A program made the translations under genes and the position numbers. The notes below the pieces were generated by a model. That model was given only the letters and a program-made list of their open reading frames with translations, did not search any database and was not told the DNA's origin. From a virus (lineage: Duplodnaviria > Caudoviricetes), in IMG/VR virus record IMGVR_UViG_3300049794_000047: a stretch of 64,000 nucleotides of DNA; one strand, written 5' to 3'. Below, piece by piece: positions 1 through 64,000 of this stretch. Numbering within the stretch: the first letter of the stretch is position 1; the number at the start of each line of letters is the position of its first letter.

Positions 1-183
1 TCGCACACAAAGCTGCCTGCGCGGGTGAATCCGCAGGTGAAGTTGTCCACGCCTTGGCGCTGATCGCAGCTTGTGAAGGACGGCCAGAGATGCTGACCCT
101 CGAAAACGCGGAGCGTGGCCCCACGGATTTTCCGGCAGTCCGCAACGCGCCATAAGCCATCAGCCGTACAAAGGAGTTGCCAT

Positions 184-1053
184 TTGGGTTACGCACACAT
201 CGAGAATCTCTACAAAAGCCGGGCGATCCTCCTGTTTCGCCGCTGTTGGGCCCTGGAGAAAGTGCATGGTACCAGCGCGCACGTTACCTACGCCAAGGGG
301 CAGCCGCTATCCTTCTTCTCGGGCGGTGAGAGTCACGGCCGTTTCTGCACGCTGTTCGATGAAACCGCCTTGACGGCTTGCTTCGCCACACTAGGTCACC
401 GTGAAGTTACGATCTACGGCGAAGCGTACGGGGGCCGGTGCATGGGCATGCGAGCAACCTACGGCGACGCGCTGCGATTTATCGCGTTCGACGTTCAGGT
501 CGGCGACGCGTGGCTCTCGATCCCTGATGCCGCCCAGGTCGTCCTGGCCCTGGATCTGGAGTTCGTTCCGTTCGTGGAGGTTTCGACCGATCTTGCGGAG
601 CTAGACCGGGCGCGTGACGCCCCCAGTGTCGTTGCCCAGCGCCGCGGTTGCGGCGACGACAAGGCTCGCGAGGGCGTCGTGCTCCGGCCTCTCGTCGAAG
701 TGACGCTCAACAACGGCCATCGTGTTGTCGCCAAGCACAAACGCGAAGCATTCTCCGAGCGCGCAACCCCGCAAAAGGTTGTCGATGTAGCAAAACTGGC
801 CGTCCTGGCCGAGGCGCAGGCGATCGCGCAAGAGTGGGTCACGCCGATGCGGCTCACCCACGTGCTGGACAAGATGGCCCGCCCGCTCGACATGAGTGCA
901 ACCTCGCAGGTGATCGCCGCCATGATCCACGATGTCTATCGCGAGGCCACGGACGAAATCGTTGAAAGCCGAGACGCCACGACGGCAATCGGCCGGCGCA
1001 CCGCCGGATTGTTCCGGGAGTGGCTCCAGACGCAGATCGACACCCCACAGTAA
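184..1053 (+). CDS. RNA ligase, Rnl2-like nucleotidyltransferase
   Basis: Motif I EKVHGT, then YGEAYG, FIAFDV, EGVVLRP and KHK. TTG start after an AGGAG RBS, within ORF 115..1053. Confidence 0.8.
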   Translation: MGYAHIENLYKSRAILLFRRCWALEKVHGTSAHVTYAKGQPLSFFSGGESHGRFCTLFDETALTACFATLGHREVTIYGEAYGGRCMGMRATYGDALRFIAFDVQVGDAWLSIPDAAQVVLALDLEFVPFVEVSTDLAELDRARDAPSVVAQRRGCGDDKAREGVVLRPLVEVTLNNGHRVVAKHKREAFSERATPQKVVDVAKLAVLAEAQAIAQEWVTPMRLTHVLDKMARPLDMSATSQVIAAMIHDVYREATDEIVESRDATTAIGRRTAGLFREWLQTQIDTPQ

Positions 1054-1064
1054 AGCTAGAAACC

Positions 1065-2219
1065 ATGAAAAATCTTGTCCAAGCCCTGATGCAGGATCGT
1101 CCGACCGATTGGCTCACGATCCTCGAGCGTGACTTCAAGATCCACGTCGTTCGTGATGGCGCGCTCGCGAGCCTCAAGTACAACCAGATCGAATCGCCGA
1201 TGCGCGAGCCGATCGTGCAGCAGTGCCGTGGCATGGTGGTCGACGTCGAGCGTCGCGTCGTCTTCGCGTGGCCGTATGATAAGTTCTGGAACTATGGCGA
1301 AACGGAGGCTGCGACAATCGACTGGTCGACAGCGCGCGTGCAGGAGAAAATGGATGGCTCGCTCCTAATTTGGTACTGGCGCGAGGGCGAGCGACCGCCG
1401 TGGTGGCGGCCCTTGTCCAGATGGCATTGGCACAGGAAGCGGGGATGGTGCGTCGCGAGCAGTGGCCACCCGACGGCGGGCGGATCGTTCGGCGCTGACA
1501 AGCGTACCTTCGGACAGGCCTTCTGGGATCTCGCTCGAACCAGCGCGTTACGGCATCAGGCGGCCGACATGAAAGTCACCTACTTGTTCGAGTTGTGCGA
1601 CGCTCCCAATCGCGTGGTCGTACGCCACGAGCAGCCACGCCTCGTGCTTCATGGTGCGCGCTGGCTGGAGACTGGGGTCGAGCTGACGCGCGAAGAACTC
1701 CTCGAGCACGCCGCTCGCATGGACTGCGAGATCGTGCGCGAGTTCCCGATCCGCACAATCGAGGACTGCCTCACAGCCGCAAGGGAGCTTGACCCGTTGC
1801 AGCAGGAGGGGTTCGTGGTCGTCGACGCCCAGTGCAACCGTATCAAGATCAAGTCACCGCGGTACGTGATTTTGCACCACATGAAGGGGGAAGCGACGCC
1901 ACGACGCGCGATCGAGTTATGGCAGACCGGAGAGACTGGCGAGTTGCTCACGCACTTCCCAGAGATGGCACCAGCGATCGTCCCGATCCAGGAACAACTG
2001 GACAGCATTGCTGAGCAAGCGGTCAAGGACTTCGCCGCGAACTACCCACGGCCAACGCGCAAGGAATTCGCCCTGGCGATCAAAGATCGGCCCTGGTCGG
2101 CGGTGCTGTTTCGTCTGCTAGACTGCGATCCTCCGACCGTCGCCGACGCAAAGGCGATCATGCGGCGCATGACCACTGCGGCGCTGGAGCGCTTGATCGA
2201 GCTCTCACCGAAGACCTGA
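1065..2219 (+). CDS. RNA ligase, T4 Rnl1-like
   Basis: CRG..VD, KFWNYGE, motif I EKMDGSL, EGFVVVD and IKIKSPRY. Confidence 0.85.
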   Translation: MKNLVQALMQDRPTDWLTILERDFKIHVVRDGALASLKYNQIESPMREPIVQQCRGMVVDVERRVVFAWPYDKFWNYGETEAATIDWSTARVQEKMDGSLLIWYWREGERPPWWRPLSRWHWHRKRGWCVASSGHPTAGGSFGADKRTFGQAFWDLARTSALRHQAADMKVTYLFELCDAPNRVVVRHEQPRLVLHGARWLETGVELTREELLEHAARMDCEIVREFPIRTIEDCLTAARELDPLQQEGFVVVDAQCNRIKIKSPRYVILHHMKGEATPRRAIELWQTGETGELLTHFPEMAPAIVPIQEQLDSIAEQAVKDFAANYPRPTRKEFALAIKDRPWSAVLFRLLDCDPPTVADAKAIMRRMTTAALERLIELSPKT

Positions 2220-2236
2220 TCGGGAATGGACTTCCA

Positions 2237-2954
2237 ATGAACATTATTTTCCTGGACATCGACGGCGTGCTCAACCACCCCGGCACGTATTGCGAGGCTG
2301 CCCCGTGGCGGCGTGAAGCTGGCGAGATCTTGCGCGTACCCGTCGCCTCGGAATGCATGGCCCGCCTCAACCGACTGGTCGACGAGACTGGGGCTCGAAT
2401 CGTCATCAGTTCGTCTTGGCGGCTGTTCGCGCATTGGCAGGATCTCGGCCCCGCTCTCAAGCGCTACGGTCTAACTGGCGAAGTGATCGGCGAGACCCCG
2501 GATCTCATCAACGACGCGATCTGGCTCGAGGCCTGGCGCATGCGCGAGGGGGCCCTTCACGTATGAACGCCTGGAGCGCGGCTGGCAAATCGCTGAATGG
2601 CTACGCGCCCATCCTGACGTGACATCGTTCGTGATCCTCGACGACGGTTCGGACATGGCTGACCTTCGCCATCGCCTGGTCCTCGTGGATCCAACGATCA
2701 GTCTAGATGACCCTGACGTTGAGCGGGCGAAGTGGCTCCTCGAGCGTCCCAACGCGAAACCTGGCGCGACCCCAGGCGCAATCCCGGACGCGACTCCGGA
2801 TACAACCTCCGACGCGACCTCCGACGCGACCTCCGACGCGACCCCGGCCGCCCCCCGCAACACGACTCCGGACGCGACTCCGGACGCGACCCTGGACACA
2901 GCCCTGGGCACCTCCCTGGAGGCAACCCGGGACGCGACCCCCGACGCAACATGA
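2237..2954 (+). pseudogene. HAD-family phosphatase (RNA-repair type), frameshifted near 2550, with a low-complexity DATP/DATS tail
   Basis: IIFLDIDGVLN and IVISSSWR in one frame; ERGWQIAEWL...FVILDD continues in another frame after a G/C run. Confidence 0.7.
2760..2950 (+). repeat. Degenerate 12-bp tandem repeat (gacgcgacctcc-like)
   Basis: Repeated gacgcgac(c/t)(c/t)c(c/g) units encoding DAT(P/S). Confidence 0.85.
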
Positions 2955-3475
2955 AAAATCCTACGTGTGAGATCTGCGGACTTGAAGAGCCCGCGACGGG
3001 CACTCCTCTGTGCCTCGACTGCGAGGCGATCCGCCACCACAAGCTCACGGATCGCACCGTCTTCGTGGTCGACGGTTCATGGAGCCCGGATCACCCAATG
3101 ATCGGCGGCGCTGGTATCGTATTGGTGGACGGCGGACCCTCGGGCGAGGTCGTAGGGCAGCGCTACTGTGGCTTCCGGTGTCACGGCTCGCAGGACGCTG
3201 AGTACGAGGCGATCCTGAGGGCGCATCGCTGGGCATCGGAGGCGTTGATCTACAGTGACGCGCAGTTTGTGGTCCGTCGTCTCCAGGGCTATCGGCGAAC
3301 ACAGTCCACGCTTGGCCGGCAAGTCAGGTTCCTGCGCCGAACCCCTCACCTCCGGGGGGAGGCCTACCAGCAGGCGCACCGCTTATCCGTGCAGGGCCGG
3401 CGGACCCTCGTAAATCGGGAAGTGTCGAAAACGGCAGCCCACGAAGACGACGCCAACGCGTTCAAGGCGTGCTGA
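2951..3475 (+). CDS. RNase H-like protein with an N-terminal CxxC-CxxC zinc ribbon
   Basis: VVDGS, GAGIV, AEYEAI and IYSDAQFVV match the RNase HI acidic residue pattern; N-terminal CEIC/CLDC. Confidence 0.7.
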   Translation: MKNPTCEICGLEEPATGTPLCLDCEAIRHHKLTDRTVFVVDGSWSPDHPMIGGAGIVLVDGGPSGEVVGQRYCGFRCHGSQDAEYEAILRAHRWASEALIYSDAQFVVRRLQGYRRTQSTLGRQVRFLRRTPHLRGEAYQQAHRLSVQGRRTLVNREVSKTAAHEDDANAFKAC

Positions 3476-3600
3476 CCCCCGCGTTTGCCCGCACTGCGGC
3501 CACCCACCAGACGACTTCGCGAACGAATGGCCACTCGTCGAGGGCGGGGGAACGCGAGGACTCGCTAGAAGCGCGCACGACAGATCAGAGAAAACGACCC

Positions 3601-4281
3601 GTGACGACACAAAGGAAAAAGCACGTGATCCCAAATGAAAAAGAATCCACGATCGCCGCCGTCTCACGTGTCCTCTCACGCGAAACCGGCTTCGTGCCGA
3701 GCAACGTACTCGCGATGATGTTGATCGAGGCCGTACGCGAAACAACCCCGCCCCCTCGTGAGGTCACACTTGGCATGTTGTCCAAGATCCTCCGATCGCT
3801 AGAGCCGACGCAGGCTCTTGACGCTTGGGCGTCGCGGGCATCCCGCGAAATCGTCAAGATCTTGTCGGGACGACCCGAGATCCAGCGCTTCGCCGCGCGT
3901 GACGAGGACGAGCATCTCTGGTGCACCCTAGAGGGCGTGATCGCCGGCCTCCTGATTCGTGTCTGTTGCGGGCAAGATCTCGATAAGCGCTGGTACGCAG
4001 AGCTAGGGGCCCGGGGGCCCGCCGAGCGAGGGATCCGTACCGACGATGCCGTAACCTCAATCGGCGGAGCGCCGATCGCCGTTCGCGCCTGGCCCGGCGA
4101 GTACGTGATCGGACTGGCCGAACACGACGCTGCGTCCGGCGCCACGATCAAGTTTCGCGGGACGACGTTCCGGGTCGGTGACCGGCCGCGCACCCCGCCG
4201 GCGAACTGGTGCCACCCGCCCGGGATGTGCCACGACCAATGCCCGTCGCAGCCTACGTTGGAAAAGAAGAACGAATCGTGA
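3601..4281 (+). CDS. Hypothetical protein
   Basis: Part of ORF 3469..4281, co-oriented with neighbours; start uncertain. Confidence 0.5.
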   Translation: MTTQRKKHVIPNEKESTIAAVSRVLSRETGFVPSNVLAMMLIEAVRETTPPPREVTLGMLSKILRSLEPTQALDAWASRASREIVKILSGRPEIQRFAARDEDEHLWCTLEGVIAGLLIRVCCGQDLDKRWYAELGARGPAERGIRTDDAVTSIGGAPIAVRAWPGEYVIGLAEHDAASGATIKFRGTTFRVGDRPRTPPANWCHPPGMCHDQCPSQPTLEKKNES

Positions 4282-4366
4282 AGCCTGGTCGACGGGCGGC
4301 TCCTCCGGGAGCGCGACGTGGCTAACCGTGCGACCGCGCCGCGGGCACCAGGCGAGTCCATTCTAA

Positions 4367-4477
4367 GGGCCCGCGTATAAATAAGTCGATCGATTTGGAT
4401 GGGCTGTCACTTTAATTTCCGTCGAGAAAATGTGCCTGGTGTCACGTCAATCAACTGAGTTATTTATACGGGTGGCC
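4367..4477. mobile_element. MITE-like element, family 2 (111 bp)
   Basis: Imperfect terminal inverted repeats GGGCCCGCGTATAAATAA / GGCCACCCGTATAAATAA, TAA on both sides, AT-rich interior. Confidence 0.65.
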
Positions 4478-5439
4478 TAAGGCACCAGGCGAGCCCATTC
4501 TAAGGCAATGCTACTTGAAGGACTCCGATGTCAGTGCTCCAAGATCCCAGTCCTGACCATCGGGCCCGAGGTAACCTACACAGCCATTCAGAACCAGGTT
4601 GGTGATCTCTGGGCCTCCACGCCCAGCGGCAAGTTCACGCTTGAGTTTGGCAGCCTTGCGCTTGCTCAAGAGGTGTGTCGCACCGCTTGCGTGTCGAAGA
4701 AACAAGACGGTTTCCATACGAAATAGGTTAAGACACAACACGCTTTCGAGCAAGGGGCGCGGGTCGGCCCTGCTGTGGCCCAAGCACGCGACAGAGGTCG
4801 GCCCACGGACCATCGAGGCTGCGAGGTGTGAACACCACCTCAGAATTCTAGGACGCGGCCGTACCGCGTACAACAAGCCACGGTCTGCGTCCTGCGGATT
4901 CAACTGTGATGCGCCGTCTACGGTCTGGCCACCATCCGAACAATCAGGCAAAGTGTCACAATGACGAGAACGCCTGATGACCCGCATGACCGAGCAAGCG
5001 ACGTCGAGGGGGGTCCGCGCGAGCATGCTGGTAGCGATCGACACTGCCAACGCCAGGCACGGCGCCGAAAACGAGATGCCAGGGCTCCGCGCCGCGATCA
5101 TGACATGGCCGGACCGGCGTCTCGCCGCGCGACTGCCTGCCGAGGCGAGAGCCTTCCTGGAAAAGGAGTTCGAAGGTGAGTAACAGCCCGACGACCCGTG
5201 TCCCGTTGCGATATCAACGCTGTAGGTCAACCGATGAAGAAAAGCAAGCCATCCCCGGATCAGGAGCACCACATGGTGATGCGCGAGCAAGTCGAAGCCC
5301 TTGCACGAGGTCTCAGCGACCATCCGACCGGGAGGGCTTTTCGTGAAATGTTGACGGCCTCGGATCAGCAAGTGTTCGAGATCTGGCTGCCAAAAGGGTA
5401 CTGTAATGACTGTGCTCTCTGTAAACCTCGAAGTTGAGT

Positions 5440-5532
5440 CGTCCCCCGTGTCTGTCCCGTGCTTGTCCCCGTCCCCCGTGTCTGTCCCGTGCTTGTCCCC
5501 GTGTCCCCGTTCCCCGTGTCTGTCCCCGTGTC
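5440..5532. repeat. Tandem gtccccgtg/gtctgtcccgtgctt repeats
   Basis: Visible short-period repeat. Confidence 0.8.
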
Positions 5533-5537
5533 CCAGT

Positions 5538-5605
5538 GGGTACTCAAATACCCCGTATCCAGGACACTTCAATGTGAAGACCTGAATACGGGTGAAACAG
5601 TACCC
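5538..5605. promoter_or_regulatory. Paired palindromic operator-like sites GGGT(A/G)-N6-TACCC
   Basis: Sites at 5538-5553 and 5590-5605; the same arrangement occurs at 31676-31744. Confidence 0.55.
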
Positions 5606-5674
5606 AGGGGACTACAGAATTCAGTAGTTAGCCCCGCCACGAAGTTGGCCCTCATCAAGCAAAGCCCTAGTTCC

Positions 5675-6076
5675 ATGTTGAGCAACGTCCTCTTCATCCT
5701 CCTCGGCGCTGGACTCGTCTCCGTCGGCTTCCTCGCCGCGGCGCTCGCGGAGCACATCCGCGGCCACGTCCCGCGCGAGACGGAACCCCGTGCACAGCTG
5801 AACCGCGTGCAGAAGGCGACCCTCATCTCCCTCGACGAGGGTGCCGCGTTGATTCGTCCGACGCCCACCGCGAAGACCCCGCGCGTCTCCCGCACCGAGG
5901 CAAAGGTCGTTACCAGCACGGGCGGGGACGAAGTGATCGCCGCACTCGTGGCCGCGGGCTACAAGAAGCCCATCGCGACCGAGGCGACGTGGGCCTGCGG
6001 CGTCGCTGAGCGCGCGACGATCGAGGGCTGGGCAGCGTCGGCGCTGCGCCGTTGCGGGCGGGGAGGGGCGTCGTGA
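5675..6076 (+). CDS. N-terminal transmembrane helix plus RuvA C-terminal (domain III)-like protein
   Basis: Hydrophobic VLFILLGAGLVSVGFLAAALA; C-terminal DEVIAALVAAGYKKPIATEA resembles the RuvA-C AL..LGY motif; ruvB lies about 1.1 kb downstream. Confidence 0.65.
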   Translation: MLSNVLFILLGAGLVSVGFLAAALAEHIRGHVPRETEPRAQLNRVQKATLISLDEGAALIRPTPTAKTPRVSRTEAKVVTSTGGDEVIAALVAAGYKKPIATEATWACGVAERATIEGWAASALRRCGRGGAS

Positions 6077-7225
6077 AGCCGGTTCCCTGGGACCCGGGGG
6101 ACGACGCGCTCCGCGCACTCCTAGGAGCCTCTCACGACGACCTCGACGCGAAGAGCCTCGCCGCACTGGTCAATGCCTGCGTCGAGGCGCTCCGCGCCCA
6201 CGACGAGGAGGTCCGCGCAGACGCGTGTGCCCGGATCCACCTCTTCCTCTGTCGAAGCGGCGCTGCGATCCCGCCCAGTGTCCCGCGTGAGACCCCAAGA
6301 CCCCAAAACGTCCAGAAGAAAGCCCCCGCACTGCCCCTCCTCTTCATCGTCCTTCACCTGGCGTGGGGGCTCGTCTCCGACAGCGTCGACACCCTTCTGG
6401 TCTGGATGCGCCTCAAGCACTGGCCGGCGACCGGCCGCGCCCAGTGGAACCGGCGTCGTCGCCCTGACCCACGTGCCCAAGCCTGGCAACGCCTGATCAA
6501 ACCTGCGCCTCGAGACCCCCGCCCCGCCATACCCTGCCCCCACCAGGACACCTTCGGCAGAACCTGGGTCGTGTCGTCCCGCGCGGAGTACCGCGGGCAT
6601 CCTGGTCCTGCGCGTGTATGCGTGCAGTGTGGGGCCAACGTCTCTGACAAACCCAGGAATCCGCCCCAGTGAGTGACCTGACGAACAAGGAATTGCGCCG
6701 CCGCCCCAATACACCACTGAACCCTCCCCCGTGCCGTTGGCCAGAATGTTTAAAGTTGTCTGACTTCTTCGCTCTAGACAACCGTGCAAAGTTCGGTTAC
6801 CTGTGCACGACGCATTGGTATGGATTCATCAACCTCAACGAACAGGCGTTTTACGAAGGCGCTCCTCAGGGAGCCTTTGGAAAGAAAAACAATGAATGAC
6901 CCGTTCGACATGGACCTCAAGTACCTGATCAAACACGCCACTGATCAGCACGGCGCCTTGAACCCCGTCCTGGCACTCCTCATCAAGGAGGTCATGGGCC
7001 ACCGCACGGCCCAGGCCACCAGTGCGGAACGCGTGCGACAGGTGGTACTGCAGACCTTCGCTCAACTCTCTGAAGGAATCGGCGTCGTGGTCATCAGTCA
7101 CAACCCCGTGCACCTCCAGACACGGGTGTCCAACTACTCATGCTCAGAGGTCAAGCAGTTAGCCCTCAAGATGACCCGGTACACGGCTCAAGAGGGCTGG
7201 CACACGGATCGCAATACCTCTCCAC

Positions 7226-8275
7226 ATGCCCACGCACCTCCACCTCGTCCACGATGACGGCTCCCGCCCGACGACTTCCCGCTCCGCGGCGGAAGATCCA
7301 GCCTTGCGGCCGACGTCCTTCGACGACTATATCGGCCAAACCGAGGTGATCGCGAATCTGCGCAGTGCCGTCCGTGCCGCCAAGCGCGGCGGCTGGCAAC
7401 TCGATCACCAACTCTTCGCCGGCGGTCCAGGGCTCGGCAAAACGTCACTTGCCGCCGTCATCGCCGCCGAGTTGGGAGGCAAACTCCGAGCGACCGCGGC
7501 CCCCGCGATCGAGCACAAAGGCGCACTGGCGACCCTGCTCACCACGCTGGAGGATGGCGACGTCCTGTTCATCGATGAGCTCCACGCGCTCGACCAAGCC
7601 ACCGCAGAGTGTCTATACTCAGCCATGGAGGACGGCATGATCGACCTGCCGGCTGGCAAGCACGTCATCCGTGTACCGTTGCCGAAGTTCACGCTGCTCG
7701 GGGCAACGACCCACGCAGGCAAGCTCTCCAAGCCCCTGCGCGATCGCTTTGGCTTCATCTGGCAGCTCCGGCCCTACACGCTGCCCGAGATGACGACGAT
7801 CGTCGCCCGGTCCGCACGGAAGCTCGGCGTCGCGACCGACGAGGACGGTGCCGCCACGATCGCACAGGCGTCGCGCGGTACCCCGCGCATCGCCAACCGC
7901 CTCCTACGTCGCGTGCGCGATACCGCGGCCAACACGGCGGCCGACGGTGCCCTCGTCCTGAGCGGTCTCCTGACAGGCGTCAACGGCACCATCAACGGAC
8001 CGCTCGCGAGCACCGCGCTCGCGCAGCTCGGCATCGACCACCTGGGTCTCGACGCGCTCGACCGCCGCTACCTCGCGATCGTCGCCGAACGCCCGGTCGG
8101 TATCGACGCGATCTGCGCCGAGCTCGCCGAAGATCGCAGCACGATCGAAGACACGATCGAGCCCTGGCTGATGCAGGCAGGTTTGATCAAGCGCGGCAGC
8201 AAGGGCCGCCTCGCGACCGAAGCGGGGCTGCAGCACATCGCGGAGATGGCATCGTGTGCGGAGACGGAGTCATGA
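7226..8275 (+). CDS. ruvB: Holliday junction branch migration ATPase RuvB
   Basis: LRPTSFDDYIGQ, Walker A GGPGLGKTSLA, LFIDELH, FTLLGATT, LRDRFG, SRGTPRIANRLLRRVRD and IEPWL. Confidence 0.95.
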   Translation: MPTHLHLVHDDGSRPTTSRSAAEDPALRPTSFDDYIGQTEVIANLRSAVRAAKRGGWQLDHQLFAGGPGLGKTSLAAVIAAELGGKLRATAAPAIEHKGALATLLTTLEDGDVLFIDELHALDQATAECLYSAMEDGMIDLPAGKHVIRVPLPKFTLLGATTHAGKLSKPLRDRFGFIWQLRPYTLPEMTTIVARSARKLGVATDEDGAATIAQASRGTPRIANRLLRRVRDTAANTAADGALVLSGLLTGVNGTINGPLASTALAQLGIDHLGLDALDRRYLAIVAERPVGIDAICAELAEDRSTIEDTIEPWLMQAGLIKRGSKGRLATEAGLQHIAEMASCAETES

Positions 8276-9033
8276 ACGCACCTCGCGGTGATAGCATCGT
8301 GCGCGGAGACGTCGTCGTGACGGCGCCTCGCGGCGCGGGAGACGTACATGCCGATATCGTCGTGAGCGCACCGCGCGGCGCGGGAGACGTACATGCCGAT
8401 ATCGTCGTGAGCGCACCGCGCGGCGCGGGAGACGTACATGCCGATATCGTCGTGAGCGCAGCGCGCGGCGCTGGAGACGTACGCGGAGACGTCGTTGTGA
8501 GTGCACCTCGCGGAGATGGCATCGGGCGCGGAGACGGCCTCATGAGCGCGCCGCGCGGCGATGGCGTCGCACGCGAGGATGGAAACGGGCGCGACCCCCG
8601 GGGGGCTGGCAACGTGCACACGGACGCCCTCGACAAGACTTCCGATCTCCACATGCCCGAGGGCCTCAACATCGCCGGCCAGCGCGCATACGCGATCATT
8701 GTCGCGTACCTCAAGCAGCACAACCGGACCAACACCGGCGGCTGCCGGGCGTTCTACGCACCGATCGAGTGGAAGGCCCGCGGGGAGATATATGGCACCG
8801 CGTCACACCTGGTCGTCGTGTACGACGGCGGCGACATGCGTCCGGTGTTCTCGATGGACGCCGCATACGGCCTTGACTGCGAGCTCTTCCAAAAAACGAG
8901 GGTGCGCCGCGAGCCGTACGCCCTCTACGAGGGCATGCAAAAGAAGCTCTGCGCGGCAGGCTTGTACTTCGAGGAATGCACCCGTTGGTGTTCAGCGGTG
9001 TACAGCATCCACCAGGAAGGTCATCCGTCATGA
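8272..9033 (+). CDS. Hypothetical protein with N-terminal 16-aa repeats (SAPRGAGDVHADIVV)
   Basis: ATG overlaps the ruvB stop; 48-bp tandem repeats at about 8272-8600. Confidence 0.65.
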   Translation: MNAPRGDSIVRGDVVVTAPRGAGDVHADIVVSAPRGAGDVHADIVVSAPRGAGDVHADIVVSAARGAGDVRGDVVVSAPRGDGIGRGDGLMSAPRGDGVAREDGNGRDPRGAGNVHTDALDKTSDLHMPEGLNIAGQRAYAIIVAYLKQHNRTNTGGCRAFYAPIEWKARGEIYGTASHLVVVYDGGDMRPVFSMDAAYGLDCELFQKTRVRREPYALYEGMQKKLCAAGLYFEECTRWCSAVYSIHQEGHPS

Positions 9034-9440
9034 ACGAGAGCACTGTCCAGGAGTCCACTTGCAACCCGCCCATCAAGGCAGGTGACCTGTTGTACGCCGT
9101 AGGCCCAGATTCCTGTACGCCGCTCGGCACGACGTCCCTGAAAGTCTACAGCACCATCGTGACGGGCGTCTCCAAAAACGCGAGTGAAGTGCTCATGATC
9201 GCACTGGACCCCGACCCCCCGACCCTCGGCTTCCCGAAATGGACCTGCCATGACTACGACATCGGGATCCACGTTCATCGCTCTAGGATCGATGCCGTGC
9301 GCGCGTTCTACAAGCAGGCCCATCACCGTCTCCATGCTGCCGCGCGTGCGCTTGAACAGGCCAACGAAGAGATCCAGTGGGCCCTTGATGAAGAGGGATC
9401 CATCAAAGCGGCAGCCGAGTGCGGGGAGCGCTCTCCATGA
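9030..9440 (+). CDS. Hypothetical protein
   Basis: ATGA overlaps with both neighbours. Confidence 0.55.
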   Translation: MNESTVQESTCNPPIKAGDLLYAVGPDSCTPLGTTSLKVYSTIVTGVSKNASEVLMIALDPDPPTLGFPKWTCHDYDIGIHVHRSRIDAVRAFYKQAHHRLHAAARALEQANEEIQWALDEEGSIKAAAECGERSP

Positions 9441-10021
9441 GCGGCTGGAATCGCCTGACGAACGGGCTCCGCAGTGAGCTGATCAAGCTCCCGGTGTGGA
9501 CCACTGAGGAAGATCGTCGACGCGCACTGTCGTACGCGGACCGCCACGTCGCAGAGGCCCGGGAAGCGATCGCGGCCGTTCATGCGGGACGAAAAGCCCC
9601 GCCCAACCTCGGCGAGATCATCGCGGTCGCGTTCTACGAGAACGCGGGCTGGATGCCCGATGGAGGCTTCATCCGCTGCCGCCGGCAGGTGGCGCCGGGG
9701 ACGAGCAGCTGGACAGTTGAGGCGCTAGTCCAGTGGCTGGGCTGCCTCGAAAGCGATCTGCAGCGCCAACTGAGCGATCTCGAGAGCAGGCTGAAGATCC
9801 AGTGCCAAGAGCAGGACGAGCGCGTCGCGGTGGCGCAGGACATCGCACATCGAGTCCACCAGCAATTGCAGGCACACCACCAGCAACGGATCCTGGCGTG
9901 TCTAGCCGTCGAAGACATCGACGGGGCACGCGAGATTGCTCGCCGCCTGCCCGCTGGTACCGTGCGGGGCGAGATCGACTCCATCATCACTCACGAAGGG
10001 AACAGCAAGAAGGTCACCTGA
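9437..10021 (+). CDS. Hypothetical protein with coiled-coil C-terminus
   Basis: Overlapping start/stop chain; Q/E/L-rich C-terminus. Confidence 0.55.
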   Translation: MSGWNRLTNGLRSELIKLPVWTTEEDRRRALSYADRHVAEAREAIAAVHAGRKAPPNLGEIIAVAFYENAGWMPDGGFIRCRRQVAPGTSSWTVEALVQWLGCLESDLQRQLSDLESRLKIQCQEQDERVAVAQDIAHRVHQQLQAHHQQRILACLAVEDIDGAREIARRLPAGTVRGEIDSIITHEGNSKKVT

Positions 10022-10503
10022 TGCCCAAGAAGACCATGGTGAAGCGCTTCGCCGTATTCTCTGGTGACCTATTCTACCCGAATGGCGGCTGGAAAGACTT
10101 TCAGTCGAGTCACGCCACGCTCACAGAAGCGAAAAAAGCATTGGCGCCCGGCGATTGGTTGCAGATCGTCGATCTGTCGACCGGGCGAATCGTCGCACCG
10201 GGGAAATAGCAGCTATGCCGAAGAAGCACAAGACCGCTAAACATCACCCCCCGCAAGGCTCGTCGCAGAAACGTGCGACGACCTCATCGATAACGCGGAC
10301 GCGCGCGCCTACGCTGCCGCCATGGACCCCACCATGGACCTGCTCGATATGGATGTACGACAAGATCCGCCGACATCGTGTCATAATCGCGCGGCTCGAG
10401 GTGCTGGTAGAACAACTCGAGTCACGGCCGCATGACTGGCCTGCGATCCAGCCGGCGGCTGTCGCCGCCGAACTCCGCAGTCGCATGAGGACGCTGTGAC
10501 GCT

Positions 10504-11307
10504 GTGAGTGACTTGAGCAACGAGAAGCTGGCAGCCCTACTATCCGAACCCAAGGGAGCTGGGATCGCCGATACGCATCGCATGGTGGTCGAGATTGTCA
10601 GTCACCGCACTGTCCGTGCCGCCAGCGCCGTGCAGATACGGACAGTGGTGCGCGCAGCGTTCGCCACTGTGTTAGAACTGAGCGGCGAACACTTCGCCCA
10701 GCGCCACATCGAGGACATCGCCACCCGAGCCGCGAAGCAGTTGACCGCGGCGAAAACGACCACGGTCCCTGGAGAACTGGCCGAGCACGACCGCCGTACC
10801 CTCACTCTTGGACGCGACTGGGCTCGCCAGGAGGCTTGCTCCGCCAAGGAAAACTGTGATGACAGCGACGTCGCCATGTTGACTGCTATTGCCGATCTCC
10901 TTGACCGACTGCTCACCTCGTCGCTCGACCTCCGAACTCCACAATTGCCTGAAAACACGGTGCGTGACTTGACTGCCGTCACGCGACGACTCTACGAAAC
11001 CAGTGAGCGTGCACCAGACGTGTGCCATGTACCGATGCGACTCGTACGGCAGGATCGCTTCGACGATCTGCTTGTCGCCCTCGAGTCCGCCAGTGCCGCC
11101 AGTGCCCATTTCGTCGTTGCCCTGCTCGACGCGGCCCTCCCACCGCCCCCGGTTGAAGTCCAGTTGGTGACGCGCGGCGACGGCCGTGTCGACTCAGTGT
11201 GGTCGACCCGCGATGATGCCGACGCGCGACTCTCGGATCTCTTGAAGATCGACCCGCACAGCGCCCGCGACGTCCGCCCCGTTGGCGGAAAAGTCGGACG
11301 CAGATAG
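10504..11307 (+). CDS. Hypothetical protein
   Basis: Long co-oriented ORF. Confidence 0.55.
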   Translation: MSDLSNEKLAALLSEPKGAGIADTHRMVVEIVSHRTVRAASAVQIRTVVRAAFATVLELSGEHFAQRHIEDIATRAAKQLTAAKTTTVPGELAEHDRRTLTLGRDWARQEACSAKENCDDSDVAMLTAIADLLDRLLTSSLDLRTPQLPENTVRDLTAVTRRLYETSERAPDVCHVPMRLVRQDRFDDLLVALESASAASAHFVVALLDAALPPPPVEVQLVTRGDGRVDSVWSTRDDADARLSDLLKIDPHSARDVRPVGGKVGRR

Positions 11308-11955
11308 GCGCCGGTGCAATGAGCGCCGATCAGATCTGGATCCTCGAGAAGCATCAGGACCTGCGGGCCGTCATCAAGATCTCAGCCGGCAACGTCATGA
11401 TCGCGGAGCAGCGTCGCGATAACGCACGCGGTGAGTGGTTGCAGGTCTACGACGGCCCGGCGGCGATCCCCCTGTCGATCGCCGCCCTGAACAAGCTCGT
11501 GAGCGTCCTCCCCGAGGTCCTCGACGCGATCGATCCGCCGGCCGAGCCGCCCTGCGCTTCAGCCGCCCCCCCGAAAAAGATCAAGAGCGCTCGCAAGGGA
11601 GCCCGCCAATGACGGGCCTGATGCAGGAAATGCTGCGCTGCCTCGACGCTCAGCTGGAGGTGCGCACGTTCGGAAAGACACACCGCCCCGAGGAGATCGC
11701 CAAGCTCAATGCCGCCAAGGCACGGCTACGCGATCTGCAGACTACCTACCCGGCGTCGTGGCCGATGCTCAAACGACGCCTGGGACAGTGTCAAGTACGC
11801 TCCATCATAGAGGAATCGTCTCGTCCGCATGAAAAGAATCTCCTCTCGCACGAGAAGCTTGCACACATCCAGCCGTTCGTGAGCTCCTCGGCGATTGAGA
11901 ACAACGCCGCCATGCAGGACCGCGCATTTCCAAATCTTCCCCAGAGACGGCCGTA

Positions 11956-12507
11956 ATGCCCACAAAGTTGGAACACCTGCGGGCACTCTCCCGACGCTGC
12001 CGCGACTTCGGCGGCAGACTCATGATTGTTTCGCTGCCCGAGTTCGAGTCTTTGGTCGATGCGGCAGACGACGCGGCAGACGACGCGGCAGACGACGCGG
12101 CAGACGACGCGGAATTTAGCGAGTCCCCATCCACAGCGTTTCACGGTCTGTGGTGGAGCAGGAAGATCGTCTATGCGGCGCGCGGACACGAGAAGATTGG
12201 CACCGTCATCCATGAAATGGGTCACGTGTTCGCCGCTCCGCACCACCCCAACCATCCATGTAACCATTCATGTAGCATGTGCCTCGAGTGGAACTGGCTC
12301 GGATGGGAAATTGCACTCGCGCGCCAGGTCAACGCCTATCGAACATGGTCTCGGCAAAACGCCGACTACCTAACCGGCGATAGGAGGGGCGAAGAGTGGG
12401 GGAAGATCTCGTCCGCACAACGCTGCGCCATCGTTGCTGATCGCCTTGTCCATGCGAAAAAGACCGGCATCCTTGACGCGAAGGGAGCCCCCAGGAGTAT
12501 CCGATGA
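11956..12507 (+). CDS. Hypothetical protein with an HExxH zincin-like motif and a DDAA repeat
   Basis: VIHEMGHV; 12-bp repeat gacgacgcggca at about 12058-12111. Confidence 0.55.
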   Translation: MPTKLEHLRALSRRCRDFGGRLMIVSLPEFESLVDAADDAADDAADDAADDAEFSESPSTAFHGLWWSRKIVYAARGHEKIGTVIHEMGHVFAAPHHPNHPCNHSCSMCLEWNWLGWEIALARQVNAYRTWSRQNADYLTGDRRGEEWGKISSAQRCAIVADRLVHAKKTGILDAKGAPRSIR

Positions 12508-13129
12508 AGAAGGATCACTAGATGTCGCACCACCACTGCCCCCCCTCGCGGCGCGGACATTCATGGCAGACACTTCCACGCGTCCCGCTGTCCAAGGGGC
12601 CCCCGACGCTTCGTGATCTCGAGTTGCGCACGTGCACACGATGCGGAGCCCTCGGTCGTGTCAGCAACCAGGGAGTGATTCACCTCGTGGAGACACCGTG
12701 AACCCAAAAGCCGTCGACTGGAAAACCTTCACGTGCGGCTCGATCATGACCACCACCTCACGGACTGCGAGCTCACCCGCGCCAGAACCCCCTGACACAA
12801 CGCTCGCGCTCTCCGAGCGCGCTCGCGCGTTATGGATGCACATGACCCGCCACAACACCTGCGACCAGTTCTGCAGGACCAAGGAACCACCATGAGCGCA
12901 GACAACCAAGCACCTCCTGATCGGCCCCGAAAAGGGGGCGAAGCTCCGCGCCGCGGGATTCCTCGTCGAAAATGACGTAGAAACAACGTGCGACTGACGC
13001 CGAAAAACGTCAGCGCCCTTCTCGAGACTACACTCGGTGCCGGGTCGCCCTGAATCCCTACGGCTTGGAGCTACGGCCCAACTACTACACCAGCGCACAC
13101 ACCGCCCCCGCGCCAGGAGAACCTAACCC

Positions 13130-13387
13130 ATGCGTCTTTACGTACTGTTCGCACAGCGTCGTGAGTCATACTCCGGTGAATTCGCGCCCGAGGCGCTCGA
13201 ATCGGTAACCGAGTTCCAGATCGAAGAGAACCCTCACCTGCTACCAGGTCTCCTACATGAGCACCAGGTCAAGCTCGGAAACGAAATCGAAGCGATCAAC
13301 TGGGTCTCACTGGAGGTCGATGCCAGCGCGGTCAAAGCCAAGATCATCCCCCACCAGCGCTCACTCAAGGCGCCGGTGGTGCCGTAA
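13130..13387 (+). CDS. Hypothetical protein; its TAA stop is a MITE target site
   Basis: AGGAG RBS; stop TAA 13385-13387 abuts the MITE. Confidence 0.6.
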   Translation: MRLYVLFAQRRESYSGEFAPEALESVTEFQIEENPHLLPGLLHEHQVKLGNEIEAINWVSLEVDASAVKAKIIPHQRSLKAPVVP

Positions 13388-13473
13388 GGGGCTGGACTTT
13401 ATTAACTTGGTCATTTGACTGATTTTCGGACGAAGATCCACCCGAAATGACCAGGTTATTTCGTTCCAGCCCC
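13388..13473. mobile_element. MITE family 1, copy 1 (86 bp, TAA target duplication)
   Basis: About 29-bp imperfect TIRs GGGGCTGGA...TCCAGCCCC, flanked by TAA/TAA. Confidence 0.9.
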
Positions 13474-13930
13474 TAAGTAAGACACAAGCATCGGCCTTGA
13501 CGCGCGCCTCTCCCCCGTAGGCCCCAAAGGAACCTCCGAGATGAGTGAACAACCGCAAACCAACACAGCTGCCGACGACCTGAAACTCATCCGGCTCAAC
13601 AGCCGCGGGACCCATGAGCCCGACAATCTCCACGCCGCCGACTACCCCTACAAGCTTGTCGTGCATCTCAGCCCTCCAGAATTTATGCAGGTCGCCTTCA
13701 TCCTGCTGCACGGCGGAAGTGAAGAACTGATCGTGCGTGGCAAGACCCGCGATGCCCTCGACCGCTTCATCACGAAGAACGCCCTCACACAACACCCCGC
13801 GCCTGCGCAGTATGACGATCACAGCTCCCAACGGGGCTGCAGAAGAGATCCGCCGGTGATTGACAACAGTGGACCGTGGCCGCGGCTGACTCCAACAGCG
13901 ATCGACCTAGCCAGTCCCTTCGCCTCGTTC

Positions 13931-15376
13931 ATGGGGCAAGATGAACTTTCTATCGAGCTCTCGGACGACCTGGCCATCCCCCACGCGACCCAGCTGACGG
14001 TCGACCCGCCAACCTCGCTTGTGCGCCGCGACAGCCTCCAAGAGTTGCTCCCCGGTACGATCGTGGGCGAGAACTACGAGGTCGGAGAGAGACTCGGCGC
14101 TGGAGCAATGGGAGAGGTTTACGCAGCGCTCCACATAGGGCTCGGCAAGCACGTCGCAATCAAGGTGATCGCCCAGCGCCTCTCGAAGGATGTCCGCTCA
14201 ATCGGACGCTTCGTCACGGAGGCCCGAACACTCGCGCAGATCCAGCATCCCGCCATCGTCACGGTGGAGCACTTCGGGAAATTGCCAGACGGTCGCGTCT
14301 ACTTCGTGATGGAACACCTGCGCGGAGAAGCACTGTCCGAGCGGCTAGCACGTGGACGCATCCCCCTTTGCGAAGCACTGCACATCCTCGACCAGATGGC
14401 ACGCGGACTCGAGGCCGCACACGGCAGCGGCGTCATCCACCGTGATCTCAAACCCGACAATACGTTCCTGGTCCAGCTTGCCGGGGAAAGACCCGCCGTC
14501 AAGCTTCTCGACTTCGGGCTCGCCAAACTTGCCACCAAGCGCGCGGAGAACAGCAGCGTGCCTCGGGCACCACTGTACACCAAGCGCGCGGAGAACGGCG
14601 CCGAGCCCCGCGCACCATTGCCCTCGGAGAGCGGTACCGCGATCAGCACATCGCTGTACACCGAGCACACCGAACACTCCGAGCACACCGAGCACTCGGA
14701 GAACAGCGTCGCGATCGACACATCGCTGTACACCGAGCACTCGGAGAGCGGTGTCACGATCGGCACACCGCTATACATGTCCCCCGAGCAGGCGCATGGC
14801 TTCAACGTCGATCACCGCACTGACATCTACGCGCTCGGCTGTGTCGCCTACGAGTTGGTACTCGGCGTCCGGCCCTTCCCGCAGGCACAGACGGCGCCCG
14901 AGATTTATGCGGCGCACCTCCATGAATCCCCTCCCGTGCCGCGATCGATCTGGCCAGAGATCCCGCCACATCTTGACCGCTTACTGTTCGCGATGCTCGC
15001 CAAAGATCGGGCACACCGGCCAACGCTTGCGCAGGTCCGATCCGTCGTCACGGGCCTCCGCACATCCACATTCCAGCAAACCGCGACGGCACCCCTCAAG
15101 CCACACGCGCTGAAGAAGAGGCCGAGGGTGGCGGCAGTTTTTGCGTTCATGCTCGGTGCTCTGGTCACCGGAACCACACTCGGCGCCGCCATCGGTACCA
15201 CGATCAACGCCAAGAGCAAGGACACCCAGCCCAGGCTCCTCACCCCAATCCAGTCCCCTCCACCCGTGTTCCCAGCACCTTCACCCACTCCAAGCGAGTA
15301 CGCCAAGCAGCCGCAACCCCAAAACACGAGCAGCGCCAAATCCTTGCCGGCCCGTGCTTGCACGCACTGTGAATAG
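13931..15376 (+). CDS. Hanks-type Ser/Thr protein kinase with a C-terminal TM helix
   Basis: LGAGAMGEVY, VAIKVI, HRDLKPDN, DFGLAK, GTPLYMSPEQ and DIYALG; hydrophobic segment VAAVFAFMLGALV. Start uncertain. Confidence 0.9.
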   Translation: MGQDELSIELSDDLAIPHATQLTVDPPTSLVRRDSLQELLPGTIVGENYEVGERLGAGAMGEVYAALHIGLGKHVAIKVIAQRLSKDVRSIGRFVTEARTLAQIQHPAIVTVEHFGKLPDGRVYFVMEHLRGEALSERLARGRIPLCEALHILDQMARGLEAAHGSGVIHRDLKPDNTFLVQLAGERPAVKLLDFGLAKLATKRAENSSVPRAPLYTKRAENGAEPRAPLPSESGTAISTSLYTEHTEHSEHTEHSENSVAIDTSLYTEHSESGVTIGTPLYMSPEQAHGFNVDHRTDIYALGCVAYELVLGVRPFPQAQTAPEIYAAHLHESPPVPRSIWPEIPPHLDRLLFAMLAKDRAHRPTLAQVRSVVTGLRTSTFQQTATAPLKPHALKKRPRVAAVFAFMLGALVTGTTLGAAIGTTINAKSKDTQPRLLTPIQSPPPVFPAPSPTPSEYAKQPQPQNTSSAKSLPARACTHCE

Positions 15377-15423
15377 GCTACTCTCCACGACGGAAGAAAT
15401 AAAAGGCAGCCGCCAGAGACCTC

Positions 15424-16419
15424 ATGACGACAAAAGATGCCAAGCACGAGGACCAGGGAATCCGGATCGTCGGCCAAGACCGCCAGGAGATCACGGAGGT
15501 CAGGCAGTGGAACCGACTGCTCAGACACCTCCTGCAGCCGATCGATCTCCACGACCCCGTCCGCGACCCCGTCCAAGTTGAGATCGCGGCGGACGACGGG
15601 CTGCTGTGTGTATGGGCCGCCGAGGGTGAAGTTCTCGCCCAATTCCCTCATGACGCTCCCCACGAGGCCCGGCAGTACCTGTCCAAGTTAAGCAACCAGT
15701 CGAACTGTCAGCTCTGGCTCCGGAGCCGGAATGCCCGCGGCACCATCGTCCACACCTACGCGTTACAAGTCGAGTGTCTCCGGCACGGTGAACGGGACCA
15801 CAACCTGGCACGAGAAACGACGCTCGATGCCGTCGTTGACGCGCTCCGGCGCTGCACCCCGATCCACGAAGAGGACGTTGAGCGAATTGCCGAGGTCCTT
15901 TGGGAAAGCCTCGACCCGATCGTCACGCGCGCCTATGACGAAGATCCGCGGCAGACTATGGCCGAAATACAGCGCGACCTGAGGGTGCAGAGCGAGGGCA
16001 TTCGCCACCGTGCCGCACAGTTCGCCACCGCCGCCGCGCGCGCCGAGCACCTTGGCCTCGACGAGATCATCGCGAAGATGCAGGCTCGTTACGACGCGGC
16101 CGTCAAGAGCGAGCCAAACGCGAACACCTTCGAGGCTCATATGGATCGTTCCCTCCGCATCGACGAGGACGTTGGGCGCGAAAACGGCCCGACTGTCCCG
16201 CGTGCCTACGACCGGAGCGGGCTCTCTGCGGCGGCGGTGACCGCCGCAGCACGCAACATCGGCCTCGACCTGACGTGCGGTGCGTGTGCCTCCGTGTACT
16301 TCACGGGGATCCGCGACGCCGGAGAGCACACGTCGGCGTGTGCCTCAATCCCAGCGCTTCGTGCCCGGATCGATGGCCGCGCCACGGCCACCAACGATCA
16401 TCCGCGCCCGGAGCGTTAA
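15424..16419 (+). CDS. Hypothetical protein
   Basis: 331-aa co-oriented ORF with a C-terminal CGAC motif. Confidence 0.55.
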   Translation: MTTKDAKHEDQGIRIVGQDRQEITEVRQWNRLLRHLLQPIDLHDPVRDPVQVEIAADDGLLCVWAAEGEVLAQFPHDAPHEARQYLSKLSNQSNCQLWLRSRNARGTIVHTYALQVECLRHGERDHNLARETTLDAVVDALRRCTPIHEEDVERIAEVLWESLDPIVTRAYDEDPRQTMAEIQRDLRVQSEGIRHRAAQFATAAARAEHLGLDEIIAKMQARYDAAVKSEPNANTFEAHMDRSLRIDEDVGRENGPTVPRAYDRSGLSAAAVTAAARNIGLDLTCGACASVYFTGIRDAGEHTSACASIPALRARIDGRATATNDHPRPER

Positions 16420-16494
16420 CATGACTGACGTGCCCGGAGCGTCAAGCTGGACTCTATCGTCGCCAGGCAGCCCCGCGCAGGACGGAATGAACCG

Positions 16495-16995
16495 ATGATT
16501 ATTGACTGGACCGAGACGATCTCGCAGTTGGTACACGTGGATGTCGAGCGCCGAACGATCGACGCGACCAAATGGTTGTCGACGCTACCCGTCTGGTACC
16601 GTGCAGCTGCCGCGGGCATCGTGTGTCACTGGGCCCGCATCCTCGAGCTTCCCGTCGTGCGGGCAGGCACCGCCGCGGAATGGATCCTGGACATTCGTCG
16701 GGCAGCAAAGCTCCTGACGCCCCCCTGCGTCAGCCAGGCGCGAGCGCGCGGCATCATCGAGTGGCGACACCCCGCGGATAGGCTGTCGAACGACCCGACA
16801 TACGGCATGTGCTGGGCAGACAAGGTCGACGGCACGTACTTGTGCTGGACAGGTCTCACGAACCTGGAATGCCTGGGCGGGTACCTCACGACGCGGCACC
16901 TCACAGATGTTACGCCATTGGGCGTCGCCGCGGAGGATATTGTCGCCTATGTTCATTACCAGTGCGCGATTCGCGGTCACAGCCAGGCGCTATAA
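16495..16995 (+). CDS. Hypothetical protein
   Basis: Co-oriented ORF. Confidence 0.5.
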   Translation: MIIDWTETISQLVHVDVERRTIDATKWLSTLPVWYRAAAAGIVCHWARILELPVVRAGTAAEWILDIRRAAKLLTPPCVSQARARGIIEWRHPADRLSNDPTYGMCWADKVDGTYLCWTGLTNLECLGGYLTTRHLTDVTPLGVAAEDIVAYVHYQCAIRGHSQAL

Positions 16996-17405
16996 CAACC
17001 AACGGCGTCGCGCCAGCACCCGCGACAACGCCGGCCGTGCCCACAAGGGAGCAAGACGAAGTGAGCAGACAACTGAAACCCGGTCCCAAGCCACGCCCCA
17101 AACTCCCGGTGCCTCTCACTGAACGCGAAAACACTCGTGTAATGAGACCGGCAGGCGCGCGCTGCGCGCTGTGTCAACTCTCCGCAGGAGACGACGACCG
17201 AGGTGTGATACAGGTGACCATCATGTACGGCGGCCACACGTACGGCGACGAGGGTAACGAGCTGACGTCGCTCTGGAAGCACCTGTACCTGTGCGACCCA
17301 TGCGTCAAGGTGATCCAGGGACAGGGCTAGACATGAGTAACCACACGCGCGCCGGCAGCGGGTGCTTCAGGGAACCGGCAGCGAGCGGGCGCTTCAGGGA
17401 ACAAC

Positions 17406-17791
17406 ATGACTAAGGGGCTGGACTTTATTAACTTGGTCATTTGACTGATTTTCGGACGAAGATCCACCCGAAATGACCAGGTTATTTCGTTCCAGCCCCT
17501 AAGTATCGTCACCTCTACAACGAAAACGCGCGCCTCCACAGGGCGCTTGTCGAGGCAAACACCGAAATCGAGGCGCTGAAGTCTGATCGTGGTTATCAGG
17601 TACTACTGGACAACTCGCCTGACGAGCACGACGCGACTAACGGGGGCGCCGTAGACTTCGAGTCGTCGTGGTGGCCGGGGCTCATCGCGAGGTTGAACCA
17701 TCTGCACAAGAGCTTGGTCGCTAAGCCCAAGGAATTACGGATGGGCTCCATCCGGAGGGCATCCTCAACGCATACCGTGAGGGCGACTTGA
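17406..17791 (+). pseudogene. Small ORF interrupted by MITE copy 2 just after its ATG
   Basis: Removing the element and one TAA gives MTKYRHLYNENARLHRALVEANTEIEALKSDRG... Confidence 0.6.
17414..17499. mobile_element. MITE family 1, copy 2 (identical to copy 1)
   Basis: Same 86-bp sequence, flanked by TAA/TAA. Confidence 0.9.
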
Positions 17792-18055
17792 ACTTTGATG
17801 AGGCGCGTGACATCCTGAGCTCAGTGGAATTTTCAGCTGTCTGTGCCGAGCTCCGCCGCGTACGAACGACGAATATTACCTAGTGACAGCCTCCAATGCT
17901 TGATCCAACAACCTGTCAAGGCGCCGAGCGTGCCTATTCAGATGCACGCGCGATCAAGTACGTCGCGTCGCAGTCGCAGCAGAGCGCGAGCAGCGTCGTG
18001 CCACCCCCGCACACGATTTTCACGCGCCGCTGGTGAAATACTGAAAGGGCACTCG

Positions 18056-18886
18056 ATGGCGAACAACCGCATGAGCTTGATCAATACCGCAACGGGACAA
18101 TGCGTGCTCCTCGCAACGCATCTCGCGACCAAGTGGCGAGCCCTCGCGGGCATCGAGGACAAGCTTGATCTCACGTTCACTGCTGAACTTGCGGAGTTTC
18201 CAGCCGCGTGGGGATCTACGGCGTGGCGCATCGAGTACGAAACCGACGAGCCTGTCCTCGACGAAGAGTTACGAAGGACGGTGGAAAAGCATGTCACCCC
18301 CGCGCTCGGTGTGACCTCAAATTCAACACGGGACTGGTTCTACGGGGTGCTGCAGACGTACGCGGTGTTCTGCAAGTTCGTGCCCGACGCCGCGTCGCGC
18401 ACTGAGCTAGCCGCGGCAATCGAAGCGTCGCTGCGCGCGTGGTCGCGCGGCGTGGAGCCGAGCGCCGCGCACCGCGCGACGATCGAAGCATGGGTGGTTC
18501 GTGGGGACATCGACGTCATCATCGCACCGGCCCTCGTGGCGCTGTTCGAGCAGATCGAGGTGGGAGGGCGACCGGCGCTGGTTACCGGCACCAACGTACC
18601 CCTTGACCGCCTCGACCGCCTGCAGCGACGGATCCTGGAGATTTGGGCGGACGCGCTGCGCCAGCCCCTTCCCGGAGTGACCGAAAGCGCGGCCCGAGCA
18701 GGCCAGCAGATGGCCGACGAGCTCGTCCGGGCAAGCGAGGGACGAGCGCTGACAGACGACGATCTCGATAGCCTAGAAGCGTTGGCCGTCGGGGAAGGTC
18801 CGCGCGGGAGAGCACTGCGCCGAGCACTCGAAGTGTGCGAAGGACAGATAGCGCGGACCATGCTTATAGAGTCGTACGAATTTTGA
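18056..18886 (+). CDS. Hypothetical protein
   Basis: Within ORF 17843..18886; probable start MANNRM. Confidence 0.5.
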   Translation: MANNRMSLINTATGQCVLLATHLATKWRALAGIEDKLDLTFTAELAEFPAAWGSTAWRIEYETDEPVLDEELRRTVEKHVTPALGVTSNSTRDWFYGVLQTYAVFCKFVPDAASRTELAAAIEASLRAWSRGVEPSAAHRATIEAWVVRGDIDVIIAPALVALFEQIEVGGRPALVTGTNVPLDRLDRLQRRILEIWADALRQPLPGVTESAARAGQQMADELVRASEGRALTDDDLDSLEALAVGEGPRGRALRRALEVCEGQIARTMLIESYEF

Positions 18887-19121
18887 GTGACGACTCCAAG
18901 ACTTTCTTTCTCCGCAGGCCTTGGTCGCCGACAGCGCCGATCCAACGAGGCAGCAGGGTAACAGTCAGGGACCCCCTCCAAGGACCGGCCGTGGCCTTCA
19001 TTCCGATCGGCCCCAAGGGCTCCGCGTGGGACACGTCGGAGTGGCGCGTTGACGAGGTCCCGATCGACCACCGGCACGTTGACTGCGGTGTCGGGACCCC
19101 TCTTCATGCGCGTCACCATGA

Positions 19122-20774
19122 ATGGATCAGGCAACTGTGACAACGTTTGATAAAGAGCCCCCACCCCTGTTCCAGCACCAACAAAAGCTCCTTGATCAGA
19201 CATGGGAGCTACCTGCATGGGCAGTCTTCCTACAAACAGGAGTTGGAAAAACGGCCCCGTCGGTCCATACGGCCGCGCGCCTCTATCAAGCACAACGCAT
19301 TGATGGAGCAATCGTCGTTGCACCAAACATGGTGCACCGGAACTGGATCACCGATGAAATCCCGAAGCATTCACCCATCCCCTGGAGGGGGCTTGACTGG
19401 CACAGCTCACGAGGCAAGGCGCAGGACCGTGCCCTAGCGAGCTTGCTCGAAACGCCGAAGAGTACACTGCCCTGGTTCGCGATCACATATGACGGACTTA
19501 TCACACCCCGGGGCCGTAAGGCCGTTCTCGACTTCCTCATGCGCTTTCCGCGCGCGATACTGATCGTCGATGAGGGATCTCGCGTCAAGAATCCGGAGGC
19601 CCTGCGGACGAAGAAGGTCGCGGCCCTGCGAAAGCTGTCAGCGTACATCCGACTCTTGAACGGAACACCCACGACGCAGGCTCCCACTGAGATCTACGCG
19701 CAGATGAAGCTACTCGATGACATGTACTGGGTACGCCATGGTATCGGATCGTTCACGTCCTTCAAGTCGCGGTTTTGCGTGTTCAAAAAAATCACGATCG
19801 GCGGCGAGGACGACCGTGAAGCGAACGAGTTGAAGAGCCCCAGGAAGCGAGAGCCCATCGTCCCCCACGACGCGGATCCCGAGGGCGTCATGGCCTACGA
19901 GCAACTGGACCTGGAAGGGCTCCTTGAGACCACTGTGGCACCTCCAGTAAAGCGCCCTTCGAATCAGCCGGCTACGACGGGCCGAACGATCGAAATCGTC
20001 GTCGGCTACCGAGAGCTAGACAAACTTCACGAGATGATCCAGCCGCTGTCAACGCGACTCACGAAAGAGCAGGCAGGACTCAATCTTCCACCCAAACTCT
20101 ATCAACGCCTCGTGTTCGAGCTCGTGCCTGAGCAGCGCCGCGTCTACGATCAACTCCGCAAGGAGTACATGGTGGAGCTGGACAACGGCGTCCTCGTCAC
20201 GGCTGCGCTCGCGATGGTTCGGATCCTTCGTCTTCAGCAGGTTGCTTGCGGATACCTGCCGAATCCGGATGATCCCGAAGGTGAGCCGATCCTTGTTCCG
20301 AAGGGAGAGAACCCTCGTCTCGCGGCGTTCATGGATTGGCTCGAAGACATCGGGTCACAGCAGTGCATTGTCTGGTGCCGTTTCACGCGCGACGTCGATT
20401 TGATCACCCGTGCCCTCGGTCCCCCGCGCTGCGTGCGCTTTGACGGCCAAGTAAACGAGAAGGAGAAGATCAAGGCGCTTGATCTTTTCACCAGCGGCAA
20501 GCGCCCGATCTGCGTCGCAAAGGCATCGAGCATGGGCATGGGGCTGACCCTCGTGAACAGCTCGATCAGCTTCTATTACAGCAACACCTTCTCACTGTTG
20601 GAGCGGCTCCAGAGCGAGGATCGCCAGCACCGACCCGGGCAGCACAACCCCGTCACCTACGTTGATCTCATCGCGGACAAAACGGTGGACGAAAGGATTT
20701 TGCAATCGTTGCGTGCAAATGATGAGATGGCCCGGAGAGTCGTTGGTGATGCTTTCCGAGAGTGGCTGGCATGA
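19122..20774 (+). CDS. SNF2-family (SF2) helicase/ATPase
   Basis: Motif I QTGVGKT, IVVAP, motif II IVDEGS, motif III LNGTP, RLQQV, GMGLTL and motif VI QSEDRQHRPGQ. Confidence 0.9.
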   Translation: MDQATVTTFDKEPPPLFQHQQKLLDQTWELPAWAVFLQTGVGKTAPSVHTAARLYQAQRIDGAIVVAPNMVHRNWITDEIPKHSPIPWRGLDWHSSRGKAQDRALASLLETPKSTLPWFAITYDGLITPRGRKAVLDFLMRFPRAILIVDEGSRVKNPEALRTKKVAALRKLSAYIRLLNGTPTTQAPTEIYAQMKLLDDMYWVRHGIGSFTSFKSRFCVFKKITIGGEDDREANELKSPRKREPIVPHDADPEGVMAYEQLDLEGLLETTVAPPVKRPSNQPATTGRTIEIVVGYRELDKLHEMIQPLSTRLTKEQAGLNLPPKLYQRLVFELVPEQRRVYDQLRKEYMVELDNGVLVTAALAMVRILRLQQVACGYLPNPDDPEGEPILVPKGENPRLAAFMDWLEDIGSQQCIVWCRFTRDVDLITRALGPPRCVRFDGQVNEKEKIKALDLFTSGKRPICVAKASSMGMGLTLVNSSISFYYSNTFSLLERLQSEDRQHRPGQHNPVTYVDLIADKTVDERILQSLRANDEMARRVVGDAFREWLA

Positions 20775-20810
20775 ACAGCGACGCCGGGCACGTTTTCGAC
20801 GGTCAGCACT

Positions 20811-20930
20811 GCGCGGACATTGCGGCATCCCCCGCCGGGTCGAACCGCAATGGACCGTGAGGGATCGGCAACGATGTTCAGCCGCGCGCGGACATTGCAG
20901 CATCCCCCGCCGGGTCGAACCGCAATGGAC
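20811..20930. repeat. 45-bp direct repeat pair
   Basis: gcgcggacattgc(g/a)gcatcccccgccgggtcgaaccgcaatggac at 20811-20855 and 20886-20930. Confidence 0.85.
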
Positions 20931-21125
20931 GTCGAGGTCGTGCGCGACACCGTGCGCGTGCTGCGCGAGGCCGGCACACCGCTACCGCGCCGCGAGATCG
21001 CGGCACGGCTCGGGATCCAGCCCTGGGCGGCGACGTACCGGCTCGACAAGGCCGTCGAGCTGAAGTTCGTCGAGAAGCTCGGCGGCGGACTTTACCGCGT
21101 CACCGACGTCGTGCCGGCGCTCTAG
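20925..21125 (+). CDS. Small winged-HTH protein, paralog of 38951..39298
   Basis: RVLREAGTPLPRREIAARLGI...YRVTDVVPAL. Confidence 0.65.
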   Translation: MDVEVVRDTVRVLREAGTPLPRREIAARLGIQPWAATYRLDKAVELKFVEKLGGGLYRVTDVVPAL

Positions 21126-21328
21126 TCATGACGGCTCTCCTGCTTTTCTTGACGGCTCTCCTGACGGGCGCACCGGAGCAGACGCTCAGTGACCCACGCG
21201 GACAGCGAGATCCCCGCCCGCGCAGCGGCAGCCAAGAACTCGGTCATGTGGGACTCGGCGACGCGCACGCGGAGGTGCGACTCCTTGCGCGCCGCGGCAG
21301 GCTTCCGGCGCTTGATGCGATCTGTCAT
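21122..21328 (-). CDS. Ribbon-helix-helix-like DNA-binding protein
   Basis: LRVRV..AAAARAGISLSAWV; paralog of 38706..38954. Confidence 0.65.
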   Translation of the reverse strand: MTDRIKRRKPAAARKESHLRVRVAESHMTEFLAAAARAGISLSAWVTERLLRCARQESRQEKQESRHD

Positions 21329-21399
21329 GGGCCCCAACGTATTCCGTCTGTGCCCGGCACGCAAGCACGGGATCGCGGCGCGGATGTCGTACTGATGTA

Positions 21400-21949
21400 T
21401 TACGGTACCGCCAGAAGGACTGGCGTGCGTACGACGCGAGCCAGGTCCACGAGAAGGAGTACGTCGAGCGCCTGCTCCGCGCGCTGTGCGCGGGCGTCCC
21501 GCAGCCGGCGAGGACGCCCGGTCCCGGGCGCCGGCCGCTGGCGATCGGCGACGAGGTGTTCTCGGCGGTGATGAAGATCTACACGCGGCTGCCGTGCCGC
21601 CGCGTGGAGTCGGACCTCCGCGACGCCGCCACCCGCGGCCACCTGGGCAGGGGTGGCGCACTACACCTCGCTGCAGAAGTTCCTGGCCGACCCAGCGACG
21701 ACGGGGATCCTGACCACGCTCGTCGAGCAGTCCGCGGCGCCGCTGCAGGTGATCGAGGCAGGGCAGTACGCGATCGACTCGACGGGCTTCTCGACGGCGG
21801 TCTACGTCACGCTGAGCCCCAGCGCGCCAGCGATACTCGAGACGCTCAGGGCCTGGGCAGCTGGTCATTTCGAGCCCAACGAAGTTGTTCGCCCGCAATT
21901 CATCGCATCGACACTCCTGCATGCGGAAGTCTGGAAACGAGGTGCGTGA
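21400..21949 (+). pseudogene. Truncated, frameshifted paralog of the 37324..38631 transposase
   Basis: YRQKDWRAYDASQVHEKEYVERLLRALCAG...VFSAVMKIYT, then after a frameshift TLVEQSAAPL...IDSTGFST. Lacks the SWIM domain and the rest of the DDE domain. Confidence 0.8.
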
Positions 21950-22147
21950 AAGCGCGGGCCGCGGCCCGCGCTTGTCGCCAACGCGCTCAAGCAGCGAGAT
22001 CGCAAGGCTGAGCGAAATCTCGCGGCGTTGCCTCGGAACCAGATCATCCGGCTGCCAGATCCCGGGACCAAGGTAACGAAATTGGAGCCGTGCCGCCGTT
22101 TCGTACCTGACGTGATAGAATCGAGCGAATCAAGTTCTGGAGATCCC

Positions 22148-23383
22148 ATGATCAATCGCCTCGGACTCTACCGACCCCTCCGCCTCCCGCTGCCGATGTC
22201 GAACGGGTTTAACATCCTGCCGACGCAGACGGCACAGATCACCGTCCATCCACAGACGAGCAAGTTCTACCCGGAGCGCCTCCTGATCAAGGAGGCCGCT
22301 CACTGGAAGATCGACGCGATCCGCGTCGGGGATCGAGACAGTGCCCTCGTCCAGAATCTCCCAGGGTCGATGTTCGCGCACGACGCACCGGGGCGCTTCC
22401 CGGGTTGCGGCGAGATCGAGATCCCGCCCGGCGGAAAGTTGATCGTCCAGACGACGTACATCGGCCCTCGCGCGACCGGGATCCCTTTCGAGGCGTGCGT
22501 GTTCGGATCCGACGATCAGACGCCGCTGCCGGTCGTGTCGACCGCTCGTCGGGGCACGGAAAAGAAGATCGCGACGGCGAGGAGCGAACGCGCGATACCT
22601 CCCAACATGTCGGTGAAGCTGCCCACGCATCCGATAAAGCACGACGCGTGGCCGAGCCGACTCGTGATTAAGGGTGCTTCTGACTGGGTCGTCAATGACG
22701 TCTGTGTAGGCGAGGTGTCGATCTTCGCACAGTCGGGGGATGTCCCAGGGAGCATGTTCTCCGAGGACGCCGAGTCCGAGTCCGCGATCTGTCTGGGGCG
22801 TCTGGCCGCCGGGGACAAGTTCTCGGTCGTCGCGACGTACGTCGGGACCGCGTCCGACGCTGAGTTCGTGTACGAACTCTACGGGACCCTCGCTGAATCC
22901 GAGGCTGCCGACCTTCCAATCGCAGTGATCTTGCCGATGACTACGGGGGTGAACATCCCGACGAATACGTTGGCGCAGCTGACGGGCCGATGCGAGATCG
23001 GTCCCCGCCGGGGCTTCGTGGCCGAGCGAATTGTCGTCGAGGGCGCGGCTGACTGGGTCTTCAACGACATCCAGATTGGACGAGCCTCGCAGTTCGCAGA
23101 ATCCGGGGACGTCCCTGGCCTGGCATTCAGTCCCGGGACCCTGGGAGGCCAGGTGTCGTTCGACGTCGCACGGCCCAGGATCAACGTCGTCATCAAAACG
23201 ACGTATATCGGACCTCGCGAGAGCGGGGATTCCTTCGTCTGCGGGATCCTGGGCAGCATCGTCGACCTGACCGAGGCCGATCCGCCGCTCCCACGCGGCC
23301 GGATCCTGTTGGTCCGCGATCTTCGAGGCGCGACTGGCCGCGAGGTCAACGCCAGATGCCGGCCGGTGCAGGACCACGAATAG
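22148..23383 (+). CDS. Protein with three internal repeats of a beta-rich domain
   Basis: Three copies of (H/D)W.(I/V/F)(D/N)..(V/I)G..S......PG.(M/A)F...TY(I/V)G. Confidence 0.65.
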   Translation: MINRLGLYRPLRLPLPMSNGFNILPTQTAQITVHPQTSKFYPERLLIKEAAHWKIDAIRVGDRDSALVQNLPGSMFAHDAPGRFPGCGEIEIPPGGKLIVQTTYIGPRATGIPFEACVFGSDDQTPLPVVSTARRGTEKKIATARSERAIPPNMSVKLPTHPIKHDAWPSRLVIKGASDWVVNDVCVGEVSIFAQSGDVPGSMFSEDAESESAICLGRLAAGDKFSVVATYVGTASDAEFVYELYGTLAESEAADLPIAVILPMTTGVNIPTNTLAQLTGRCEIGPRRGFVAERIVVEGAADWVFNDIQIGRASQFAESGDVPGLAFSPGTLGGQVSFDVARPRINVVIKTTYIGPRESGDSFVCGILGSIVDLTEADPPLPRGRILLVRDLRGATGREVNARCRPVQDHE

Positions 23384-23875
23384 CAATGGTCAAGACGACT
23401 AAGAAGACGCCCCTCAGCGCGGCGCGTCCGCCCTCATGGATCCATCTCATCTGGACCGTGGGTGACACCGCGCGGCGGCAGGTTCTTCGGTGGCGCTACC
23501 AACTGACGTGGGGTCCCGAGGGCGCTCCGCGGTTCCAGATCTCCGACGACCTCCAGGCAGACCTGGGCCGAGGTGCACGAGTCGATGACCTCTACGCAGC
23601 GCTTTCGACACAGGCCGCGGCGCATCTGAGGGGCGCCGCGTACGACCTGCGCGGGAGCGCTCCCTGCGTTTGGGAGCTTCGACCCGGTCCCAGGCCGCGG
23701 TATGGAGCGCGGACCAAGCCTCGCACGCTGCGCGCGACCGACGAGCAGGTCGCGCGCTGGACCGCTGCTGCTGGAGACCGGCCGTGGAGCAGTTGGGCCG
23801 TCGACCAACTCGATATAGTCGCTCAAACACGTCCCGTACTGCGCAGGCATCGTCGCCACGCTCAGGGGTGATGCC

Positions 23876-24658
23876 TTGGCAACGAGGTGCGTCTTTCTGC
23901 CGCTGTCGAGCTACGTCGACGTCCGCCGAGCGACGCGGACCGAAGTCTTCGGATGGACGCACCGACCGGACGAGATGGCTGTCGTCCCCTGGTCGGGTCG
24001 TGCGACGCAGATCGAAGAGGTCGAGTGTATCGAGATCATCGACCTGGTCGTCCAGGACGCGGCCGACTGGATCGTCTCCGGCTTCCTGATCGACGGGGCG
24101 TCTCGGCACATCGACCCGGGCGTCATCGAGGCGTTCGCGGCGCGCCTGCGCTCGCGCGCCGAGGCTCGCGGACCGATTCGTGTCCCGCGGCACGGCCAGG
24201 TGGGGCTGTCCGGCGTCGTATACGCCGGGCGACGGGCATCTGCGAAGTTCTACAGCTGCGCGCTCGGCCGCGTCGTCGACACCCAGGGGTCCGCGAGCCC
24301 GTTTGCCGCGTGGGACGGCGACAAGGTGACACTCCCCGTGGACAGCGAGGGTTGGCGGGGACGACGCGGCGCGGGTGTGTCCCTCACCCATCATGTCACC
24401 GGGGCGCCTGTCCTCGTCCGATCGCTCGTCATCCAGGACCCGCACGACTGGATCGTCAACGACCTCCGGATTGACGGCCGGTCCCAGCTGCTCTACCCGG
24501 GAGACCTCCCCAGCGAGGCCCTCCAAGCACCGGAACGCCTGGGCATGCACCTGGACGTCGCGCACCGAGAGGTCGAGATCCTGGTCAGCTACGATGGCGA
24601 GCAAGAGCTTGGACCGGAACTCAGGTGCGCACTTGTCGGCTGCCCCCTGAACAACTAG
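23876..24658 (+). CDS. Paralog with two copies of the same beta-rich domain
   Basis: QDAADWIVSGFLIDG and QDPHDWIVNDLRIDGRSQLLYPGDLP. Confidence 0.6.
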   Translation: MATRCVFLPLSSYVDVRRATRTEVFGWTHRPDEMAVVPWSGRATQIEEVECIEIIDLVVQDAADWIVSGFLIDGASRHIDPGVIEAFAARLRSRAEARGPIRVPRHGQVGLSGVVYAGRRASAKFYSCALGRVVDTQGSASPFAAWDGDKVTLPVDSEGWRGRRGAGVSLTHHVTGAPVLVRSLVIQDPHDWIVNDLRIDGRSQLLYPGDLPSEALQAPERLGMHLDVAHREVEILVSYDGEQELGPELRCALVGCPLNN

Positions 24659-25107
24659 GGGCTTGGGGGCCTGGGACCTTCATGCCCTCAAGCAGATCGC
24701 AGGGCGGATCGGAATCCTGCGGTGGAAGCGTCTGAACGGTGACGAGGGAGCGCGGCTCGAAGCGCAACTCGACGGGAGTGCCACCGCTGCCGATGTAGCC
24801 ATTCACACGCTCGGCGACGCCCAGAAGAGCGCCCGCGCGACGGAGCCGCGCCATGAAGGGCTCCTCGCTCGTGTACTCGGACCGGCGGTGGAGCTGGTAC
24901 CCGTACCCCTGGCAGATCTGCCGGACGCGCTCGACGGAGAGGTCAGCCGCGCGCCCGATCTCCGCGTAGCTCGCGCCCGCCTCACGGAGCATCCAGAACA
25001 TCGCCGCCCGGCGCCGCGCGTCCGCCGCACTCCGCTCCCTGGCGCGCTCCGCCGCGCGGCGTTCCCTGGCCCGCGCCGCTCTCCTGGCCTTCGTCTTCAT
25101 CGACGCG

Positions 25108-25614
25108 CTACCTCGCGATCCCTGGGCTCTCAAGCCGAAAAATATTCAGAAAGCGGCGGCTGCCTGAATAACAATTCGCGGCAAACTGTGAAAAATCTCC
25201 AAAGCCGCGGACGACCGTCGCTGTCCGATCCGTCGGGATCTGCTCCGCTCCTAGGGTTGCCCGCGCCAGGCAGATCCCCGCCATTCCTCCGGCCTCCCCG
25301 AAGACCCGGTCGTGGCCGGCTATCTTGTGCCGGAGGAAGTGGAGCACGTGACGCGCGGAGTCCCGCTCGCGGATCAGTTGCAAGATCGCAAACGGGTGTG
25401 CCGCGACGATGTAGTCGAGCACGTCGGGCGCCGCTTGCAGGTCGGGGTGCCCGTCAGGCCGCTGTGTGACCGCACACAGGACGTCGCCGTCACCGCGATC
25501 TGTGCCGATGCGCCGGAACGAGTTGGAGGTCTGGATGCTCCACGGACGACGCAGGTTTCCCCGGGTGACGGAGAGCGCGAGCGCGCGGAGCTTCTCGGAG
25601 GGGTCGATCGTCAT
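25108..25614 (-). CDS. Ead/Ea22-like phage protein
   Basis: YIVAAHPFAILQLI resembles the Ea22-type IAAANP..VL.L motif. Confidence 0.45.
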   Translation of the reverse strand: MTIDPSEKLRALALSVTRGNLRRPWSIQTSNSFRRIGTDRGDGDVLCAVTQRPDGHPDLQAAPDVLDYIVAAHPFAILQLIRERDSARHVLHFLRHKIAGHDRVFGEAGGMAGICLARATLGAEQIPTDRTATVVRGFGDFSQFAANCYSGSRRFLNIFRLESPGIAR

Positions 25615-26434
25615 CTTGTTTCTTTTCTTCTGGGTTTTTCTCGAGTTACCGGGGACAGATAGGTCCTCGACCCTCCTCGACCTGTCGACCAGTGCGGATC
25701 GTCGTCTGAGATCTGGAACTCCAGTCCCGCCTCATCTTGACTCGATGCTGTTTCTTGATCTGGGTTCTCCTGCATGTTCGTCTCCTTAGGTTTCAGCTTT
25801 TCAGTTCACGACCCACGAGTTACCGACGAGCTCTCCCTGATCCAGGAGTCCGTCCTTGGGTTTGACGACGGATCCCGGAGAGCGGCTCCACGCCACGGCC
25901 TGGATCAGCGACCTGCTGTACTGCATGTCGACGTTGAAAGACACTCCGGACTTCAGGATGACCCTGCAGACGGGAGCATGCACTCCTGGCTCGATGATGC
26001 AGATCACCGTGGAGACATCCTGCAGGTCGATCACGCAACCATCCACCAGGAAGATCGCCGGTTTGGGTAGCTCGCTCATCGCCGAGACCACGTAGCTTCA
26101 GGGGTCTCTCCATACTGGAGCAGCCACCACGCGCGAGCCACCTGATCCGGGTCGTCGTTCGGGCGAACGACGACAGCGTGATCGATGCACCGGAAGGCCA
26201 CAGGACGGTCGGCTCGCCGAGCGAGCTCCGCAGCCTCCGTCGCCGCGTAGAACACGTCGAACGATCCACCGATGAACGCCCGGACGGCACCCTCGGGCGC
26301 ACCATCGATCGGGCCAAGCTGGTCGTTCCATGGGTGGAGTGCGTACCCAATGCTGACGTTGCCGCAACCTCGGCATCGGGGGCACACCTCCGTCCTCGCG
26401 GGCCGACTGTCGAACAATTCAATATCAGTCATCT

Positions 26435-26690
26435 CTATTCTCCTCTTTCGTTAAGCACGGCTTCACGTGGATGTTTCATAACAACGGTCTCCTCCTCGAC
26501 GAAGTCGTCCGGCGGCCTCGCGAGCAGGTCGTCGATCGACACGTCGGTGAGGCGCGCGACACCGTAGGCGAGCCTCGCCGTCACGGCACGCCCGCCGCGG
26601 AGCACCTTGCCGAGGCTGTCCGCCTTCACCCCGATCTCAGGAAACTTCCTTGCGAAGAGTGCCCTCCGCCTCAGCGCAGCGTCGACGAGC
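26435..26690 (-). pseudogene. XRE-type HTH protein fragment, paralog of 35931..36278
   Basis: GKVLRGGRAVTARLAYGVARLTDVSIDDLLA...PPDDFVEEETVV. 5' boundary unclear; overlaps the sensor ORF. Confidence 0.5.
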
Positions 26691-27743
26691 GTTGTCAGCG
26701 CTGTCACCCCCAGCAGGGGGACGAAGACCAAGAGCGACGAGCGCGTCATCGAGAAGGCGAATCCGGACCCAGGCCGCACGGAGACTCTGACGAAGACGAT
26801 CGAGAGAGCTCGCCATCTGACCAACCTCATCTGTCGACCTCACACGAATCTTCCGCTCAAATTCCCTGCCATCTTCCGAAGTACTCAGTTCCGTTGCCAG
26901 GCAGGAGAGCTCCGCCAGGGGCCGCATCAGGCGTTGAGTAAAGACGAGCACGATCCCAACCATCAGGAGAAGGGCTGCACCGAGCATGCGGCCAAGCGAC
27001 CAGGCCAGAGCAACCGCCTGCACTCGGACATGGTCCTTCACGACACCCACACGAAAGGCACCGAAGTGCTTGCCCTTGATGAAGATGGGGGCCGCAACGT
27101 CCCAGATCTGCTCTCCCGTATCACGGAGGTAGTTCTGAACGAGCGTGGGCTCGTTGCCAACGTACCCAGCCGCGGCGAGATGAAGGGACTGGTCATATTT
27201 GCGCTTGCCCCGGGACACGGCACGGTCATGCTCGAAATCTCCCGTGGGAGCCTCTGCATATTTCCTGTGCGGCGTCGCCACATAACCGCGAATGTCAATA
27301 CCACTTGCATAGATAAACGAATCGGAGCTTGCGAGGATAGCGTCCTGGACAGCCTGAATTCCATGACTATCCGTATAGTCACCGTACTTGGTACGATAGC
27401 GTTTGTTCTCGACGCAATGCGGTGGATCTCGCTCTACCCTCACAACCGCGTCATGCCCTAAAGCTGCAGGTGGACAATATGCCAGCCCAGGAAATGAGAT
27501 CTCCTCATAGGGAGGCTCGATCACGTCATCCAGGGTCAACACGCCGGCATTCACGGTCGCCTCGAGAATCGAGCTGTATGCCTGAGCACCGGAGAGTGCC
27601 GCGACACGCCCCTGATCAAGCAACAGCTCACTCACCGTATCGCGAGCTTCGAGGACGGCGAGCCATGTAGCCAGAGCCATGAGGGGCACAGCGATTACTG
27701 CCAGCAACAGGGAAATTTTGACACTCAGTCGACTCTTTAACAT
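26637..27743 (-). CDS. Two-TM sensor protein with a HAMP domain and no signalling output domain
   Basis: TM1 ISLLLAVIAVPLMALATWLAV, extracytoplasmic region ending IWDVAAPIFIKGKHFGAFRVG, TM2, then HAMP RPLAEL...DEVGQMASSLDRL. Confidence 0.75.
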   Translation of the reverse strand: MLKSRLSVKISLLLAVIAVPLMALATWLAVLEARDTVSELLLDQGRVAALSGAQAYSSILEATVNAGVLTLDDVIEPPYEEISFPGLAYCPPAALGHDAVVRVERDPPHCVENKRYRTKYGDYTDSHGIQAVQDAILASSDSFIYASGIDIRGYVATPHRKYAEAPTGDFEHDRAVSRGKRKYDQSLHLAAAGYVGNEPTLVQNYLRDTGEQIWDVAAPIFIKGKHFGAFRVGVVKDHVRVQAVALAWSLGRMLGAALLLMVGIVLVFTQRLMRPLAELSCLATELSTSEDGREFERKIRVRSTDEVGQMASSLDRLRQSLRAAWVRIRLLDDALVALGLRPPAGGDSADNARRRCAEAEGTLRKEVS

Positions 27744-28380
27744 GGGAGTGTACCTCAATCGAGTTTGAAAAAACACCTTTGGCTGATCCATTTCAGTCAA
27801 TACATACGTGCTGCAGTCAGACACTGTCAGTTTTCAATTTAGATCCTGCCGATAGACAGACTCCTGCGCCTGACACCGGCACCACGAGCCCTCAGCTTGC
27901 TCCTGACGCCGACAGATCACGAGGTTCACGAGAACCGCGTCACTCACGGCTCTCCCCACAGTTTGATCCCGCCGCGGTAGTCATCAACGCAACGTGCCGT
28001 CGCCGACGTAACCACCATCTGGAACCTCGCGTCCCCGATCGGAGCTTCGTCGAACGACAGAAATACCGGCGGGTATAACGCAAGCTCCAGGTCGTAGCTG
28101 GAGCGGCTCACCGGGTCGCGCCAGGCACCGCGATACAGCCGGATGTCGCCAGCGTAGGCCAGCGGTATCTCCGCCTCCCAGCCAGGAGCCACACCCTCAG
28201 TGACGAGCGACGCGCCGACCACACCCCACGCCAGCGCGGGGACCGTCGCGCGACAATCCAGCTGCGCAACCTGTACGAGGTCGAACCGGAGGTGCGCGCC
28301 ATCCGGCGGAGGCCAGTCGATCCTGGGCATCGAGATGGAGGTGGTGCAGGCAGTGAGAAGGAAACAGGCAGGGATGCGGA

Positions 28381-28863
28381 TCACGGCAAAGACTCCTCCA
28401 TCCGCCTTCGGCGAAAGAGCTCGCCATCCGCACGATCCTGGTCCCATTGCTGGTAAGAAAAGCCCGCTGCCTCGAGCACGGTCATGCCCGCATTGGTGGC
28501 GAGCCACTGGATCACCGACGTCGCCACATACCAGTCACGCGCGCTTGGTGTCTGTTCCTCCCTGAGGATGTCCGCGAGCAGACGATCTGGAGAGCCCCCA
28601 CTGCGGGTAACGAGTTTCATCCATGCCGTATGCATTTTCGTCTCACGGGGCCAGTGCTCACTCTGTGTACGCTCCCAGGACGCCCCGTGAAAACGCCAGT
28701 TCTTGGCAGCCTTGAGGGCAGCGATCGCCACGCAGCGTGCACATTCGCACGGATGGGGACGACTCTGCTCATCGACGTCGTCATACTCACAGGCACCCCG
28801 GTGAGCGATTCGCCAGAGGGCGTTGTCAAGGATCCTGAGACCCTGCTCCTGATCGATACTCAT
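28381..28863 (-). CDS. Hypothetical phage protein
   Basis: Co-oriented ORF; VATSVIQWLATNAG. Confidence 0.5.
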   Translation of the reverse strand: MSIDQEQGLRILDNALWRIAHRGACEYDDVDEQSRPHPCECARCVAIAALKAAKNWRFHGASWERTQSEHWPRETKMHTAWMKLVTRSGGSPDRLLADILREEQTPSARDWYVATSVIQWLATNAGMTVLEAAGFSYQQWDQDRADGELFRRRRMEESLP

Positions 28864-28867
28864 GATC

Positions 28868-29407
28868 TCAGTCCTTCCCCTCGAGCAGATCCAGAAGATC
28901 CTGTGCCCGATCACCACACAGCGAGCACGGCCCAACATGCTCGAGATGCCGGACACGTACTCCTAGACGCGTCATCACACTCTTCAAGACTTCTACCTCG
29001 ACGCTCAAGGCGTTGCGCTCAATTTGAAGTTCCTCAATACTGTCCCGCATCGTGATCCGCTCAACCTCACGGTCAAGGATCTCCCGGCCCGCGGCCTCAA
29101 ACTGATCCGCAAGAGCTGCGTGCCGGTCAATCATGCCATTGATTCCGCCCAACCTGTCGAGCTCAACAGCTGGCGTGCGGTCCTCGCCAATCACGTTAAT
29201 GAGACAGACCTTATGCTTGTCTACGACGTCCAACTCCTGAACGGCGTCAACATGTGGATCTCCGATGCCGCCCCACTTCGCTTTCGCGGCTTTGCGCGCG
29301 GCTGGAGCGTCGCCAGCAACAACGACAACCACCTCGTGGTCCTCGCCCATCCGGCCCTCGGCGACCTTGCCGCCGAGATACACGACAAACAGTTTCATTT
29401 CGTTCAT
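28868..29407 (-). CDS. DUF1543-like protein with a coiled-coil tail
   Basis: KLFVVYLGG...EDHEVVVVVA...AKAKW...HVDAV. Confidence 0.55.
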   Translation of the reverse strand: MNEMKLFVVYLGGKVAEGRMGEDHEVVVVVAGDAPAARKAAKAKWGGIGDPHVDAVQELDVVDKHKVCLINVIGEDRTPAVELDRLGGINGMIDRHAALADQFEAAGREILDREVERITMRDSIEELQIERNALSVEVEVLKSVMTRLGVRVRHLEHVGPCSLCGDRAQDLLDLLEGKD

Positions 29408-29456
29408 TTGCTCACTCTCTGGGTGCTAACCGGATAAGCTTGGAAACATCTGTCAG

Positions 29457-30206
29457 TCAATCCTTTACATCACCAGCTACTGGCTCAGTTTCAACAACAA
29501 CCCGCGCTCGACACGCTTGGATCAGCGCCGGCAGCACAATCTCTCGCAAGGCCCAATCTTCGGGCGTCTGCTCGGTGACACTGTACCCCCACGGTTCTTC
29601 CGTCACGTAATCGGTGAACCCCTCAAGCTGCAGAACACGCTCAAAAAATTGATCAGGGCTTCGGCTAAACGCATTGGCGATTTCTCCGATCGCCTTCCAT
29701 AGGCTGCGTCCGCTGTCACGAGTCAGGTAGGGAATTCTCTCCTTGTGATGTGCATCATTCCATCTCGGAGCATTAACGTAACGATAACTAAACAGGGGCA
29801 GACCATCTTTATCGTAGAGCATCCTCTCGACAGCCATCTCGTCAGGCTCGAGCCTGGCCTCTAGTTGCTCGCGTCCTTCCTCAAGTCGGCGCCTACAGAG
29901 TCGGCTGCGCAGCGCGCGAACAGTCCCCACGGCTGACCACCGCTGGCTCCCCCGCCTCTCGCGCTGGAGCTTTCGCGCGAGATAGTCGACGTCGCCGCGG
30001 CTGCCGATAAACACGGTGAGCGACGGAGCACCGAGATGCCGCGGATCCGGACTCCAGGCATACGCCCACGATCCCCAGTCGCTCTGGATAGAAAGCTCGC
30101 CAGTGGCGTCGTTGACAGTGCAATTTGCCCACCCCAGATCGCCAGGCTCTGCCTGGAACACGTAGGTGGTTGCAATCTGAGTGGAGATTAACGAGAGCGC
30201 CCTCAA
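29457..30206 (-). CDS. Hypothetical phage protein
   Basis: GELSIQSDWGSWAYAW...DYLARKL. Confidence 0.55.
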   Translation of the reverse strand: MRALSLISTQIATTYVFQAEPGDLGWANCTVNDATGELSIQSDWGSWAYAWSPDPRHLGAPSLTVFIGSRGDVDYLARKLQRERRGSQRWSAVGTVRALRSRLCRRRLEEGREQLEARLEPDEMAVERMLYDKDGLPLFSYRYVNAPRWNDAHHKERIPYLTRDSGRSLWKAIGEIANAFSRSPDQFFERVLQLEGFTDYVTEEPWGYSVTEQTPEDWALREIVLPALIQACRARVVVETEPVAGDVKD

Positions 30207-30880
30207 GGGCCCTCCACAATCGGAGTCCCGCCTAGTCCGGCAAACACACCCTCCCCCTGATCAAGTCCCTCCCACGTTCGCTCGGGTAACCAGCGGGGCC
30301 GCGGATGGCGCTGCACAAGGTTGTCCGAGGCCCTTGCATGCTCAGTCCCCGCATAAACAACAGCCTCCACCCGCTTGCGGAGATCCCAGCGGGCGACTTG
30401 CTCAAAAGAGGCTTGATAGCCAACAAGAGCGAGGAGGTCCCTCACCTCAGAGATGAGCTTGCCAGGCTCCCCAGCAGAGAGCCGCGAGATGTAGGCGACG
30501 CGGTCAGCCTCGTCCGGAGTCATCTCGATGTCCTCGGACTTACCATCCTTGGGCCGGAGCACCACCTCACAGTGCAGCGCCGTGACGAAGGGGAAGATCT
30601 CAGGCATCTCCGGCCGCTTCGTGGCGCCAAGCGCCTGCTGTGTCTCACGATAGCGCTTGACCTCACGCGCGAGCCGCACAATTACCTCCACGGTGTGGCA
30701 TTCCCCGTTGAGGGCCAACGCCAGCTCCGAATCCGTTAAATCCGACTTCTGGACAACAGCGCTCTGAACTTTACGACACCGCTTGACTTCACGCGCAAGC
30801 CAGACCCCTACCTCCACGGTATGACACTCCCCGTTGAGGGCCAGCGCAAGCTCCGAATCCGTCAAATCTGACATTTTCAT
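30203..30880 (-). CDS. Hypothetical protein with a duplicated N-terminal segment
   Basis: SDLTDSELALALNGECHTVEV occurs twice. Confidence 0.6.
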   Translation of the reverse strand: MKMSDLTDSELALALNGECHTVEVGVWLAREVKRCRKVQSAVVQKSDLTDSELALALNGECHTVEVIVRLAREVKRYRETQQALGATKRPEMPEIFPFVTALHCEVVLRPKDGKSEDIEMTPDEADRVAYISRLSAGEPGKLISEVRDLLALVGYQASFEQVARWDLRKRVEAVVYAGTEHARASDNLVQRHPRPRWLPERTWEGLDQGEGVFAGLGGTPIVEGP

Positions 30881-30888
30881 CCTCTCAG

Positions 30889-31608
30889 CTAGGCGAGATA
30901 CTTCTCGCCGACAATCTCCGCATCAGTCGCATCGTCCAGTGTGGCACGGCGCCAGACAGGAGCCACGAGCGCCTGCGTAGGCTCGCTAGCCTGCCGCCCC
31001 GACGACGAGTACGAGTACGACTGCACCGGCCCCTGCGAGGCCTGCTGTCCAACCGAGTGGGGCGAATCCTGCACCTCGGGCTTTCCAGCCGCGCGCGTTC
31101 CCCCCACAGCTGCCCGGCTACGGGCACGAGTCGCTGCCCCGCGGGCATCCGCGGCACGCTTCTTCTGGGCGGCATCGCGGGCGAGGGCGATCACCGCGCC
31201 GTTGCTGACGGCGTTGATCAGGATCAGGGCGATGAGTGCCACGGCACTGGTTGCGCCGTGCGAGACGAGCATGACGCCCTCCAGGGCACACACGAACCCC
31301 AACGCCTTGCGCGGATCCCCGAAGGCGACCTTCCCGAACTTGTAGACGCTGAGCCCAGAGAAGACACCACAGCCGACCACGACCGCGACCATCGCGATCG
31401 CCAGCGCGCGGTTGCTGGCCCAGGTATTCTGGATCTCGCCATGGGCCAACGTCCTGCCGAACCAGGGGACGAGACCGCCGATCAGGGCGCCGATCAGGGC
31501 GGCGTGGGGGTTGCGGATCGCAACCTCGAGCTGGGTCACGATGTCGGTGGTGGTGGTGCGGTCGGTCGTCCCACGGGACCGCTTGCTGCGCTTGCTGGAC
31601 TTGCTCAT
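30889..31608 (-). CDS. Multi-pass membrane protein
   Basis: About four hydrophobic segments. Confidence 0.6.
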   Translation of the reverse strand: MSKSSKRSKRSRGTTDRTTTTDIVTQLEVAIRNPHAALIGALIGGLVPWFGRTLAHGEIQNTWASNRALAIAMVAVVVGCGVFSGLSVYKFGKVAFGDPRKALGFVCALEGVMLVSHGATSAVALIALILINAVSNGAVIALARDAAQKKRAADARGAATRARSRAAVGGTRAAGKPEVQDSPHSVGQQASQGPVQSYSYSSSGRQASEPTQALVAPVWRRATLDDATDAEIVGEKYLA

Positions 31609-31675
31609 CGCAACCGAGAGGAGCAGTTCCTGTGCCGATACGGCGGCCTGCATAAGCAGGCGAAAACTGGGCCCT

Positions 31676-31744
31676 GGGTAGTCCTATACCCAGTTCGGAA
31701 GGTTTCGGTCCGTTGCCGACAGGACACGGGGTAGTTGAATACCC
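31676..31744. promoter_or_regulatory. Paired palindromes GGGTA-N6-TACCC
   Basis: Sites at 31676-31691 and 31729-31744; same arrangement as 5538-5605. Confidence 0.55.
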
Positions 31745-31922
31745 TCTCCACGCTGGACAAACAAGCCCCCTCCACGACACTCTGTTGGCAGACGTTCACG
31801 GTGACGTGTTACGTCTGCCCGAAGCCATCGAGGTGGCATGGGCATGCAGGTTGCGGATCCTCGAGTCAGCAGTCCGCTGGCCAGTCCTCCCAAGGATTGA
31901 TTGCCAGCCTATGGGATCTGAG

Positions 31923-32006
31923 TGCGCCTGGCTGGAATCGAACCAGCACGAGATTGCTCTCGACGGTACCTAAAACCGCCGCGTCTTCCAACTCCGCCAC
32001 AGGTGC
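31923..32006 (-). tRNA. tRNA-Leu(TAG)
   Basis: Cloverleaf with a long variable arm; loop TT-TAG-GT. Confidence 0.9.
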
Positions 32007-32020
32007 CTACATAGAAATTG

Positions 32021-32106
32021 TGCGACCGACAGGATTCGAACCTGCACGAGCTTTCGCCCACTAGCACCTCAAGCTAGCGTGTCTACCAGAGCTCCACCAC
32101 GGTCGC
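32021..32106 (-). tRNA. tRNA-Leu(GAG)
   Basis: CTAGC TT-GAG-GT GCTAG. Confidence 0.9.
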
Positions 32107-32111
32107 GTGCG

Positions 32112-32197
32112 TGCGGATGACAGGATTCGAACCTGCACGAGCTTTCGCCCACCGAGACCTGAACTCGGCGCGTCTACCAGAGCTCCACCACATCCGC
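32112..32197 (-). tRNA. tRNA-Leu(CAG)
   Basis: CCGAG TT-CAG-GT CTCGG. Confidence 0.9.
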
Positions 32198-32227
32198 GTA
32201 TCTAGTTTTCAAGGTGCTAACAATCAG

Positions 32228-32312
32228 TGCCAGCGGCGAGAGTCGAACTCGCACGAGCGTGAAGCCCAGTCGGGTTTAGACCGACCGCGTCTACCGTTCC
32301 AGCCACGCTGGC
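32228..32312 (-). tRNA. tRNA-Leu(TAA), C33 variant
   Basis: GTCGG TC-TAA-AC CCGAC. Confidence 0.8.
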
Positions 32313-32343
32313 TCAACGTGTGTCAGAGGGAAGTCGCTCAACG

Positions 32344-32428
32344 TGTGTCAGAAGGGAGTCGAACCCTCAGCGCCTTTGTCGGCAGCGGGGTTTGAGCCCG
32401 CCACGTCTACCAGTTCCGTTACTGACAC
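32344..32428 (-). tRNA. tRNA-Leu(CAA)
   Basis: GCGGG CT-CAA-AC CCCGC. Confidence 0.9.
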
Positions 32429-32782
32429 CAAGCTTTTGTGAATTGCCCCAGTCCAACGGCCAAAGAGTCCTTGTTCTCTAGCGCGACGCATGCCGTCTGA
32501 AACGAGAAGCCATGCCTGGTAAGGCATGTCGCGCCTTACCAAATTACAGCGCGAACAAGCAGGGACTACGTTGTCTTTAACATGCCCGCGATCATTGTCC
32601 TTTCGATCTAGTGTCATCCGTACAGTTGTTTCTCCGCAGTACACGCACCCATTTACAATCAGTTTTTCGATGTCGTCCTTAGAAAGATCGGAAGCGCCAA
32701 AGTTGTTTTTCTTGTCTGACTTCTTGGTATCTTCAAGGATCCAACGCGCTACGTCGATGCCTTTCGCACGGACTTGCCTCAA
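32348..32782 (-). CDS. HNH-type (His-Me finger) endonuclease; reading frame runs into tRNA-Leu(CAA)
   Basis: CVYCG..TLDRKDNDRGHVKDNVVPACSRCN. Confidence 0.75.
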   Translation of the reverse strand: MRQVRAKGIDVARWILEDTKKSDKKNNFGASDLSKDDIEKLIVNGCVYCGETTVRMTLDRKDNDRGHVKDNVVPACSRCNLVRRDMPYQAWLLVSDGMRRAREQGLFGRWTGAIHKSLVSVTELVDVAGSNPAADKGAEGSTPF

Positions 32783-33545
32783 AATTACCTCCTAGCACTG
32801 AATTTTGAGGAAGCCAGGTCCATTTTGAGGAAACTCACTCACTAGTGTTCGACGTGACACGTGGCACGGCGGGATCGGCAAAATCGATGGCCTCCCATTG
32901 TGACGCGTGCTCCCGGCCAGATCGCTCCAGTGAGGCCCTCGTGCTCGAAGAGGCTCCTGGTCCCGCAGGTGCTCCTCACCACAACCTCGGTCCCGATCGC
33001 GAGCCGCGCGGCGAATGGCCCGGGACCGACGAACCGCAGCCGTGCGCCCCTGGGGAACGGTGCGGCTCCCGGCGCCAACGTCGGTGATGCGGCACATGCC
33101 GCCGCCCTCACGGTAGCCGCGTACCCTGAGCGGGGCGTGGCACACGCCACACTTCACCGCCCCTTGTCTCCCTCGAACAGCTTGATGAGGACCATGGGGT
33201 CCTGCCGCTCGCATCCCGACCCGCAGTAGTGGCACTGCGCGTGCCTGGGTGCGAGCCTCTCGCTGAGGGGCCGAAACATCGCCTGGGCGATTGCCGAGAA
33301 GCTCCTCGGGTCGTGGCGCTTGCGTGCCACGGAGTGCCCGCATTCGAGCACGAGCCTCCAGTACGGGCCGCCGCGCGCCCCCTCGCGCTCGAAGATGTGG
33401 ACGACCTCGCGCGTGGGGCCGGCGAGGTCGTTCCACCTGCGCGGCGTCGTTCCGCGCGCGTGACGGCGGGTCGAGGACGTGTTGAGGCGCGGACGGGTCG
33501 TTTTCGTCTTGGCGGACATGTCGCGTTCGTTTGTTCATTGGGGGT

Positions 33546-34568
33546 TCACATGAAGATGCTGTTGCCCATCCTCGCGTGCACGATGCCACCATCGAGCATC
33601 TCCCGCCACTCCTCTGTGGTCGCCCGGAAGTCGGCGAACGTCGTCGCGTGCTCTGCAGCCCACGCACACAGCTCGTCGAGCGACGCGAACACCGGAGAGA
33701 CTGGTGAGCCCTCAGAGCAGTCCTCCCAGAGCTGGTAGCCGTCACCGATGGGCGGCTCGGTCGGCTCCCAATCTTCGTGCTGTTTTTCAACCTTTGGCGA
33801 TGGCCAGATCGCACCGCTGCCATGGCAGCGCACACACTCAAGCGGCACGCCCTCGCGTGCACAGCGCGCCCTAACACAAACACCCGCGTTGATGGCGTCG
33901 TGGCCGAAACCCCCGCCTCGCGACCATGTGTTGATCTCGGCGGCGGTCGGATGGTGACCGTTCGACTCGGGTAGCCACGAGTTCTCATCGTGGAACGCCA
34001 CGCGGATCGCGACGACAAGGGCCTGCCCAGCGTCGCGAGGCCGGCGCGTGAAGTCCCAGAGACGATTTTCAGCAATGAGGGCGTCAACGTCCGCCTGGAT
34101 CAGGTGATGACACCAGTGACCGCGGAAGCACTCCGCGTAGAGGCGCTGGGCCTCCCGCGCGATAGCGGCCTCGCGACCGAAGGCGGGGAAGGGAATCAGG
34201 GGCCTGTCATCTCCTGGAAAACCGCCCATCACAGCCTCCCGAAATTTCCGGCGCTCTCGCTGCTCGTCAGCCGTCATGTAGAAGTCAGGAGCGCGATCGA
34301 TGTTCCGACGCGCGAGATCCCAGATCGCCGGATCATCCGACAAGATCGGCACGGCCCCATATATGACGGGGTCAAAGGGGGCGTTCCCGTACCACTGATC
34401 GTAGAACAAGGCTGCATTGGCATTTGCTCGACCACCTACACGGTCGTAACCATGCTTGCAGTACGGGCACTCTGCGGAGAGTTCTTCATACGTGTTCAGG
34501 TAGCCGCCCCAGACTTGCTTGAGCGGCCAAGAGAAATTCAGGGGAACACGTTTCAGTTGTTTGCTCAC
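33546..34568 (-). CDS. Hypothetical phage protein
   Basis: 340-aa ORF with RBS; C-terminal PPIGDGYQLWEDCSEGSPVSPVF. Confidence 0.65.
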   Translation of the reverse strand: MSKQLKRVPLNFSWPLKQVWGGYLNTYEELSAECPYCKHGYDRVGGRANANAALFYDQWYGNAPFDPVIYGAVPILSDDPAIWDLARRNIDRAPDFYMTADEQRERRKFREAVMGGFPGDDRPLIPFPAFGREAAIAREAQRLYAECFRGHWCHHLIQADVDALIAENRLWDFTRRPRDAGQALVVAIRVAFHDENSWLPESNGHHPTAAEINTWSRGGGFGHDAINAGVCVRARCAREGVPLECVRCHGSGAIWPSPKVEKQHEDWEPTEPPIGDGYQLWEDCSEGSPVSPVFASLDELCAWAAEHATTFADFRATTEEWREMLDGGIVHARMGNSIFM

Positions 34569-35930
34569 TTGGTTTCGCTCCTTACTTAACTCTGCTCGTC
34601 GGCGATTCTTGTCGAAAAGCTCACTGCGGAACTTCTTGGTTGATGAAGTACTAACTAGACCCGACGGTTATCGACGGAACTTGCGTTGCGGTTGTCCGGG
34701 TTGGTTGGCTGACACGTCATCGATTGCACCAGCATTCGCAGCCGTGGTTACCACACGGCTGCTGCATCGCGCTCGGCTTATGCCCGCGCACGCACGTCTC
34801 GCACTTGATCTGCGCCTCGATCACGGGTTGTGGGCGCCCCCGCAGGCGAATGCTCGCGCGACGGCAGACGGCGCAGTCAGGCTCTAGATCGTTGCTGTCC
34901 GGTTCGAGCGTTGCGGCATCGTCGACGTTGCGTCCGCACAACGTGCGCTTCTGGTCTACGGTTTCGTGTGAGATGCACGGCGCAGCGTCGTAGCGGAACG
35001 AGCTGCTGAACACAACGTAGTAACGCTCGGTCACGGCCGATTCTCGATCAGCAGAACCCCAAGATCATCGATGCCGCGCCGCGAGAGCGTGCGCGAGGTA
35101 GCCGCACCCTTGCGCGATCCGGTCGTGTCCTCGCCCCACACCATGAGCGTGAAATCGTCGTGATGTTCAACGCGCTCCACCTTCGTCCAGATCGTGCGCG
35201 TCATCTGCACAACATCGCCGGGCTGCAACTGCGACCAGTGAATCGAGCGGAACTTGCGACGCATGGACAACACTTTCTGGCCAACATGGCCCGTTTGCCG
35301 CCGACGATTGTCGGATTCAGAGCCCGACCACGGTGAGTGGTCATCACGAGCCTCTATAGTTCGCGAGGACCGCGATGAGCTTGTCCTCGATCCGCCGCAG
35401 AAGTGTGGGATCCTGGCCCTCTGCGATTGCCAGTTGCGTGGTGAATGCGACGGCGGCGATCTGGAGCTCCATGATGGAGCGCTCCACGGCGTCCGATCCG
35501 ATCGGTGCGTGGTTGTCCTCGGCGAGGATGATCTGGTGCATGTAGTCGAGCGCACGGTCACAGAGGCCCTGGACCACCACGTGGCGTGCATCGATGTGCG
35601 CCGTGCCCTGCTTGAGCACCGCGACGAGCTCGTCCTCGAGTTGGCGCAGGATCTCCGGGGGGCCGAGGCCGTTGGAGGTCGCCAGTTGCACGGTGAAGAA
35701 GACCGCGATCACCTGGAGAACGAGCAGGGCGCTTGTCACGGGAGCTGGCAGGTGGACCGCGGTGCCGATGATCTGGCGCGCACGGCCGAGAGCCTCCAGG
35801 ACGCTCGATCCGGGCAGCGGTTTGCCGCTGGCAGCCGTGATCGTCGCCCCGGCATAGCGCGTGGCACACATGCTGAGCACCTGGGCTGCTGCGATATCTT
35901 CATCTTCCGATAGCTGCTCACTCATGTCCA

Positions 35931-36278
35931 TCATTGCTTGCCTCCATCTAGAACCGTGAATCTGTTGGGCGTTGTCTGCTCTGAGACGACCGTCTCCTCG
36001 TCGAGGAAGTCCTCGGGCGGGTGGCCACAGTGCCGGCACACGCGCGAGGACATGTGTTGCCCGGCGAGCAACTCGTCGACCCCGACCTCGATCAGCCGCG
36101 CCACGCGGATCGCGAGTCGTGCGGTGACCGGGCGCCTGCCGCGCGCCACCTTCGCGATCGTGTCCTCCTCGACGTGCAGGGCCTTGGCGACCGGCTCCCA
36201 CGCGCCCCCAGCGCGCACACGCAGGAACAGCAGTGTGGTGCGGACGGAGCGCTGCTCCCTGTCGGTCAAGTCGCTCAC
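35931..36278 (-). CDS. XRE-type HTH protein with a CxxC tail
   Basis: VAKALHVEEDTIAKVARGRRPVTARLAIRVARLIEVGVDELLAG...CRHCG. Confidence 0.65.
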   Translation of the reverse strand: MSDLTDREQRSVRTTLLFLRVRAGGAWEPVAKALHVEEDTIAKVARGRRPVTARLAIRVARLIEVGVDELLAGQHMSSRVCRHCGHPPEDFLDEETVVSEQTTPNRFTVLDGGKQ

Positions 36279-36915
36279 GGGCACCCAGGGGCGACGATCA
36301 TGGTGACCTCGTGCGCATGGCTTATCGCTGTCCCACGCCGTCGTCCTTCTGATACGGCGGACGCGGCGCACCTCCTGCCTCGATCAGGCAGTCGATTCCG
36401 CGCGTCGCATCGGCGAAGGTCATGAACCAGCGCGCACCTGGCATGACGTTGATCCAGCCATCTTCGGAGCAGACGTTGTACCCGCTGCGGATGAACATGC
36501 CGTCGATGTAGTACGGCTGGCTGAACTCGACCGACGCGATGGTGAAGTCGCGGTGCTTCATGAAGACGCGGGGGCTGCTCCCAGCGTTGTGCGCGACGAC
36601 AAGACGATCAGTGGCCTTCGTTCGCTGGTAGTCCTTGATCTCAGCCTCGAACACGCCCCCGACACCAGCGCCGATCGCGCGCACGCAGTCGCGCACCACG
36701 TTGGCGTCCGCACTGGTCTCGAACAGGCGACGGATATCGCTGATGGTCAGCGTCGATGATGTCTTTGGTGCGGTCATGCGATTGCCTCGGTTTTTCGTTG
36801 TTGCCATGCGTTGTGTTACGTCCAGTCGATGCCTTGACTTCACGAGACGACCGACGGGTGTCGCTGCGCGGGCAGCATCCTGCTCCTCGAAGCTTTGTGG
36901 CGTATTCGGCGCGTC

Positions 36916-37224
36916 TCAGTACGAGTAGTCGTGATAGGAGTGCCGCTCGCCGAGCACGAGTCGCTTGCCCTGCGATGCCGATCGGCAGCTTCCATTGGTT
37001 TGGCGATGGAAGACATGCTCGGCGCCCACGGGATCGCGCTCGTAGGTGTACGACTGCGATTCGCTCATCCCGTTCTTGTCAGTACGCGTTGCCTTGTCCT
37101 CGCGCACCGTGACTTTGGCGCCAGTGGGCGAGACAGCGATCACGGTCGCAGCCTTCCGGTCGGTGATCCAGCAGATGGTGCACGGCATATCGACGGTCGG
37201 AATGGTGATCTCTTTGTCGGTCAT
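36916..37224 (-). CDS. Hypothetical phage protein
   Basis: AAGGAG RBS; TDRKAATVI...YHDYSY. Confidence 0.6.
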   Translation of the reverse strand: MTDKEITIPTVDMPCTICWITDRKAATVIAVSPTGAKVTVREDKATRTDKNGMSESQSYTYERDPVGAEHVFHRQTNGSCRSASQGKRLVLGERHSYHDYSY

Positions 37225-37323
37225 TTGGACAACGCTCCTTGGCTCGGGATTACTCGTCGGAAACTGTCGGGTTCAAAGCCTGGTGCTTCGACCTCGCACG
37301 CTGCTCTCTGTCCGTGAAATCGC

Positions 37324-38631
37324 TCACAACGGCACTGGGGAAGGCGACGAAAATTCAGTTGCGAGCGTGGCGGATTTGCTAAAGCCGACGTCGATCCCGA
37401 ACTCGGCGACCGCGTGCACGATGCACGTCAGGTTGTGGCACAGCACCTTGGCGAGTACCTCGTTCGCCTGGGCCGTCGGCAGCCGGGACCGGACGGATCC
37501 ACCAAACTTTGACTTGATCATCCACATCGTGGACTCGACATTGCTCCGGCGGTGGTAGTGGGCGCGGAACTCCTCGCTCTTGAGCGTGAAGTAGCACCAC
37601 ATGCGCTTCCAGGGCTCCGACTTGCTCCGCATGCCGACGCTGTTCGACTTGAACGGGATGAACGGGACTGCACCGACAGCCTCGATCGCCGCCAGGTTCT
37701 TCTTCTTCAGGTACGCCTTGTCGGCCGAGACCTCCCTCACCCGAAACGTCTTGGCGGTCTGCGCGAGCAGTGCGGGCAGGAGCGGGCAGTCGGCCTCGCT
37801 CGATACCCGCACGCCCGTCACGACGTTGGTGACGGTGCCGACCATCACGTGGAGCTTCACCCAGGCGTGCTCCGCGCGGAGCTTGCCGTGGGCCTGGTCG
37901 AACCAGCGGTCGTAGGTCACCGTCGAGAACCCCGTCGAGTCCTGCGCGAACTGGCCCGCTACGTTCTCGATCTCGGCGAGCGGCGCGGCCGACTCCTCGA
38001 TCAGCCGGACAAGGATCGGCGTGATGGCTGGATCCTCCATCGTGCGGAAGACGCTGCTGCAGTGCACGGCCCGGTCAATGTGGCCGCGCTCCTCGCAGCG
38101 CTCGATGTCCGTTGAGGCGCGGCGCCCCGAGAGCGTCGTGTACACCTTCATGACGCTCGCGAACACCGCGTCGCTCAACAGATGTGGCTTACGCCCGGCG
38201 CCCGGCTTGCGGGGAGGTTGCTCGATGCCCTCGCACAGTGCTTTCAGGAGCACCTCGACGTGCTCTTTCTCGTGCGTCTGCGCGGCGTTGTAGGCGGGCC
38301 AGTTCTGCTTGTAGGTCTTGCGCTTCTTGGGCAGCACGACCTCGCCGGTGTCCTCGTTCACGCCCACGACACCCTCCCAGGCGAGCCAGAACAGGACCGC
38401 CTCCTGGTGCTTGCACACCAGGCGGCGTAGCTCGTAGTCGGGACAGGTACAGGTCTGCTCGATGAGATCCACGAGGTAGGTCGGGGGAGCGTCCGACCGG
38501 ACCGACTGGGAGGGCACGGCGTAGCGGGCGCCGAGGGGGCGAATGCCGCCGAGCCGTGCGATCTGGCGCCCGCGCTCCTCGCGCGTCGTGGGGAGCGGCG
38601 AGAACTCCCCCGGGATCGTGTTGGTGGCCAC
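37324..38631 (-). mobile_element. DDE transposase (IS4/IS5-like) with an N-terminal SWIM zinc finger
   Basis: CTCPDY..CKH (SWIM), NWPAYN, DSTGF, WVKLH, ADKAY and YHRRSNVES...K. Confidence 0.85.
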
Positions 38632-38705
38632 GGACTAATTATGTACATGATAAGGACGCAAAGCAAGCGCGTTGACGCGGGATTTTTTGTGGATAGGATA
38701 AGTCC

Positions 38706-38954
38706 GTGACGAAGCTCAAGAAGACGGGTCGCATGGGGCGCCCTCCCGTGGCCGATGAGGCCAAGCGCAAGAAGTCCATGCACGTGCTCACGACCGAGGC
38801 CGAGTACGAGGAGCTGCAGCGCGCCGCGGCCGACGCAAGCATGAGCGTCTCGTCGTGGGTGCGCGTCGTCGCGATCGAGCGGGCACGGGCGAACGCTGTC
38901 GAGAGGGCCCGGCAGGAGAGGCGGAGGAGGCGAGAGGATCACGGGGCCACCTAG
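38706..38954 (+). CDS. Ribbon-helix-helix-like regulator, divergent from the transposase
   Basis: GRPP..MHVLTTEAEYEELQRAAADASMSVSSWVR. Confidence 0.7.
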   Translation: MTKLKKTGRMGRPPVADEAKRKKSMHVLTTEAEYEELQRAAADASMSVSSWVRVVAIERARANAVERARQERRRRREDHGAT

Positions 38955-39298
38955 AGGCTCGGCACGGCATCGGCGACGCGGTAGCGCGCCCTGCCAGCAG
39001 GTTCGACGTAGCCCAGGCGCCGGGCACGGGCGAGGCGCCGGGAGACGACTACGGTCTCAACGCCCAGGCGCGACGCGATCTCGCGCGGCGGCAGCGGGGC
39101 CTCCGCCTCGCGCAGCACGCGCAGGACCTCGCGGAGCTCGTCGGTCGCTGCGATCGGCAGCGGGGGCCGTCGCCGTCTCGCGGACGATCGGCCCGTCGCC
39201 AGGATCTGACGGTTGAGGTCGGCCAGCTCGTGCTCAAGCTCGACGTAGCGGCGGTGGGTCTCCTTGTACTTCCGGAGCAGGGCGGGGAGGTTCGACAC
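38951..39298 (-). CDS. Coiled-coil plus winged-HTH protein
   Basis: VLRVLREAEAPLPPREIASRLGV...GYVEPAGRARYRV. Confidence 0.7.
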   Translation of the reverse strand: MSNLPALLRKYKETHRRYVELEHELADLNRQILATGRSSARRRRPPLPIAATDELREVLRVLREAEAPLPPREIASRLGVETVVVSRRLARARRLGYVEPAGRARYRVADAVPSL

Positions 39299-39401
39299 GT
39301 GGTTCCAAGCGACGGCTGGCCATGTCCCCTCCGTGCGTCTTCCATGTCCCTCGGGCGAGAGACCGAGACCGGGGAGCAGAGCCCCGATCTGTCTCCCGAC
39401 C

Positions 39402-40034
39402 TCAGTCCACCGATCGTTTTCGCGCCCGAGCGCGGCCCTTCTTCAGTTGCGCCTCCCACTGGCGCTGTGGATTCGGGTCATCGCTCCTGCTCTCCGGGCT
39501 CACGCCTCGCTTGAGGAGTTGCCGCGCGATCTCGGGGACCGTCGATCCCCACTCGTCGGTCTTCTGGATCAGCCAGTACATCGACACCGACGGGAAGCGC
39601 CCGCCCCTCTTGTCGCCGCGCAGCATCTGGACGCACTCGTCGTACAGCTCCACGAGGCGCTGCGCCCGATCGGCGTTGTCCTTGAGGCCGTAAGCCCATC
39701 CCCGGAGGTCGGCCGGCGACTCCATGAGGCTCTCCGGCAACGTGTCGAGGAACTCCAGCGGGACGAGGCGGTGCCGTACTTCGAGGGCGTAACCGCTGAG
39801 CGTGATGCGATCCGAGATCTTGCGCACGCCGTACTCGGCGAGGTCCGTGTGCAGCTTCCCCGTGCGTTCCAACTCGTTGGCGATGTCGTAGACCTCCTGG
39901 GCCAACTCCGAGAGGAGCTGCGGCAGGCGCCTCGCGCGCCGGAGGTCGTCGGGCTTCTCCAGGCGGCGAAAGAACCGGAACCGCAGGATCGCCTCGTCCC
40001 AGTCCGTGTCGGCTGGCTGCTCCCTTTTGATCAC
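39402..40034 (-). CDS. Hypothetical protein
   Basis: 210-aa ORF with GC3-rich codons. Confidence 0.55.
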   Translation of the reverse strand: MIKREQPADTDWDEAILRFRFFRRLEKPDDLRRARRLPQLLSELAQEVYDIANELERTGKLHTDLAEYGVRKISDRITLSGYALEVRHRLVPLEFLDTLPESLMESPADLRGWAYGLKDNADRAQRLVELYDECVQMLRGDKRGGRFPSVSMYWLIQKTDEWGSTVPEIARQLLKRGVSPESRSDDPNPQRQWEAQLKKGRARARKRSVD

Positions 40035-40416
40035 TGGCCGAGATCTTCCCGTGCTCTCCCCGGCGGTCGCAAGAAAAGCGATTGATCGTGCGTACTTCCA
40101 GGGCTGCCTGGGATGTCAAGAAATTGGCCAAGTCCCTAGAAAGGCGCAGTATTTAGGGGTGCCTAGGGCGCCCAAGAGACGACGTCGGTCAGAAGCAGAA
40201 GTGCGGGACATCGCAGCCGCGTACGAGTTCATCGACCGGCTCAAGCGCGCGTCCCGGTCGAGCAGCCCTAGCGAGCGCGCGTGGGGGCGCCGCACCATGG
40301 CCGAACTTGACCGGCTCGATCGTGAGATCGCGCTGGCTCTGGCGCAGAAGCGTCGTTGATCGTTGATCGGTCCTGATAGGTCCGTGCGTCCCCAAAAACT
40401 CGTCGGCAGGTACTAG

Positions 40417-40771
40417 CCGTCGGCGGGCCGCTATTGCCTGTGTCGGGAGTGACGCGGGTTTCCGTCACGCACCTCCCGACCGGATGTGGGCGTCGAGGTC
40501 GTCGATCGCGGTGTCGAGGACGACGTACGCCGCTGCGCCGCCGTCCTCCATCTCGGGTGCCCACTGCGTGGCCCGGGCCGCGTGCACCACGCGCCAGAGC
40601 AGGTCGGCCGTCCGCACCCGGATGACGCGGTCCCCGGGCTTGAGGTTGTCAGGGGTGGACCGCTTGGGTAGTCTGGCCCGGGGGTTGCGATGCTTCGACA
40701 TCGTGGACTCCTTGGCTCGTCGGCGGATGCAACCGTCGGCGAGCCGCTATTGCCTGTGTCGGGAGTGACGC
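40417..40771. repeat. 39-bp direct repeats flanking ORF 40465..40701
   Basis: ccgtcggcg(g/a)gccgctattgcctgtgtcgggagtgacgc at 40417-40455 and 40733-40771. Confidence 0.85.
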
Positions 40772-41994
40772 AGGTTGTCCACGATCACGTACTACGCCCG
40801 TGTGACATCAGAACGGAGGCGCTTCTCCGACGAGGATCGGCGTGGCGCGCCTCGTGAATTTTGAGGAGGTGAATTTTGAGGAGCCAGTCTTCATTTTGAG
40901 GAGATGGGTTATTTTGATGCAAGGCCCTTTCGCACGCATCTGTTTAAGGCGCATCCGCGTTCGCGCTTCAGCTGTTGAATCTGGTCTCGAACAAGGTTTA
41001 CACCAGCATGCGACACCAAACCTGTATCGTTTATGGGGATAGAATTCTGTTAGAGGCTTCTCCTTACCGCATTTTGGACACCGCTTAAAAGCGCCATGGC
41101 TGGCGCGGCGCCTATCAGACATGCCGAACAGCTTGCAACGGAACACAGAAGATTCCAAGCGCCGACGGCCGCGTCTACCGTTCCGCCGCTCAAACAATGC
41201 TGCGAGCTACGCCTGCCTAGAGGGGCAAGCGTAGCGAGCGAAGTCGAGCGGGTAAGCGAAACGTGTGCATCGGTATGGACCCATCTCTAGCGCAAGCGCG
41301 GGCGAACGTCAAGCACAACCAGCGGACCAGCACTGCACCTTTATGTGTTAGATCTCCCCACGAGGGCCCCCAAATGGAGGAGCAGCCTTCAAGAGCGGGT
41401 GACCGAATGGGAAACCAGGCCATCACCCAGCGGGCCAAAGTTGGCGCTCAAGCTGACTGTAATCCCGCCTATTGTCGTCCGCCCCTCGCCAGCGAGTCAC
41501 GGACACTGCGGAGGGTGCCCTCAAGCACGGTGACCCACTTGCGGAGCTGATCGATCTCCTCCTCAAGCAAGGCCTCGATCTCAGCTGCATCAGCCTCAGC
41601 AGCACTCACGAGAAGTCGTCCAGTCATGGACCTTCCTGCAGCACTTCACACGGGGGACAGTTGATGAACGCTTTTCATCGTAGCATCAAGAGCCACAGCA
41701 CACAGAGAGCGAAGATCAGCTCGCACACAATGATCGCCCATTCTAGCGCGGCGGGAATTTGATACTTGTGCTGGCTAGTCACAATTGGGCCACCACACCT
41801 GCATGGGACGATGGAGAGCCCCGTCATCCGGCAACAGGACGAAACTTACCGGACGCGGAACAAAATTTGGGAGGCAACCGAGTGAAGAGTGCTTGGTTGA
41901 ATGCAGGGAGTTTGACGTCCCAACCTTCGGATTGTTATTCCGACGCTCTACAATGAGCTATGCGTGTGAGCACTCTAGGAGAGGCTGCCTCTCG

Positions 41995-42118
41995 CGGCGA
42001 ATCGTGGAGTCGAACCACGCGGCTTGTAGACAGAATCAGAATGAACCCTCGCGGGATCGAGTCAAGTCTGTCGGGTGCTTTCTTATGAGGAAAGTGGGAC
42101 CCACGTCCCGTATTCGCC
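41995..42118 (-). ncRNA. tRNA-like RNA (anticodon CAT) with a 55-nt insert in the variable loop
   Basis: Acceptor GGCGAAT/ATTCGCC, D arm GGGAC-GTGG-GTCCC, anticodon arm CTTTC-CTCATAA-GAAAG, T arm CGTGG-TTCGACT-CCACG. Confidence 0.75.
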
Positions 42119-42337
42119 AAAACCAGGTCACCGAGTTGATAGTCCTGGGTGCTTTTCAGCCTGTTCCGTAGACAGGTGCCAGAACGACTGGCTTGCAAAC
42201 GCCCTTTACGGGAATTTGATGGGAGTTGAACCCTGCTTGTGAGGACCTTCGATTGGTGACCGAGCGAGGAACACCTTAGCGAGCGCACAAGCAACTGTCA
42301 AGTGTTTTAAGACGGAGGGCTCTTCACTTAACAGTTC

Positions 42338-42898
42338 TCAGTTTTCTGATACGTGCCTTCCAGCCGGTGCCGTAAAGTGCTGCACCACGACCGGTGTACT
42401 TCTTTGGTTGATCGGTGAAGATCGCCAGCTTCCGAACAAACCCGACTTCGCGGCTTCGCGAACAGCCGGCATCAAAATCTGCCACGCTTCGTACGGCATA
42501 TCGCCGCGTAGGAGGTTGCATCGTAGGCAGGCCGCTACGACATTGTCTTTGGTGTGTCCCTTCGTGTTGTCGAGACGATCCAAGGTCATCTTGATGGTTG
42601 CGTCTTCGCAATATGAACAAACTGAAGATTCGAGCAGCGCCCTAAGATCCGTCAAATCAAGGTCGCAGACACTTCGTCCATGCCTCTTATCAGAGTTCCT
42701 AAGATCGTACAGCATGTAGGCAAAGGGATTACGTTTGCGATTGGAACGTTGTTTAGCTTTGTGCTTCTCGTCATTGTTGGAAATGTAAGATTTTTTGCGA
42801 CACGCTTCACAGACCCGACGTCGATATCTTTTGGTACCTGTGAAGCCGAAAGAAGTTTCCAGTTTGGACTTCCCGCATTGTTTGCACTCACGAAGCAC
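42338..42898 (-). CDS. HNH-type endonuclease, paralog of 32348 and 58618
   Basis: CKQC/CEAC; CSYCE..TLDRLDNTKGHTKDNVVAACLRCN. Confidence 0.8.
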   Translation of the reverse strand: MLRECKQCGKSKLETSFGFTGTKRYRRRVCEACRKKSYISNNDEKHKAKQRSNRKRNPFAYMLYDLRNSDKRHGRSVCDLDLTDLRALLESSVCSYCEDATIKMTLDRLDNTKGHTKDNVVAACLRCNLLRGDMPYEAWQILMPAVREAAKSGLFGSWRSSPINQRSTPVVVQHFTAPAGRHVSEN

Positions 42899-42907
42899 TA
42901 GACCTTT

Positions 42908-43795
42908 TTACACGACAGTGCCAAGATCCACCAAGCGCTCTTTGAGGTCGGCAAGTTCGCAGTCCCCAGCGCTCTCTGAGATCGGCGCGCTTGCGGTGTC
43001 AGCGCCCCCTGAGATCGGCGGGCTTACGCCTCCAGAGGCAAACGCCTCGGACTCCAGACCAGGATCGCCAGATCCGATCCTTGCCAATATATCCGTCGCT
43101 CCTAGGTCACGCAAGTAGCGCACAGCGATCCGGAGCGCCACCTTGTACTTCCCGGTACGAAGCTCATGCGACAATTGCGCCCGCATCGCCCGGAGGGCTT
43201 CAAGTATGATGTCGCGCTCATTACGCGCGGAGCTGGCCTCGTTCTTTGCTTGCTGAATTCGCTCCTCATAATCGCGCGAAGCTTGAACGGCAGCCTGTTT
43301 TCGAGCAGCAGCAGCCGCGTGTGCCGCAGCCTGGATGACAATGGAAGTCCCCGCCTTATCTTTCTCTTTCTTAACTTTGGCTGCCTGCTCCGCCAGTGCG
43401 ATCCGCTCGGCCTTGGCCCTCTTGGCCGCCTCGAGCCGTTGCTCGGCCTCGACGACGCGTTCCGCTGCCCTCCTGGCAGACTCCTCAGCCTGCTCGGCAA
43501 GTAATGGCGTCAGGCCGCGGAACCTCGCCGGTGGCAGCACGGTCACACACACAGGCTCCTCGAAGTCGCCATCCCGCTTAACCACGAGCTCGACGCCAAG
43601 CGCGTGGATCGCCCAGACCTCATCGCCGCGATGCGTGCGCGACGGCAGCTTGATGGCAATCGACCCGTGCGCCTCCAGGATCACCCGTGCGTCTTCATCG
43701 GTCGCGGTCGGCTGATCCAACATGTGAAACTGCCGGTAGCGCTCGTATGCGTGGCGGGTGAAGATCACGCGCATCCCTCCAGCTTCAGATAGCAA
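42908..43795 (-). CDS. Hypothetical protein with a coiled coil
   Basis: N-terminal IFTRHAYERY...CVTVLP, then a long A/E/K/R-rich coiled coil. Confidence 0.6.
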   Translation of the reverse strand: MLSEAGGMRVIFTRHAYERYRQFHMLDQPTATDEDARVILEAHGSIAIKLPSRTHRGDEVWAIHALGVELVVKRDGDFEEPVCVTVLPPARFRGLTPLLAEQAEESARRAAERVVEAEQRLEAAKRAKAERIALAEQAAKVKKEKDKAGTSIVIQAAAHAAAAARKQAAVQASRDYEERIQQAKNEASSARNERDIILEALRAMRAQLSHELRTGKYKVALRIAVRYLRDLGATDILARIGSGDPGLESEAFASGGVSPPISGGADTASAPISESAGDCELADLKERLVDLGTVV

Positions 43796-44375
43796 CGCTG
43801 CCCGCTGGGGAGATCGAGAATCCGACCTTCCTCTTATCCCTCAGGAAGATTTGAACCGAGCGTGCCATGTAGGCTGCCGTGAGCGCAATGAAGGGCAGGA
43901 ACTCGCCGTCCTCACACGTTGCTGCACCCGCGCCGACTTCACTATCAATCACGAACGCGTCATCCCACACGACTCTACCGAAGGCACCACCTGGAGCGAG
44001 TGCCCCGTGAATGCAAGGCACGTTGTGCTTTCGCACGTAATCCTGCACGAGCTTCCGAGAAGCTCCATTATCGAGACAATCGACAATGAGCGTCGCGCCC
44101 TTCAACAGGACGTCGATGTTCTCGGCGACAAGCTTGTTGTTGATCACAGAGAGCGGACGCTTGAACAGAAAGTCCATCGTCTGCTGGAGAGCTGCGACCT
44201 TCTTCTTGCCAACACCAGGCTTGCCATGAAACTGCGACAGCACGTTCTTTTGCTCGACGACGTCAAAGTCAATGATCTTTATAGCTGCTTTCTCGTTGCG
44301 GAGAAATTGAACAAGATGACTTCCGAGTGCACCGGCACCAATAATACAAACGAGTGAATGTTGGTTCATTTTCAT
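43785..44375 (-). CDS. ThiF/MoeB/E1-like adenylating enzyme
   Basis: CIIGAGALGS, IDFDVVEQKNVLSQ, GKKKV, VDCLDN..SR; candidate catalytic Cys in ATCED. Confidence 0.9.
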   Translation of the reverse strand: MKMNQHSLVCIIGAGALGSHLVQFLRNEKAAIKIIDFDVVEQKNVLSQFHGKPGVGKKKVAALQQTMDFLFKRPLSVINNKLVAENIDVLLKGATLIVDCLDNGASRKLVQDYVRKHNVPCIHGALAPGGAFGRVVWDDAFVIDSEVGAGAATCEDGEFLPFIALTAAYMARSVQIFLRDKRKVGFSISPAGSVAI

Positions 44376-44377
44376 CC

Positions 44378-45535
44378 TCACGGCCAACGACCTTGAAACG
44401 GCCGGACATGTTTTAGTTTGTACAAACAACATTGCGGCAGGCGTGGACGGATTGCTTGCGCAAGTTTGTAGGCATCGGTAAGACGGCAAACGCCGATCGC
44501 AAACCTTTCTGGTGTTCTACGTTGCAAAGTGGAAGTGATGCCCATGTCTTTCGCTAGCCGTTCAATAAGAAATTCTACACACTCCTTAGCGAAACCATCC
44601 GTGCAAAAACTCAGCTGCCCCGTTTTACTATACGTGCCGTCCCCACAAAACCAGTCAGCGACAATCTCTGGTGTTAGACGTAAGTCCTTTGGTACACGCT
44701 TCGGGCCGACGCGCGGATACCACCGCGCCCGTTCCTCTTTCAGCTCGTGATAATTCAGACTCTCTAATTGAAACGACCGCCCGCCGTTAATTTTACGCCC
44801 GTCAATGGTGCACGGGCGCTTGGACAAGCACCTCTCATACAGTCTGATTTGCCAACCTTCAGCGAGAAGACGTTTTGCTATGTGGCGCAGCCATCCCACA
44901 CGCTTTACGGCTTGCCCGATTCGCAGCGAGGGGGATCTTCCGGCACGCCGCGACTGAGACAAACTTCCATCGCCGAGCAGAAGTCCCGCAATGATATTGC
45001 AAGCGGTTGAAGTCAACTCCAGATGACGAACAACAGCTCTAGGCTTTCGCCCATGTTCCGCAAGGTAGCACTCAACAGTGCCATTATCACAACAATAGTT
45101 CTTCGCAATAACGTTGACTGAAGCACCGCGATCAAATCTGCGCAGTATATCCTGTACTGGCAACTTGACACGAGGCCTTGGTCTGGGCGCGGCTGTAAGA
45201 ACGATTGAAAGGATGTTCGCCCTTTTACGCACTGCGTGAATTGAGCGCTCCATTCTTGAAGCAATTTCGGAAGCCCCCAGGCACTGCTTTGCCAAGAGAT
45301 CCAGCTTGCGTTCTTCCTCAATTGTCCATGTATGACTTGATGGCGCGTCAGCACTGCGAATCGGGATCCCGAGCTTCTTGGCTCGTAGATAAACCGCTGC
45401 CCTAGAGCGTCCCAACAAATCAGCAATCTGCTGCCCGCTTTGTTTACGCTCAGCGGCCTGCTTCAACTGCCGATCGTCTATGGACCACCATGCTGCTCTC
45501 ACCTGGGGGTATTTACAACATAGATTAAACAACAT
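44378..45535 (-). CDS. LAGLIDADG homing endonuclease with N-terminal Myb/HTH-like repeats
   Basis: IIAGLLLGDGSL and LTPEIVADWFCGDG; WSIDD/WTIEEE repeats. Start uncertain. Confidence 0.8.
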   Translation of the reverse strand: MLFNLCCKYPQVRAAWWSIDDRQLKQAAERKQSGQQIADLLGRSRAAVYLRAKKLGIPIRSADAPSSHTWTIEEERKLDLLAKQCLGASEIASRMERSIHAVRKRANILSIVLTAAPRPRPRVKLPVQDILRRFDRGASVNVIAKNYCCDNGTVECYLAEHGRKPRAVVRHLELTSTACNIIAGLLLGDGSLSQSRRAGRSPSLRIGQAVKRVGWLRHIAKRLLAEGWQIRLYERCLSKRPCTIDGRKINGGRSFQLESLNYHELKEERARWYPRVGPKRVPKDLRLTPEIVADWFCGDGTYSKTGQLSFCTDGFAKECVEFLIERLAKDMGITSTLQRRTPERFAIGVCRLTDAYKLAQAIRPRLPQCCLYKLKHVRPFQGRWP

Positions 45536-45809
45536 CAACGCCAAAAGGCGTCTTCGGTCGTACAACCAGCAAGTTATGCGGACGTGCCCCGGTCGCAGCA
45601 AAACGATCAATAACAAAATCCGAAAAGTCAGCGTTCGGAGCCGCCGCAATCCCAGGGATGCCGCCAGTACGCACGGCCTCCGTAACCCATGCCCTGATGT
45701 CACCGTCTGTCGCCTGGAACATAACGGGGTCCGGGAGGTCGCCGTTCGATCCCGAAAACGTAACGTTGATCCGCGCCTCAGTGTCCTTGATAGCATTCAT
45801 ATCATTCAT
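45525..45809 (-). CDS. Putative ubiquitin-like (beta-grasp) protein ending RPKTPFG-VDVV
   Basis: 94 aa; lies between JAB and E1; beta-helix-beta pattern with a near-terminal Gly. The fold is inferred from context. Confidence 0.6.
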   Translation of the reverse strand: MNDMNAIKDTEARINVTFSGSNGDLPDPVMFQATDGDIRAWVTEAVRTGGIPGIAAAPNADFSDFVIDRFAATGARPHNLLVVRPKTPFGVDVV

Positions 45810-45821
45810 TGCCCTTGATCC

Positions 45822-46202
45822 TTATCCTTGCTGAGAGAGGCGTCGCAGTTCATCTGCCCACGAAGGTTCCTCATCAACAATCGTGGCAGCATACGTTAGC
45901 TTGTCCGGGCCCCTCCATTCCAACCTGACCACGTCAGTGTCGCTCGTGATCCACCAGTAGATACGCGTTCCAAGAGCCGCTTCGATCGCGGCAAATGTGG
46001 TGACATCGGTGTAGGATGGCTCAGGGACGCCGCTTCCTGGATGACTGTGCGCAACACCGAGCAGCGTATCCTCCTTGAACGCGTCCCAAAGAACCTGCCA
46101 CAAGGTTCGGCTATCCGGGATGCTCCCTGACGTGCGCCCCTCGGGGAGATGCCAGAACAGAGGGTTCCCGTTCCTGTCAACCGCCACACCGGCCTCGATC
46201 AC
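45822..46202 (-). CDS. JAB/MPN (JAMM) metalloprotease
   Basis: N-terminal Glu (IEAG) and HSHP...PS..D motif. Confidence 0.85.
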   Translation of the reverse strand: MIEAGVAVDRNGNPLFWHLPEGRTSGSIPDSRTLWQVLWDAFKEDTLLGVAHSHPGSGVPEPSYTDVTTFAAIEAALGTRIYWWITSDTDVVRLEWRGPDKLTYAATIVDEEPSWADELRRLSQQG

Positions 46203-46804
46203 GGGGCTCCCCCGATCTCTCGCAGCTGCCGATCACGCATGACCCTGAGCCGGTCGAGATCGAAACCCGAGATACGCACGATAAAGAGGCGACGATTGCC
46301 GGGCAGATCGTTAAGCTCGTAAAGGTAGTCCGCCTCGCTGGTCGTCCCAACGATCACGAACTGCCGCGTTTTCCGCGTGACTTCACGGGCGAAGGCCCTG
46401 CGGCTGGTGTCATGTGTCCGCGCCAAGCTCGCCTTGAGTGCCGCAACCTCCATAGCCATCAACTCACACGCTTCTACAATCCACTTGTCCAGGGTAGCCT
46501 CCATCAACCTCCGTTCATCGAGCGGAAAGTCATCGGTGTACCAGTCATCCTTGATCGCGAGCAAACGCAGCGCGCTCGACTTGCCGCAGCCCTGCGGACC
46601 CCCAATGACCAGCACAGGCCCCAACTGACAGCCGGGCCTGCGTGCACGCCGGACCGCCCCAATGGGCATCATGCGCGACGCGGCCCGAACGCGTGGGGAG
46701 TCCTCGGCGCCCGCACAATCAATGAGCCAGCGGTCGAGACGGGGCGTACCATCCCATACAAGGGAGCCGAGATAGCGCGTCACACTCTTATCAGAGGTGT
46801 TCAT
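46199..46804 (-). CDS. VirE/VapE-like P-loop NTPase fragment
   Basis: WDGTPRLDRWL, GPQGCGKSS, RQFVIVGTT and GNRR; only 201 aa. Confidence 0.7.
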   Translation of the reverse strand: MNTSDKSVTRYLGSLVWDGTPRLDRWLIDCAGAEDSPRVRAASRMMPIGAVRRARRPGCQLGPVLVIGGPQGCGKSSALRLLAIKDDWYTDDFPLDERRLMEATLDKWIVEACELMAMEVAALKASLARTHDTSRRAFAREVTRKTRQFVIVGTTSEADYLYELNDLPGNRRLFIVRISGFDLDRLRVMRDRQLREIGGAP

Positions 46805-46839
46805 GCAGACAGCCTTTCTTCATCAGACAAAGCCAGGGG

Positions 46840-47421
46840 CTAGGGCATGTAATGCCGATACGTGAGCGAGACGCGCACGAACATTGGCTTGTCGCCCCGC
46901 GGAATGCGGTGCTCATGCGTGCGCTGCATGCCCGCCGGCATCACGAAGATGGAGCCGTGCTCGAGGAGCTGCCGCTGATCGGCCGGAATAATGCCGGTCT
47001 GGCCCCTCTCACGCCACCAGATCTCACGGGGCTGCCCGAACGACACGACAGCGATGGGGTGCTCGTGGTCCATCCCTGGCGAATCGTCACTGTGCCATCC
47101 CAGCTGCATCGACGCATTGTCGTAACGGTTGAGGAAGCAAACGTTGTACGTGAACACGTCCCTCATCGCCCCATCTAACCCACCGATGTCGTCACGGTTA
47201 AGCTGGTGCTGGATGTCAAGAACGAGAGACGAATAGGGGACGGGAGTGTACGTCCGCACACCCCGGCCTTCACCGTACGTATACGTCCCCGTGGCAGCCG
47301 ACATGAAGCACTCCAGGCGTGCGTCCGTTACCTGAATCCACGGTGTGCTGTGGAGGACATCATCGAGAGCGGTGTCTCGAAAGCCGGAGCGAAAATAGTA
47401 GGGCTTCATGGCAGAGCTCAC
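46840..47421 (-). CDS. AlkB-family 2OG-Fe(II) dioxygenase
   Basis: FLNRY, WHSDD (HxD), HGSIFVM, HEH and RVSLTYR. Confidence 0.9.
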   Translation of the reverse strand: MSSAMKPYYFRSGFRDTALDDVLHSTPWIQVTDARLECFMSAATGTYTYGEGRGVRTYTPVPYSSLVLDIQHQLNRDDIGGLDGAMRDVFTYNVCFLNRYDNASMQLGWHSDDSPGMDHEHPIAVVSFGQPREIWWRERGQTGIIPADQRQLLEHGSIFVMPAGMQRTHEHRIPRGDKPMFVRVSLTYRHYMP

Positions 47422-48365
47422 ACATGACGAAAGATGACCAGCTTGTGCTCACGCTGTGCCTGCAGCACGACACCGGGGATGGACTCGAGCGTAAAAAACA
47501 TGTCGCCCTTCTCGCCGGTGTCGTGATCAGTAAGACAGATACCTGCATCAATGAGGCGCAGGCGCTCATCGCAGACACACTCGAACTTCTGCCGATCGAG
47601 GCGGTACCGGACCGCCCACTCGTTGTGCCGCAGCTTCTTCGCGTCAAGAAAGACCGCGCCGCCCACCGCGAGGGCCGCACGCGCGGCAGCATCGAAGTCG
47701 TGCAGCGCCATCTCTCGCCGTCCCTCACCGTCCCCAAGCTTCCTCACCAGCTCCTTACGGCGCTCTTCCTTCTGACGCTTTTCCTCCTCCTCGCGACGCA
47801 GGCGTTCCAGTTCAACGCGACGGCGCTCGGCCCCGCTACGCTGCCAGCTCTCCATGCGGAAGGCTGCGTCAAGCGCAGGCGACACGCCCTTGATGGGGGT
47901 GATAGACGTTTTTTGATCGAGGAATGCCTCGAGTACCTGGTCCTCCTGCCCGAGCGGCATCTCCAGCCCCCGATAGACCAGGGGCCCCTCCTTGTTGACA
48001 CGCCCCGCGCACACACGCGCGAAGCGATCCAGCCCCTCATCGAGCAGAAAGACCTTCTCGGAGAATTTCGCGATGCGCTTCGGATCAGGATCGATGTAAA
48101 TGTCGTCTGCGACGAGACGATCACCGACGAGGTAACCTCGCACAGCGTACTGGAGCAGATCAGGCTGAGCGCTCGCTGGACCCCCTACACAGGCTTGCCG
48201 GTTGGAAACCGTGAACGTGTGCCACCCGTATTCCTTCGGAAGGCACCCCTCGATGGACCAGCGCTGCTGGGCAGAGTAGAGTGTCCTGCCGCCGAGCCAT
48301 GGAAGGGTCACCGTCTCATCGCCCGTTTGAAGTAAGTTGCGCCAGCCCATGTTTGTCTCGTTCAC
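47418..48365 (-). CDS. Hypothetical protein with a coiled coil and a C-terminal DAGICL Cys motif (candidate E2-like)
   Basis: In the operon with TROVE, JAB, Ubl and E1; LIDAGICL resembles the E2 G-x-I-C-L active-site segment (inference). Confidence 0.55.
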   Translation of the reverse strand: MNETNMGWRNLLQTGDETVTLPWLGGRTLYSAQQRWSIEGCLPKEYGWHTFTVSNRQACVGGPASAQPDLLQYAVRGYLVGDRLVADDIYIDPDPKRIAKFSEKVFLLDEGLDRFARVCAGRVNKEGPLVYRGLEMPLGQEDQVLEAFLDQKTSITPIKGVSPALDAAFRMESWQRSGAERRRVELERLRREEEEKRQKEERRKELVRKLGDGEGRREMALHDFDAAARAALAVGGAVFLDAKKLRHNEWAVRYRLDRQKFECVCDERLRLIDAGICLTDHDTGEKGDMFFTLESIPGVVLQAQREHKLVIFRHV

Positions 48366-48435
48366 AGCTGTGACAATCGTTGGGGGTGTTTGATGATCAT
48401 CGTGAGGTGCCCCCGTTGGGTTGAGTTTGCCGTTA

Positions 48436-50331
48436 TCAGGGTTGGGTTTGATAAGTTGTTCTAGACGAATAGCAATAAGCAGGCTTCTTGAGCAGATCCG
48501 TCTTGAGAATTGTGTCCACGAGCGTCACACGCGGCGTCGCCGCCACGCGAGCCCCCACACCGACCGGCGTCGCCGCTACGAGAGCGCGAAGGGTCCGCGG
48601 GATCGCGTAGACGTCGTCGAACGTATTCTCCTGGATGCGGAAGCACGGGATGCCGAGCGCTGCCGCTGTCTGATCGATCGCGCCGAAATTCTCACCGGGC
48701 AACATGAGGAAGCCAAAAGCCATGGGGCGCAACTTGGACTGGATCACGTAGGCTTCGAATGTTTTCCGCTCGCCGCCGTCACCGACGAAGATGAACAGCG
48801 AGTCCTCGTCATCCTTGGGCTGAAACTTCGCCAGCGCGAGGACGCCCGCGCCATGAGCCGTACCTCCATCCGCCGAGATGCCCTTGAAGGCGTTCACGAC
48901 ACCCACCGCAGAGGCGTGCTTGATCTCGACCACGCGCCCCGCCGTGTTGAACACGGCGACGTGTGTGCGGTCCGGAGGAAAACCCTGGAGGAACTTACCG
49001 AGGAGCATCTTCGCCTTCTCGATGGACTGCCCCATCGAGCCCGAGATGTCGATGATGACGTAGATCCGTAGGTTCTTCGTCACCTGCTCGACGGCCTTCT
49101 GAAGCGCCGTGTCCGCCGCAGCCTGGAGCTGCTCCTGCACGTCCTTGGACTTCACGTTGCGCGCGATATGCGACGCGCGCATGTCGTCCTCGGCCTTCTT
49201 GAGGGCGCGATCCCACTTCGCCTTGACCTCCTTGACCTCCAGGAGTCCCAGCTCCTCGAGCGTGGGTGTGAGGATGATAAGATCCTTGTTGGACAGGGAG
49301 CCGGACTCGACAGCGGCACTCATGATGGCCCGCGTGACGCCGAGCTTCTTCGGCAGGAGCCCGACAATGCGCTTCCAGTCCGGCTTCTCTGCGCAGATCT
49401 TCTCGCAGATCTGCGCCTCGGTCAGCTCATCCCAGGTCTCACCCCTGGCCATCGCGACACCGATGAGAATCGAGCGCCGACCGTCCTTGGCCTGGTCCTG
49501 AGCCCAGCCGAGGGCCTCGAAGAACCTCGGAGTCTCGGGCTTGTAGCCAACCACCCGCGCGAGGTCCTTCACGGTGTTCTTGAAGCCGGCCTTGATGAGG
49601 CCGTCGAGCATCTTGGGGTTTCCCTCACGAAACTGGAGCCACTTCTCGACCGCCTTCGACCAGCGGCCGAGAAACGGGCGCCGGGCAGAGTTGCCGAAGC
49701 CAAGCTCGCGGTTGATGATCGCTACGCCGGGCAACTTCAAGAGGTCGTGAACCCGAAGCAGGAGCTTCGGGTTTAGATCCTTGCCGTCTCGACGATGGAT
49801 GAGCACCATCGCCTCGCCAATGTCGCGAAAGTCCTCGTCGTAGAACGCGATCTTGCCGCCGTCCAGGACGGGGTCGCCCTTCCGGGTCTGAACGAGCATG
49901 AACGCGGCGAGCACGACCTTCAGGTCACGATGTTCCTGCGCGAACGCGTAGGAAGCCCAGCGGGCCGCGAACTCGTTGTCCATCTTCCAGACCTCGGAGA
50001 CCTGGCGATACATCCAGGCGGCAACCTCGGGGAAGAGCCCGGGCGCGCGGTACTCTCCAACGACCTTGCCGTTCTCCTCGACTCTCTTGTCGGGCCTCAT
50101 CACACCCCGACGGATCTTGTTCGTTTTCTTGCCGACCCTCGTCAGCTCGTAAACCACCTTCTGACCGTTCTCCTCCTTGTGGGTCACGGGTACCCAGCGC
50201 ACGCCCCCCGTATGCCGGGCGTCTGGGGCCGCCATGCCCGGTCGGTTGTGCACCATGTGGTCGGTCAGGTTCAGGAGCGTCTGGAGGATCTTCTCCGCAG
50301 GCCCCAACTTTTCCGCGGCTGCTATCGTCAT
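48436..50331 (-). CDS. Ro60/TROVE-like protein with a C-terminal vWA domain
   Basis: DNEFAARWASYA, VKDLARVVGYKP and ETWDEL resemble TROVE motifs; vWA MIDAS DISGSM, GGT, GDG; GAGG RBS before ATG 50331. Confidence 0.75.
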   Translation of the reverse strand: MTIAAAEKLGPAEKILQTLLNLTDHMVHNRPGMAAPDARHTGGVRWVPVTHKEENGQKVVYELTRVGKKTNKIRRGVMRPDKRVEENGKVVGEYRAPGLFPEVAAWMYRQVSEVWKMDNEFAARWASYAFAQEHRDLKVVLAAFMLVQTRKGDPVLDGGKIAFYDEDFRDIGEAMVLIHRRDGKDLNPKLLLRVHDLLKLPGVAIINRELGFGNSARRPFLGRWSKAVEKWLQFREGNPKMLDGLIKAGFKNTVKDLARVVGYKPETPRFFEALGWAQDQAKDGRRSILIGVAMARGETWDELTEAQICEKICAEKPDWKRIVGLLPKKLGVTRAIMSAAVESGSLSNKDLIILTPTLEELGLLEVKEVKAKWDRALKKAEDDMRASHIARNVKSKDVQEQLQAAADTALQKAVEQVTKNLRIYVIIDISGSMGQSIEKAKMLLGKFLQGFPPDRTHVAVFNTAGRVVEIKHASAVGVVNAFKGISADGGTAHGAGVLALAKFQPKDDEDSLFIFVGDGGERKTFEAYVIQSKLRPMAFGFLMLPGENFGAIDQTAAALGIPCFRIQENTFDDVYAIPRTLRALVAATPVGVGARVAATPRVTLVDTILKTDLLKKPAYCYSSRTTYQTQP

Positions 50332-50377
50332 CGTGGTCCTCTTGTAGCAAGCGAGCGCCCGACCTTGCGGGCTAGCG

Positions 50378-50471
50378 TTTGTATATCCATTCGCAAGCGA
50401 CGTCAATCCCCGCGTGAACCGCCGGCGCCACCAGGACGGTTGACAAGCGCCGCGTCCAGACGCTATACAAT
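50378..50471. promoter_or_regulatory. Divergent sigma70-like promoters
   Basis: Minus strand TTGACG-17-TACAAA (50406-50378); plus strand TTGACA 50440 with TATACAAT at 50464. Confidence 0.5.
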
Positions 50472-50483
50472 CGTGATCACGAC

Positions 50484-50651
50484 ATGGCTGCGAAGACGCC
50501 AGGCCAGCGCAAGACCAAGGGGATCCTCATCCGCGTCACGGAGGCGCAGAAGCGGAGCCTCGCCAAGACCGCCAAGAGAGCAGGCCTGGGCCTCAGCTCA
50601 TGGATGTTAAGCGTTGCGCTGCATGCAGCTCAGAAGATGAAGGGCGCGTAG
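50484..50651 (+). CDS. 55-aa ribbon-helix-helix-like regulator (not in the ORF track)
   Basis: MAAKTPGQRKTKGILIRVTEAQKRSLAKTAKRAGLGLSSWMLSVALHAAQKMKGA. Confidence 0.7.
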   Translation: MAAKTPGQRKTKGILIRVTEAQKRSLAKTAKRAGLGLSSWMLSVALHAAQKMKGA

Positions 50652-50890
50652 GTCGTGCAACACACAAAGGAGCGAAAGTATGCACGAAATCAAACTCGAG
50701 GGTGATCATGTCTTACTGCCCGCAATTACCGGAACTGGCCGCGATCCAAATCGCACATGCGTCACCTGTAAGGGCAGAAGCTTCCAGATTAAATCCGACG
50801 GTCCTAATCAAGCATGGCTCAAGTGCCTGGAGTGTGGCGAGCGGCAAACCCAAGCTTGACGCGTGGGCAGTACGTCTTGTTCCAAACAAC

Positions 50891-51544
50891 TCATCCATGC
50901 CCACGTCCACCCGCAGATCCAACAGTTCGGCTCGGCTTTCCAGGTCTTCTACCCCGGGGTTGCGCTTCTGCACGATAGGGCCGAAGCGCCGCGGTCACGA
51001 GACGAAGATCAGTCGACGTGGGGCGCTTACGTGCCAGCTCCTTACGAAACTCAATCTCGCGCTTGCAGGCGATGTCATGCGCCTCGTCATAGTCGATGCC
51101 GCCGTAAAGCACGAGGTTTAGCTCGACGATCTCGTGGAAAATAGTGGCGATGCGATCTAGCGTGTGCATAGCATCGTCGATCCAGATTTCGCCCACCGGC
51201 ACATAACCCGGATACGCAGCTGAGTTACCGCCCTGTGTGAAGTCAATGTCTATCTGGTTGCGGACCTGCTCACCGGACACCAGATAAACGGAAAGTCCGG
51301 TAACGTACCCCAGGCGACGAAGGCGCGGAGGATCGAGCGCGAGAGTTGCTGCGATCTCACGATCCAGCTGGCGAGGACTCCGAGGTGCACGCAGGTCCTG
51401 CGCGTGAAGGTGCCTGCTTCTAGGGGCTGGACTTTATTAACTTGGTCATTTCGGTCAATTTCTCGACGACAAGAGCAGCGAAACGACCAGGTTATTTCGT
51501 TCCAGCCCCCTAGGCTGCTGGTCCTCGCGGCGCGTCTTCGGCAT
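50891..51544 (-). pseudogene. HExxE zincin-like protein interrupted by MITE copy 3
   Basis: Removing the element and one CTA gives an uninterrupted 187-aa ORF MPKTRREDQQPRSRHLH...IFHEIVE. Confidence 0.7.
51423..51509. mobile_element. MITE family 1, copy 3 (87 bp, CTA duplication)
   Basis: Same TIRs, divergent centre. Confidence 0.9.
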
Positions 51545-51781
51545 CTACGAGGAAAACTACCACCAAATGTTGTCAAAAAGGAGCCGGGTTCCAATGCAGC
51601 TTAGAAGGCTTAGTGCTCCTGGATGAACAAGAACTCGGTGACCAATTCCGGTTGAATTTCAGCGTCTTGCCGTTAGACGACCCCTGATCGATCATCAATC
51701 CTCGATCATCAATGCGCCTCTACTTGGGGTCGAGCCGAGCCCGCGCATACCAGGCAAGCGTGCCGAGCCGCGGGCACCTTA

Positions 51782-51957
51782 GGGGCTGGAACGAAATAAC
51801 CTGGTCATTTCGGGTGAATCTTCGTCGGAAAATCGGTCAAATGGCCAAGTTAATAAAGTCCAGCCCCTTAGGGGCTGGACTTCATTAACTTGGCCATTTC
51901 GGTCCCTTCCTCGTCGAGAACTTCCTCCAAATGTTCACGTTATTTCGTTCCAGCCCC
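51782..51957. mobile_element. MITE family 1, copies 4 and 5 in tandem, opposite orientations (51782-51867, 51871-51957)
   Basis: TTA before, between and after the two copies. Confidence 0.9.
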
Positions 51958-52058
51958 TTAGCGACAGTTACGTGAAGAAAATGGGGGTTGAACCCGCACA
52001 GCTCCGCTTGTCAGAGCCCTCGCTTGGCAGCCACTGCATTGAGATCTACAGACAGTTG

Positions 52059-52130
52059 TACTCTCGACGGGAATCGAACCCGCATACGCGACGTGAAAGG
52101 CCGCGGTCCTGACCGTTAGACGACGAGAGC
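52059..52130 (-). tRNA. tRNA-Glu(TTC)
   Basis: GCGGC CT-TTC-AC GTCGC. Confidence 0.85.
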
Positions 52131-52136
52131 GTAGAG

Positions 52137-52204
52137 TGCCTCCGGCTGGACTCGAACTAGCTCACCGAATTTCGGAAACTCGGGTCACGTCCACGTACGG
52201 AGGC
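52137..52204 (-). tRNA. tRNA-Arg(CCG) with a reduced D arm
   Basis: Loop TT-CCG-AA; D region ACGT-GG-ACGT. Confidence 0.65.
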
Positions 52205-52317
52205 GTGAGGAGGCAAGTTGGAAAATGTTGCTGGCACGGGCAAGACGAAAAAATCAACAGTGCCACCGTCGATAGGTAGCGGTGCCTTCGGAGGGACTTG
52301 CACCCCCAACCTACGAG

Positions 52318-52781
52318 TCAGCGTTGCTTCCTGTGCGACCTCGAAGGCATGAACATGATCCACCAGCGCCCTCTACGGGCAGTGCGTCTCCGGTGGCAGC
52401 AGGCACAAACAACTTCGCATTTTGAGATTTCTGTCATAAGCCTGTTCCAGTTCCATCCGCGATTCACAAGTTCAGAAACATCCGCAAACTTTTTCCTCGT
52501 ACGTGATCAAACTCCAGCACGACCACATCCGTTTCTTTGCAGTCGGTACAAGGGTTGCTGAGTAAATAATCGTAAAGATGCTCTCTTGTCTTCTTTCTTT
52601 GTCCCGTTATGCGGCCGGAAGCCCGTTGTATTTCGTGCCTTCGATTTTCTTTGTAGTACCGCTTCCAATAAGTTTTCATACAGTCGCGGCACCACCAGTG
52701 GTGACCATCAACACTCGCGGAGGCTTTGTGGAAATCGTTAAGTCTCTTGACCTTTTGGCATTTTCCACAGACTTTTTGCAC
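52318..52781 (-). pseudogene. HNH endonuclease, frameshifted near 52490
   Basis: CGKC/CRDC, PCTDC..LEFDHVRG, then in another frame KCEVVCACCHRRRT. Confidence 0.7.
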
Positions 52782-52815
52782 GTCATAACTTACCGTGGCT
52801 ATCTGACACTCGAGA

Positions 52816-53023
52816 TCGTCGGTAGCTCGCCGAGGATTCGAACCTCGCCCCAACGCGACGGCAAGCATGCAGTGATCGCCAACGTCTATACCGCGCAGGC
52901 ACGCAGGCGCGAGGGGGCGCCGCGCTCCTCGCAAGAGCCCGCCACGACTTCCAGACGGTCGAGCACGCAGGGGAGGAGCACCTCTCAGCAGCAGCCCGCG
53001 CCTGGCGCGAGAAGCTTGGCTAG
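52816..53023 (+). pseudogene. Degenerate duplicate of 54039-54489 (tRNA 3' half plus GNAT fragment)
   Basis: gatcgtcggtagctcgccgaggattcgaacctcgcc is identical in both; RDGKHAVIANVYTAQARRREG. Confidence 0.7.
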
Positions 53024-53636
53024 AACAGCCGAAAGCATGGAGGTGCCTACCCCTCTTGGCGACCTGAGTTTAGCCGCCACGTGTCAGCTCCATGGTGCTA
53101 GATCAGCGTCAGGCTGTTCGTGAACCGCGCCGCCGCGGGACCATGACCGATTCTGGAGCAACGCTCTCATCGCCCCCTGCGGGGGCTTCTTGACGGGCGG
53201 ACAGTGCGAATCGTGGTCGCGCTTGGTAGCCATTTGCTTGAAGCGGCAATGATGCCGAGACCGTGTGGCGGCTTGTCGCAGGTATCTTAAATGCGGGGGC
53301 GCCGCGGGGCGGTGTCAGAAAGAGACGACCAAGGGCGACGGACGTGGAGATCTTGAGCCACTGCGATTCGGACCAGACGTCTCTGGCGTTACTGGTCACA
53401 TGCGCTCTTGCGTGACCAGCAATGTGTTCTGTCACGAATGGTCCGATCCAGGGATACCCGTCGGTCAACCTGTAGTACCAGCCGTCCTTGAATCCCCGCG
53501 CGCCCTTGAATTCCCGTACAATTCCCGCACAGAAACTCGTGGCTCGTGGCACGGCCTCAGTTTAGCGTGAGGGTGTTTGACAGTCAAGAAAGATCCCGCA
53601 CAGCTCGACCGCGTGCCATGAGGGCGCACGTCAAAG

Positions 53637-53711
53637 TGGCATCCCACGGGGGAATCGACCCCCGCCTCTTCGGATTGAAAGCCCGATATCTTACCGCTGG
53701 ACGAGTGGGAC
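53637..53711 (-). tRNA. tRNA-Glu(TTC), CCA encoded
   Basis: TCGGG CT-TTC-AA TCCGA. Confidence 0.8.
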
Positions 53712-53718
53712 AATACGG

Positions 53719-53786
53719 TGCCTCCGGTCGGACTTGAACCGACTCACCAAGCTTCGGACACTCGGGTCACGTCCACGTGCGGAGGC
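53719..53786 (-). tRNA. tRNA-Arg(CCG) with a reduced D arm
   Basis: Loop GT-CCG-AA; paralog of 52137. Confidence 0.6.
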
Positions 53787-53808
53787 ATGTGTCAACGACG
53801 ATGCAAGG

Positions 53809-53882
53809 TGCCTTCGGAGGGACTCGAACCCACAACCTCCGAGTTAGGAACTCGGCGCCGCTTCCAATGCAGCTTCGAAGGC
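53809..53882 (-). tRNA. tRNA-Arg(CCT)
   Basis: CCGAG TT-CCT-AA CTCGG. Confidence 0.85.
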
Positions 53883-53886
53883 CTAG

Positions 53887-53960
53887 TGCTCCTGGAGGGA
53901 CTCGAACCCACAACACGCCGATTAGAAATCGGCGCCCCATTCCAGTTGGATTTCAGGAGC
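53887..53960 (-). tRNA. tRNA-Arg(TCT)
   Basis: GCCGA TT-TCT-AA TCGGC. Confidence 0.85.
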
Positions 53961-53965
53961 ATCGG

Positions 53966-54037
53966 AGCATGGGACGGGAGTCGAACCCGCATTGCCACTT
54001 TTGCAGAGCGGGCCTTGATCCACTAGGCTACGTACGG
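53966..54037 (-). tRNA. tRNA-Cys(GCA), probably pseudo (poor acceptor stem)
   Basis: CCGCT CT-GCA-AA AGTGG; three mismatches in the acceptor stem. Confidence 0.55.
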
Positions 54038-54046
54038 GATCGTCGG

Positions 54047-54115
54047 TAGCTCGCCGAGGATTCGAACCTCGCCGCATCGGCTTAGAAGGCCAAGCGCTGT
54101 TCCGACAGGCGAGCC
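54047..54115 (-). tRNA. tRNA-Arg(TCT) with a reduced D arm
   Basis: TTGGC CT-TCT-AA GCCGA; D region CTGT-CGGA-ACAG. Confidence 0.65.
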
Positions 54116-54123
54116 ATGTTACA

Positions 54124-54489
54124 GTGACAGCAGTGAGTGACGTCTTCGAGCACCTAGCAGTCTACCTTGGGGACCCCGGAACTGTTCCCGGTATCGGCCT
54201 CAAGCGCGGCAAAAAGCCAACAAGCGGTATCGCGCGCTACAAGAGCCCCCACGGCAGCGTGCGCTACGTCTGGTACGAACATGGGGCGCCCCTTGCCGCT
54301 CTCCAGGTAGTCACACGCGACGGCAAGAAGGCCACGATCGCCAACGTGTACACCGTCAGTGCTCGTAGGCGCGAGGGGCTGGCAGCAGCACTTCTTGCGC
54401 GGGCGCGCCGCGACTTCGCGACGGTCGAGCACGCAGCAGAAGCGCACCTCTCGGCCACGGGTCGCGCATGGCGGGAGAAAATTCGCTAG
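54124..54489 (+). CDS. GNAT-family acetyltransferase
   Basis: IANVYTVSARRREGLAAALL (motif A). Confidence 0.7.
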   Translation: MTAVSDVFEHLAVYLGDPGTVPGIGLKRGKKPTSGIARYKSPHGSVRYVWYEHGAPLAALQVVTRDGKKATIANVYTVSARRREGLAAALLARARRDFATVEHAAEAHLSATGRAWREKIR

Positions 54490-54497
54490 CCCCGGGG

Positions 54498-54569
54498 AGC
54501 GTGGGGCGGGAGTCGAACCCGCGTATGCCTCTTTTGCAGAGAGGTGCCAAGCCTCTTGGCGACCCACGC
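54498..54569 (-). tRNA. tRNA-Cys(GCA)
   Basis: CCTCT CT-GCA-AA AGAGG; U73. Confidence 0.85.
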
Positions 54570-54575
54570 ATTGCG

Positions 54576-54647
54576 TTCAGAGGGAAGGACTCGAACCCTC
54601 ATAGCAAGATCCAAAGTCTTGCGTCCTAACCATTAGACGACCCCTGA
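54576..54647 (-). tRNA. tRNA-Gln(TTG)
   Basis: CAAGA CT-TTG-GA TCTTG. Confidence 0.85.
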
Positions 54648-54734
54648 TCATATTCGAGCCACTACTCAGCCCATCTTAGCGACAGACATTTATTGCACAC
54701 TAATATTATCCAGCGCGCTGGTCCTGACCTCAGC

Positions 54735-55464
54735 TCAGGCTCTTACTTTCGTCGAAACAGCGCGCTTGCCTGACCAGCCCCCACGCCGCAAGCGAGCCCA
54801 CAGCGTGTGATACCGCAATCCTGCTAGTTCCGCCCATTCGGCAATCGTCTTGACCTGCCGACCAATGCGCGCACGAGCATTCATACGTTTGTTTCTTCCT
54901 TGCTCCTTGGGAAGAGCCCATTTGCAGTTGGAATGACTGTAGCCACAATTGTTCTTGATGCGCTCGATTGAGTAACTAGGTCCAGGGCGCCTTCCCATGT
55001 CAGCAAGGAAGTGCGCGTAGCCTTCAGGGCCAAGCCACCGCTCGCAGACCGTGAGGCCACGACCTCCATAGAGGCTGGAACGAAATAACCTGGTCATTTC
55101 TGGTGGATCTTCGTCGGGGAATCGTTCAAATGACCAAGTTAATAAAGTCCAGCCCCATAGTTCTTGAAGCTGGGATCCCGTTCGGAACAACAGCGCCGCC
55201 GTAAACCTCGCCAAACCCTGTATTCAGCCGGCTTCTGTGAAGCCTCGCCGTGCGTGCGTGCGTCTATTCGACGGGCGCCCCTTCTTGGCGCTCGACCGAC
55301 ACTGCGTCGAAAGCCCTTGTCGAAGGTTGTTGAGCGAAACGCGAAACGATCAGCTCGCGCCCACAGCGACAACGTGCTTTCACCAAGCGACGGCGTCCCT
55401 TTCCGCGCCCAGCTTCAGCAATAACGATCCAACTTCCATAACGCTTGCCGATTGCTTCCAGCAC
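54735..55464 (-). pseudogene. Phage HNH homing-endonuclease-like gene (YGGRGI-type) interrupted by MITE copy 6
   Basis: ...SFKNY|GGRGLTVCERW...SIERIKNNCGYSHSNCKWA is restored when the element is removed; a further frameshift lies upstream. Confidence 0.8.
55071..55156. mobile_element. MITE family 1, copy 6 (86 bp, ATA/TAT duplication)
   Basis: GAGGCTGGAA...TCCAGCCCC flanked by ATA/ATA. Confidence 0.9.
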
Positions 55465-55476
55465 CAGGCAAAACTA

Positions 55477-56010
55477 TCACGGAAGGAGCTCTTGAGTCCA
55501 GTACAGGTAGTCGCGCCACGCATCCGGCACCGACTCACGGCTCACCGTCACGATCAACACCGGCGACGCTGTCGGCTGCGCCGGCACCTTGAGCAGCTTC
55601 ATGCCTGCCTGCGAGGGCGTGCGGTTTGCCTTGTGCCGGTTGCAGTCCGAGCAGCTCGTCGCGATGTTCGTCCACGTCGTCTTACCACCCTGCGCGCGCG
55701 GCACGACGTGGTCGTACGTCAGATCCCCGATCGACTTCTTCACGCCGCAATACTGGCAGGTGTACTTGTCACGCCCGTAGATGTTGATGCGGGAGAACTT
55801 CACCGGCTTCTTGTGCCGACGAAACACGTTAAGGAGCCGCACGACCGCGGGGATCTTGATCAGGAGCGACGTCGTCTTGATGTCACGGTCGTACTGTTCG
55901 ATAACCTCGACCTTCCCAAGGAAGAGGAGCGTGATTGCGCGTTGCCAGCTCACGATCTTGATCGGTTCATAGCTCTGGGACAGAACGAGAGTTTGATGTG
56001 TCGGCTCCAT
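55477..56010 (-). CDS. HNH endonuclease (McrA-like)
   Basis: LVLSQSYEPI, FSRINIYGRDKYTCQYCG, TYDHVVPRAQGG.TTWTNI..SCSDCN.K. Confidence 0.9.
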   Translation of the reverse strand: MEPTHQTLVLSQSYEPIKIVSWQRAITLLFLGKVEVIEQYDRDIKTTSLLIKIPAVVRLLNVFRRHKKPVKFSRINIYGRDKYTCQYCGVKKSIGDLTYDHVVPRAQGGKTTWTNIATSCSDCNRHKANRTPSQAGMKLLKVPAQPTASPVLIVTVSRESVPDAWRDYLYWTQELLP

Positions 56011-56090
56011 GGTGACGATCTCCTTGTAATAGTACGCGCCTGCGCAGTGCGCGGCGGATCTGACAGTAGATCCGTCACAACATCCTTTCG

Positions 56091-56162
56091 TCAGCTCGGC
56101 CGGGATCGAACCGGCGGTCTTACGGTCCCCGACCGTACGCGATGCCACTTCGCTACGAGCTG
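56091..56162 (-). tRNA. tRNA-Pro(GGG), C33 variant
   Basis: TACGG TC-GGG-GA CCGTA. Confidence 0.75.
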
Positions 56163-56172
56163 TTTACTGTCG

Positions 56173-56246
56173 GGTGTACGACGAGGATCGAACTCGCCAA
56201 AACTGGGATCACATCCCAGCGCCGTCACCAACTGACTCCGTACACC
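56173..56246 (-). tRNA. tRNA-His(GTG)
   Basis: CTGGG AT-GTG-AT CCCAG; G-1/C73. Confidence 0.85.
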
Positions 56247-56259
56247 ATGAATCACATCG

Positions 56260-56330
56260 TAGGCCCCGAGGGATTCGCACCCTCAAATCTCGCTAATAAG
56301 GCAAGCGTTTTACTGTTGAACTAGAGGCCC
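56260..56330 (-). tRNA. tRNA-Ile(TAT)
   Basis: CTTGC CT-TAT-TA GCGAG. Confidence 0.7.
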
Positions 56331-56347
56331 ATCACGTCGCCGCATCG

Positions 56348-56419
56348 TCCGCTCGGCTGGACTCGCACCAGCAGCCTCGCGCTTATCAAGCGCGCGCTCA
56401 ACTATTGAGCCACGAGCGG
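56348..56419 (-). tRNA. tRNA-Ile(GAT)
   Basis: CGCGC TT-GAT-AA GCGCG. Confidence 0.85.
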
Positions 56420-56547
56420 AAATCGTAAAGAACCCGGGACTTGAACCCGTGCACAGTTGCCCATGCGAAAACAGTGCCACCGGTGGTCGCTTATTCCGCA
56501 CTACTGCTGTACTAACGATACGCAATAGCCCCCTTGCCGCACCTAAG

Positions 56548-56622
56548 TACCAGACCCGAGAATCGAACTCGGCCGAATAGCGGTTTGTAGGACCGCCGCA
56601 GTCACCAGCTTGCTCGTCTGGC
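56548..56622 (-). tRNA. tRNA-Val(TAC), C33 variant
   Basis: GCGGT CC-TAC-AA ACCGC. Confidence 0.7.
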
Positions 56623-56643
56623 AAATTTTGGAAGCTTGAAAAG

Positions 56644-56742
56644 TGCCGTGGCGTGGAATCTCACCACGTGGACCGTCGAATACAGAGGTGCACCTCCTGG
56701 ATTGATCCTCGAACGGACAGCCCGATCTTACGGGCACACGGC
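56644..56742 (-). ncRNA. tRNA-like RNA with a branched domain in place of the anticodon arm
   Basis: Acceptor GCCGTG/CACGGC, D-like hairpin GCCCG/CGGGC, T-like arm CGTGG-TGAGATT-CCACG. Confidence 0.5.
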
Positions 56743-56749
56743 ATAAAAG

Positions 56750-56821
56750 TCGGGGTGACAGGAATCGCACCTGCGGCTTCGTGGTCCCGAACCACGCGCT
56801 CTACTCCTGAGCTACACCCCG
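56750..56821 (-). tRNA. tRNA-Pro(CGG)
   Basis: CGTGG TT-CGG-GA CCACG. Confidence 0.85.
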
Positions 56822-56830
56822 AAATCTTCG

Positions 56831-56902
56831 TCGCAGCGGGCGGACTTGAACCGCACCCCGCATGGCTTATGAGACCATCGTCCAGATCCCCTGGTCGCTG
56901 CG
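56831..56902 (-). tRNA. tRNA-Met(CAT) or Ile2
   Basis: ATGGT CT-CAT-AA GCCAT. Confidence 0.75.
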
Positions 56903-56985
56903 AAGGCGTGGTCCCCGGGACTCGCACCCGCTGATCTTGAGCTGCCTCCCCGCGTTCGCCATCCGCGGGGTCAGGGCCACATGAG

Positions 56986-57056
56986 CGGGCCGCCAGGGAA
57001 TCGGACCCTGCCGCGAGGTTTTGGAAACCCAGCCGAGCGCCAGCTCTGCGCGACCC
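56986..57056 (-). tRNA. tRNA-Trp(CCA)
   Basis: GGT TT-CCA-AA ACC; T loop TCCGATT. Confidence 0.65.
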
Positions 57057-57073
57057 ATGTACATCTCCGACAT

Positions 57074-57150
57074 TGGCACCCCTGGAAGGAATTGCACCTC
57101 CGACACCCCGGTCCGTAGCCGGGTGCTCTGGTCTGCTGAGCTACAGGGGC
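57074..57150 (-). tRNA. tRNA-Arg(ACG), CCA encoded
   Basis: CCCGG CT-ACG-GA CCGGG. Confidence 0.9.
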
Positions 57151-57163
57151 AGAAGCGTTCAGG

Positions 57164-57236
57164 CGTCGTGTGCGGGAATCGAACCCGCGTAGCCGGCTTG
57201 AGGGGCCGGAGTCCTAGACCGCTGGACGAACACGAC
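57164..57236 (-). tRNA. tRNA-Glu(CTC), C33 variant
   Basis: CCGGC CC-CTC-AA GCCGG. Confidence 0.8.
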
Positions 57237-57242
57237 AAGCAG

Positions 57243-57314
57243 TGCACACGGCAGGGATCGAACCTGCGAGCTCCGGGTTGTCGTCCCGGCGATCTGCCGC
57301 TGATCTACGCGTGC
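57243..57314 (-). tRNA. tRNA-Val(GAC), C33 variant
   Basis: CCGGG AC-GAC-AA CCCGG. Confidence 0.8.
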
Positions 57315-57326
57315 ATTCTTCGAAAG

Positions 57327-57399
57327 AGCGGGTGATGGGAATCGAACCCACCTGGGGCAGCTTGGAAGGCTGTTGCATCACCAGAATTGCTTCGCCCGC
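57327..57399 (-). tRNA. tRNA-Gly(TCC)
   Basis: CAGC CT-TCC-AA GCTG; U73. Confidence 0.85.
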
Positions 57400-57459
57400 A
57401 TGTCATCATCAGCTCCAGTGGCAGGACTCGAACCGTTTTGCTACACTGGAATATCGTCG

Positions 57460-57532
57460 AGCCCGCAGCAGGAATCGCACCCGCGGCCCCTCGCTTACAA
57501 GGCGAGCGCTCTTCTGGCTGAGCTATGCGGGC
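57460..57532 (-). tRNA. tRNA-Thr(TGT)
   Basis: CTCGC CT-TGT-AA GCGAG. Confidence 0.85.
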
Positions 57533-57542
57533 AAGTTCGTTG

Positions 57543-57613
57543 AGCCCCCGTCGAGAATCGAACTCGAGCCTGCAGTTTACGAAACCGCTGCACGACCGTC
57601 GTGCTACGGGGGC
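57543..57613 (-). tRNA. tRNA-Thr(CGT)
   Basis: GCGGT TT-CGT-AA ACTGC. Confidence 0.85.
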
Positions 57614-57615
57614 AC

Positions 57616-57690
57616 TGGAGCAGGCGGCGGGACTCGAACCCGCGATTTCCGCATTGGCAACGCGACGCTCTACCACTGAGCCATACCTGC
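57616..57690 (-). tRNA. tRNA-Gly(GCC), CCA encoded
   Basis: CGCG TT-GCC-AA TGCG. Confidence 0.85.
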
Positions 57691-57808
57691 AAAGAGAGAG
57701 AGGTCCCGAGTCGCGTTTCAATCCGAGCTGGGGGTGCTCGGCGTCTCATCGTTTTCGCTGGTGACCGCGCGATCACCGGCAGGGCGTCTCGGGCGCCCTT
57801 GCAATTCG

Positions 57809-57880
57809 TCGGGGTGGAGAGATTCGCACTCTCGACCTCTCGCTCCCAAAGCGAGCCGTCTACTGCTGACTTACACCCCG
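57809..57880 (-). tRNA. tRNA-Pro(TGG)
   Basis: CTCGC TT-TGG-GA GCGAG. Confidence 0.85.
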
Positions 57881-58301
57881 TCTTTTCCGCGGTTGCCCAA
57901 AGGTGCGATAGCGATGGCACAGAGCACACACCACATCGCACTTGGCCAGTTCCGCCTCTATTTTAGGCATTGAGTTGATATGAAAAGCGTCTCCTAAGCC
58001 AAAGAGCTTGGTGCGCGGATCGCGGTGATCAAAATCCATCGCCCAGTACGGATGCCGCTCTCCACAATCAGCACACGGTACGTCCTTACGGCACCTCAAA
58101 AGACTACGAAGACGCAGACGCTCTTGTCGGGAGTTGACGCGGCGGCGGCGCAAGATGTTTTCTCTTATGCTTTTGGTAGTGTTCCTTAGAAAAATCACGT
58201 TGACAAGACTTGCAATATGACGTTGGGGCGCCATTTGGCCTCAAGGAGAATGCAGACAAGGCCAAAGACCGCAGGCAACGCGGGCAGGTACGCGACACCA
58301 T
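57860..58301 (-). pseudogene. HNH endonuclease, frameshifted near 58165 (paralog of 52318..52781)
   Basis: CPRC/CKSC in one frame; PCADC..MDFDHRDP..KCDVVCALCHRYRT in another. Confidence 0.7.
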
Positions 58302-58330
58302 TGGAGACTAGCCCTTCCGTCTGACAGTCG

Positions 58331-58404
58331 TGGACCGCCAGGGACTTGAACCCTGACCTCACCGGGTAAGAACCGGGTGCACTGACCAATGGTGCTCGCG
58401 ATCC
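58331..58404 (-). tRNA. tRNA-Lys(CTT)
   Basis: CCGG TT-CTT-AC CCGG. Confidence 0.8.
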
Positions 58405-58425
58405 AAGAGCAGATACAGGGAGATT

Positions 58426-58558
58426 TGGGGGCGAAGGAGGGAGTCGAACCCACTTTGCTTGTAGACACGCAACGGATGCCACGCAAGCGCAGCGAGTGCT
58501 GTTGTCGGTTGTTTGCTTGATCCAAATTCAAGTGCCCCACCGTGAGGGGTCTTCGCCC
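58426..58558 (-). ncRNA. tRNA-like RNA (anticodon TTG, CCA end) with a 58-nt insert in the variable loop
   Basis: Acceptor GGCGAAG/CTTCGCC, anticodon arm CTTGA-ATTTGGA-TCAAG, T loop TTCGACT; insert flanked by CAAGCAAA repeats. Confidence 0.7.
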
Positions 58559-58617
58559 AGAAGAATCTGAAGACAGCGCGTTAAGTAGCTGCCCGCCTGT
58601 GATATGTTGAAGCCCGC

Positions 58618-59139
58618 ATGCCGGAAGCACAGGTTGCGCAAGTCTGCCGGAAGTGCCGTGAAAATAAACGCGTTGCATCTTTTCGACGATCGTCATCGGG
58701 AAACTTACGAAAAGTCTGTCATAGCTGTATGCACTACCAACGCAGTCCAGAGGGCTTGAAAGCCAATTCGGCGCGTGTCAACCGTAAGCAACGACAAGAA
58801 CGCGTTAGCAGTCCGGCACGCTTCATCCTAAGCGACGCACGATCGAGCGATCGCAAGCGAGGGTTCGATAAAAACGACCTTGACTTGATCTTCATCAAAG
58901 AACTGATCCATGAAGGCTGCACTTATTGCGGCACGACTTCTTTACGGATTTCACTAGATCGAGTGGATAATTCGAAGCCCCACAACAGACGCAACGTTAT
59001 TGCATGCTGTTTTCGCTGTAACTACATCAAAAATTCAATGCCGCACGAAGCATGGCTGCATCTTGTTCCTGCTATCAGATCTGCGTATGAAAAAGGCCTT
59101 TTCGGCGAATGGCGCAGTAAACCCTTCAACAGAAAATAG
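58618..59139 (+). CDS. HNH-type endonuclease, paralog of 32348 and 42338
   Basis: CTYCG..SLDRVDNSKPHNRRNVIACCFRCN. Confidence 0.8.
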   Translation: MPEAQVAQVCRKCRENKRVASFRRSSSGNLRKVCHSCMHYQRSPEGLKANSARVNRKQRQERVSSPARFILSDARSSDRKRGFDKNDLDLIFIKELIHEGCTYCGTTSLRISLDRVDNSKPHNRRNVIACCFRCNYIKNSMPHEAWLHLVPAIRSAYEKGLFGEWRSKPFNRK

Positions 59140-59170
59140 TGCAGGAACATGTCGTTTCTGTTGGAAGAAG

Positions 59171-59243
59171 TGCCACCCTCTGGAATCGAACCAGAACCTC
59201 CCGGGTTTCAGCCGAGCGCGCAGACCAACTACGCAAGAGTGGC
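59171..59243 (-). tRNA. tRNA-Phe(GAA)
   Basis: CTCGG CT-GAA-AC CCGGG. Confidence 0.85.
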
Positions 59244-59394
59244 AGCTTGCAAGCGTGCTTCATGCCACGCTCGCTTTCATCGTCATCGACTATTCATTTG
59301 TCAAGTGCCCCGTCCTCGCCGTGTCGCTGAAATCCCGCTGTGAGCGCAGTTGCTCGGGGGACCGGAGATTCACGCGCGATGCAGTCAGCCGCAG

Positions 59395-59465
59395 TTCAGG
59401 GGGAAGGAATCGAACCCTCATAGCGAGATCCAGAATCTCGCGTCCTACCGTTAGACGACCCCTGA
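59395..59465 (-). tRNA. tRNA-Gln(CTG)
   Basis: CGAGA TT-CTG-GA TCTCG. Confidence 0.85.
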
Positions 59466-59478
59466 TCGTTATGTGTCT

Positions 59479-59715
59479 TCAACTTGGTCCAGCTTCAGCT
59501 CGTGCTCCTTCGAGAAATGCAAGGTGCTTCCTGATCCAACGCATGAACATCAGCGCCTTGTCCTCCGCAAGAAAGGCCGCCGCCCCTGTATCGTGGCACG
59601 CCACCGAAAACTCGAAGCCGCTCTCACAGCGATACCAGAGCTCATCACTCTGGTAGCGAACGAAGACGACCTTCTTGTCGCCGAGCACACAGTCTTTGAC
59701 GGTGGGGAGATTCAT
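59479..59715 (-). CDS. Small hypothetical phage protein
   Basis: 78-aa ORF between tRNAs; DKALMFMRWIRK. Confidence 0.55.
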   Translation of the reverse strand: MNLPTVKDCVLGDKKVVFVRYQSDELWYRCESGFEFSVACHDTGAAAFLAEDKALMFMRWIRKHLAFLEGARAEAGPS

Positions 59716-59720
59716 GTTCG

Positions 59721-59791
59721 TGAGGTCGCAGGGAATCGAACCCTGGTCACAAGGTTAAAAGCCAAGTGCTCTGCCATTGAGCTACGGCCCC
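59721..59791 (-). tRNA. tRNA-Lys(TTT)
   Basis: Loop CT-TTT-AA; canonical D and T arms, weak anticodon stem. Confidence 0.75.
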
Positions 59792-59870
59792 AGAATCGGG
59801 GACGTAGGTTCTGTTTTAGATTGGTCATCACGTGGGAGCGCTCGGAATCGAACCGAGATTGGTCCTTTCG

Positions 59871-59957
59871 TGAAAGCGGAAGGAATCGAACCTTCTGGTG
59901 TCCCCTAAGGGCATCCGGTTTACAGCCGGCCGGGCTTGCCATAGCCCCAACGCTCTC
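59871..59957 (-). tRNA. tRNA-Tyr(GTA)
   Basis: CCGG CT-GTA-AA CCGG; long variable arm. Confidence 0.85.
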
Positions 59958-60030
59958 AAAGACATGCACATCGTCGCCGTTACACCACAACCAGAAATGG
60001 GCACCGTAACCACACATTTCAGTTTCTTAT

Positions 60031-60531
60031 TCATCCTATCCGGCCTTTTATTAGTTGTACCTCCATTTCCATGGTCGTAGTGCGATGCTCCACACGATGA
60101 CATCCCGCACACACAATTTCTAAATTTCCTAGTTTGTTGTTGGTTCGATCGCGATCAATATGATGAACATCCAGCCCTATTACATCCACCTTCCATTCAC
60201 AGCGGTTACACAGATTAGGTTTGCTGTCCAAGGCAAATTTTCGATAGGAAGCTGAGCCGTCCAAATAGTTGTTGTTATTAAGATTGGCTCTCAGCTTTGC
60301 TGCACAAGCTTTACTGCAAGCTGCTCCAGTCCCAGGCTTTTTGAGATGCGCCGGCTGTCTATACACCGCAGTCTTGCAAACCTGACAGACTATGATTTTT
60401 CCCTTTTTGAGCCTGGCCCGATTAGAAGCGGCTGTTGAGCATGGTTTGGAACAGTAGTGGGCGTACCCTCGACGAACTTCTCTGATCGGAGCTTCAAATT
60501 CTCGAAGACACTCCAAACAGTTTCTCAACAT
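60031..60531 (-). CDS. HNH endonuclease with Zn-binding repeats
   Basis: CLEC..YCSKPC; CNRC..LDVHHIDRDRTNNKLGNLEIVCAGCH. Confidence 0.85.
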   Translation of the reverse strand: MLRNCLECLREFEAPIREVRRGYAHYCSKPCSTAASNRARLKKGKIIVCQVCKTAVYRQPAHLKKPGTGAACSKACAAKLRANLNNNNYLDGSASYRKFALDSKPNLCNRCEWKVDVIGLDVHHIDRDRTNNKLGNLEIVCAGCHRVEHRTTTMEMEVQLIKGRIG

Positions 60532-60990
60532 TTACCTATTGTAGTGGCACTGGAACGTTTTGTAAACAGAACCGTCCGGAGCCACGCCGGTCTGCGCTCC
60601 CGAATGCAAAGAGCCTCCCGAGGGGGTTTCCCAGGGGAGGCTCCAGAGCACTTCGGCTTTATCAGCCTGGTCTATGGAGTCTCCCCTTTGTAGGCCGTGG
60701 GCTGCGGCTCGCGCTTGGTACCCACGACAATCCACTGTCCGTCGAAGTTCGCCTGGCATTCCCAGGGGGTCCGCGCGCATACGTCACCCCTGGTGCCTTG
60801 GCACCTTGTGACTCTCATATGTGCAGCTGCGATCAACATGGGCTTGCTCTACAGGAAGAACACTAGCGCAACGACGGGCGGCTGTCAACGATCCCGATGT
60901 GGCCGCTGATTCGGAGGGCCAAAGAGGGTCCTCAATGCACGTTCTTTGACGCACCCCCCGCGGATCGCTACGAAGGATGAGGAGGATCTG

Positions 60991-62334
60991 ATGACGACTG
61001 CACTGAAGCTCCATCCCTACTTCAAGAAGCCCCGGGTGCCCCACGCGCACGCGAGCGGCGCCGGTCCCTGGGCTGTCCCAGATCTGTGCGCCGCTTACGA
61101 CTGGCCCACGGGTCTCGTGGGCGGCGGCGTGATTGCGATCGTCGAGCTCGGCGGGGGCTGGACCCTGTCCGACATGGCTGCGTACTTCGCGTCCATCCAC
61201 CAACCCCTGCCGCAGATCGAGGACGTTTCTGTCGACGGCACCAAAAACACTCCTGGGGGAGACGCCGACGGCGAGGTCGCGCTTGACATCCAGGTCGCAG
61301 CAGCTGCCTACTACGTCGCGACAGGAAAGCCCGCGTCGATCCGGATCTACTGGGCCCGCGACATCGCACCCGCCGTTCGCGGCGCTCTCAAGGATGGCTG
61401 CGATGTGTGCTCGATCTCGTGGGGCGCTGACGAGGCGGACTGGGGAGTTGCCGCAGCAAAGGACATGGAGCGGGCCGCAATCGAGGCAACGGCTGCAGGC
61501 ATGGTGGTGCTCGCAGCCTCGGGCGACAACGACTCGTCCGACGGCGGAGCGACCCCCGCCAACGTCGATCTTCCAGCGGGCTGCCCCCACGTCGTCGGCT
61601 GTGGAGGCACGCTGAAGACACGCACCGCCGAGGTCGTATGGAACGACTCCCCCGGCAACCCTTCAGGAGGAGGCACCGGCGGCGGCTACTCGACCCTGTT
61701 TCCCATGCCCGCGTGGCAGATCGCCGGCGGCGCGCCGCAAGGTCCTGGCCGCATGGTGCCCGACGTCGCGGCCGTCGCTGATCCCCACACAGGCTACGAG
61801 ATCTACTACGGAGGTTCACCGGAGATTGTCGGCGGGACGAGCGCAGTCGCACCGCTGTACGCGGGTCTCCTGGCCGCGGCGGGCAGGAAGCTTGGCTTCC
61901 TCTTGGACAAACTGTGGCAGCGCCGTGAAGACTTTGTCGATGTCACGCAGGGCGACAACGGCATGTACCACGCGCAGATCGGCCCTGATCCGTGCACAGG
62001 TCTCGGTGTTCCTATCGGCAAGAAGCTTGATGCCTGGCTCGGCGCCCTTCCCACCCCCGCCCCAAACCCCCCGATGCCGCCCACCGTGCAGCTCGCCGAG
62101 GCAATCGCCTGGGCCACGTCAACGCTGCCGCACCACGGACCCCTGAACCTGCACACGATCCAGCAGTGCGTCGAGGATGGACTGCTGGCCCACTGGCCCA
62201 AGGGATCGACTACCGTGCCCCTCTCCTGCGCCATCACCTGGGCCACGACGAGTCTGCCTCTCGCCACGCTGACATCACACGCCGCACGCCAGTTCATCGG
62301 ACGGGGACTCACGAAGCACTGGCCCAAACCCTGA
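60991..62334 (+). CDS. S53 (sedolisin/kumamolisin-like) serine peptidase
   Basis: EVALD, SISWG, ASGDND, RMVPDVAA, GGTSAVAP and DPCTGLG; GAGGAGG RBS. Confidence 0.9.
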   Translation: MTTALKLHPYFKKPRVPHAHASGAGPWAVPDLCAAYDWPTGLVGGGVIAIVELGGGWTLSDMAAYFASIHQPLPQIEDVSVDGTKNTPGGDADGEVALDIQVAAAAYYVATGKPASIRIYWARDIAPAVRGALKDGCDVCSISWGADEADWGVAAAKDMERAAIEATAAGMVVLAASGDNDSSDGGATPANVDLPAGCPHVVGCGGTLKTRTAEVVWNDSPGNPSGGGTGGGYSTLFPMPAWQIAGGAPQGPGRMVPDVAAVADPHTGYEIYYGGSPEIVGGTSAVAPLYAGLLAAAGRKLGFLLDKLWQRREDFVDVTQGDNGMYHAQIGPDPCTGLGVPIGKKLDAWLGALPTPAPNPPMPPTVQLAEAIAWATSTLPHHGPLNLHTIQQCVEDGLLAHWPKGSTTVPLSCAITWATTSLPLATLTSHAARQFIGRGLTKHWPKP

Positions 62335-62353
62335 TCCCGCGAGTGCTGAGATT

Positions 62354-62481
62354 CGCGCGTCAGGTTCGCGCATCAGGCACGCGCGTCAGGCACGCGCGTC
62401 AGGCACGCGCATCAGGCCCTCACGTCAGGCCCGCGCATCAGGCCCTCACGTCAGGCACGCGCGTCAGGCACGCGCGTCAGG
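62354..62481. repeat. About 13-bp tandem repeat (tcaggcacgcgcg-like)
   Basis: About 9 degenerate units after the peptidase stop. Confidence 0.85.
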
Positions 62482-63873
62482 TTCGTGACGGCTCCGCAGC
62501 ACTGACACTCTCGCCCCGCCGAGCGAGACCGGCCCTCAGGTGCGACAGCTTCTCGTGCACCGCGGTCGTGAGAGGCCCGTGCCGGCGCTCCCACTGCTCG
62601 GCTACCTCGCGTGCACGCGACCAGCGACCAAGCGGACCGAGCGCGTAGACCACCGGCGCGTTGCCGGGCGACGTCGACGGCAGGCGGACCTCAACGTACC
62701 AGGTCTTTGTCGGGACCGACAGCCACGACGGTCGGCTGTGCTTCGAGTGATAGCGGCTCACGGCAGAGAATACGTACCACATCGTGCGGGAGGCTGTCAG
62801 GCGCCGGGGAGATCCCGCAGATCACCGCCACGTAGTCGCCGGGGAACCGGAACACCACCAAAGATTCGCGCGCGGTCGTCCGACGCGTTACGGTACGGCG
62901 CACGTGGCATACAAGGTCCAGCTCACCTACTTCCGGTCCCCCGGGAAATTCTTGGCGATCGCCGAGACGCTGACCTCACGGGAGGACTGAGCAGCGCCGA
63001 GATCGTACGGGGAGCCGAGCGTCTCGTGGGTCGCGACCCCATTCCCGATGCAGTCGAGATGTACCGCGAGGCGCGCGCCGCGCAAGCGGAGGGTCTCCGT
63101 CGCGCAGGAGCGCTCCTGGGAGCCGCGGAGCGAGACAGGGGACGGGGCCGCGCTTCGAGTAGCACTCTCAGGGCTGTGGCGATGGAAAAAGGAGATCGGC
63201 GAGGGGCTGCGTCGTTAAACGCTGACAATCAGGGCGCGAATTCCATAAACGGTCTTGGCCACGCGCTGTTGAGCGGATCGAATACCGCAACGTAGAGCGT
63301 GCCGTTCGAGAGCGCGTGGGAATTGGCGTATTCGATCGCTTCTCGGATGTTGTAATACATCATCACGTGATCATCCGGGGGCTGTCCCGGTATGACTGAG
63401 CTCATGACGATATAGACAAACGACATCTTAGGGCCAGCTTCCCTCAGGTCGTGGAAGCTTTGCTGAACCGCCGAAATGCCTCGTGCTCGCCAAGCATTTA
63501 CGAGGGGTGCTCCTAGCGCTCCTGACATCCAGTACATAAGTAAACCTCCGACAATAATTAGAAACGCCCGCCTGCGGATCTCGCAAGTCACGTCACGGGA
63601 GAATATCAAAAAGCGTCGGCGAGACGCAAGTAACGAAACGATCAAACCCTAACGGCGAAACGCGGCACCCCGCAGCGCAAGGGCCGACGTGACAGGGCGC
63701 CTGCCGGTCGCCACCTTCTGGATCAGTACGATCAAGACGCCGGGCTCAAAATTGTCAGAGGAGAGCCATCCGTCCGCAAGCATTGCCGTCCCTGCCGCGC
63801 GTCCATCGTGCAGATGTAAAATGAGCGAAACCCGGTAGGATGCGACCAACTTGCGGATCCGCTCCGCATCCGG

Positions 63874-63916
63874 CGTCCCGACGTCCCGACGTCCCGACGT
63901 CCCGACGTCCCGACGT
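63874..63916. repeat. 8-bp tandem repeat (cgtcccga)
   Basis: About five units. Confidence 0.85.
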
Positions 63917-63960
63917 GGTCGGCGAAGGACTCGCCATCAAACCACTCCAGATCCGACTAA

Positions 63961-64000
63961 GGGACTGGAACGAAATAACCTGGTCGTTTCATGCAGTTTC
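63961..64000. mobile_element. MITE family 1, copy 7 (cut by the window edge)
   Basis: TAA then GGGACTGGAACGAAATAACCTGGTCGTTTC. Confidence 0.8.

What the first reader, a model, noticed from the sequence alone, without database searches (positions are those of the whole stretch)
42338..50651. Candidate new system: Ro60/TROVE-vWA operon coupled to a ubiquitin-like conjugation set in a phage-like genome
Seen: one minus-strand run of closely spaced genes: TROVE-vWA, 315-aa GICL protein, AlkB, VapE fragment, JAB, Ubl, LAGLIDADG, ThiF/E1, coiled coil, HNH, then tRNA-like RNAs, with a divergent RHH gene at its head. Known: Ro60/Rsr binds Y RNAs and damaged structured RNAs; E1+JAB+Ubl(+E2) sets form bacterial protein-conjugation systems, some antiviral; vWA domains can bind Ubls; AlkB repairs alkylated nucleic acid. 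Inference: a virus-encoded Ubl tagging system linked to RNA or tRNA surveillance or counter-defence. No ThiS-type GG sulfur carrier or thiamine/Moco genes appear in the window, which argues against cofactor biosynthesis.
Basis: partly seen in the sequence, partly recalled or inferred. Interest (0 to 1): 0.92.

Follow-up and report, generated by a model that had tools for sequence, protein, structure and literature searches.

The report
Ro60-like RNA particle with ubiquitin-like module
A huge soil phage, its relatives and some myxobacterial chromosomes keep one gene set that joins a Ro60-shaped RNA-binding protein and tRNA-shaped small RNAs to a small ubiquitin-like protein, its activating enzyme and its trimming protease, a link between RNA surveillance and protein tagging that I found in no paper.

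Summary
Only five form a conserved unit: a 631-aa Ro60-shaped vWA protein, a 310-aa protein (two OB-like barrels, a long helix, an invariant-cysteine domain), a JAB/JAMM peptidase, a 94-aa protein with an invariant C-terminal KTPFG, and a minimal ThiF-type E1. They keep this order in 13 huge-phage loci, one GenBank phage and 17 mostly myxobacterial MAG loci. AlkB, the VapE fragment, LAGLIDADG, HNH, the coiled-coil protein and the RHH gene come and go.

A covarying tRNA-shaped RNA on a long stem (Y-RNA-like) sits beside the cassette in most loci, including a chromosomal one with no tRNA genes nearby.

A complex model threads the Gly tail into the E1 adenylation site. All six loci without JAB have a Ubl that ends exactly at that Gly.

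TROVE is supported by fold only. The E2-like reading of the 310-aa protein is unproven, and the beta-grasp fold was not tested directly. Function is inferred: Ubl activation coupled to a Ro60-like RNP.

This scan has found the same cassette before on other DNA. No published description turned up.

The parts
48436..50331 (-). Core gene 1: 631-aa Ro60-shaped protein. It has an N-terminal beta-rich insert (residues 32-95), a helical TROVE-like region (about 100-415) and a C-terminal vWA domain with an invariant MIDAS motif (D428, S430, S432, T491, D518).
   Evidence: Pfam vWA families only. AF2 model pLDDT 79. The nine best Foldseek PDB hits are all Ro60/TROVE over 480-551 columns, E 2.4e-7 to 7.4e-6, TM 0.31-0.46. 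BFVD hits include 'Ro-like RNA binding protein' and 'TROVE domain-containing protein'. vWA domain Z 15.2, rmsd 3.3, 164 aligned. 1569 homologues at E<=0.001, none with a Pfam TROVE hit among the 120 listed. Invariant columns.
47418..48350 (-). It has two OB-like barrels (about 11-139), a long charged helix (158-206) and a C-terminal helix / four strands / loop / helix domain with invariant Cys258 and Cys272 (G-I/V-C-L).
   Evidence: No hit in Pfam, PHROGs, NCBIfam or PADLOC. AF2 model pLDDT 83. Only weak fold matches, all Z below 5. Invariant residues. 1436 homologues at E<=0.001. Adjacent to the vWA gene in most loci, but separated from it by 2-3 kb in L010 and L012 (vWA not found in the L013 locus), and adjacent to the Ubl/E1 genes in L035, where the vWA gene lies on another contig.
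46840..47409 (-). Variable accessory gene: AlkB-like 2OG-Fe(II) oxygenase.
   Evidence: Pfam 2OG-FeII_Oxy_2 5.4e-17; PHROG 21963 'alkylated DNA repair' 1.4e-50. Present inside the cassette region only in the window, L002/L003 and L004, at different positions.
46199..46804 (-). Insert: stand-alone VapE-like P-loop domain (a fragment of a primase/helicase type). Not part of the cassette.
   Evidence: Pfam VapE-like_dom 3.2e-41. No counterpart in any of the 34 related loci.
45822..46202 (-). Core gene 3: 126-aa JAB/JAMM metallopeptidase. The likely start is the GTG at 46202, because MxEAG is conserved.
   Evidence: Prok-JAB 4.3e-5. Invariant E3, H52-x-H54, S63 and D66 in four relatives. Present in 24 of 30 loci that hold a Ubl gene; its absence goes with a Ubl that ends at Gly.
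45525..45809 (-). Core gene 4: 94-aa ubiquitin-like candidate. It has an invariant ...R-P-K-T-P-F-G90 followed here by a four-residue tail, VDVV.
   Evidence: No family or PDB sequence hit. 312 homologues, and 287 clusters at 50% identity. The tail after the Gly runs from 0 to about 55 residues and is hypervariable. Complex model with E1.
44378..45535 (-). Insert: free-standing LAGLIDADG homing endonuclease with N-terminal HTH repeats, sitting between the Ubl and E1 genes in a low-GC patch.
   Evidence: LAGLIDADG_2 1.2e-19. PHROG homing endonuclease 4.7e-16. GC 0.526 at 44001-46000 against about 0.61 around it. Present at this junction in some relatives (L001, L002, L008, L011, L021) and absent in most.
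43785..44375 (-). Core gene 5: minimal (about 195 aa) ThiF-type E1 adenylating enzyme. It has GxGxxG (13-18), DCLDN..R (99-107) and invariant Cys100, Cys121 and Cys154. It has no rhodanese domain, no CxxC zinc motif and no E2-binding domain.
   Evidence: ThiF 1.8e-19. NCBIfam ThiF/MoeB/UbaA 1e-18 to 1e-14, all far below the equivalog cut-offs. PADLOC E1-E2 models 1e-10, E1 part only. Invariant columns.
42908..43768 (-). Window-specific gene: 286-aa protein with an Ala/Glu-rich coiled coil. Not part of the cassette.
   Evidence: No family hit. No counterpart in any related locus.
42338..42898 (-). Insert: HNH / endonuclease VII-type homing endonuclease.
   Evidence: PHROG 1035 1.5e-21. HNH genes occur at changing positions in relatives.
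41871..41991 (-). Y-RNA-like tRNA mimic. A 9-bp outer stem and an 8-bp inner stem carry a tRNA-like head (D arm, anticodon-like arm, T arm, defective acceptor stem, no CCA). CUCG at the 3' junction is invariant. A U-rich stretch follows.
   Evidence: Rfam tRNA 33.3 bits for the head only, with a mismatched acceptor. MFE -45.8 kcal/mol, z -3.5. Model R1 gives full-length matches beside the cassette in 14 phage loci and 7 MAG loci. 95% of cells paired against 31-48% when slid, with both-side changes in 26 of 32 pairs. CUCG in 21 of 21 copies and CGAR in 11 of 21.
50484..50651 (+). Divergent 55-aa RHH (NikA/TacA-like) gene. Not part of the cassette.
   Evidence: Pfam NikA-like 1e-6 and TacA1 1.8e-4. 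No tblastn match in any of the 34 related loci.

Best explanation
This is one copy of a conserved, portable cassette that couples a Ro60-like ribonucleoprotein to the activation of a ubiquitin-like protein.

Shown by sequence comparison:
- Five genes (Ro60-shaped vWA protein, p313, JAB, Ubl, minimal E1) travel together in huge phages and in Myxococcota chromosomes.
- In most loci they are accompanied by a covarying tRNA-mimic RNA on a long stem.

Supported by modelling and comparison:
- The small protein is made with a variable tail.
- JAB trims it to expose the invariant Gly90.
- E1 binds it with that Gly in the ATP site and adenylates it.

Inferred:
- The Ro60-like ring and the OB barrels of p313 bind the Y-like RNA or damaged tRNA-type RNA.
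- The activated Ubl is passed to a nucleophile within this particle. That is either the invariant Cys272 of p313 as a thioester carrier and then a lysine, or a lysine directly as in E2-less SAMP/TtuB systems.
- The result is that the particle or its clients are marked, assembled or switched.
- In the phage the cassette sits inside the tRNA gene array, so it most likely serves upkeep or protection of the phage's tRNA pool during infection.
- AlkB here, and RtcB or an RNA ligase in relatives, are optional RNA-repair add-ons.
For: Linkage:
- Same gene order in L001-L016 with E1 identity down to 45%, in GenBank Virus Rctr197k and in 17 MAG loci.
- Compact four- or five-gene forms occur in bacterial contigs of 0.54 and 1.03 Mb. 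The 1.03-Mb locus is flanked by ordinary cellular genes: CHAT-TPR, a methyltransferase, DsbA, radical SAM.
- There is one vWA copy in each of five genomes searched.
- Inserts (HNH, LAGLIDADG, AlkB) come and go without breaking the order.

Ro60 likeness:
- The best PDB and BFVD fold hits are Ro60/TROVE proteins over about 540 columns.
- The MIDAS motif is invariant.

RNA:
- Full-length R1 matches with E 1e-8 to 1e-16 lie next to the cassette, including L032, which has no tRNA gene in 17 kb.
- Covariation is strong.
- The anticodon triplet varies between copies while the rest is kept.

Ubl and E1:
- Complex model ipSAE 0.65, best of 3 controls 0.00. That mark was reached by 58 of 80 solved complexes and 2 of 110 mismatched pairs, and the counts hold only roughly because my own alignments were used.
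- The three runs agree in at least 94% of contacts, and the partner's pLDDT is at least 90.
- Ubl residues 84-90 touch E1 residues 15-18, 100-104 and 124-134.

JAB as trimming enzyme:
- 6 of 6 JAB-less loci encode a Ubl ending at Gly, against 4 of 24 loci with JAB. Fisher p 3.5e-4, not corrected for relatedness.

RNA-repair neighbours in relatives:
- RtcB, R2K and NADAR in L001.
- RNA ligase in L004.
- AlkB in the window, L002 and L004.
Against: - No experiment exists. No conjugate, thioester or RNA-protein contact is shown.
- TROVE is not detectable by sequence, even with a 40-sequence profile. TM-scores are only 0.31-0.46.
- The beta-grasp fold of the 94-aa protein was not tested directly. 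A profile comparison with ThiS/MoaD gave probability 2.3%.
- Solved MoeB-MoaD and ThiF-ThiS complexes exist, so the complex pass may partly reflect the model's memory of them.
- The C-terminal domain of p313 gave no specific fold match (Z at most 4.8), with UEV/RWD-type rows mixed among unrelated folds. An E2-like step is therefore a guess.
- Six MAG loci have no convincing R1 RNA.
- In L035 the vWA gene is on another contig.
- All phage loci belong to one clade, where synteny alone could keep genes together.
Confidence: 0.55

Rival explanations
1. Sulfur-carrier reading. E1 adenylates the small protein, which is then thiocarboxylated. It delivers sulfur for thiolation of tRNA or of the tRNA-mimic RNA, as in TtuB/TtuC, Urm1/Uba4 and SAMP2/UbaA. 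The cysteines of p313 act as a sulfur relay on an RNA-binding scaffold.
For: - The E1 scores best against ThiF/MoeB/UbaA models.
- The cassette lies in tRNA arrays.
- p313 has invariant cysteines and OB-like barrels.
- JAB-less forms exist, so deconjugation is dispensable.
- Known Ubl sulfur carriers also conjugate to proteins (PMC7527816, PMC9574740).
Against: - The protein ends in F-G, whereas all twelve ThiS/MoaD proteins from the same myxobacterial genomes end in G-G.
- There is no profile similarity to them.
- The E1 has no rhodanese domain.
- No PP-loop thiolase, cysteine desulfurase or rhodanese was seen in the cassette or its conserved flanks.
- This reading gives the Ro60-like vWA protein no role.
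Confidence: 0.15
2. Two independent modules that are only neighbours. A Ro60-like/Y-RNA particle (with p313) and a separate Ubl-E1-JAB set tag host or phage proteins unrelated to RNA, for example for host takeover or counter-defence. They are kept adjacent by shared descent and co-transfer.
For: - All phage loci are from one clade with broadly conserved synteny.
- Up to several kb of other genes separate the two halves in L001, L010, L012 and L013.
- In L035 the vWA gene is elsewhere in the genome.
- Bacterial E1/JAB/Ubl operons such as CBASS Cap2/Cap3 and Bil act on proteins (PMC10097602).
Against: - The five genes are contiguous, or nearly so, in many phage and bacterial loci. They moved together between phage and chromosome contexts with unrelated flanks.
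- p313 stays with Ubl-E1 when the vWA gene is absent (L035) and stays next to the vWA gene in most other loci, so it bridges the two halves.
- Inserted homing endonucleases have not led to dispersal.
Confidence: 0.15
3. Chance cluster of phage accessory genes, with the small ORF not a real Ubl.
For: - The 94-aa protein has no family hit.
- JAB is below Pfam's cut-off.
Against: - The family has 287 clusters at 50% identity with an invariant KTPFG.
- The order is conserved in more than 30 loci.
- The complex model passes its controls.
- JAB presence correlates with a Ubl tail.
Confidence: 0.03

Closest known systems
Bacterial and phage Ro60 (Rsr) with Y RNAs: Rsr-YrlA/YrlB, the Deinococcus Rsr/Y RNA/PNPase particle, the Salmonella rsr-yrlBA-rtcBA operon, and Thermus phage phiLo Ro60 with Yrl1/Yrl2 (PMC4201824, PMC12135203, PMC7790460)
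   Same: - A helical region plus vWA protein whose best fold matches are Ro60 structures.
- An adjacent small RNA with a tRNA-like head on a stem closed by its 5' and 3' ends, often in two copies.
- RtcB or an RNA ligase nearby in some relatives.
- Ro/TROVE proteins are already reported in a subset of jumbo phages (PMC7824862).
   Different: - No sequence-level TROVE signal.
- An extra N-terminal beta-rich insert.
- The RNA's hallmark is an invariant CUCG. The published CGAA-type motif is present in only 11 of 21 copies.
- None of these papers reports a Ubl, E1, JAB or p313 partner.
E2-less prokaryotic Ubl systems: archaeal SAMP/UbaA/HvJAMM1, Thermus TtuB/TtuC, eukaryotic Urm1/Uba4 (PMC4443979, PMC7527816, PMC9574740)
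   Same: - A small Gly-ended protein, a ThiF-type E1 and a JAMM peptidase, with no recognisable E2 or E3.
- A thematic link to tRNA.
   Different: - It ends in F-G, not G-G, and is often made with a tail that must be removed.
- The E1 is about 195 aa, with no rhodanese or zinc motif.
- No profile similarity to ThiS/MoaD.
- It is coupled to a Ro60-like protein and p313.
Bacterial E1/E2/JAB/Ubl operons: CBASS Cap2/Cap3, the Bil system, and the operon classes of Iyer, Burroughs and Aravind 2006 (PMC10097602, PMC1779556); also the vWA-MoxR FtsH-ternary systems that carry a full Ubl conjugation set (PMC7159879)
   Same: - The E1 domain matches PADLOC E1-E2 models at 1e-10 and NCBIfam 6A-MBL cap2_3 at 2.4e-11.
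- JAB and a Ubl are present.
- In the FtsH-ternary systems a vWA protein is also linked to a Ubl conjugation set.
   Different: - No E2 domain is fused to or encoded beside the E1.
- There is no cyclase, effector, MoxR ATPase or RING protein.
- The vWA here is of the Ro60 type.
- The cassette is carried by phages inside tRNA arrays.
- The 2006 paper mentions no vWA or TROVE linkage.
Asgard-archaeal Nidhogg viruses (bioRxiv 10.1101/2021.07.29.454249)
   Same: One virus genome is reported to encode both a Ro60 (TROVE + vWA) protein and ThiF/E1-like proteins.
   Different: The two are reported separately, with no gene linkage, Ubl, JAB or RNA described. I did not examine those genomes.

Membership tests
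Ro60/TROVE family (Pfam TROVE PF05731 + vWA) | Sequence match to the TROVE domain | tested here: not met
   - No TROVE hit for the protein.
- None in the precomputed Pfam lists of the 120 listed homologues.
- No Ro60 chain found by phmmer, or by a 40-sequence profile, against PDB sequences.
Ro60/TROVE family (Pfam TROVE PF05731 + vWA) | Architecture: a helical HEAT-like region followed by a vWA domain with MIDAS, similar in fold to solved Ro60 | tested here: met
   - The nine best Foldseek PDB hits are all Ro60/TROVE (9kop, 9nfa, 1yvp, 9nep, 9l5y, 2i91, 9nen), 480-551 columns, E 2.4e-7 to 7.4e-6, but TM only 0.31-0.46.
- BFVD hits include Ro-like and TROVE proteins.
- The DxSxS..T..D MIDAS motif is invariant.
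- A closed ring was not verified.
Ro60/TROVE family (Pfam TROVE PF05731 + vWA) | Binds a Y RNA or misfolded RNA | not testable with these tools
   Only adjacency of a covarying Y-like RNA is shown.
YrlA-type bacterial Y RNA | About 100-130 nt, 5' and 3' ends paired into a long stem, tRNA-like D and T arms, encoded next to the Ro60 gene | tested here: met
   - Fold of 41870-42000(-): z -3.5.
- Rfam tRNA match limited to the head.
- Helices 1 and 2 are 96% and 90% paired, with both-side changes in 16 of 17 pairs.
- It lies beside the cassette in 21 loci.
YrlA-type bacterial Y RNA | GNCGAAN0-1G / CGAA motif near the 5' end (PMC4201824, PMC12135203) | tested here: inconclusive
   CGA[AG] is found at the 5' foot of the outer stem in 11 of 21 copies. 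The invariant motif of this family is instead CUCG on the 3' side. No Rfam Y RNA family matched.
Ubiquitin-like (beta-grasp) modifier or carrier | Beta-grasp fold | not tested
- No sequence or profile link to ThiS/MoaD or to any PDB chain.
- Indirect only: pLDDT at least 90 in the complex model, and contacts with i, i+2 spacing (15/17, 66/68/70, 80/82/84) that suggest a sheet face on the E1.
Ubiquitin-like (beta-grasp) modifier or carrier | Conserved C-terminal Gly that is free or exposed by processing | tested here: met
   - Invariant K-T-P-F-G, followed by 0 to about 55 hypervariable residues.
- It ends exactly at Gly in all 6 JAB-less loci.
Ubiquitin-like (beta-grasp) modifier or carrier | Docks on its E1 with the C-terminus in the adenylation site | tested here: met
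   Model only.
- ipSAE 0.65, best of 3 controls 0.00. That mark was reached by 58 of 80 solved complexes and 2 of 110 mismatched pairs, and the counts hold only roughly because my own alignments were used.
- Runs agree in at least 94% of contacts; partner pLDDT at least 90.
- The tail (84-90) touches E1 15-18 and 100-104.
- Similar complexes are solved, so the pass may be from memory.
ThiF/MoeB/E1 adenylating enzymes | Rossmann-type ATP loop GxGxxG, the DxxDN..R motif, and a match to the ThiF family over the cut-off | tested here: met
   ThiF 70.3 bits against a cut-off of 28.1. G13, G15, G18, D99, D102 and R107 are invariant.
ThiF/MoeB/E1 adenylating enzymes | Membership of a named equivalog (ThiF, MoeB, UbaA, TcdA, Cap2) | tested here: not met
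   All NCBIfam hits are far below their cut-offs, for example ThiF 67 against 275 and UbaA 53 against 450.
JAB/JAMM (MPN+) metallopeptidase | E...HxH...S..D metal site | tested here: met
   E3, H52, H54, S63 and D66 are invariant in four relatives. Prok-JAB scores 23.8 bits, just below the cut-off of 25.
E2 / UBC-like fold (for p313) | UBC fold with the catalytic Cys after strand 4, usually preceded by HPN | tested here: inconclusive
   - The topology (helix, four strands, Cys272 loop, helix) and G-I-C-L resemble E2.
- There is no HPN motif and no Pfam hit in 37 members at E<=10.
- Fold rows to UEV Tsg101 (Z 3.8, rmsd 4.0, 84 aligned), FANCL, BRE and RWD proteins are tied with unrelated folds.
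- Foldseek also gave weak dsRBD rows.
- The atlas search was uninformative.
ThiS/MoaD-type sulfur-carrier system | C-terminal Gly-Gly, and a partner sulfurtransferase or biosynthetic genes | tested here: not met
   - It ends in F-G, whereas the twelve ThiS/MoaD proteins of the same genomes end in G-G.
- hhalign probability is 2.3%.
- No rhodanese, PP-loop, thiamine or Moco genes are in the cassette.

The most novel reading that the evidence does not exclude
The acceptor of the activated Ubl is not a protein lysine but RNA. The E1-made acyl-adenylate (chemically like an aminoacyl-tRNA synthetase intermediate), or a p313 Cys272 thioester, is transferred to a hydroxyl or amine of the tRNA-mimic Y-like RNA or of a damaged tRNA held by the Ro60-like ring and the OB barrels. 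That would give a covalent protein-RNA mark used for tRNA quality control or as a decoy during infection.
Probability: 0.08. Interest if true: 0.95.

Novelty: new variant of a known kind. Interest (0 to 1): 0.78.

Why it matters
Ro60 particles and ubiquitin-like tagging are each well studied, but I found no report of a genetic link between them in prokaryotes or their viruses. In humans the Ro autoantigen set includes both Ro60 and the ubiquitin ligase Ro52/TRIM21; that comparison rests on my own knowledge.

A compact four- or five-gene cassette with its own RNA would give a tractable system to ask three things: what the Ro60 vWA/MIDAS site is for, what Y-like tRNA mimics do, and how an E1 with no recognisable E2 chooses its targets. 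The cassette has more than a thousand homologue clusters in metagenomes and is shared by huge phages and their likely myxobacterial hosts.

It also bears on why huge phages carry large tRNA arrays and how they protect them.

Tried and rejected
- **Sequence route to TROVE.** Pfam, NCBIfam and PHROGs on the protein, phmmer, and a 40-sequence profile against PDB sequences found only vWA.
- **VIA second look at the vWA model.** The list was filled by vWA domains, so the helical part went untested.
- **The 94-aa protein.** No hit in Pfam, PHROGs, NCBIfam or PADLOC. Its profile found nothing against PDB. The ESM Atlas holds no model of it. hhalign against twelve ThiS/MoaD proteins gave probability 2.3%. 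Pfam on ten long-tailed family members gave nothing useful.
- **p313.** Pfam on 37 members at E<=10 gave only coiled-coil noise. Foldseek PDB had no hit at E<=0.001. VIA wide and the VIA second look stayed below Z 5. The Atlas feature and shape searches were uninformative. So neither E2, dsRBD nor any other fold can be assigned to its C-terminal domain.
- **Nearest phage record.** Megablast of the whole stretch against 50,697 phage records found only Virus Rctr197k, at 70% identity over the vWA gene.
- **Whole genome.** None is held for this window.
- **Transcription signals.** The sigma-54 GGGT-N8-ACCC palindromes reported elsewhere in this genome are not upstream of this gene run. Promoter and terminator scans were no better than shuffles.
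- **RNA model in six MAG loci.** R1 with filters off found nothing convincing in L027, L029, L031, L033 and L035. L030 gave only 18 bits, about 100 nt upstream of its vWA gene.
- **RHH gene as regulator of the cassette.** Rejected, because it is absent from all related loci.
- **Rfam.** No Y RNA family matched.

Full report
**Setting.** The window is high in G+C (about 0.6) and carries 31 tRNA genes on the minus strand. Its own vWA protein is recorded on a 262-kb contig. Its relatives lie on IMG/VR viral contigs of 28-529 kb and in the GenBank record Virus Rctr197k, class Caudoviricetes. Earlier notes of this scan call the genome an uncultured huge soil phage.

**Observation.** An independent gene call on an identical contig gives the same ten genes.

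- ThiF
- LAGLIDADG with HTH repeats
- a VapE-like domain standing alone
- an AlkB-like 2OG oxygenase
- an HNH/endonuclease VII nuclease
- a vWA domain
- a marginal Prok-JAB match
- an RHH protein

The 94-aa, 310-aa and 286-aa proteins have no family. TROVE is not detectable by sequence.

**What is conserved.** I fetched loci through the vWA protein, through the E1 alignment in viral contigs and through the p313 alignment in one genome per species. I then located each window protein in them by tblastn.

- Five genes keep the order vWA protein, p313, JAB, Ubl, E1 on one strand. This holds in 13 distinct phage loci with E1 identity down to 45%, in Rctr197k and in 17 MAG loci, most of them labelled Myxococcota.
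- In several loci the five genes are directly contiguous (L005, L007, L009, L027, L030, L031, L033).
- AlkB occurs in only three phage genomes, at different positions.
- LAGLIDADG sits between the Ubl and E1 genes in some relatives. HNH genes appear at changing positions.
- The VapE fragment, the 286-aa coiled-coil protein and the RHH gene have no counterpart anywhere.
- The low-GC patch at 44-46 kb fits a recent homing-endonuclease insertion.

Six MAG loci lack JAB and have the four-gene form. Two of these lie on contigs of 0.54 and 1.03 Mb. The flanks of the latter encode ordinary cellular proteins, and the genomes are 6.8-12.3 Mb. The cassette is therefore cellular as well as viral. It is single-copy in each of five genomes searched. 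In L035 the vWA gene lies on another contig while p313 stays with JAB, Ubl and E1.

**The vWA protein.**
- An AlphaFold2 model from 40 sequences has mean pLDDT 79.
- Its nine best Foldseek matches in the PDB are all Ro60/TROVE structures, including Xenopus Ro60, human Ro60 and Thermus phage phiLo Ro60. They align over 480-551 columns with E 2.4e-7 to 7.4e-6. TM-scores are only 0.31-0.46.
- In BFVD the full-length matches include a 'Ro-like RNA binding protein' of a Gordonia phage and 'TROVE domain-containing' proteins.
- The vWA domain itself is clear: Z 15.2, rmsd 3.3, 164 aligned. Its MIDAS residues are invariant.
- I therefore call it Ro60-shaped, not a Ro60 orthologue. It also has a beta-rich N-terminal insert.

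**The small protein, E1 and JAB.**
- The 94-aa family has 312 close homologues, and 287 clusters at 50% identity. It has an invariant K-T-P-F-G followed by a hypervariable tail of 0 to about 55 residues.
- JAB has an intact E..HxH..S..D site.
- E1 is a minimal ThiF-type enzyme with the ATP loop, the DxxDN..R motif and three invariant cysteines.
- A complex model of E1 with the protein cut at Gly90 scored ipSAE 0.65, with the best of 3 controls at 0.00. That mark was reached by 58 of 80 solved complexes and 2 of 110 mismatched pairs. The counts hold only roughly here because my own alignments were used.
- The three runs agree in at least 94% of their contacts, and the partner's pLDDT is at least 90.
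- The tail residues 84-90 touch the GxGxxG loop and the DCLDN motif.
- MoeB-MoaD and ThiF-ThiS complexes are solved, so this pass shows likeness to them rather than proof of binding.
- A comparative test agrees with JAB acting as the trimming enzyme. All six JAB-less loci encode a protein that stops exactly at the Gly, against 4 of 24 loci with JAB. Fisher p is 3.5e-4, and relatedness is not corrected for.
- The beta-grasp fold itself was not tested. A profile comparison with ThiS/MoaD found nothing.

**p313.**
- The model (pLDDT 83) shows two small barrels, a long charged helix and a C-terminal helix / four strands / loop / helix domain. That domain carries invariant Cys258 and Cys272.
- The barrels give weak OB-type matches: the Mpa inter-domain, S1/cold-shock domains, IF1/eIF1A, RPA. 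All are below Z 5.
- The C-terminal domain matches nothing specifically. UEV, FANCL and RWD rows at Z 3.6-4.1 are tied with unrelated folds, and Foldseek offered weak dsRBD rows.
I put it at roughly one in four.

**The RNA.**
- Downstream of the HNH gene, 41871-41991(-) folds into a 9-bp and an 8-bp stem that carry a tRNA-like head (z -3.5). Rfam matches only the head, with a mismatched acceptor stem.
- Orthologues in L002 and L013 show compensatory changes and different 'anticodons'.
- A covariance model built from these three sequences finds full-length matches (E 1e-7 to 1e-16) within about 2.5 kb of the cassette (mostly within 1.5 kb). It does so in every phage locus and in Rctr197k, and in seven MAG loci. 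One of these is L032, which has no tRNA gene in 17 kb.
- On 21 copies, 95% of cells pair, against 31-48% when the partners are slid. Twenty-six of 32 pairs show changes on both sides. The alignment was fitted to the model, which favours the structure.
- CUCG at the 3' junction is invariant. The published CGAA-type motif is present in only about half the copies.
- This anatomy is that of YrlA-type Y RNAs (PMC4201824). Six MAG loci have no convincing match.

**Context.** In the phages the cassette lies inside the tRNA gene array. Relatives carry RtcB, an R2K ATP-grasp protein, NADAR or an RNA ligase nearby.

**Literature.** Full-text searches found the following:
- Ro/TROVE proteins in some jumbo phages (PMC7824862)
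- phage Ro60 with Y-like RNAs (PMC12135203)
- bacterial Ubl operons (PMC1779556, PMC10097602)
- vWA-MoxR systems with a Ubl conjugation set (PMC7159879)
- an Asgard virus reported to encode both Ro60 and E1-like proteins, with no link drawn between them (bioRxiv 10.1101/2021.07.29.454249)

None describes this cassette. The library is incomplete, so this is not proof of absence.

This scan has reported the same cassette several times on other DNA. One of those reports was later marked 'part of it fell', without saying which part. I therefore rest every claim only on what I tested here.

**Verdict.**
It is too inclusive about which genes belong, and its mechanism is unproven.
- The best reading is that a Ubl activated by a minimal E1, and trimmed by JAB, acts within or on a Ro60-like particle with tRNA-mimic RNA. 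I hold this at about 0.55.
- A sulfur-carrier role and mere co-residence of two modules are the main rivals.

Noticed in passing
L007:14209-14573: A related huge-phage contig encodes a full-length bacterial class A RNase P RNA (299.5 bits, E 1e-96) inside its tRNA array, about 3.6 kb downstream of the cassette's E1 gene.
   Followed up: no
homologues of window 45525-45809 (for example P0123, P0125, P0135): About a fifth of the 120 listed Ubl homologues carry a conserved 26-residue Cys-rich tail after the Gly (F-A-S-C-D-H-C..C..C-C-G-C-G-S-K-R type). Some cluster representatives have extensions of 100-160 residues with no Pfam domain. This recalls ubiquitin made as a fusion to small zinc-binding proteins.
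   Followed up: partly
window 44378-45535; L001, L002, L008, L011, L021: The junction between the Ubl and E1 genes is a recurrent landing site for a LAGLIDADG homing endonuclease. HNH genes recur between p313 and JAB (L002, L004, L005, L020).
   Followed up: partly
window 41995-42335 (-): Upstream of the Y-like RNA there are further T-arm-like motifs (GGTTCGACTCC at about 42013, GGTTCAACTCC at about 42232) that neither ARAGORN nor Rfam calls as tRNA. In most loci the Y-like RNA is preceded by a conserved A(C/A)UCC, the end of such a T arm, so it may be cut out of a tandem transcript.
   Followed up: partly
L015:1690-1824 and L015:3461-3594: Two Rfam tRNA matches span about 134 nt, that is, tRNA genes with an insert of about 60 nt, in a related phage.
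   Followed up: no
window 37324-38631 (-): A 435-aa protein with a SWIM zinc finger and a DDE_Tnp_1 transposase domain: a mobile element in the phage genome.
   Followed up: no
window 46840-47409 (-): The AlkB-like protein also matches the 2OG part of the PADLOC model CARF_2OG (E 4.4e-10).
   Followed up: no
L019 (KX853510.1 184234-186183): In Virus Rctr197k the vWA gene is annotated only as a misc_feature ('similar to conserved hypothetical protein'), which suggests a frameshift or stop in that record. In whole-genome searches two myxobacterial copies read through one stop codon (G003 TAG, G006 TGA).
   Followed up: no
window 52464-52934 (-): A 156-aa ORF between tRNA genes has an Stc1 domain match (E 8.8e-6).
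   Followed up: no
L001:15329-16140: In one relative a NADAR (ADP-ribose processing) gene overlaps the start of the JAB gene by 4 nt.
   Followed up: no
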